Source: Saccharolobus solfataricus
GTDB lineage: Archaea; Thermoproteota; Thermoprotei_A; Sulfolobales; Sulfolobaceae
NCBI RefSeq assembly: GCF_900079115.1
Contig: NZ_LT549890.1
Span: forward strand, 2,670,001 to 2,702,000
Reading direction: 5' to 3'
Length of the DNA stretch: 32,000 bases
Below are positions 1-32,000 of this stretch, one piece after another. Position numbers and translations under genes: made by a program. Each line of letters opens with the position of its first letter. The first letter of the stretch is position 1. The notes under the pieces were generated by a model. That model was not told where the DNA came from. It saw nothing but the letters and a program-made list of their open reading frames with translations, and did not search any database.

Positions 1-827
1 TATGTGACCATTCTCTCTAACGCAGCCTGGGCAACACCAACTCCTTGGGCTGCAACACCAACCCTTGTCCTATCGAAAGTGGCCATTGCGTACTTGAATC
101 CATTCCCTTCTTCTCCCAAAAGGTTTTCTGCAGGGACCTCTACGTCTTCAAAGGCTAACTCTGCAGTATTTGAAGCCCTTAATCCCATAGTCTCAATTCT
201 ATTCAATACCTTAACTCCCTTCCATTCCCTTTCTACTATGAACATCGATATCCCCTTCCATCTAGCATTGGGCTCTGGGGGTGATGTCCTAGCTGTAACC
301 ACGTAATAGTCAGCTATCCCACCATTAGTGATAAAGATTTTCCTACCATTAATAACGTATTTACCATTTATCTTTTTAGCCACCGTCTGTATTCCAGCAA
401 CGTCTGATCCCGCTACTGGTTCAGTATTAGCAAAAGCTGCAACTTTATCTCCCCTAGCTACTGGAGTAACGTACTTTTTCTTCTGTTCTTCATTACCGAA
501 AAGCAATATTGGAGTCATGAATAACCCTCCAACAGATATTCTCGTAGAAAGTGAGGCCCAGACTCTAGATATCTCTTCTTGAGCTATGGCAGTCATTAGC
601 GTATCTCCACCTTGACCACCGTATTGTTCTGGTACTGCAACACCATATAGACCAATTTCCTTAGCTTTTTCCAATACTTCCTTTGGTACTGTACCTTCTT
701 TTTCACCCTTTTCCACATAAGGCGCAACGTCTCTCTCCATGAATTCCCTTACAGCTCTCCTAAATAGTTCATGTTTCTCGGAAATGTTTATAGAAAATGC
801 TTCCACACTACTGAAAGGTAAGACCAT
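1..827 (-). CDS. acyl-CoA dehydrogenase, N-terminal ~275 aa (3' end lies beyond the window start)
   Basis: Absent from the ORF track because there is no stop in the window. My minus-strand translation from ATG 827..825 gives MVLPFSSVEAFSINISEKHELFRRAVREFMERDVAPYVEKGEKEG...AAFANTEPVAGSDVAGIQT...GISMFIVE, typical ACAD motifs. The + ORFs 4..306 and 328..582 are antisense shadows. Confidence 0.85.
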   Translation of the reverse strand, partial: MVLPFSSVEAFSINISEKHELFRRAVREFMERDVAPYVEKGEKEGTVPKEVLEKAKEIGLYGVAVPEQYGGQGGDTLMTAIAQEEISRVWASLSTRISVGGLFMTPILLFGNEEQKKKYVTPVARGDKVAAFANTEPVAGSDVAGIQTVAKKINGKYVINGRKIFITNGGIADYYVVTARTSPPEPNARWKGISMFIVEREWKGVKVLNRIETMGLRASNTAELAFEDVEVPAENLLGEEGNGFKYAMATFDRTRVGVAAQGVGVAQAALERMVT

Positions 828-1010
828 ATAATTTACTGAACCAATAGACTAATTATAACTCTTTCTATCATTAGATGCAATTTCAGCCTTTAATTTAGCA
901 CATATTGGTACCGAAAAGTAATATATTAATCATAAGTGAATAAAGAAAAAACTATGTGAAAAGATAATATTTAGGTGATCACCTTATAAGAACAACATGT
1001 AGAAAGAAGG

Positions 1011-1943
1011 TCAGATTACCTTTAAAATAGCTCTTCCTAAGACCTTTCTCTCCAACATTTTCCTATATGCCTCATTTATTCTCTCTAATTCATAAATTTC
1101 GTATATAGCTTTGATTTTCCCATACCCTACCAATTTAATGGCTTCCTCGTATTCTGCTTGAGTATAAGATGCAGAACCTACTATTTTATGCTGTCTCATT
1201 ATGCTCATTGCTGGCCTTGATAGCGTTATCGGCTCCCCTTCAGTATTTCCGATCAAAACTAGAATACCTTCCTTCTTTAATGCCCTTAACGAATCGTTTA
1301 TGGTTTTAGAACCCACTAGTTCAAATATTGCATCAAACTTTTCACCTCTTATATCACTCACTGGCGTTACCCCCAATTCTTTAAGCTTTTCTCCTTTAGA
1401 TGATAACCCATAAACGTTTGATATACCTAAATATTTCAAGTATTGTACAAGATGGATACCTACTCCTCCACCTGCCCCAGTTACCAAAACTTTACTATCC
1501 TTCTTTAAATCTGCAAGTTTAGATGCGTGAATTGCAGTGGCAACTGGGTCCATTGTAGCTGCGTATTTTTCGAGTTTATCGTCTGGCAAGGGTATGAGAT
1601 TTCTTTCTGGGACAATGACCTGCTCTGCATATCCTCCAGTTATCTCTCCCTCTCCTAAAATTCTAGCGTTATCACATAAATTCTCCTTCCCGCTTTTACA
1701 ATAGTCACAGCTTCCGCAATATAGATTTGGGTAAACAGCTACTGGTCTTCCATTATAGTAACCTACTATTTCATGCCCTAGGATTAAGGGTAGCTTGAGA
1801 TTTTTAAATCCACCCTTCCATATAACTAGATCCCTTCCACATATTCCAGTATACGCTACGTTTATTCTAACTCCTACTCCATGAGGCTCTGCGTTACCTA
1901 TTATAAAGGGTGAGTTAAACTGTGTTAAAATAGCCGCTTTCAT
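1011..1943 (-). CDS. zinc-dependent alcohol dehydrogenase (MDR superfamily)
   Basis: 310 aa with ATG start. Motifs GICGRDL, GHEIVG, structural-zinc CGSCDYCKSGKENLC, and Rossmann VLVTGAGGGVG. Confidence 0.85.
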   Translation of the reverse strand: MKAAILTQFNSPFIIGNAEPHGVGVRINVAYTGICGRDLVIWKGGFKNLKLPLILGHEIVGYYNGRPVAVYPNLYCGSCDYCKSGKENLCDNARILGEGEITGGYAEQVIVPERNLIPLPDDKLEKYAATMDPVATAIHASKLADLKKDSKVLVTGAGGGVGIHLVQYLKYLGISNVYGLSSKGEKLKELGVTPVSDIRGEKFDAIFELVGSKTINDSLRALKKEGILVLIGNTEGEPITLSRPAMSIMRQHKIVGSASYTQAEYEEAIKLVGYGKIKAIYEIYELERINEAYRKMLERKVLGRAILKVI

Positions 1944-1974
1944 ATATTAAAAAAGGAATTGATTGTTAATATAT

Positions 1975-2778
1975 TCATTGTTGACTTAAAGATTTAGGTA
2001 CAAACATACACTTATCTTCAATCTTTCCAGCCAACGCGTCGTCTAGGAGCAGATAGGGGTTCTTAACTTCTTGTAAGCGCTTTCCCGTACCTCCTCTAAG
2101 GTCTAATACTACCTCAGACAATATGCTCAAGGCTATCTCCTCTGCGGTCTTCGAACCAATATCTAAACCTAGTGGGGAATGCAATCTTCTCTTTATTTCC
2201 TCTAGCGGGATATCTCTCTTAACTAATAATGAAATCATTAGAGCTGCTCTCTTTTGACTGGCCAATAACCCAACAAATCTTGCCCTCTTTTTCATTGCGA
2301 TATATAACGCGTCTATATCATATGGTTTACCTCCCTCATTTGCTACAATTACAATTGAATCCTCACTTACCATTTGCTCTAGTAGATTTAGATCATTTGA
2401 AATAGCGTAAACTCCGCTAAAGTCCTCTTCCTTAACATCGCCAGAACCCACTACAGCGACGTAATACCCCATATCTATAGCTAGTTTAGCTAAGAACCTA
2501 GCAATAATACCAGATCCTACTACTATTATGGCTGGCCTTGGTTCAATTGGTTCGATCACTAATTTACCATCTTCTAAATCTTTTTGAATTACCTTTCCCT
2601 TTTCCAACGCTTCCAACGCAATTTCAATTATATTTCTGTCCAAACTTCCAAGAAGGACTCTTCCGTCTGATACTATGGTTCTCTCTAGTCTGTTTCCCTT
2701 GTAAATGGAGACTATTGCAAAACGCTTCCCTTCAGCACTTAATTTTGAAATTAATGGAAAGATCTCACACGAACTCAT
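1975..2778 (-). CDS. XdhC/CoxI-family accessory (molybdoenzyme maturation-like) protein
   Basis: 267 aa. An N-terminal XdhC-like region is followed by the Rossmann segment [27 protein letters not shown]. Family call is from memory of the domain layout. Confidence 0.65.
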
Positions 2779-2978
2779 AAACTAATATTAAATTAGCTAA
2801 TTAAATACCTTTTTCTCTAACTAGTTTTAATTCTTTAAGCACATACGTAAACTATTTTCTTATACTCTTTATCTTAATAAACGAGTTTATAAAATTTACA
2901 ATATAATTTCTTATTATAATGGATAGCCTGAAAATTGTATAACAGAAAAGTTTTTTATATAGAAAAATTAACTAATTT

Positions 2979-3650
2979 ATGCCACAACAAAATACTGAGA
3001 TATTGGGCTTAGAAAAGATCAAAAAAGGCGTTACCTATTTCCTCTTCTACTCCATACTAGACATCATTGTATCAGTGGGAGTCTTCATAACACTAGTGTC
3101 AGTGTTCCATTTACCTTTAACTGTCAACAGCATGCTAGCCCATTATGGAATTTACGCTGAGATTGTTCTAGTAATTGAAGCGGTCTTATTGCCCATATTT
3201 ATACTCTCCTTTTGGAGAATAAGGGAAGGATTTAAAATATTGGCAACTTCTAGAAAGGAGTTAAATAAAGGAACACTAGGAGGCACTATAGGAGTAATAG
3301 GTTACGTGTTAGTTCTAGCTGGATCAATAGCTCTGATCCCAGTTCAACTGCAACAAACCGTTATGCCCATAGCCGGTAGGATAGTGATTGGAGGATATTT
3401 ACTTTCACTTATAGGAGTACTTTTAATAGGATTAGCTTACATGAAGGCTAGTAACATTTACAATAACAGAACCATAAAGGAGGGAGGGACATTAATTTTA
3501 GCGTGGGTTCTAATAGCATTTATAATCGGTATTGCACACAGTGAACCAATTGCAATCTTTTCAGAGATATTTATTAGTTCTATAGGATTACTTAGTGCTT
3601 ATCTCTTATCTTCAGGCTTAGGGCAAGTTTTGAGATCAAAGCAAATCTAG
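2979..3650 (+). CDS. polytopic integral membrane protein, function unknown
   Basis: 223 aa with ATG start and about 6 hydrophobic helices. No catalytic motif seen. Confidence 0.6.
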   Translation: MPQQNTEILGLEKIKKGVTYFLFYSILDIIVSVGVFITLVSVFHLPLTVNSMLAHYGIYAEIVLVIEAVLLPIFILSFWRIREGFKILATSRKELNKGTLGGTIGVIGYVLVLAGSIALIPVQLQQTVMPIAGRIVIGGYLLSLIGVLLIGLAYMKASNIYNNRTIKEGGTLILAWVLIAFIIGIAHSEPIAIFSEIFISSIGLLSAYLLSSGLGQVLRSKQI

Positions 3651-3703
3651 AGAAAAAGTCTCTATTAGAAATATAAAAAAATAAGCTATTTTTTGTAAGT
3701 CCT

Positions 3704-5212
3704 TTAGCTCGGTGGTAAAGAAGAAGAGAACGCTAATCTTAACAGTTGAAATAGTGACCAAACAACACCGTAGGTAGTATTTAGATTTAGCTCCCTATAC
3801 TCTAAGGCTGATTTCCCTTTAGTCTCCTTTAGCCTTTCAAAATACCACTCTATAGTTTTAAATACTTTATCGATCATGTACGTTACAATCGATCTTATGA
3901 AAGGATTCTTACTAGTGTAGGCTATTGTATTTCCCAGTCTTCTAGTAATCTTCAGATCATATTTCCATGAAAGATATAATAAGTCCCAATATCTAGACGG
4001 CAATCTCTCTAATGCAGGTAACGGATTATCCCTAATTTTAGATAAACCCATCGGTATAACTGGCAATGGAAATATCCACGCAATTGGTTCATGATCTATA
4101 ATGTATTCAACTAATTTTATTGAATCCTCAACGTCCTTATCAGTCTCTTCTGGATACCCTATGGTCATAGTATAGCAAGGGAAGATATAGCTTTCATTCA
4201 TTATCGCTGTGGACTCCACTATTAAATCCTTCCAATTGGTATAGTTCCAAGGAAAAGCTTTCATCTTCATATATTTATTGAATATTTTTTCGCTTCCAGT
4301 CTCAAGCCCTACCACTGGAGAAACAGCCTTCTCCTCATTCCATTCAGCTATCTCAGCCATAGCCTTAACAGTCTTAGGACTTAACTTGACTGGTGCTGCG
4401 GAAATATGAGCGAAGTTTATATAATCCACTCCTGCTCTCTTCAACTCAGCGTACAATCTTACTATCGCATCGTGGTTCACTTCATTAAGCCTTTTAGCCC
4501 CATATAGTAACATATCATCAGTTATCAAACTGACGTCTTTAATTCCAGCCTTCATATTCACTTCCACTTCTCTCATAATATAATCTAATGGGAAGGAAAT
4601 GAACGTGTCCGGAGTTACTGAACAGAACCAACATCCTCTAGGGCAACCTCTAGTAATCTGAACCTCACCTCCCCTAGACGGGTTAATAATTGGTGGAATT
4701 TCATCTAATTTTCTAGGATATCTTCCCCTTACTACTCTAGGCACTTCTTCTCCTTGCTCCAACTTCTTGACTACTTCTGGGAAATCAACCTCAGCATGGC
4801 CTAAGAATATTACATCTGCCCATCTCGGAGGATCCTTTTCCAATTGCCATGCCCCAGCCCCTCCTACTACGACTTTAAGATGGAATTTTTCCTTCAGCTT
4901 ACTCACTTTTTCACCCAATTCGTCAAAAAATTTTGCAGTCCACGTCTCTCCTCCTCCAAAAATCATGCTTAATTTAGCACTAACCGGTTCAATTCCTCTT
5001 GGATCATGAACGTTGATACCAATTACTTTAGTCCCTTTACTAGTTACTACCTTCTCCAGCTTTTCTGGTGTGGTAACTACTACGTTAAATCCACTTTTCG
5101 CCAATACAGCTTCAACTTTCCTAAGGGGGTAAGGCGCTACTATAGCCTTACCTTCTTTATCTGTGGACATAGGAGGTGCGAATATTCTATCCATGAAAAA
5201 TCTCGGAACCAA
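3704..5212 (-). CDS. radical SAM protein with an N-terminal B12-binding-like domain
   Basis: 502 aa. CxxxCxxC cluster motif RGCPRGCWFC. The track start is TTG 5212, but the frame stays open upstream to 5308 (see finding). Confidence 0.8.
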   Translation of the reverse strand: MVPRFFMDRIFAPPMSTDKEGKAIVAPYPLRKVEAVLAKSGFNVVVTTPEKLEKVVTSKGTKVIGINVHDPRGIEPVSAKLSMIFGGGETWTAKFFDELGEKVSKLKEKFHLKVVVGGAGAWQLEKDPPRWADVIFLGHAEVDFPEVVKKLEQGEEVPRVVRGRYPRKLDEIPPIINPSRGGEVQITRGCPRGCWFCSVTPDTFISFPLDYIMREVEVNMKAGIKDVSLITDDMLLYGAKRLNEVNHDAIVRLYAELKRAGVDYINFAHISAAPVKLSPKTVKAMAEIAEWNEEKAVSPVVGLETGSEKIFNKYMKMKAFPWNYTNWKDLIVESTAIMNESYIFPCYTMTIGYPEETDKDVEDSIKLVEYIIDHEPIAWIFPLPVIPMGLSKIRDNPLPALERLPSRYWDLLYLSWKYDLKITRRLGNTIAYTSKNPFIRSIVTYMIDKVFKTIEWYFERLKETKGKSALEYRELNLNTTYGVVWSLFQLLRLAFSSSLPPS

Positions 5213-5422
5213 TCTATAAGGTAAACAAGAAACATAGCCTAATGGTGCAATTCCACCATAATCTGTGAATGTACCTCTATCAGAAGTTAAAACTACATCA
5301 TACGTCTTTTAACTCACCTCCAGATTTAACATGTCACTTTCTTAAAATAAAAACTTTCATATTATAAAAAGTTAGAAGGATAACTTTTAACTTGCACTTA
5401 GACAAGAAAGAAAACTGTCACT

Positions 5423-5669
5423 TTATTCAGAAGCAGATTGCGCCTCGTCGTACTCCTTATCGCTAACCTTTTCAAGCCACTCTACCGATTTACCGTTTAG
5501 CTTTTCTTGAATAGCTATATGGGTCATTGCAGTCGTTGACGTAGCACCATGCCAGTGTTTCACGCTAGGAGGAGTCCATATAACATCTCCAGCCTTTATC
5601 TTTCTAGGAGGGTTTCTCCAGGTTTGAATTAACCCTGTTCCGTAAGTGACTATTAATAGCTGCCCTAAT
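5423..5669 (-). pseudogene. cupin-domain protein, C-terminal fragment (gene split by an IS)
   Basis: Minus-strand translation [80 protein letters not shown]. It joins in frame to ...NWHYHPL at 9280..9456 once 5670..9283 is removed. Confidence 0.85.
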
Positions 5670-5785
5670 CGGTAGACCCAAAATCATTTTACAAAAAATA
5701 ATTTTGGTTGGGTAATATCAGATTCTGAAAAATAATAGAATTTATAGCTTTAACAAGAACGCAACTAATTGAAGAAAGATTTAAG

Positions 5786-5988
5786 GTGAGGAAGCCGGTA
5801 TTATCACGTGGTGAAGACAAGGTGATAACACCTGGTCTTCCCCACCAAAATAATATACAACAAGTAGGGTATAAATTACTTTCCATGTTGAGCTTCAAGG
5901 GAAGAAAGGCTGAGGAGGTATCGAGAGTTCTGGTCTCCGCGTGCTTGTGGAACGACTCCGTGGAAAGCAAGTCCAAAGGGTATAACGT
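5786..5988 (+). pseudogene. IS transposase, N-terminal fragment (copy A)
   Basis: Identical to the start of the copy C ORF up to ...KSKGYNV, then runs into the inserted element. Confidence 0.85.
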
Positions 5989-6083
5989 GAGAGTGTCCGG
6001 AATGTAAAAAATTGAATTTTTATTGGCAAGAATAAATTGGTTTCTAGTATTATCTTGGATTAAATTGGAGTAACACTTAAGTT

Positions 6084-7043
6084 ATGGGAGTAGAGGGTAG
6101 TACCATGGCAAGAACATTAAGACACATACCAAACCTGATGTACTACCCTCTTCCCCCAATAGAGGATATGCCGTGGAGGGAAAAATGGTTAACGGAGATC
6201 AAGCCCGTGCTGGACACCATGGATTTGGAGAGGGTTCTGGGCGAGGGTGCGCTGGTTTACCTGAAGTTGTTAATCGTCATGGTGCTCTACTCTTGCTCCT
6301 ATAGGGACGCGGTGAAAATGGTCAACGTGAACGTGGTCGTGGCCTGGTTCGTGGGGAGGAAGGTGGGGAAGAGCACGCTGCACGACTTCGTGGGCAGGTT
6401 GTACGGGGTGAGGAAGAAGTTGTTGGAGATTTCCTTCAAGCTTGAGGAGAAGTGCCTACCCAGTTACCTCCCTGCGAGCGCGCATCTCGTGGACTTCATG
6501 GCGTGGCTAGTGGACTCCTTCCTACTGGACTTACCTCCTGGGAAGAGGAGCGTGGAGACCTTTCGGGAGAAGGCGGAGCTGGAGAGGAGGGAAGGTAACT
6601 TGGAGAGGGCCAGGAAGCTGCTCTCCCTGGGGAGAACCAAGAGGAGGTTCGAGGGAAGGTGGACCAAGAAGAGAGGGGTCTCGCACTACGGGCTCAAGGC
6701 AGTGGCCGTGATCTCCGTCTCCCTCTTCGTGAGGTCCATCACGGTGAAGCCAGCCAACTTCTCGGACAAGAGGTTCAAGTCACCGCTCAAGGGGATTAAG
6801 ATCGCGGACAGGGGATTCTCTCCCTCCCCGACACAGCTCATAGCGCGGGAGAAGCCCTTCACTACCCTGAGGGCCCACGTGGAGTTCTTCGGCACCTACC
6901 TGAACGCGTTCTGGAGGCCCTACGGGACCACGACCTGGAGGAACGACGTCTTCCTTCACGTCCTGGGAGTGATCTACAACATCAAGATGTTCCTCGCGAT
7001 CCAACGGAGGACTCCTCCAGGACGTAGAGCCGTTCAGCTCTGA
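6084..7043 (+). CDS. IS5-like DDE transposase-like protein (ORF1 of the 2381-bp element)
   Basis: 319 aa. Candidate triad VDSFLLD, KIADRGF, RAHVEFFGTYLNAF (R-x3-E). GC-rich third codon positions, unlike host genes. Confidence 0.55.
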   Translation: MGVEGSTMARTLRHIPNLMYYPLPPIEDMPWREKWLTEIKPVLDTMDLERVLGEGALVYLKLLIVMVLYSCSYRDAVKMVNVNVVVAWFVGRKVGKSTLHDFVGRLYGVRKKLLEISFKLEEKCLPSYLPASAHLVDFMAWLVDSFLLDLPPGKRSVETFREKAELERREGNLERARKLLSLGRTKRRFEGRWTKKRGVSHYGLKAVAVISVSLFVRSITVKPANFSDKRFKSPLKGIKIADRGFSPSPTQLIAREKPFTTLRAHVEFFGTYLNAFWRPYGTTTWRNDVFLHVLGVIYNIKMFLAIQRRTPPGRRAVQL

Positions 7044-7134
7044 GACGCGCCTCCTCGCGTAGCATTTATCGGAAAATCCTGGCAGTTCAAGAGGCCCATA
7101 AAAACTTTTTAAAATTAGAACCTTTAATTTTGGT

Positions 7135-8199
7135 ATGACCAAAGAATTGACGAGGGAGGAGTACTATAAGGCATTGGAAAAGGCAGTTAACGAGGTCATA
7201 CTATCCATGACTGGAACGAGGAAGGACGTTGCCAAGAGGCTACTCTTGGGGGCGGTTGTGGGAAGAAATGCTACCGAGATAGCTCAAGAGGCCGAGATGG
7301 ACTACGAGACCGTACTGAATAACTTGGACAAGGCAGCTCAAGCCAAACTAATCGAGGTCGTGAAGAAGTTAGTCGGGGATCATCCTGTCCTTCTCATAGT
7401 GGACGACACCCACGACCACAAGCTCTACGCTAGGGCCATGCCGGTCTCCAGAAACGGGGCGCAGATCTTCTACTGTAGGGCGCACAAGAGGTTCGAACCC
7501 GCGATCCAACTCCTTGTGATTGGCGTCAAGGATCTGGTGAACAACCAGATCTACGTGATCCACATAATTGCCTACATACCCCGAAAGGTGGAAGAGGAGC
7601 TCAAGCGTAGGGGTGAGGAGGTGAAGTTCAAGACCAAGATAGATGCCCTCTTGGAGTTTCTCTCCTCCCTCTCAGGTTTGAATGTAAAAGCTAGGGTCTT
7701 CGACTCATGGTACGTGAACTCGAGGACTCTCCAAGGGAATACTGTGGGGGAACTCAAGTCCAGCGCGCGAGTCGTCGAGGGTGGCAGATCCGTGCCCGTT
7801 AGCGAGTTCCCCCAAGGGGAGTACCTGGTAGAGTACTTGGGGACTCCCATAAAGTTACTTGTTATAGATGACTATAAGGGTTACGGGAGGAGGTATTTCT
7901 TCTCCACCGACCTTAACGACACGGCTGAAGATATCATAACGACCTGGGAGAACCGTTGGGACATAGAGGTCTTGATCAGGGAGCTCAAGGCCTTGGGACT
8001 CGAGGGTGGGTCCTTCTTGACCTGGGTTAGGAACTCAGGCTTCGTGGCCTTGAAGGCTCTCTCCCTCCTCGTTGTTCAATACTTCAAGTACTCCACGGGT
8101 CTGATGCTCGGGGCCAAAAGGTTGGCCAGATTGATAAAAAGTATTTACCGTGAGGCGGGTGGGATCAAAAAACTGTTCAAGAGGAGGAGAAAACCGTAA
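7135..8199 (+). CDS. IS4-superfamily DDE transposase (ORF2 of the 2381-bp element)
   Basis: 354 aa. LLIVDDTHDHK, VFDSWY, and WENRWDIEVLIRELK (R-x3-E-x6-K signature). Confidence 0.7.
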   Translation: MTKELTREEYYKALEKAVNEVILSMTGTRKDVAKRLLLGAVVGRNATEIAQEAEMDYETVLNNLDKAAQAKLIEVVKKLVGDHPVLLIVDDTHDHKLYARAMPVSRNGAQIFYCRAHKRFEPAIQLLVIGVKDLVNNQIYVIHIIAYIPRKVEEELKRRGEEVKFKTKIDALLEFLSSLSGLNVKARVFDSWYVNSRTLQGNTVGELKSSARVVEGGRSVPVSEFPQGEYLVEYLGTPIKLLVIDDYKGYGRRYFFSTDLNDTAEDIITTWENRWDIEVLIRELKALGLEGGSFLTWVRNSGFVALKALSLLVVQYFKYSTGLMLGAKRLARLIKSIYREAGGIKKLFKRRRKP

Positions 8200-8369
8200 A
8201 GTGCTACTCGCGATCAGGCAACGCTATGCGCGATAGGTAAATCCTCTCGTCTTGATATTTTTCCATTATAAAGTTTTTCTCGGTTATCCGGGTTTCACCC
8301 TTCTGGCAATATTAATATTTATCATTCTGTTTATCTATTCGTTCAGATAATTACATTCCGGACACTCTC

Positions 8370-9265
8370 ACGTGTCACCACAGACCGTGAGGAACTACGT
8401 GGAGGAGCAGGGAACTGAGGTGATCGAGAAGCTATTAGAGTCCATGAGGAGGATTTCCATGGAGATACTCAAGGGAGTGAAGGAAGTCGACATCTCCATA
8501 GACTGGACAACCAAGACGTGGTATGGTAAGCCGGTGGAGGGACTGGGTAGTTCAGCCAAGGGGAACTCGTGGAACTACGCTACCGCGACCACGAAGTATC
8601 AGAATATGGTGCTCCTCCTAGCTTTCGTTCCCCAAGTTAACGGGATGAGCAAGGATGAGATCGTGAAGCTCCTCATGGAGCAAATTGTGGGAATGGGCCT
8701 CAAGGTGGGGCTCGTAACCTTGGACGCGGGATTCTACACCGTGGAAGTCCTCAAGTTCATATCGCAGTTCAAGTTCGTGATAGGAGTCCCTGTGGGGGAC
8801 GTGAAGATCTACGAGGAGTTCGACGGAGAGTACACGACAAACAGTAAGAGGCATAAGAAGGAAGAGCAGGTCAAGTTCAGACTCCTGGTGTATGGTAAGG
8901 AAATCGTTAAGAAGAGGAAGAAGACCGTGGTGTACTTCGCGAGGGCGACCAACCTCGACCTACCCAAGAGGGAAGTGCTGAAGTTGTACAACAAGGTTAG
9001 GAGTCCCATTGAGACGTCTTACAGGAACATCAAGGCCTTCCTTCCCTTCACGAGCTCCACCAAGTTCATCTTCCGCGAGTTGATCTTCGTGCTGGCCATG
9101 ATCTTCTACTCGCTTTACACCGTGTTTAAGAACGTCATGACAAGAGAGGAGTTTAGATTGCTGCTCATCCTCTGCTTTCTAGACGATTTATCTGATCTAA
9201 AGGATTTTATATTTAATCTTGAGGAAACACTTATTAATACTATAGATTTATTTTTATGGAGGTGA
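8370..9265 (+). pseudogene. IS transposase, C-terminal fragment (copy A)
   Basis: Resumes at ...SPQTVRNYVEEQG. Identical to copy B through the stop inside the right IR. Confidence 0.85.
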
Positions 9266-9279
9266 TTTTGGGTCTACCG

Positions 9280-9456
9280 TAATGGGTGGTAGTGCCAATT
9301 GGTTCTCGCCCCTGGCTCAAATGTTACAATACTTGCTGCAACTCTAGACGGTTCTTCAGAATCGTGTACTTGTTCAATAATTACGTTACCAGTGAAAAAT
9401 CTCGGGTCGCCCCTAGTAAAAGGGATAGTACCGTTTTTTCTAACGATAAGATCCAT
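9280..9456 (-). pseudogene. cupin-domain protein, N-terminal fragment
   Basis: MDLIVRKNGTIPFTRGDPRFFTGNVIIEQVHDSEEPSRVAASIVTFEPGARTNWHYHPL. The track ORF then reads into the IS end. Confidence 0.85.
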
Positions 9457-9501
9457 ACCAGCTTACCACCGTCTTTTTCTTAGTTGTATATCTTTAGGTT
9501 T

Positions 9502-9921
9502 TTAACCTTTCTCCTCCTCTTTAAGTTCCTTAATGGCTTCTTGTGCTATTCTAAAACTGTCCATAGCCGCTGGTAATCCACAATAGGCTCCCACTTGCAA
9601 TAATACCTCCTTTATCTCCTCTTCAGTACAACCGTTCCTTATGGCACCCTTAACATGTAATTTAAGTTCATTTTGTCTGTTCAAACAGCTTAATATTCCA
9701 ATATTTATTAAACTCCTTATCTTCTTTGGAATAACATCATCTCTGGTCCATATTAACCCCCATGCGAAAATTGTCACCATTTCTTGGAGTTCTCTATTGA
9801 AGTCCGTAGTTTGACTTAATGACTTTTCCACGTATTCTCTTCCCATCACTTTTTTCCTAACTTCAAGTCCTTTCTCATAGAGCTTCTTTAATTCCGGGTC
9901 TTTGTCGAACAGACTACCCAT
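9502..9921 (-). CDS. carboxymuconolactone decarboxylase (AhpD-like) family protein
   Basis: 139 aa with ATG start. CMD-type core IREVLLQVGAYCGLPAAMDSF. Confidence 0.75.
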   Translation of the reverse strand: MGSLFDKDPELKKLYEKGLEVRKKVMGREYVEKSLSQTTDFNRELQEMVTIFAWGLIWTRDDVIPKKIRSLINIGILSCLNRQNELKLHVKGAIRNGCTEEEIKEVLLQVGAYCGLPAAMDSFRIAQEAIKELKEEEKG

Positions 9922-9979
9922 ATAATATTTGATTAATATTAAGATAAAAAAGCGATCTGGTAAAGAAGAGGGACTCGGA

Positions 9980-10894
9980 TTACCTTGCGAAATAATCTAT
10001 CGTGACTTTTTTTACTGCTTCATCTAATCTCCTTAAGTCGCTATCCCTAAGCGACCATCCTAGACTTCCTAAATTCTCCTTGAGGTGATCCTCTTTAGTA
10101 GTGTTGAAGATAGCAAATACATTATCCTTACTGACCAACCAATTTAGAACTACTTGTGCTGGAGTTTTACCTAGTTCCTTAGCAATTGAAGATATTTCCT
10201 CTATGAGCGGTTCTAAGTTTTTAATGTAAGTCTCCCTAGCAAGGACATACCATCTGTACTCGTTTCTGACCTCCTTTCTCCCTATTAGATAACCTAATCC
10301 TAAAGCATCGTATGCTAGCAAGGGGATATTTTCCCTTAACATATAAGGAAGAACCTCCTTCTCTACGTCTCTAAATAGAACGTTATAATGCAATTCATTA
10401 GCCGCAACGTCAGTCTTAGATAAATGTTCTCTAAATTCCCTCATCAAGGGAAGGGAAAAGTTACTTAGGCCAACATATCTAATTTTTCCCTCGTTGAATA
10501 ACCTCTCCATCGCCTTAGCAGTTTCCCTTATGGGCACATAGTGATTAGGCCAGTGAACTAGGTATAAGTCTATATATGATGTGTTAAGTCTTTTTAAACT
10601 TCCCTCAGAAGCCTTCAAAACGTCATCATATCTTAAGTGGTCAATTGATACTTTAGTTATTATGAACAAATCTTCTCTCTTGAATTTACTTATGGCTCTT
10701 CCAATAATTGTTTCTGAAAGACCATTTCCATAGGATTCGGCAGTGTCTATTGCGTTTATTCCAAGCTCTATTGCCCTTTGAATAGCTTTTATTGCATTAT
10801 TCTCGTCGATTATTGAAGGTGTACCAAATTCCCAAGAACCTAAGATTAAGGGGGATATTTTCTCATTCGTCCATCCTAATGGCTTCTTTTCCAT
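9980..10894 (-). CDS. aldo/keto reductase
   Basis: 304 aa. INAIDTAESYGNG, IDLYLVHWPN, RYVGLSNF. Confidence 0.85.
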   Translation of the reverse strand: MEKKPLGWTNEKISPLILGSWEFGTPSIIDENNAIKAIQRAIELGINAIDTAESYGNGLSETIIGRAISKFKREDLFIITKVSIDHLRYDDVLKASEGSLKRLNTSYIDLYLVHWPNHYVPIRETAKAMERLFNEGKIRYVGLSNFSLPLMREFREHLSKTDVAANELHYNVLFRDVEKEVLPYMLRENIPLLAYDALGLGYLIGRKEVRNEYRWYVLARETYIKNLEPLIEEISSIAKELGKTPAQVVLNWLVSKDNVFAIFNTTKEDHLKENLGSLGWSLRDSDLRRLDEAVKKVTIDYFAR

Positions 10895-10988
10895 GAATAA
10901 GTAAGATATTGTTAAGTATTTAAATGTTTATTAATTGAGTTTAGCCTAGACCAATTTTCTTTTAATTTTGACTAACATACTAATTCTT

Positions 10989-11555
10989 ATGGAGAGGGAG
11001 ATAATTAAGATCTTATCCGTAGTTGAATTCCATCCTTTAATATTGGCTTTTCATCTTGGTTTGATGCTAGCAGGAGTTTCCCTACTCAGTTACTCCTTGT
11101 TCTTAATACTTGTCAAAAAGGTAGATATTATGCTCCCACTAGTTATCAGTTTCATGGCTTATCTTACATCGTTAATACTCCTTATACTAATTTTACTTCT
11201 AGAAACTTATCGTTTTCTGATCTTTGATGGGAGAATTTTGGTAAAAAACAGTCTCTTAACGAGAAATGAATTCAAGTTTAGCCTAAGGGATAAAAATCTA
11301 ATAATTGGCTTTTATGACAAGGCTTCATTAGGAAAGTTTGCAATAATATATGGCGATAGATTGCTTTTTAAATTTTTAACCCAGCAAAAAAATATAAGAC
11401 TGATAAAAAACTTTGTGGTCAAGTCAGGTTACAGATTAGGTGGAACTTATAAAATTTGCAGAGTTTGTGGAAGCATAAATGAAGAAAACGCAGAGTACTG
11501 TGATTTCTGTGGCTCAAGAGAAGTTTCACCTTACGATCTCTACTGGATAGATTAG
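10989..11555 (+). CDS. membrane protein with a C-terminal zinc ribbon
   Basis: The first ATG in the track ORF is at 10989. Two or three TM helices are followed by CRVCGS...CDFCGS. Confidence 0.55.
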   Translation: MEREIIKILSVVEFHPLILAFHLGLMLAGVSLLSYSLFLILVKKVDIMLPLVISFMAYLTSLILLILILLLETYRFLIFDGRILVKNSLLTRNEFKFSLRDKNLIIGFYDKASLGKFAIIYGDRLLFKFLTQQKNIRLIKNFVVKSGYRLGGTYKICRVCGSINEENAEYCDFCGSREVSPYDLYWID

Positions 11556-11575
11556 GTAATCTACTCTGCCCTAAC

Positions 11576-11875
11576 CGGTAGATCCAAAATCTCTCCCTTA
11601 AAAATAAATCTGTAGTATTATTAAGCGTTTTTTATTTTAATAGAATTATCTTCCACTATTAATGTTATGGATAAAATAATGGGTGAAAGTCTTCCCTCTC
11701 CACATCCTTGAATATTGTGAAGAGGCACTACATGCCTCGCCTCTAACAAACCTACTGGGACAGCGAGTCCAGCGCGTCGCCTACGTCAATGTCCTTGAGG
11801 TCGACATTCTTGCCCTTGGGGATCCGGAGACGCTTCTTCGCGGGGCCCTTGTAGACTGTAACACATTTGCATAAC
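11576..11875 (-). mobile_element. diverged, truncated right-end remnant of an ISC1225-related IS
   Basis: CGGTAGATCCAAAATCTCTCCCTTAAAAATAAATCTGTAGTATTATTAAGCG compared with the reverse-complemented ISC1225 right end CGGTAGACCCAAAATCACCTCCATAAAAATAAATCTATAGTATTAATAAGTG. The minus-strand frame gives LFTIFKDVEREDFHPLF, resembling LYTVFKNVMTREEFRLLL. The frames are broken by stops. Confidence 0.7.
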
Positions 11876-12143
11876 TTTTAAATACTTTTAATCATTTCAC
11901 AATATGATCTTTATTATGATTATGTTTATATATTATTTCCTCTACATTATAAATTGATGAACTCCATACTGATGACGGGCTATGCTCACGAGGTATTGGG
12001 GGCGACAAATACGGATGGGAAGGTAGTGGTGTTTCCCTCGACTAGCCCCAATGAGTTGAGGGTGAGTGTGTATGAGCCCTCAAGAGGGGTGCCCCGTGGC
12101 GGAATTAGAAGTGGTTAAAAGTAAGCAGAAGTTACGCCACGGG
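11876..12143 (+). mobile_element. GC-rich structured island X: truncated IS200/IS605-type right-end remnant (tnpB tail plus terminal hairpin), homologous to island Y
   Basis: Collinear blocks shared with Y. Nested helices ATTGGGGGC (11995..12003) / GCCCCAAT (12045..12052), GAGGGT/GCCCTC, and CCCGTGGCG (12093..12101) / CGCCACGGG (12135..12143). It abuts the break point of vapC. Family assignment is an inference. Confidence 0.4.
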
Positions 12144-12260
12144 TAAACACTCCGTAGCCTTCTCTTTCATCTCAGATATTTTCTCTTCTACAGATTTCTT
12201 AGGTTTTAAAATTGCGTAAACAAATACGTTATAATCTATAAATCTTACGCTTGAGCTCAT
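12132..12260 (-). pseudogene. vapC: PIN-domain toxin (VapC) fragment, first ~40 codons only
   Basis: MSSSVRFIDYNVFVYAILKPKKSVEEKISEMKEKATECL, then it reads into island X and stops. It overlaps the 3' end of the upstream AbrB-type gene, as in vapBC operons. Confidence 0.6.
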
Positions 12261-12453
12261 GCCAGTCATCCGGCAATTCATCAACTTCTACACTATCTAT
12301 TAGTTTTGATACATTAGAGACCTTAGGATAAATTTCGATTCTATCATCCTTTAAAACCATAATAAGGTCTTCCGTATCGAATCCGGCTCTCCACTCTTTT
12401 GGTATAACAATTCTTCTCTGATCATCAACTTTCTTTATTACCACTTTTTCCAT
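12229..12453 (-). CDS. vapB: AbrB/SpoVT-fold antitoxin (VapB-like)
   Basis: 74 aa with ATG start. N-terminal swapped-hairpin motif VDDQRRIVIPKEWR. The cognate PIN gene downstream is truncated. Confidence 0.7.
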   Translation of the reverse strand: MEKVVIKKVDDQRRIVIPKEWRAGFDTEDLIMVLKDDRIEIYPKVSNVSKLIDSVEVDELPDDWHELKRKIYRL

Positions 12454-12623
12454 TTTCTTGCTAATTAATTATCGAATTATCATCATATAAGCTTTACGCC
12501 AAATATAAGGGAAGAGCGAATTACGTTAGTATTTTCGAAAAGTTCTAAGACTAGGATTTAACAGCGAATCCTTGGAAGCTATAAACTTTCTGAAGGCATT
12601 AGTGAAGGAAGATTATTATAATA

Positions 12624-12933
12624 GACGGGGGTTCAAAGGGGGCGGAAAACTTCGCCTCTTTGAGACGGAGATGGATAGCCCCCTTTGTAGAAATATTTAA
12701 AAACACTGACTATGAAATATTTTTGATGACAGTTACTGATGGGGCAAGCGTCACCGAGACACCTTGGTTAAAGCGAGGGTCTATGAGGTACGCCTCTGCT
12801 CCAGACAGTGATGGCACAGACGTTAAGTACCATGCGGGGTGGGAGCCACCCTTAGTGCCTGTGGAGCTCTGCCCTCTACCAGTACTTCGGTACTGGCATG
12901 GTAGAGCTGTGAAGCAGGAAGCTCCCTCCTTTA
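12624..12933 (+). mobile_element. GC-rich structured island Y: non-autonomous IS200/IS605-type remnant (putative left-end hairpin, tnpB C-terminal tail, omega-RNA-like scaffold); continues at 15392
   Basis: 9-bp helix 12635..12643 / 12678..12686. UNCG hairpins GAGG-TACG-CCTC (12785..12796) and CCAGTAC-TTCG-GTACTGG (12879..12896). The frame ...[27 protein letters not shown] closes as ...RRG* only across the IS tandem. Confidence 0.45.
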
Positions 12934-14158
12934 CGGTAGACCCAAAATCATTTTACAAAAAATAATTTTGGTTGGGTAATATCAGATTCTGAAAAATAAT
13001 AGAATTTATAGCTTTGACAAGAACGCAACTAATTGAAGATAGATTTAAGGTGAGGAACCCGGTATTATCACGTGGTGAAGACAAGGTGATAACACCTGGT
13101 CTTCCCCACCAAAATAATATACAACAAGTAGGGTATAAATTACTTTCCATGTTGAGCTTCAAGGGAAGAAAGGCTGAGGAGGTATCGAGAGTTCTGGTCT
13201 CCGCGTGCTTGTGGAACGACTCCGTGGAAAGCAAGTCCAAAGGGTATAACGTGTCACCACAGACCGTGAGGAACTACGTGGAGGAGCAGGGAACTGAGGT
13301 GATCGAGAAGCTATTAGAGTCCATGAGGAGGATTTCCATGGAGATACTCAAGGGAGTGAAGGAAGTCGACATCTCCATAGACTGGACAACCAAGACGTGG
13401 TATGGTAAGCCGGTGGAGGGACTGGGTAGTTCAGCCAAGGGGAACTCGTGGAACTACGCTACCGCGACCACGAAGTATCAGAATATGGTGCTCCTCCTAG
13501 CTTTCGTTCCCCAAGTTAACGGGATGAGCAAGGATGAGATCGTGAAGCTCCTCATGGAGCAAATTGTGGGAATGGGCCTCAAGGTGGGGCTCGTAACCTT
13601 GGACGCGGGATTCTACACCGTGGAAGTCCTCAAGTTCATATCGCAGTTCAAGTTCGTGATAGGAGTCCCTGTGGGGGACGTGAAGATCTACGAGGAGTTC
13701 GACGGAGAGTACACGACAAACAGTAAGAGGCATAAGAAGGAAGAGCAGGTCAAGTTCAGACTCCTGGTGTATGGTAAGGAAATCGTTAAGAAGAGGAAGA
13801 AGACCGTGGTGTACTTCGCGAGGGCGACCAACCTCGACCTACCCAAGAGGGAAGTGCTGAAGTTGTACAACAAGGTTAGGAGTCCCATTGAGACGTCTTA
13901 CAGGAACATCAAGGCCTTCCTTCCCTTCACGAGCTCCACCAAGTTCATCTTCCGCGAGTTGATCTTCGTGCTGGCCATGATCTTCTACTCGCTTTACACC
14001 GTGTTTAAGAACGTCATGACAAGAGAGGAGTTTAGATTGCTGCTCATCCTCTGCTTTCTAGACGATTTATCTGATCTAAAGGATTTTATATTTAATCTTG
14101 AGGAAACACTTATTAATACTATAGATTTATTTTTATGGAGGTGATTTTGGGTCTACCG
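12934..14158 (+). mobile_element. 1225-bp IS (ISC1225-type), copy B
   Basis: Exactly 1225 bp with 17-bp terminal IRs CGGTAGACCCAAAATCA. TTTA on both sides (12930..12933 and 14159..14162). Confidence 0.92.
13014..14144 (+). CDS. IS4-superfamily DDE transposase (copy B)
   Basis: ISIDWT, VTLDAGFY, and LYNKVRSPIETSYRNIK (Y-R-E-K signature). The TTG start exists only in this copy, so the true start is uncertain. Confidence 0.8.
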   Translation: MTRTQLIEDRFKVRNPVLSRGEDKVITPGLPHQNNIQQVGYKLLSMLSFKGRKAEEVSRVLVSACLWNDSVESKSKGYNVSPQTVRNYVEEQGTEVIEKLLESMRRISMEILKGVKEVDISIDWTTKTWYGKPVEGLGSSAKGNSWNYATATTKYQNMVLLLAFVPQVNGMSKDEIVKLLMEQIVGMGLKVGLVTLDAGFYTVEVLKFISQFKFVIGVPVGDVKIYEEFDGEYTTNSKRHKKEEQVKFRLLVYGKEIVKKRKKTVVYFARATNLDLPKREVLKLYNKVRSPIETSYRNIKAFLPFTSSTKFIFRELIFVLAMIFYSLYTVFKNVMTREEFRLLLILCFLDDLSDLKDFIFNLEETLINTIDLFLWR

Positions 14159-14179
14159 TTTACGGTAGACCCAAAATCA
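14142..14179. repeat. abutted IS ends: 17-bp / 4-nt spacer / 17-bp palindrome at the tandem junction
   Basis: TGATTTTGGGTCTACCG-TTTA-CGGTAGACCCAAAATCA read directly. This is the right IR of copy B, the shared target duplication, and the left IR of copy C. Confidence 0.95.
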
Positions 14180-15387
14180 TTTTACAAAAAATAATTTTGG
14201 TTGGGTAATATCAGATTCTGAAAAATAATAGAATTTATAGCTTTAACAAGAACGCAACTAATTGAAGAAAGATTTAAGGTGAGGAAGCCGGTATTATCAC
14301 GTGGTGAAGACAAGGTGATAACACCTGGTCTTCCCCACCAAAATAATATACAACAAGTAGGGTATAAATTACTTTCCATGTTGAGCTTCAAGGGAAGAAA
14401 GGCTGAGGAGGTATCGAGAGTTCTGGTCTCCGCGTGCTTGTGGAACGACTCCGTGGAAAGCAAGTCCAAAGGGTATAACGTGTCACCACAGACCGTGAGG
14501 AACTACGTGGAGGAGCAGGGAACTGAGGTGATCGAGAAGCTATTAGAGTCCATGAGGAGGATTTCCATGGAGATACTCAAGGGAGTGAAGGAAGTCGACA
14601 TCTCCATAGACTGGACAACCAAGACGTGGTATGGTAAGCCGGTGGAGGGACTGGGTAGTTCAGCCAAGGGGAACTCGTGGAACTACGCTACCGCGACCAC
14701 GAAGTATCAGAATATGGTGCTCCTCCTAGCTTTCGTTCCCCAAGTTAACGGGATGAGCAAGGATGAGATCGTGAAGCTTCTCATGGAGCAAATTGTGGGA
14801 ATGGGCCTCAAGGTGGGGCTCGTAACCTTGGACGCGGGATTCTACACCGTGGAAGTCCTCAAGTTCATATCGCAGTTCAAGTTCGTGATAGGAGTCCCTG
14901 TGGGGGACGTGAAGATCTACGAGGAGTTCGACGGAGAGTACACGACAAACAGTAAGAGGTATAAGAAGGAAGAGCAGGTCAAGTTCAGACTCCTGGTGTA
15001 TGGTAAGGAAATCGTTAAGAAGAGGAAGAAGACCGTGGTGTACTTCGCGAGGGCGACCAACCTCGACCTACCCAAGAGGGAAGTGCTGAAGTTGTACAAC
15101 AAGGTTAGGAGTCCCATTGAGACGTCTTACAGGAACATCAAGGCCTTCCTTCCCTTCACGAGCTCCACCAAGTTCATCTTCCGCGAGTTGATCTTCGTGC
15201 TGGCCATGATCTTCTACTCGCTTTACACCGTGTTTAAGAACGTCATGACAAGAGAGGAGTTTAGATTGCTGCTCATCCTCTGCTTTCTAGACGATTTATC
15301 TGATCTAAAGGATTTTATATTTAATCTTGAGGAAACACTTATTAATACTATAGATTTATTTTTATGGAGGTGATTTTGGGTCTACCG
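14163..15387 (+). mobile_element. 1225-bp IS (ISC1225-type), copy C
   Basis: Exactly 1225 bp with the same IRs. TTTA at 14159..14162 and 15388..15391. Confidence 0.92.
14279..15373 (+). CDS. IS4-superfamily DDE transposase (copy C)
   Basis: 364 aa from GTG. Differs from copy B by H->Y (14960) and one synonymous change (14779). Confidence 0.8.
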   Translation: MRKPVLSRGEDKVITPGLPHQNNIQQVGYKLLSMLSFKGRKAEEVSRVLVSACLWNDSVESKSKGYNVSPQTVRNYVEEQGTEVIEKLLESMRRISMEILKGVKEVDISIDWTTKTWYGKPVEGLGSSAKGNSWNYATATTKYQNMVLLLAFVPQVNGMSKDEIVKLLMEQIVGMGLKVGLVTLDAGFYTVEVLKFISQFKFVIGVPVGDVKIYEEFDGEYTTNSKRYKKEEQVKFRLLVYGKEIVKKRKKTVVYFARATNLDLPKREVLKLYNKVRSPIETSYRNIKAFLPFTSSTKFIFRELIFVLAMIFYSLYTVFKNVMTREEFRLLLILCFLDDLSDLKDFIFNLEETLINTIDLFLWR

Positions 15388-15391
15388 TTTA

Positions 15392-15410
15392 GGAGGGGGT
15401 AGCTCACATT
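15392..15410 (+). mobile_element. distal piece of island Y (3' arm of the terminal hairpin plus the tnpB-tail stop codon)
   Basis: GGAGGGGG pairs with CTCCCTCC (12922..12929) across the TTTA loop. TAG at 15399..15401 closes the reconstructed frame. The outer boundary is not determined. Confidence 0.4.
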
Positions 15411-15577
15411 ATATACATGAAGGTTAAAGAAGATTAAGTATTAACTTTACTTACAAGTCGCCCAACAGATAGCTAAACACTTCTATGAAGTTGAAGAGAA
15501 GGATTTTTTGATAGATTAGTACTTTTCCCAATTTAAGGGCTCAATAATGTTATAAACTTACTTAACAGAATGTAACT

Positions 15578-16381
15578 ATGCCTTGTAGAGGTTTACACGC
15601 AATACCAGCTGGTCCTCCAGAGTTTCCCGAACTAGCAACAATTTACGTAGTTTGCGGAGATAAACTTAACGTAATGATAGACGCTGGTGTTACAAACTCA
15701 ATTATGGACTCTTCTTTTTTAGAAAAACTTGATCTCGTAATATTGACACACATTCATATAGACCATATTGGGCTATTACCAGAAATTTTAGATAGGTATA
15801 AGAATGCTAAAGTCATGATAAAAAATGGATTTAAAAAGTTTCTGACAACTGAAGATGGAGTAAGGAGATTGAATGAGAGCTCGGAGAAAGTATTAGGCGA
15901 TCTTTATTATATTTACGGTGAGTTTACAAAAATAGATCCAGACAAAGTGGTTGAGGTTGAGGGTGGAGAGATGATTGATATCGGGGATGGAAAGACTTTG
16001 AAGATAATTTACACCCCAGGGCATGCAAAACATCACATTTCCGTAGTTAGTGATGATATTTTATTCACTGGTGATAGTGGAGGAGCTTACTTTAACGGTG
16101 CCGTTATACCAACAACTCCTCCACCACTAGATTACGATAATTACGTTAATAGTTTAAGGTTACAAATTTCATTAAAACCTAAGGTTGTTGGCTTAGCTCA
16201 TGGTGGACTTGTAAGTCCTAATATACTAGAACAACACTTGGATCAGATGCTGGGTAAAGAAAGTTTCGATATTGGCGAAATTGATATTGGAGGTATAGGC
16301 GGGGAAATCCTTAGGAAGCAAGTAGAGGTCAACTTAAGAGGCTTAAATGAGGCTTTAGGAAGAAATAAAAAGACATTATAA
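15578..16381 (+). CDS. metallo-beta-lactamase-fold hydrolase or dioxygenase
   Basis: 267 aa. HIHIDHIG (HxHxDH), YTPGHAKHH, FTGDSGG. Confidence 0.75.
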   Translation: MPCRGLHAIPAGPPEFPELATIYVVCGDKLNVMIDAGVTNSIMDSSFLEKLDLVILTHIHIDHIGLLPEILDRYKNAKVMIKNGFKKFLTTEDGVRRLNESSEKVLGDLYYIYGEFTKIDPDKVVEVEGGEMIDIGDGKTLKIIYTPGHAKHHISVVSDDILFTGDSGGAYFNGAVIPTTPPPLDYDNYVNSLRLQISLKPKVVGLAHGGLVSPNILEQHLDQMLGKESFDIGEIDIGGIGGEILRKQVEVNLRGLNEALGRNKKTL

Positions 16382-16463
16382 TCTTATTGCTTATTTTTAT
16401 TTATAACGATGATCTAAACTTTATCAAACTAAAGAATATAAGATATACTTGTATATTAGACTT

Positions 16464-16793
16464 ATGGTTTGGAAAAGAACCATATCCGCAAAAGCATTAG
16501 AAAAAGCGAAAAGCGCAGCGGTTAAGGTAGAGGATAAAGTTGTTTTTATAGCTAATATAAAGGGAACGCTATACGCTATGGATGCAGTGTGTTCACACGC
16601 AAGGTGTATTTTAGATCAACTAGATGAAGAGAAACTTACTGTAAAGTGTTATTGTCATCAAGCATTGTTTGATTTAAGGAGTGGTAAAATGCTAGAACCA
16701 CCGTATGTTGCTCCAGATGCCCCAAAGGAAAAATTGGGATTAAAAACATATCAGATAAGAGATAATGGTGGTTGGATAGAGGTGGACGTTTAA
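16464..16793 (+). CDS. Rieske [2Fe-2S] domain protein
   Basis: First ATG in the track ORF. CSHARC...CYCHQALFD gives the CxH / CxxH ligand boxes. Confidence 0.75.
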   Translation: MVWKRTISAKALEKAKSAAVKVEDKVVFIANIKGTLYAMDAVCSHARCILDQLDEEKLTVKCYCHQALFDLRSGKMLEPPYVAPDAPKEKLGLKTYQIRDNGGWIEVDV

Positions 16794-17893
16794 CTTTTCC
16801 TAATGGATTCAACTAAAGGCTTTAGGATAAAGTCCACTCCACCGCTTAAACTGGCCCAATATAACCTAGTGAAAGCTTTTTTCATATAACGATAGATTGA
16901 TGTAGGCCCTAAGGCCTTGCTCTTCTCATAGTTTAACCAAACTAACATACCTTCATTTGGTCCAGAGTAAACTGCGCATATAGCGGTACCGTCATAACTC
17001 TCTTTACTCCTATTTCCCTCTATTTCAGCTAGTATATTGTTTGCAACAACCTCAGCTTGAAAGTGGGCAGCTGCACCGGTTTTAGGTGTTGGGGTACTAT
17101 TGGCATCGCCAATTACGAAGACTCCATCCTTGTAAGCCAAAGTGCTCTTATCGACTGGTATTAATCCAGACTTATCAGCCAACTCACTAAAGCCCGTGGA
17201 GATTGGTGTATCTATAATCAAGTGGTCAAAAGCAATCTTCTCTCCTTCAGTCGATACTGCATACCTTTCGTTGTAGTTAACCTCTTGTATTACAAACCCT
17301 TTGTAAACTTTTATACCTAACTCGTTAGCCTTCTTATTAAACATGTTTGACATTGGGACTTGTAAAGGGGGTGGTTGCTTAGCAGGGACTATTACACTAA
17401 CGTTGGCATCGGGATATTTTCTCTTTATTAGAAATGATAATTCCCACGGTGCAGCTGGACACTTTATTATTCCCGGAAGAGACCCAATAACGAAACTCTT
17501 TCCCCTTGGATTCATAACTTCATTTTTAATCATCTTAGCGTCTTCGATTGTATGATAGCCCCTCAGACTATGAACGGGTATATTTTGTCCTCCAGTTGCT
17601 ATTACTATATAATCGCCCTCAAATTTTTCTCCACTCTCTGATATTATTGTCCTATTTTCTGGCATTATTTTGGTAGCTTTAGACCTTACCCATTTTACTG
17701 ATGGTTTCAATAATGAGCTAGTAGGCATCTTTATTTTATTCTCATCTACTTCCCCAGTAATGTAATCCACTAATCCAGGTTGATATGTGTGATATTCATT
17801 TGGTTCTATTACCGTAACTTCTAATTTATCCGCTAACAAGTTTGCTATCAATGTTCCTGCATTTCCTCCCCCAACTACGACTAATCTTTTCAT
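16790..17893 (-). CDS. FAD-dependent sulfide:quinone oxidoreductase-like flavoprotein
   Basis: 367 aa. VVVGGGNAGT dinucleotide fold. IIKCPAAPWE, TPKTGAAAHFQAEV and GTAICAVYSG resemble SQR/FCSD cysteine and flavin motifs as I remember them. Confidence 0.65.
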   Translation of the reverse strand: MKRLVVVGGGNAGTLIANLLADKLEVTVIEPNEYHTYQPGLVDYITGEVDENKIKMPTSSLLKPSVKWVRSKATKIMPENRTIISESGEKFEGDYIVIATGGQNIPVHSLRGYHTIEDAKMIKNEVMNPRGKSFVIGSLPGIIKCPAAPWELSFLIKRKYPDANVSVIVPAKQPPPLQVPMSNMFNKKANELGIKVYKGFVIQEVNYNERYAVSTEGEKIAFDHLIIDTPISTGFSELADKSGLIPVDKSTLAYKDGVFVIGDANSTPTPKTGAAAHFQAEVVANNILAEIEGNRSKESYDGTAICAVYSGPNEGMLVWLNYEKSKALGPTSIYRYMKKAFTRLYWASLSGGVDFILKPLVESIRKS

Positions 17894-18359
17894 AGATAAA
17901 TACTGTTAATGGTATAATTTAAACTTTCTGTAGAATAAAGTTTATATAAAAATTATTAAACTAATGCATAATCCTTTAGGTTTGAACTACTCAGTCCTTA
18001 TAGATAGCACAACCTCACCTCACGATAGTTTTCACTTCTTCCAAGAAACTTACCATATATCTCTTAGAATATATGACATACATTTTCCTTTTGAAAGCGA
18101 AAGATTGCCTAGTATTCTAAGACCTATTTTCAATACTTTCGTATTAGATGTTTTACTCTTTCATGCTATGAAAAAATAGTGGAGTGTTCTCATGTAGTCA
18201 TGTCATTTAATAAAATTATTAGTAAATTTATATCAAGCTTTCTCTATTAGTATACTGTACTTCCTTTAAGTAGGCCTTGTTCAAGAGCTTCCGGTATAAA
18301 AACCTTTCCGTGAAAATCGAGCATAGTACACACTACTTATTCAAGTGATGTCACCTGCT

Positions 18360-19302
18360 TTACTCGCTAGCATCAAAGGGCTTATTATAATACAGCACAG
18401 CCCAAGTAATAACAGCAAGCTTCCTGGCACAAGCAGTAATCAACTTCTTACCCTTCAAATTCTCCTTGTGCTCCTCATAAAACCGCTTAATAATAGGATT
18501 AACCTTGATAGCAGTTAAAGCTGCAAGATAGAAAGCCCTCCTCAAAACAGCATCACCTAGATATGCCTCTCGATACAACACTCTTCCCACTGGATTCAAC
18601 AAGAGGATCGAGACCACAGTAAGCGACAAACCTCTTCTTGTCACCAAAACGCTTAACATCACCAACCCTTGCTAAAATTATACAACCCAACGTTCTGCCA
18701 ATACCCGGAATCGTGAAGATCAAACTATCCTTAGGAACAAGATCCTCAAGCTCTTCCTCAATCTCCCTCTTCCTAACCTCAAGCCTCTCCAACTCGTCCA
18801 AGAGGAACCTAACCTCAGATAATACTATATTATCCTCCCCCCTCAATACCTCATTCAAGTTCTTCTTGGACAAACTGTCCTTATAGCCTAGAAGTATTAA
18901 ATCTCTCCTTAGCCTATTCTTAACCCTAACAATGCTCCTTGTAATAAAATCCCATTGGCTTGTTAACTCCTTAGCCTCACTCGTTGTAAACTCACTGCCC
19001 ATACTTACAACTAGCTCAGCGAGCTTTTTATCATTCTTGTCGCTCTTCTTACCCCTAATGTCCTTGAACTTCTTGAGTATGAGGGGATTAATAATCCTCA
19101 CGTCGTACTCTTTACCCAAGTACTTAGCCAAGTTGATGTGGTAAACTCCCGTACTTTCTATAGCAACTTTACAACCCTTTGGCAAGACTTGCTTTACTCC
19201 TTCAAAACCTTGCTTATTATTTTGAAATTCGTAGTATTTACCTTGGAAATAGACTACTAATTTATCTTTTGATACATCTATTCCGGCAACTGGGGCCTCC
19301 AT
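18360..19302 (-). pseudogene. IS110-family (DEDD) transposase with a single frameshift
   Basis: N-terminal ORF MEAPVAGIDVSKDKL...IESTGVYH...KSDKNDKKLAE ends ...GKSVVSRGISR* at 18553. The overlapping frame continues GDAVLRRAFYLAALTAIK...ARKLAVITWAVL. Confidence 0.85.
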
Positions 19303-19437
19303 GTATACTCACCCTTATTCGGGCTTCAAGCCCAATTTCCGGTCCGAATTGGAGGAGGCCAAACTACTGTCCGAGCTTCACTCCCAGGGGTTTGTACGGC
19401 CTCCACCCCAGTCAGATCTGTAATACGCAGATCTGAC
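19303..19437 (-). ncRNA. structured 5' leader of the IS110-type transposase (bridge-RNA candidate)
   Basis: On the minus strand: GUCAGAUCUG-CGUAUUA-CAGAUCUGAC; GGUGGAGGCC...(37-nt loop)...GGCCUCCUCC; GGGCUU-GA-AGCCC. GGUGA lies 7 nt before the AUG. There is no expression evidence. Confidence 0.3.
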
Positions 19438-19727
19438 TAATATGTTTTATATAAGGGATCTATCACGCCCTCACCCGAATCTTTGCTTCAGTTCTCTTCT
19501 CGATTATGCTTCCCAGATGAGGAGAATATTACTCTCCCCAGCTAATTAACCTATATAGCCTTATCCGTGACTTTGGTGAAGCCCAAGGGCCGAGGGCTGA
19601 TATTAAATATCATGAAATTCTATAAAGCCCAAACTCCCACATAGGAATTCTCTCTTGAAAACACGTGAGGAAACATAACGTTCAACAAGGCTAAGTTGTA
19701 GTCCATTATTCTCTAATTTCTTTTTCC

Positions 19728-21812
19728 CTAATCAAATCCTATTATGTTAACAAATACTCTAGAATTAATAAATATTGAAAACAAACTTAATATCATTATA
19801 ATCATTGCAAACTTCATGGTCAATATCCCAAATATCGCTAATGGTATACCAATCCCATTATATGTTAATGCTAGTATTACATTAGATGGAATAGCATTAC
19901 TTAATCTTTTCCTGTTTTTGATTAACCCTAATAAAGTTCCAATATCGTTACTAACTAGGATAATATCTGCTACATTCTTTGAAATATCTACACCATTACC
20001 CATTGCAACAGAAACATCTGCTAAAGCTAATGCTGCTGCATCATTAACACCATCACCTATCATTAAAACTTTATTTCCATTTTGCTTTAACTTTTCAATT
20101 ATTCTCACTTTATCTTCTGGTGATAAATTCGAATAATACTCTTGAATATTTAATTCTTTAGAAAGTTCTTTTACTTTATCCTCTTTATCACCACTTAAAA
20201 TTATGATTTTTAATCCCTCATTTTTCAGTTTTTCTAAGTAATCTTTTAGGTTAGGCCTTGGAACATCGGAGATATTAAAACTTGCTATTGGTTCTCCATT
20301 TATGTAAACTGCTATATCATTATTATTCTCAGCCTTTTTTACTTCTATGATTTTATCACTTATTTTTCCTCTAACACCAATCCCTGAAATTTCTTTAAAA
20401 TCTTTAACTTCTAATATCTTTACTCCTTGCTCTTTAGCATATTTAACTATAGCCTTAGCTATAGGGTGAGATGATAATGCCTCAACAGATGCTGCATAAG
20501 CTAAACTAAGAGAGTCACCAATAAACTGTGTAACAATCGGAGTGCCATAAGTGAGAGTACCAGTTTTATCGAAAATGATAGTATCTATCTCCTTGATTTT
20601 TTCGTATACGTTTGAATTCTTAATTATCATCCCTTTATGTAACATTTTTTCGTATAATGAAAGAGCCATAGAAGGACTTGAAAAACCTATAGCACATGGA
20701 TAAGCTATAGTCGATACAAGTAGACCATTAATAATACCATATAACCATAAATCTTTACCTATTAAAATACCATATAGCCCCCATGCTATTACGGTAATTA
20801 TTGATATAGCTAAAGCTAATGGCACCCATATTTTATCAATTACTTTATCAAAGAAAGTTAATATAGCGGATTTTTTCTGTTTTGAATAATTTACTAAACC
20901 AATTATTTTCGATAAATAACTATTGTTATAATCTTCTGTGATTTTTACCTTTAGATATCCACTACCGTTAGTTGATCCCCCAATAACAAAATCACCTTTT
21001 CCCTTTGAAACTGGTTCAGATTCGCCAGTTATTATTGCTTCACTAACTTCACTTTCCCCATCAACTACTACTCCATCTAAAGGTATTTTCTCCCCTGGCT
21101 TAACTATAACTATATCCCCTTTCTTTAGTTTAGTTACTGGCACGTCCTCGCCATTAATCAAATGAGCATAAGGAGGTCTTAATTCGATGACTTTATGTAA
21201 TGCCTTTTCAACTTTATTATTTAATATTGCTCCCATCCATCCAGCCGATAAGTGCAATGATGTAAGTAAAGATGATATGAATAGGAAACCAAATAAATTT
21301 TTATTAAATTCCAAAAATCCCACAATCCCCAAAATATAGGAGGATATTCCAGCAACACCGTATAAAACATGTTCATTTAATATTCCTTTTCCTATTGCAT
21401 GTGAAGCTCCCTTGTAAATTGGCAATGCTATATAAAATAAATTTGTAGTCACTAATAATATTATAGTAACACGAAATATTATATTATAATATTCAAAGAA
21501 ATACAGTAAGCCTAAAAGTGTAGTTAAACTCCAACTAATTATAGATCTTCTCCTTGAATCTTTTAATAGTTCATCCGAGAAAAGACTCCTATCAGACACA
21601 TAATATCCCAGCTTTTCTATCTCCTTTTTAATAATTTCTGAGCTAACCAATGAGTTATCATACTTTACAAACACCTCACTCGATTCCAGGACGACTTTTA
21701 CTTCATTAACCCCTTCTATTTTCTTTAAACCCTTCTCTATAGTTGAAGCACAAAATGCGCAAGCCATACCACCTACGTAAAATTTAGTTATATTATTTTG
21801 TTCTTGTGACAT
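19728..21812 (-). CDS. P1B-type heavy-metal (copper-type) translocating ATPase
   Basis: ATG at 21812 (the track starts at TTG 21815). HMA GMACAFC, TGES, DKTGTLT, GDGVNDAAAL. The TM6 motif reads AYPCAIG instead of CPC. Confidence 0.9.
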   Translation of the reverse strand: MSQEQNNITKFYVGGMACAFCASTIEKGLKKIEGVNEVKVVLESSEVFVKYDNSLVSSEIIKKEIEKLGYYVSDRSLFSDELLKDSRRRSIISWSLTTLLGLLYFFEYYNIIFRVTIILLVTTNLFYIALPIYKGASHAIGKGILNEHVLYGVAGISSYILGIVGFLEFNKNLFGFLFISSLLTSLHLSAGWMGAILNNKVEKALHKVIELRPPYAHLINGEDVPVTKLKKGDIVIVKPGEKIPLDGVVVDGESEVSEAIITGESEPVSKGKGDFVIGGSTNGSGYLKVKITEDYNNSYLSKIIGLVNYSKQKKSAILTFFDKVIDKIWVPLALAISIITVIAWGLYGILIGKDLWLYGIINGLLVSTIAYPCAIGFSSPSMALSLYEKMLHKGMIIKNSNVYEKIKEIDTIIFDKTGTLTYGTPIVTQFIGDSLSLAYAASVEALSSHPIAKAIVKYAKEQGVKILEVKDFKEISGIGVRGKISDKIIEVKKAENNNDIAVYINGEPIASFNISDVPRPNLKDYLEKLKNEGLKIIILSGDKEDKVKELSKELNIQEYYSNLSPEDKVRIIEKLKQNGNKVLMIGDGVNDAAALALADVSVAMGNGVDISKNVADIILVSNDIGTLLGLIKNRKRLSNAIPSNVILALTYNGIGIPLAIFGILTMKFAMIIMILSLFSIFINSRVFVNIIGFD

Positions 21813-21833
21813 CAAGTATTGAATAGTTACGTA

Positions 21834-21845
21834 AGTTTATAAACT
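21834..21845. promoter_or_regulatory. palindromic TATA element AGTTTATAAACT shared by divergent genes
   Basis: Its centre (21839.5) is exactly 27.5 nt from both the ATPase ATG (21812, minus) and the regulator ATG (21867, plus). This spacing fits leaderless archaeal transcripts. Confidence 0.45.
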
Positions 21846-21866
21846 ATAAAGTTTATAGTAAGTAAT

Positions 21867-21911
21867 ATGGTAAAGAGAAATAAAGTTATTAAACAGCAGA
21901 GTTGCCCATTA
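21867..21911 (+). pseudogene. HxlR-family transcriptional regulator, first 15 codons (gene split by an IS)
   Basis: MVKRNKVIKQQSCPL. Joins in frame to 22991.. after the IS and one TA are removed. Confidence 0.8.
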
Positions 21912-21968
21912 TACTTCGTCAGACTTTAAAGAGCAAGATTTATATTTCATGAGTAATACTAAATTGTT

Positions 21969-22427
21969 ATGCCGAAATCCAGAATGCACGGTATAAGGCT
22001 CAACAAGAAACAAGAGGAAGAGAGGAGGATTAACGCTGTAAAAGATGTGAGGAACGGGATGAGTATAAAGGACGTTGCCAAGAAGTATGACGTCTCCATC
22101 TTTACCGTGTACAAGTGGTTGAGGAAAGGTGACCTGAGCGCTAAGCCGAGGAAGGGACCCACGAAACTGAAGGACGAGGAAAAGCTCGTCCGAATCTTAG
22201 AAAAGAGCCCAAGAGATTTCGGCTTGAACTACGATTTCTGGACCTTGAAGCTCATAGCGTATATACTTGACAAGGAATTTGGGATAAAGTACAACCCGAG
22301 GAGTTTAAGCCCAGTCCTCAAGAAATTAGGCTTCAAGTACAAGAAAGGAAAGAGAACTTACGTTAGAGACGATAACGCTGTAGAAAGGTGGGTGAAGGAA
22401 CAAGGGGAGAAGCTTTTAAAAAAATAA
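21969..22427 (+). CDS. IS630-family transposase, HTH part (orfA)
   Basis: 152 aa. HTH segment SIKDVAKKYDVSIFTVYKWLRKG. Ends in an A7 run followed by TAA. Confidence 0.8.
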   Translation: MPKSRMHGIRLNKKQEEERRINAVKDVRNGMSIKDVAKKYDVSIFTVYKWLRKGDLSAKPRKGPTKLKDEEKLVRILEKSPRDFGLNYDFWTLKLIAYILDKEFGIKYNPRSLSPVLKKLGFKYKKGKRTYVRDDNAVERWVKEQGEKLLKK

Positions 22428-22981
22428 GAGAAGGGTACAAGGTACACATCTTCGATGAGTCGTACGTGTCCTACATAAACAAGGGTAAAGGCTGGATGAA
22501 GGTCGGAGGAGGGATAAAGGTCAACCCTAAGAGGAAGAGGTTTGCAGTAGTAGGCGGGATAACGATTAGTAAAGAGGGAATAACTTTCTCCTATTCGACA
22601 TACAAGAAGCCCTCGCTGAACTCAAAAGATATTATACTCTACTTGAGGAAGGTAATAAAGGACGAGAAGACCGTGATAGTGATGGATAATGCTAGAATAC
22701 ACGGTAATGAAGTGAGGGAATTCCTTGAGGAAAATGGGGTGGAGTTTGTTTATCTGCCGCCTTACTCTCCGGATAAGAGTCCGGCGGAGGGGCCGTGGGC
22801 AGTCCTCAAGAAAAGGCTCTACTCGAAGATTTACACGGACTTCGAGACCTTAATGTGGGATGCAACGAGGTTCCTACGCTCCATATCCAAGAGAGTAAAT
22901 GACCTTACGTATAGTGTGAAGAGGTGCGGTGAACCTTGGACGTCAATACTGAGTGAAGTTTTCTTGCCCTTTAAAGTCTGA
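22388..22981 (+). CDS. IS630-family transposase, DDE part (orfB, -1 frame relative to orfA)
   Basis: HIFDESYV, VIVMDNARIHG, YLPPYSPDKSPAEGPW (DD..E/D type). The real product would need a frameshift at 22418..22424. Confidence 0.75.
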   Translation: MGEGTRGEAFKKIREGYKVHIFDESYVSYINKGKGWMKVGGGIKVNPKRKRFAVVGGITISKEGITFSYSTYKKPSLNSKDIILYLRKVIKDEKTVIVMDNARIHGNEVREFLEENGVEFVYLPPYSPDKSPAEGPWAVLKKRLYSKIYTDFETLMWDATRFLRSISKRVNDLTYSVKRCGEPWTSILSEVFLPFKV

Positions 22982-22990
22982 CGAAGTATA

Positions 22991-23329
22991 ATAGATACTA
23001 TAAACGTGATTTCTAGGAAATGGCTACTCCTTGTCCTAAATACTATAGGCAATGAAGGTAAATTAGGATTTAATTCTATTCTAAATAGTATCGACGATAT
23101 TAGTCCAAAGGCATTATCAGACGTATTAAAAACAATGGAAGAGATGGGCTTAGTCAAAAAAGTTATAGTAAAATCTTCACCTCCTAGAGTAGAGTATTCA
23201 CTTACTTATGAAGGAAAGAAGCTAAGAAAAGCGGTAATCCCTTTATTCAAATGGGCTGCAGAACATACTGGACACTATGAATGCCCAATACTACAATCCA
23301 ATAAACTAAATAAAGAAGAGTATAGCTAG
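22991..23329 (+). pseudogene. HxlR-family transcriptional regulator, remainder
   Basis: IDTINVISRKWLLLVLNTIG...PPRVEYSLTYEGKKL. The reconstructed CPLIDTINVISRKW has the same spacing as the HxlR consensus CP-x7-I-x2-KW. Confidence 0.8.
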
Positions 23330-23367
23330 AGAATAAATATGTAAAATACCCATTTTAAAGATAGGAG

Positions 23368-23616
23368 GTGGCGAAGATAAGGAAATTAGAAGTTGAAGTA
23401 AGAAACATGTGCTGCGGTCACTGTGCTACTAATGTAAGTAAAAGTGTAAAGGAGATAAGTGGTGTAAGAGAAGTGGATGTAGATTTAAGAGAAGGGCTAG
23501 CATTTATTAGCATAGATGAAAAGGCTGATATGAACAGAGTAATAAATAATATAAGAGAAAAAATTACTGACCTCGGATACATGGTAGGTGAAATAAAGAT
23601 AATAGGAGGTGTATAA
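23368..23616 (+). CDS. HMA-domain metallochaperone (CopZ-like)
   Basis: 82 aa from a GTG preceded by GGAGGTG. Metal site NMCCGHC. Ferredoxin-like length. Confidence 0.75.
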   Translation: MAKIRKLEVEVRNMCCGHCATNVSKSVKEISGVREVDVDLREGLAFISIDEKADMNRVINNIREKITDLGYMVGEIKIIGGV

Positions 23617-23617
23617 G

Positions 23618-23788
23618 TTGAAGGCCATCGCACCTCTACTAATATCACTACCAATGTTGCTATCCCTATTTTTCATTATAGGCTTAATATCACCCCATGG
23701 ATTAATACAAGTAAGCAATACAGTCACACACACGTTACAACAAGGTATTAATTATTGTGAACAATATATGCAGAACTGTGGATGTTAG
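23618..23788 (+). CDS. small membrane peptide with a Cys-rich C-terminus (56 aa; below the ORF-track cutoff)
   Basis: TTG start 7 nt after GGAGGTG and 1 nt after the chaperone stop. MKAIAPLLISLPMLLSLFFIIGLISPHGLIQVSNTVTHTLQQGINYCEQYMQNCGC*. Confidence 0.4.
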   Translation: MKAIAPLLISLPMLLSLFFIIGLISPHGLIQVSNTVTHTLQQGINYCEQYMQNCGC

Positions 23789-24115
23789 AAGATGCTAGTA
23801 TCTATTGTAATATTTGAATGTTAAGTTATTAATTTTTCCAGCCATAAATTGTATTTTCAAATATAATAATATTTTATTGATAATTAATTAAAGATCTTAA
23901 TAGTTATTATTTCTTGATTTGATTATGTATAAATATTACAATAATGAACAAATCAATTAGGCTAAAGTTTTAGATACTAGAAGAAATCTGAAAAGCGCAC
24001 AACTGCGAAATCGTGATACTGAACGAGGAGAAATCAGAAGAAGAATTAATTAAAGGCCTAACCTTAATCTTGGTGTCTTTCAGAGGTAGACCTTACGGAG
24101 TAAGAAGTCACATAT

Positions 24116-24980
24116 ATGCGCTTTGCTAACTTGTTGAATTTTCCCGGACTTTTAAGGAGAGTGGACAACAATTTCATGTAGTTGAAATGTTTGCATTTAT
24201 CATCACTCCCTTATCCACTAAATACACTTGAATGTAAAGGAGGTTGTAGATTAAGAAGAAGGTCGAGAACCAACTCATTAACTTATTGGAATTACAAGCG
24301 AAGTCCATTGAAGAGACTCTATACTTTAATTTCCTAAACCCTTCTTCAGTGTAATCGCCTAACGTAACCCTCTTGTGCCCAACATTAAACCAATCAAAGG
24401 CATTGTAAACTGATAAACCATCGTGCAAGTAAACTACCCTATTCTAAAGTACTTACTCGCAATCCCCTCATGATAACTACGTGAAAACCACTCCTCAAGC
24501 TTGTTACCATGAAGAAGGAAATAGCTTTAGCTACAACCTCCCTAATAACCCAAACGTAGTAATTACCCCTAACGCAAGTAACCTTAGTCTCGTCAATGGC
24601 GTAACTCAAGGATACGGCATATCTGAGGCTACCAAGCCTCTCATAAAGTAAGGTGAAGTGGAACAACGTAGTCCTCCAAGAGGATAAGTCAGCTAGATAA
24701 CTCGCTAAGCTTAAAGCAATCTCCTCCCTAACGTGAAACCTAGGCTTAAGGTTAATATACTCCATTAAGGTTAAAATAACTTGAGTGAGCGCGGCTACTT
24801 CATTTGTCCATGATTTGCTCACCAAGAAAAATCCTCTGCTCACCCAAAAAGATATTACGCTAAACAAAAGGACTTATTCCACGCGCAAAAACAATTTGCA
24901 CAATTTATTTTAAATTAAGAAAATTGTTGTCCACACTCTAGTTTAGTGGAAAAATATTCAATAGATTAACAAAGCGTCAT
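24116..24980 (-). mobile_element. IS6-family-like IS (~865 bp) with ~58-bp imperfect terminal IRs
   Basis: Left end ATGCGCTTTGCTAACTTGTTGAATTTTCCCGG...GAGTGGACAACAATTT compared with the reverse-complemented right end ATGACGCTTTGTTAATCTATTGAATATTTTTCC...GAGTGTGGACAACAATTTT. Confidence 0.65.
24174..24867 (-). pseudogene. IS6-like DDE transposase split into two frames
   Basis: AIDETKV...YYVWVIRE, HDGLSVYNAF, TEEGFRKLKYRVSSMDF...YN follow the IS6 D-D-E pattern. The frame changes between 24439 and 24428. Confidence 0.6.
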
Positions 24981-25248
24981 TTGAAACACTTAGTTTAAAT
25001 TCCTCCCATACTTGTTTCACTGAATGCTTCAATTGCGCTAAAAAATTTTTGACAAAAGATTAAAAACTGTGATATATTTTCTTTTTCCAACTTCCAAATC
25101 ATATGTTGAGTTGAAGATAAACTAATACTTTATATGATTTATACTAAATTAACAAAATCATAATCCACACTCAATATTGCTAACGCTAAAATTTCTGATA
25201 ACTTCTTAGCCATATCGCATATATATTTAAGGATAGATAATCATTGGA

Positions 25249-25395
25249 GCTACTAGCATGCTTTGTGGATCTCTTCAATTTTTATCTGAGTTAACGTGGA
25301 GCTTACTTTTAAATCAAGGATTGATTTCGAATTTAAGAAAAGTTGATGAGCTTAACATCTTAGAAAATTGAAGTATTCAACAAGGCACTACTAGC
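25249..25395. mobile_element. 147-bp MITE with ~33-bp TIRs related to the IS6-like element ends
   Basis: GCTACTAGCATGCTTTGTGGATCTCTTCAATTTT compared with the reverse complement GCTAGTAGTGCCTTGTTGAATACTTCAATTTT. No ORF. Confidence 0.6.
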
Positions 25396-25487
25396 AATAT
25401 TCCTTATATAGAATAATCGGGACTTTAAGCTGTACAGTATCTATGCCTCGGTTTATATAAAATTGAAAACATAATCAGTATTGAGAG

Positions 25488-26021
25488 TTAGTTTTTCAAA
25501 ATCGAGTTGAATATACTTTTAAAAACGTCATATGCATCTTTAGTGTAAAGACATATCATAACTTTCCTTAGGGTTTTAGGTTTATAACCCTTTAGAACAT
25601 TAGCCATAATTCTAGCACATATTTCAAATGGATAACCATAAATTCCAGTGGAAATAGCTGGCATAGCTATTGAGCTTAGGGATAATTCGTCAGCCTTTAA
25701 CAATGATTTGAAAATTGCCGATTCTAGCTTATCTTCTCCCTCTATTCCATACCTTGGACCTACTGCGTGAATAACATACTTAGCTTTTAACTTCCCTGCA
25801 CTAGTAACGGCAACTTCCCCCACCGGAACTGGGCCGAATTTCTTAACGTATTCGTCACTTTCCTTCTGAATTATATAACCTCCCTTTCTAACAATTGCGT
25901 AAGCTACACCTCCACCATGTTGTAGGTAGGAATTAGCAGCGTTAACTATGGCATCAGCTTCGATTTCCGTTATATCCCCTTTAATAAGGTAAATTTCAAG
26001 GCCATATGGATTCTTGTACAT
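25488..26021 (-). CDS. macro-domain (ADP-ribose-binding / deacylase) protein
   Basis: 177 aa. [41 protein letters not shown]. Confidence 0.85.
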
Positions 26022-26272
26022 AAGTGGATTTCCTCTCTCGGTATTTTATACCTTAATCATTTTATTAGTAGTGTTATGCGGACCTATTCAATTTTCTTAA
26101 GCTTCTAATGGTATTCCTAAACACAAGTTATACATCTTGATCATTAATTGAAATGAAGATAGTATAGTAGTTAAGCGAGAAATATTCTATAGACCAACAA
26201 AGCATCAATACAATAAACGTTAAAGATAGCCTATACTTAACAATTTAAAGTCTAATCGTTAATCACTAAATA

Positions 26273-27409
26273 ATGGATATTTTAGCAGTAGTTGACTTTG
26301 GGCTTAACGAAAAGACAGGTGGTTATAAGAGGAACTTTGAGATCATGAAAAGGTTACCAAAGAGGGTTAATATAGACATAGTCCCTTCTATACGAAACGT
26401 CAGACTTTACTCATTTAGGAAAGATTTAATCTCCTTATTAAAAGGGTTAAACTCCACTCCGGATTACGTTATTGAACTATTAGAAAAGGGTAGTAACGTT
26501 GAGGAGTTTTTGAATGGACTTAAAAAGAAGAAGTATGATGTTGCAGTCGTTTATAGTAACTCCTCAGAGAACGTTGAGTTAGCTAGAAGAATAACTTCTG
26601 CCCCAATCGGAGTTCAACTACAACTGGAACCATTCTATCGGGATTTAACAACACTTTTTAAAATAAAATTTAGGGGAGTAACTGGTAAAGCCGTAAGGAA
26701 GTTTAAGGAAGCAATGGAAGAGTCAAAGAAGGAGGAATTAAAGTGGAAGGGATTGATAGAGAGAGGTAACTTGAACTTTGCAATCTCTGTAAGCAAGGTC
26801 CCCTTAATTAACTCAGGTTTGGATAGACTCTTATCGTATAGGGTTACAAAGCCTGGTAACGCTTTTGATGAGAATATGCTAAAGTTTAGGGGAGATAAAG
26901 AGGATTACGCGGTTTATTTTACAAGGCTTATGCCTGAAAAAGGGCTTTTTGAAATTCCATTGATCTGGAAAAAATTGAGAAGAGACATTAGGCTTTACGT
27001 TATGGGTCAATTCGTAGATGAGAGCGATAAAGACGATTTCCTTTCCTTAGTCAAGAGACTTAACGTTAACGTAGAATATATTGGTTTAAAGGAAGAGGAA
27101 GAACTTTACAGTATCGTAGCAAAGGCTTTGTTCACTGTATATCCTTCACATTACGATAGTTTCTCCCTTGTAGTTCTCGAGTCCTTAGCATTAGGAACTC
27201 CAGTTTACGCTTATGATACTTTAGCCCTAAGGGAAATATTTGGCAACGTCAAGGGAGTCCATTTAGTAAGGGAAGGCGACGTAAAGGGCTTAGCAGACTT
27301 AATATCAAGTTTCAAGGGTGAAGAAGTGCCAATCCCAGAGGATTATTCCTCTTGGGACAGAGTCGCTGAAGCTGAGTTAGAAGATATAAAAGCCTTTGCA
27401 AAAAAGTAG
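26273..27409 (+). CDS. GT4-family (GT-B) glycosyltransferase
   Basis: 378 aa. C-terminal YPSHYDSFSLVVLESLALGTPVYAYD motif. Confidence 0.8.
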   Translation: MDILAVVDFGLNEKTGGYKRNFEIMKRLPKRVNIDIVPSIRNVRLYSFRKDLISLLKGLNSTPDYVIELLEKGSNVEEFLNGLKKKKYDVAVVYSNSSENVELARRITSAPIGVQLQLEPFYRDLTTLFKIKFRGVTGKAVRKFKEAMEESKKEELKWKGLIERGNLNFAISVSKVPLINSGLDRLLSYRVTKPGNAFDENMLKFRGDKEDYAVYFTRLMPEKGLFEIPLIWKKLRRDIRLYVMGQFVDESDKDDFLSLVKRLNVNVEYIGLKEEEELYSIVAKALFTVYPSHYDSFSLVVLESLALGTPVYAYDTLALREIFGNVKGVHLVREGDVKGLADLISSFKGEEVPIPEDYSSWDRVAEAELEDIKAFAKK

Positions 27410-27413
27410 TTGT

Positions 27414-27977
27414 ATGAGGAGAGTTTTAATCGTTGCACCCCACCCAGATGATGAGACACTATGCTGTGGCGGGACTATTCAAATTTTCAAGGAGAAGGGT
27501 TACAAGATAAGTGTAATCATAGTAACTGACGGAAGATATGGTTCTCCAGACGATAAGTTAAAGGGAAGTTCAGAGTTAATTGAGATTAGGAGACAAGAAG
27601 CATTAAGGGCTACTAAGATCTTGGGTATAGACGAGGTTAAGTTCTTAAACTTTGAGGATTCTAAAGTTAGTGAAGAAGATGCTGAAAATGCCTTAGCGGA
27701 GTTCTTGCGTGAAAACGATGTCGTCTTCTCACCAATACCCTTCGATAATCATCCAGATCACGCAAACATAGGTAAAGCAGTGGAGAAGTTGTATCCAAAT
27801 GCTTATTTTTACTTAATATGGGGTAATACACAAGTCAATTGGAGGGAAGTCAAGTTCGATATTAGAAAGTATAAGGAGAGTAAGCTTAGGGCAATAAACC
27901 AATATATAAGCCAAATTGGCGGTTTACCTTTGGAGAGATTCACCGGAGATTACGAGGTTTTTTGGACTAAAGGTTAA
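27414..27977 (+). CDS. PIG-L/LmbE-family N-acetylglucosaminyl deacetylase
   Basis: ATG 4 nt after the GT4 stop. VLIVAPHPDDETLCCGG and FDNHPDHANIG zinc-site motifs. Confidence 0.8.
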   Translation: MRRVLIVAPHPDDETLCCGGTIQIFKEKGYKISVIIVTDGRYGSPDDKLKGSSELIEIRRQEALRATKILGIDEVKFLNFEDSKVSEEDAENALAEFLRENDVVFSPIPFDNHPDHANIGKAVEKLYPNAYFYLIWGNTQVNWREVKFDIRKYKESKLRAINQYISQIGGLPLERFTGDYEVFWTKG

Positions 27978-28102
27978 AAGATCATAAATCTAGAGGTTGT
28001 GTATATACATACATAGGGGAGATAATATATAATATGCGAGACATCAGTGGAGATTTTGAACAAGTTTAAAGACAAAGATTTAACTATTCGTTCAGCCAAT
28101 CT

Positions 28103-28444
28103 TTAATCGCTACTTTTCAATTCCAGTATGCCCGTTCTTATTAAGTAGTTAAAGTAGATCTCATTTACAAAGGTCTTTGCGAACCTCAGTTTTCCAAATC
28201 CTAATGAGGCTCCCCTCATTTCCTTAACCTTAATATTACTTATGTAATATTTGGAGGTAATCGAAAGCAGTAGATCCTCATGGGAATTAATGAAAGTTTC
28301 GTCCATTACTTTTTCCTTAGGCCTCACTATTGCGAAACTACCCGAGTTAACGAATTCGCCTACAACTTCTCCAGCAAAATTTAGCATAAAACCAACCATG
28401 GATTTTATCATTGTTATAATCTCAACTTCAAGCTTCTGTAGCAT
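28103..28444 (-). CDS. hypothetical protein
   Basis: 113 aa with ATG start. No motif recognised. Confidence 0.4.
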   Translation of the reverse strand: MLQKLEVEIITMIKSMVGFMLNFAGEVVGEFVNSGSFAIVRPKEKVMDETFINSHEDLLLSITSKYYISNIKVKEMRGASLGFGKLRFAKTFVNEIYFNYLIRTGILELKSSD

Positions 28445-28619
28445 TTATAGGAAAATCGTTACACTTTTACGTTACGTTAAAAATATATAACGAATCTTTC
28501 CTGGTTAGATGAAAAATGTTTATTGATAAGCTATAATATTAAGAAGTACAATGAAAGATATTTATAAATACATGGATAAATATTTTGACTTTTTATGATA
28601 AGGGAATTTCCTAAAACTA

Positions 28620-29180
28620 CTACTTCTGCTTGTGACTCAATATTTCACCGTAGACCTCTGCTGGCGAAAAATTTAACACTTTACCGAAAATTTTCATTCC
28701 CCTAATAAAGTACTCATTTGGCTTTACTAACACTACGGGATAAGTGTGATAATTTGATCTTGATGCCATAACTAGATTCACGTTTCTAGAGACTATACTC
28801 AACTCGTCTTTAATATTCCCACTAACGCTTAATACGTCGTCATTTGATATAATAACCCATCTTGGCTTTAACCTCAAGGAACTCTTTAATCCAAAGTTTA
28901 CACTTCTGGCGTAGTTAAACAGAGATCCGAAGCTCTCTATAAATATTATGTGAAACCCCTTATACACTTCCCTTACATTCCTAGCTAGTTTTCCGTTAAC
29001 ATCAGCGGTGGGAATTACTACTACAATCTCGCTGTCTCCCTCAACTTCATATGTTCTCATCTCTGCCGTTTTACGATTCTTCATCCATCTTATTATATCC
29101 TCTGAATTAGCGTGGGAGTAAAGGTAATAGAGATCATCTAGTTTACCATTATATAATTTCTCTATTTCTGTTTCATCCAT
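28620..29180 (-). CDS. short GT2-like glycosyltransferase domain protein
   Basis: 186 aa. VVVIPTADVNGKLARNV...WVIISNDDV (GT-A DxD-like). Overlaps the cyclase gene by 19 nt, so it is probably co-transcribed. Confidence 0.5.
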   Translation of the reverse strand: MDETEIEKLYNGKLDDLYYLYSHANSEDIIRWMKNRKTAEMRTYEVEGDSEIVVVIPTADVNGKLARNVREVYKGFHIIFIESFGSLFNYARSVNFGLKSSLRLKPRWVIISNDDVLSVSGNIKDELSIVSRNVNLVMASRSNYHTYPVVLVKPNEYFIRGMKIFGKVLNFSPAEVYGEILSHKQK

Positions 29181-29842
29181 AAACTGTTACCCCTAATGTA
29201 AAATACTGTATAAAATGTGATCATCGAGAAGGAGTAAATAAAATCCTCAATTGGAATTGTAATAAATCTAATCCCTACAATACTGTGTGACCCATATATC
29301 ACTACTGGATCTGAGGTTAGGAAATAGTCAAATACTAGAAAGGGAATGTAACTTAATCCCATGAAAATCCAGAAATTTCTAGATGCTAATAAATTTCTTC
29401 CTATAAGCAGAGAAACTATAAGGCTCATAATCAGGTAAACTAGGTCTATGAAGGTATACGAATAGTTGTAAACGAACGGAAGGGTAAGTAACAACAATGG
29501 AATTGCTACACATACAACTTTTGGGACCCATTTTACTTCTTTATCCCTTACTTTACCCATGACAAAGTCAAATATTAAAAGAGTAGCAAAAGGAGTTACG
29601 AGGAAAAACATTACCTCTTCTATGGGCAAATCTATTACGTAAATTCCCGCTACGTACTTAGGATTAAAAGTCCATGAGTTTCTCCATGTAGCGAGAAAGT
29701 CCCAAAATAGATAAATTGGGGAAACGATTCCAATCGACTTCAAAAGCTTTACGTAATTTCTCTTAATTAAAAACGAAAGAATCAGAGTTGGAAAGAAAAT
29801 CATTGAGTCTATCATCAAATAATCGGGTTTAAAGATCTCCAT
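29162..29842 (-). CDS. crtY: lycopene cyclase (fused CrtYc/Yd-type, membrane)
   Basis: 226 aa, polytopic. Duplicated LPIEEVMFF / [10 protein letters not shown] motifs. Confidence 0.75.
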
Positions 29843-30648
29843 AGATAGACGCCAGCGAAATTCTTTATTACAGTTATCACTATTTTCGTCCTTCTAGGCT
29901 TTACCTTTTTTGATAATACGATACACGGAGACTTCTTTATCCTCAACGCAGACCACTTATACATTTCTGAAGCAGTCTTTATGGGAACTAAGTATCTAGC
30001 TGGTATGAACTTAAACCCCTTTTCTGCCTCCCTTTCAAATTCAAAGTAACGGCTAATTTCGTATCTTATGAATTCTATAAAACCTTCATTACACTCCATC
30101 TTGTCAATTCCAAATTTCTCCATATCTTCAACGGGTAAGTATTGTCTGCCTAAATACAGGTCCTCTTGGACGTCTCTGATGAAATTTAAAAACTGCATTG
30201 CTCTTCCAAGCATTCTGGCATAGTACATTGAGTCATTATGTAAATCTAGAATCTTCATCATGAATAGACCAACTACTTCAGCAGAACCATACATGTACTT
30301 CAAAAGTTCCTCAATACTGTAATACACTTTCTTATATATGTCACTTTCCATTGCATCTAGAAAAGCATCTATCCAACTGTCCTCAAATCCTTTTCTCCTA
30401 GCTAGCTCAACGAAATTTTGCAATACAATATTTCCAGTATTATAACCACTCTTCTCTAATTGATAGAGCTTTCGCAAGTTATAATATTCCTCTATTTTCT
30501 GTGGAACAGAATCGACAAGATCGTCAAATACCCTTACAAAGGCGTAAAGTTTAGTTACATCTTCCCTAATCTTTTTTGGAAAGAAATAAGAGCTATTATA
30601 ATATGTAACGCTTCCCTTCTTAAAGATCTCTTCAAGTTTTTCAATCAT
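29815..30648 (-). CDS. crtB: phytoene synthase
   Basis: 277 aa. Asp-rich boxes [10 protein letters not shown] and [17 protein letters not shown]. Confidence 0.85.
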
Positions 30649-30778
30649 TTACTCTCAAGCTTAAAACCCGTTAAAGTAGCTAAATCTTTGTATTAGACAA
30701 GTCTTAATATGACTATTTATTAGAATGTAAAAAACACTCTTACATATATTTATATCCCAAAGGATTAAGTAAGCTAAC

Positions 30779-31234
30779 ATGATGCTCATATACTATGTGG
30801 GGATGGCGGTACTAACGTTTGTAGGCATGGAATTCGTAGCCAGATTAATGCATAAATACGTTATGCATGGTTTACTCTGGTTTATCCATGAGGATCATCA
30901 TAAGGAAAAACAAGCTGAGCTCGAAAAAAATGACCTATTTGGTTTAGTGTTTGCCAGTGTGTCGGTTTACCTTTTCTTTTTAGGCATACAAGGAAGTTAT
31001 GTAGCTTTAAGCATAGCTATTGGTATGAGTAGTTATGGAATAGCTTATTTCTTCATTCATGATATGGTGATCCACGATAGACATTTACATTTAAGATCTT
31101 GGGGTTTAAAGCATAGACCTTTCAAGGATTTGATACTGGTTCACGACATTCATCACAAGGAAGGAAAGGGCAATTGGGGATTTTTGTTCGTTATAAAGGG
31201 TTTAGATAAGGTTCCGATTTTGAAGGATGAATAG
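30779..31234 (+). CDS. crtZ: beta-carotene hydroxylase
   Basis: 151 aa. His boxes [21 protein letters not shown] helices. Confidence 0.8.
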
Positions 31235-31236
31235 TG

Positions 31237-32000
31237 ATGAAGGCAGTAGTAGTAGGTGCTGGGTTAGGAGGAATTTCAACAGCTATATTGCTAAAGAAGT
31301 TTTTTGATGAAGTTGTAGTACTGGAAAAGAATACAACTCCAGGCGGGAGAGCTAGGTATTTTTCAGTAGGTGAATTTAGATTTGATATGGGTCCTTCATG
31401 GTATTTAATGCCAGAAATTTTTGAGGAATTTTTCTCTGAGGCAGGAGAAAATCCTCATCCAATAATTAGAGTTAACCCTCCAGTTAAGGTAATGGAAAGC
31501 AAGTTTCTCAAAAAAGAATATAGGGAATTCACTGGAGATAACGTAGATGATAGGTACTTAAATAAGACAAGGTTATTTTATGATTTTTCTAAGAAGTTCA
31601 TAAAAAAGGAGATGGTTTTCTCAGATTTTCTTGATAAGGAAGTATTAGTTAACATATCGGCATTATTTGACACTCTAGATAATTTCAATGCCAGATATTT
31701 TAGGGACAGTTTGATGAGAAAAGCTATGGGTTTTTCATCAGTATTTATAGGTGGTTCCCCATTCAGGGTACCAGCAGTTTATGCTATGATAAACTACGCT
31801 ATTTACGGTCAAGGAGTTTTCTATCCTTATAAGGGTTTTGAAGGCTACGTAAAGAGATTATATGAAATAGCTAGAAAAAAGGGAGTAGAATTCAAGTTCG
31901 ATTTCCCAGTTAATAAGGTTAAAATAGATGAAGGTAAAGTGGTAGAAGTATCGTCAAATATTAAGAGAGAGATGGGAGATGTATTCGTCTTCAACATGGA
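31237..32000 (+). CDS. crtI: phytoene desaturase (partial; runs off the window end)
   Basis: Not in the track because there is no stop. My translation gives [60 protein letters not shown]..., open to position 32000. Confidence 0.85.

Follow-up and report, generated by a model that had tools for sequence, protein, structure and literature searches.

Two unrelated non-autonomous derivatives of TnpB-type transposons in Saccharolobus solfataricus, one belonging to a family of miniature elements that are probable omega-RNA carriers

MITE-like elements that carry the 3' end of OrfB have already been described (You 2011), as have PATEs bearing an omega-RNA (Meers 2023). The TnpB proteins of Sulfolobus are RNA-guided, with the guide beginning right after UUCAC; in S. 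islandicus TnpB7, the sequence directly after this conserved UUCAC is the guide (PMC11043419). In this study, we describe two islands, X and Y, in a 32,000-nucleotide stretch of S. solfataricus DNA (the window, to which all coordinates refer; all features are on the + strand). Most likely, both islands arose by deletion from TnpB-type transposons as non-autonomous elements, are unrelated to each other and lie amid P2 IS debris, Y being a member of a PATE/MITE-like family of probable omega-RNA carriers. Both are richer in G+C (0.44-0.46) than their flanks (0.31-0.36), in agreement with the original prediction of G+C-rich islands in AT-rich spacer DNA. The features named in that prediction were in place, but the island bounds had to be corrected to 11853..12150 for X and to 12620..12933 plus 15392..15407 for Y.

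Element Y is a protein-less, 330-bp derivative of an ISC1316-type IS200/IS605 element. Comparison with ISC1316 from strain P2 (locus L001) showed that Y matches it at both ends. The last 117 nt of Y had 89% DNA identity (blastn) to the ISC1316 tnpB 3' end plus right end, and the tail protein shared 71% identity with the C-terminus of the 'second ORF' of ISC1316, as expected from the earlier assignment of the tail to an IS200/IS605 tnpB 3' end; the tail also matches the tnpB genes of ATV, pNOB8 and pHGQ25. When both IS units that interrupt Y were removed, the frame read ...EAPSFRRG* as proposed, the TAG stop being at 15400..15402, one base from the predicted 15399..15401. Ahead of the tail, Y contains nothing that would encode a RuvC or zinc-finger part, again as predicted. 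An ORF overlapping Y (12660..12965) corresponds to SSO2887 of Saccharolobus solfataricus P2. The left end of Y (12620..12703) follows the target/transposon-adjacent motif TTAT (12616..12619), as does ISC1316 in L001. It forms a family-conserved nested hairpin with a 9-bp outer stem (12635-12643 / 12678-12686), which had been suspected of being a left end and is 81% identical over 88 nt to that of ISC1316 (L001:3054-3127). The inner hairpin of this left end resembles the terminal hairpin of the right end.

The tnpB promoter region is kept in Y (12696..12728), with a TATA-like box TTTAAAAA at 12696-12703 and the former tnpB start ATG at 12726-12728. In the family consensus, TTTAAATA lies 31 nt ahead of the ATG and, going by general knowledge of Sulfolobus TATA spacing, this region would serve as promoter and set the predicted RNA start of Y. 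A full-length element (L079) is identical up to ...TCTCTTAATG, after which its tnpB ORF follows, placing the junction with the parent exactly at the tnpB ATG. The ORF is replaced in the Y family by a near-invariant middle hairpin, a 62-nt irregular stem-loop (12741..12802; columns 17-78 of alignment A1). Homology to tnpB starts at helix H3 (12836..12852, GGGGUGG-GAG-CCACCCU), which is followed by H4 (12858..12918), closed by CCUGU...GCAGG and bearing an apical hairpin that varies among copies and reads CCAGUAC-UUCG-GUACUGG in Y, and by the terminal hairpin H5. The 5' arm and TTTA loop of H5 lie at 12921..12933, and its 3' arm (GGAGGGGGU) with the right-end terminus AGCUCAC at 15392..15407, a segment that contains the TAG codon; ISC1316 ends identically. 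All the helices previously proposed for Y were located where they had been placed, namely GAGG-UACG-CCUC (12785..12796), CCAGUAC-UUCG-GUACUGG (12879..12896), GGGUGG-GAG-CCACCC (12837..12851), GGCAC/GUGCC, the left hairpin and the terminal hairpin CUCCCUCC-UUUA-GGAGGGGG. Some, however, differ from those conserved in the family: GAGG-UACG-CCUC is mostly GUGG-UACG-CCUC across the family, and this stretch pairs instead with the upstream GCGUCACC.

Y is interrupted by two tandem 1225-bp ISH3-family insertion sequences (12934..15391), at 12934-14158 and 14163-15387, each followed by TTTA (14159-14162; 15388-15391). The units form a direct repeat with 1229-nt spacing and 99% identity, carry the terminal inverted repeats CGGTAGACCCAAAATC, and encode a transposase matching NF033541 (ISH3 family; 312 bits, cutoff 225) and the Pfam domains DUF4322 and DDE_Tnp_1. 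Both insertions sit in the loop of H5 and split Y. The copy of Y in the window is inactive, since 2.46 kb of IS DNA lies between the body of the scaffold and its final 16 nt with the guide. If the Y RNA were whole, the flank AUUAUAUACAUGAAGGUUAA (15408..15427) would be its guide, by analogy with S. islandicus TnpB7 (PMC11043419).

The middle motif of Y was found at 84 loci in metagenomes and at four in Metallosphaera yellowstonensis. From Sulfolobales genomes and hot-spring metagenomes, 71 distinct full copies were collected, all protein-less, of about 320-330 bp and of one compact architecture with differing flanks, which bears out the earlier view of Y as a MITE-like element. The family is widespread among the Sulfolobales, but S. 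solfataricus itself yielded few copies, namely Y, the 98/2 counterpart of Y, and SULI_11180. The left flanks are unrelated. In 37 of the 41 copies examined, the flank closes with a motif resembling TTAT (TTAT, CTAT or TTTAY), and three of the other four have TTAC; conservation starts directly after this motif. At the 3' side, all copies terminate in ...AG(C/U)UCAC and the flanks diverge right after it. This siting 3' of TTAY, without inverted repeats, fits transposition by a Y1 TnpA that would be supplied in trans. Both subtypes of the tail were found in full-length as well as in miniature elements.

The reconstructed Y RNA had a folding energy of -100.7 kcal/mol (z = -4.1 against shuffled versions). 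The family consensus fold comprises 57 pairs in 10 helices, and 98.6% of its cells were paired, against 38-49% when the partners were slid; 14 pairs carried double changes, where the slid controls had 1-6, and none of 500 shuffles reached the observed values for pairing and covariation. The + strand RNA fold of the Y family is supported by covariation. G-U cells make up 15.6% of the fold, and the complement strand would pair in only 83.7%; the fold is therefore strand-specific. Small ORFs annotated on different copies are in different frames (one reads GVGATLSACGA), indicating that the family is conserved at the nucleotide level. In the middle hairpin, 97.8-100% of the pairs are kept and the stem varies mostly by C<->U opposite G; no match to this hairpin was found in L001, in other tnpB 3' ends, in Rfam or, in other frames, in the protein database. 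Compensatory change in H3 was seen in 12 sequences (11 from G-C to C-G, one to U-G), and full-length tnpB 3' ends also carry H3 with the same variants. H4 showed 10 compensatory changes in each of two pairs, its apical hairpin being varied or deleted among copies, and H5 showed compensatory changes in five of eight pairs. Part of the conservation of H3-H5 could be at the DNA level, because these helices overlap parental coding sequence and H5 is a hairpin that TnpA may recognise.

Element X (298 bp) derives by deletion from an IS607-family element; it has neither tnpA nor an intact tnpB-related gene, and is not the IS200/IS605 right end that had been proposed. Its ends match full-length elements from Sulfurisphaera and a metagenome (L013, L101, L102 and L103), and the similarity breaks off into differing flanks precisely at 11853 and after 12150. 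The parent encodes a serine-recombinase TnpA and a TnpB-related protein without zinc-finger cysteines (guided_TnpB 50 bits, cutoff 100). X is a single decayed remnant in which the left end, 25 nt of internal sequence and a 3' part survive. The left end (AGACTGTAACA...AACTTTTAAATACTTTT..., 11853..11907) is 80% identical to L013:858-903, directly upstream of the serine-recombinase tnpA. The internal fragment (11969..11993, codons ...LMTGYAHE) is 88% identical to L013:2566-2590 and matches ...NPYLMTGTAHEG of P0016-P0019, and the 3' end (12013..12150), consisting of the last ~134-138 nt of the tnpB-related gene and right end, is 93% identical to L013:2694-2834. A 30-nt imperfect terminal inverted repeat lies at 11869-11898 / 12108-12137, and the right end terminates at ...GGGTAAACAC in all five sequences (X and its relatives). 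Internally, 103 nt are deleted with 19 unrelated nt in their place, and a 1-nt insertion shifts the frame of the 3' end, giving a TAA stop at 12144..12146. The flanks of X are themselves fragments, of an IS110-family transposase 3' end and of a truncated vapC.

X is probably not functional. That X still works as a nuclease-less carrier of omega-RNA, with IS607-type TnpB-related proteins acting on it in trans, would be consistent with the retention of both ends, with the close match of the final 138 nt to full-length elements and with the common fold predicted for the 3' end, although covariation in this fold is weak (two of 36 pairs among five close relatives). This reading is nevertheless very unlikely, given the deletion and insertion that damage X, its setting between fragments of other genes, and a parental protein that its score and missing cysteines mark as only TnpB-related. 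Moreover, no full-length homologue was seen within the window, and a narrow search of the protein database, phage/plasmid records and viral contigs found no other X-type copy. Extremely improbable, and largely refuted, is the original proposal that X and Y are collinear homologues, members of a single family of IS200/IS605 right ends that lack TnpB and share an omega-RNA scaffold. Both do keep a left end, a tnpB-like 3' end and a right end, the three short collinear blocks do exist, and the parental proteins share a weak ...RD..A.LNL...P.EL... similarity (E = 0.55). However, blastn (word 7, E up to 10) gave no match between X and Y, and an nhmmer profile of the Y family (54 members, --max, E up to 10) matched Y and ISC1316 but missed both X and its parent type L013. 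The ends also point to different parents, a serine-recombinase element of the IS607 family for X and ISC1316 for Y. As to the blocks, TTGATGA-N4/6-TACTGATG occurs in the window at 11954 and 12723 only; it stems from the codons NPYLMTG in X and is limited to the Y lineage in Y, the family consensus being TTAATGGCAGTCACTGACGG, while GTTAAAAGTA of X falls within the IS607-type terminal inverted repeat.

The Y family might also be a plain miniature mobilised by TnpA, its helices being single-stranded DNA structures for transposition or hitch-hiking sequence, with no guide-RNA role. The likeness of the left-end inner and right-end terminal hairpins, as in the TnpA substrates of IS608-type elements, and the insertion after TTAY agree with this. 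In characterised IS200/IS605 elements, though, the subterminal hairpins alone suffice for TnpA, and here conservation extends over a further ~190 nt (H3, H4 and the middle hairpin), with changes that are compensatory or preserve G-U on a single strand. Promoter and start site of tnpB are kept precisely, and the ...UCAC terminus equals the guide-adjacent motif of the tested Sulfolobus TnpB RNA, so that a plain miniature appears unlikely. It is highly improbable that the RNA has been exapted, for example as a TnpB decoy or competitor, as a regulatory sRNA or to guide a nuclease-dead relative of TnpB, or that the elements encode a small protein (70-114-aa ORFs). The invariant middle hairpin, which surpasses the TnpB-derived tail in conservation and is lacking in the parents, could be a functional module of such an RNA, and in several genomes annotated ORFs begin at the retained ATG. 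Against exaptation, the copies are scattered among unrelated flanks, and their 'guides' are therefore random flanks, like those of ordinary transposon omega-RNAs. The small protein is disfavoured by ORF frames that diverge downstream of the variable region, by the absence of protein family matches, and by middle-part substitutions (R/W, A/V and M/V changes) that keep pairing over coding sense.

We therefore favour omega-RNA carriage for the Y family, which falls within the already known class of MITE-like elements carrying the 3' end of OrfB and omega-RNA-bearing PATEs. From 5' to 3', each copy consists of the hairpin-bearing left end, the promoter and start codon of tnpB, the 62-nt hairpin, and the last ~117 nt of tnpB and right end, which form three helices before ...AGCUCAC. 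From the retained promoter, a scaffold of ~235 nt running into the 3' flank would most likely be transcribed, and may act as omega-RNA for an ISC1316-type TnpB made elsewhere. Intact ISC1316-like TnpB (guided_TnpB 261 bits, cutoff 100) is encoded on three contigs with Y-family copies (L057, L067 and L079); in the P2 ISC1316 copy, tnpB is frameshifted into ORFs of 287 and 120 aa. TnpB loaded with Y-family RNA would cut the emptied site (TTAY plus flank), whereupon the element could be restored. Since the full-length ISC1316-type elements are without the middle hairpin, the Y-family RNA is not just an abbreviated omega-RNA and might have a different role.

The two islands, X (11853..12150) and Y (12620..12933 plus 15392..15407 on the + strand, 330 bp in total), lie in a region of the Saccharolobus solfataricus P2 genome crowded with insertion sequences and stand out by a G+C content of 0.44-0.46 against 0.31-0.36 nearby. 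The original prediction had described both as GC-rich, had listed a series of helices and sequence blocks within them, and had treated the two as collinear homologues. The composition was confirmed and every listed helix and block was located where it had been placed; the homology was not upheld. No match between X and Y was obtained by blastn, MAFFT gave no meaningful alignment, and a profile of the Y family used with nhmmer at maximum sensitivity found no match on X or on L013, a full-length X-type element. Comparison with insertion sequence right ends, put forward as a check, gave a match to the right end of ISC1316 for Y, while X had no detectable similarity to either ISC1316 or Y. The islands have different parents and are treated separately below. 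Rfam searches of the whole window at gathering score returned nothing, and permissive thresholds applied to 11600..13000 and to an intact Y-family copy (L002) returned only chance-level matches. Pfam assigned no family to the rebuilt Y open reading frame (ORF) or to the X ORF. The UGAUGA...CUGA blocks were considered as C/D-box or K-turn motifs and dropped for want of conservation in the Y family.

Both ends of Y were traced to ISC1316, a tnpB-only element of the IS200/IS605 type in S. solfataricus P2 (locus L001). The left part, 12616..12703, was 81% identical over 88 nt to the ISC1316 left end (L001:3054-3127), in agreement with the earlier suggestion that the upstream hairpin could mark a left end, and this end is conserved across the Y family. 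The segment 12833..12933 plus 15392..15407 was 89% identical over 117 nt (E = 1e-40) to L001:4258-4368, the last 111 nt of ISC1316, which comprise the tnpB 3' end and the right end, and both elements share the terminus ...GGGGGTAGCTCAC. The Y tail also matched tnpB 3' ends in Acidianus two-tailed virus, pNOB8 and a S. tengchongensis plasmid. The 129 nt between the two ISC1316-like parts had no match in ISC1316; the whole tnpB ORF of ISC1316, from the ATG to the last ~37 codons, is missing from Y, and an unrelated hairpin stands in its place. Y has no transposase or TnpB coding capacity, and only the last ~37 tnpB codons remain. On sequence grounds, Y is PATE/MITE-like and non-autonomous, and derives from an IS200/IS605 element of the ISC1316 type. 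The P2 copy of ISC1316 fetched for comparison is itself probably a pseudogene, since a frameshift splits its tnpB (L001:3153..4363) into ORFs of 287 and 120 aa.

A full-length relative on contig L079 encodes an intact 410-aa TnpB (L079:6179-7411), scoring 261 bits with the guided_TnpB model (cutoff 100). Its left end is that of the miniature elements, identical up to ...TCTCTTAATG, the point at which the tnpB ORF starts, which indicates that the miniature elements retain the tnpB promoter region and start codon and have lost the rest up to the last ~37 codons. In the consensus of the Y family a TATA-like TTTAAATA box lies 30-31 nt upstream of the retained ATG, and we infer that this box and the region surrounding it represent the tnpB promoter.

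The reading frame reconstructed in the original prediction, with the insertion sequence copies and one TTTA removed, was reproduced; its stop, given as 15399..15401, is a TAG one base further on, at 15400..15402. In line with the original proposal that the tail is typical of TnpB C-termini, the rebuilt ORF matched the C-terminal part of the P2 protein labelled 'second ORF in transposon ISC1316' (PF07282). The same protein search also returned a number of short ORFs lacking annotation, from Saccharolobus, Metallosphaera and metagenomes of hot springs. These small ORFs use the same nucleotides in different frames (one of them reading GVGATLSACGA), so that conservation in the Y family lies at the nucleotide and not the protein level. 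The ORF at 12660..12965, which is identical to SSO2887, and its relatives P0002-P0015 ('hypothetical proteins' of 70-126 aa), some of which extend into the inserted insertion sequence, are readings of the miniature element and not genes.

The Y copy in the window is not intact. It is broken by two tandem 1229-bp units, each consisting of a 1225-bp insertion sequence with terminal repeats CGGTAGACCCAAAATC plus TTTA; the insertion sequence belongs to the ISH3 family (NF033541, 312 bits), and the inserted DNA (12934..15391) splits the loop of the terminal hairpin, H5. With 2.46 kb of insertion sequence DNA in the H5 loop, this copy cannot function. The insertion sequence (1225 bp, with a 4-bp duplication) occupies the 4-nt TTTA loop twice in tandem (12930..15391), and in Metallosphaera yellowstonensis (L012:2985..3000) a related insertion sequence in the opposite orientation was found at exactly the same loop position of another Y-family copy (CCCCGTCC GTTA/CGGTAGACCC). 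These two independent insertions suggest that the ISH3-family element prefers the loop of the terminal hairpin, or YTTA in a stem-loop context. Elsewhere in the window, an isolated end fragment of ~66 nt from the same insertion sequence, 83-85% identical and inverted, lies at 11565..11630, and another partial copy ends at 9279.

A motif taken from the middle of Y was found at 88 loci, 84 in metagenomes and four in M. yellowstonensis. The latter were the only loci returned by the reference-genome scan, which did not return S. solfataricus though P2 and CP033235 carry the motif; no occurrence was found among IMG/VR viral contigs. Intact copies are present in S. solfataricus 98/2 and at SULI_11180 (CP033235, ~1,964,250-1,964,610). 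From the 88 loci, 71 distinct full copies were extracted, all with one compact layout, in which the left-end hairpin lies ~80 nt upstream of the motif and the terminus ...AG(C/U)UCAC ~190-210 nt downstream. The flanks are unrelated directly outside both ends, and divergence begins right after AGCTCAC. A TTAT-like motif (TTAT, CTAT or TTTAY) abuts the left end in 37 of 41 examined copies, and three of the other four have TTAC; ISC1316 likewise lies 3' of TTAT. The family inserts in the manner of IS200/IS605 elements: inverted repeats and target duplication are both absent, and a short motif adjoins the left end on its 5' side. In three cases an intact cognate tnpB was present on the same contig as a Y-family copy, and both tail subtypes occur in full-length as well as miniature elements; this co-occurrence and the common subtypes would fit a pressure on the miniature elements to remain recognisable. 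One metagenomic copy (L005/L017) lies on a plasmid-like contig with ParB/ParA-type neighbours; the ~60 nt that follow its right end (AGTCCTTCGTAATATCCCATATGAGCTTGTTAGAAGGATTTTACAAAACGAAC...) recur just upstream and lead into an atypical left end, which suggests a tandem or nested arrangement.

The RNA fold of the family was examined in an alignment (A1) of 54 copies with mutual identity below 96%. The consensus comprised 57 pairs in 10 helices. Paired cells amounted to 98.6%, against 38-49% when the partners were slid by 1-3 columns. Double changes affected 14 pairs, the slid controls having 1-6, and in 500 shuffles the observed values were never attained. The covariation check suggested in the original prediction was thus borne out by compensatory changes among the additional Y copies. 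G-U combinations made up 15.6% of the cells and the complementary strand would pair in only 83.7%, which assigns the fold to the sense (+) strand of tnpB, as one would predict for an RNA. The rebuilt 225-nt Y RNA had a predicted energy of -100.7 kcal/mol (z = -4.1 against shuffles).

Three of the helices, all on the + strand, are common to full-length tnpB 3' ends: H3 (12836..12852), H4 (12858..12918) and H5 (12921..12929 with 15392..15400). They align with the tnpB 3' ends of L001, L057, L079, L098 and L099, with the same compensatory variants in miniature and full-length elements. Of the helices originally proposed for Y, three were confirmed: GGGUGG-GAG-CCACCC, the terminal hairpin, and CCAGUAC-UUCG-GUACUGG, which forms the variable apex of H4. 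GAGG-UACG-CCUC and GGCAC/GUGCC are not conserved pairings in the family. The putative scaffold region of Y therefore consists, as in omega-RNAs, of the tnpB 3' end and the right end on the tnpB sense strand, up to the transposon boundary.

The hairpin that stands in place of the tnpB ORF (12741..12802, + strand; A1 columns 17-78) is an irregular 62-nt stem-loop that hardly varies between copies and exceeds the TnpB-derived tail in conservation. Where its stems do vary, the change is mostly C<->U facing G; further variation falls on the 3' side of an internal loop. Its internal loop consists of GA opposite NNUGW. It was absent from the full-length relatives examined and had no match in Rfam, and the other five reading frames gave no match in the protein database that bears on its origin.

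The parentage of X was revealed by a six-frame query, which matched the C-termini of 438-441-aa 'TnpB-related' proteins from Sulfurisphaera and metagenomes (...VDGRVVVFPSTSPNELRVTVYEPSRGVPVVELEVIKSKDKLRHG). In the parental elements a serine-recombinase tnpA lies upstream of the TnpB-related gene (a Resolvase+HTH_17 tnpA in L013, L101 and L103), which places them in the IS607 family. In comparison with these Sulfurisphaera elements, whose TnpB-related protein belongs to TIGR01766 / PF27234, X matched at 80-93% in three + strand segments: the left end (11853..11907, 80% identical to the full-length element), an internal fragment of 25 nt (11969..11993), and the 3' end with the right end (12013..12150, the last ~138 nt, 93%), which terminates in ...GGGTAAACAC in all five sequences. 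Its ends thus match IS607-family elements instead of the IS200/IS605 right end that had been proposed. The GTTAAAAGTA block lies within a 30-nt imperfect terminal inverted repeat and the TACTGATG block derives from the codons ...YLMTG. Unlike its parents, X has neither tnpA nor ~90% of the tnpB-related gene; 19 unrelated nt stand in place of an internal 103-nt deletion, and a 1-nt insertion shifts the frame. Searches of the protein database, phage/plasmid records and viral contigs returned no further short copies of the X type; within these collections X is a single copy and shows no multi-copy miniature family such as a true MITE would form. It is best read, from these alignments, as a single decayed remnant of an IS607-family element. 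The proposal that both islands are MITE-like carriers of an omega-RNA scaffold describes the right kind of element for Y, with a putative omega-RNA role, and does not apply to X.

The five X-type 3' ends have a common predicted fold in which only 2 of 36 pairs covary. The parental protein scored 50 bits with guided_TnpB (cutoff 100) and lacks the zinc-finger cysteines, so that RNA-guided activity of the X-type parent is putative only. The four proteins concerned, P0016-P0019 (encoded at L013:1501..2826 and on L101, L102 and L103), carry SEAYTSSINPFNG in place of the ...TS.TC..CG... zinc-finger motif, have VVGKFS at the expected position of the conserved acidic residue, and score below the guided_TnpB cutoff. 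Possibly they are relatives of TnpB with impaired nuclease function that have kept their link to a serine recombinase.

X is flanked by pieces of other genes. To its left, the G+C-rich segment 11745..11852 (- strand) codes for the ~35 C-terminal residues of an IS110-family transposase, with 73% identity to the end of P0020 (...VYKGPAKKSLRIPKGKNVDLKDIDVGDVLDSLSQ). This fragment is followed by a hairpin, GAGGCA-CUACA-UGCCUC (11722..11738); a similar one, GAAGCA-UUACA-UGCUUC, in which the changes are compensatory, directly precedes ISC1316 (L001:2993..3009). To the right, 12151..12453 (- strand) holds a vapB antitoxin gene of the MazE/AbrB type (12229..12453, - strand; Pfam E = 1e-6) and a truncated vapC, the vapC-like ORF breaking off after ~45 residues at the start of X. 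The remainder of the gene is not present beyond X. A simple insertion of X into vapC was considered and rejected, as the left flank is the IS110-family fragment and the vapC frame is not continued.

Several described elements resemble the Y family. PATEs are protein-less elements related to tnpB-bearing insertion sequences that 'often encode omega-RNAs' needing TnpB in trans (Meers et al. 2023, bioRxiv 10.1101/2023.03.14.532601). Like the Y family, they code for no protein, have both termini of IS200/IS605 elements that bear tnpB, and presumably depend on TnpA in trans for their mobilisation; the Y family differs in being archaeal (Sulfolobales) and of the ISC1316 lineage, in having an additional invariant 62-nt hairpin for the ORF, and in its precise retention of the tnpB promoter and ATG. 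Multi-copy MITE-like repeats whose short ORF corresponds to the downstream end of OrfB have been described in the genomes of Acidianus hospitalis W1 and 'some Sulfolobus' (You et al. 2011, PMC3119797). By description, these are like the Y family in their occurrence in Sulfolobales, their conserved terminus and an OrfB (TnpB) C-terminal remnant at one end. That report predates omega-RNAs and proposed no RNA role for its repeats, and the scan of reference genomes recovered the exact Y-middle motif from M. yellowstonensis alone.

According to Erdmann et al. 2013 (PMC3839810) and to secondary sources on Berkner & Lipps 2007, SMN1 (S. islandicus REN1H1) and SMN2 of Sulfolobus are elements of ~320 bp without inverted repeats, with small ORFs and a supposed mobilisation by IS200/IS605 transposase; SMV1 is reported to carry SMN2. 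By description, Y is similar to them in size, lack of inverted repeats, small ORFs and a presumed IS200/IS605 dependence. A blastn search of phage records, which are expected to include SMV1, gave no match to Y beyond tnpB tails and one left end, and no S. islandicus proteins were among the Y-ORF matches; on these two results, Y probably represents a different family.

TnpBs of Sulfolobus are RNA-guided, and the guide of TnpB7 begins right after UUCAC (PMC11043419). The omega-RNA (reRNA) of S. islandicus TnpBs (SisTnpB1, TnpB7) comprises the tnpB 3' end and right end, with hairpins near the 3' end and a conserved ...UUCAC directly before the guide, and the Y family terminates in ...GCUCAC or ...GUUCAC. 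By description, the S. islandicus RNAs belong to elements of the tnpA+tnpB type whose motif is TTTAA, whereas the Y lineage is tnpB-only with TTAY. The concept behind the Y family is not new, given the descriptions by You et al. and Meers et al. The present analysis adds the precise anatomy of one widespread Sulfolobales family, with its TTAY motif, its retention of promoter and ATG, a fold supported by covariation and an invariant hairpin.

IS200/IS605 elements are moved by the Y1 transposase TnpA, which recognises subterminal hairpins. The RNA of TnpB is encoded by the tnpB 3' end and the right end, the adjoining flank acts as the guide, and the emptied site is cut beside the target motif. 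Alongside the observed ancestry, architecture, copy number, target motif and strand-specific conserved fold of Y, the most likely working of the miniature element may be proposed. It would be transcribed from the retained promoter into a scaffold of ~235 nt plus flank, this RNA would be used by TnpB from a full-length element elsewhere, and the element would be moved by TnpA made elsewhere. A 'hyperparasitic' RNA-only transposon, hijacking TnpA for movement and ISC1316-type TnpB for homing and retention, with the invariant 62-nt hairpin as a new functional RNA module, is a tentative reading that we regard as rather unlikely. Under the hyperparasitic reading, the hairpin might act as an L7Ae/K-turn-like stabiliser, replace the part of the omega-RNA (its 5' half) that is embedded in the ORF, or help the miniature element to out-compete its parents for TnpB.

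The practical yield of the window itself is modest, as Y is a dead copy of an already described class and X an unrelated decayed remnant; the residual value lies in the conserved hairpin and in a putative, experimentally tractable guide-RNA-only element. Should the Y-family RNA prove to be expressed and to serve TnpB in trans, the family would constitute a well-populated archaeal guide-RNA-only transposon with more than 70 distinct copies. If true, it would offer a natural test of which omega-RNA parts are needed once coding constraints are gone. The nearly invariant hairpin that stands for the ORF could reveal what keeps RNA of this type stable at 80 °C, or by what means miniature elements compete against their parents.
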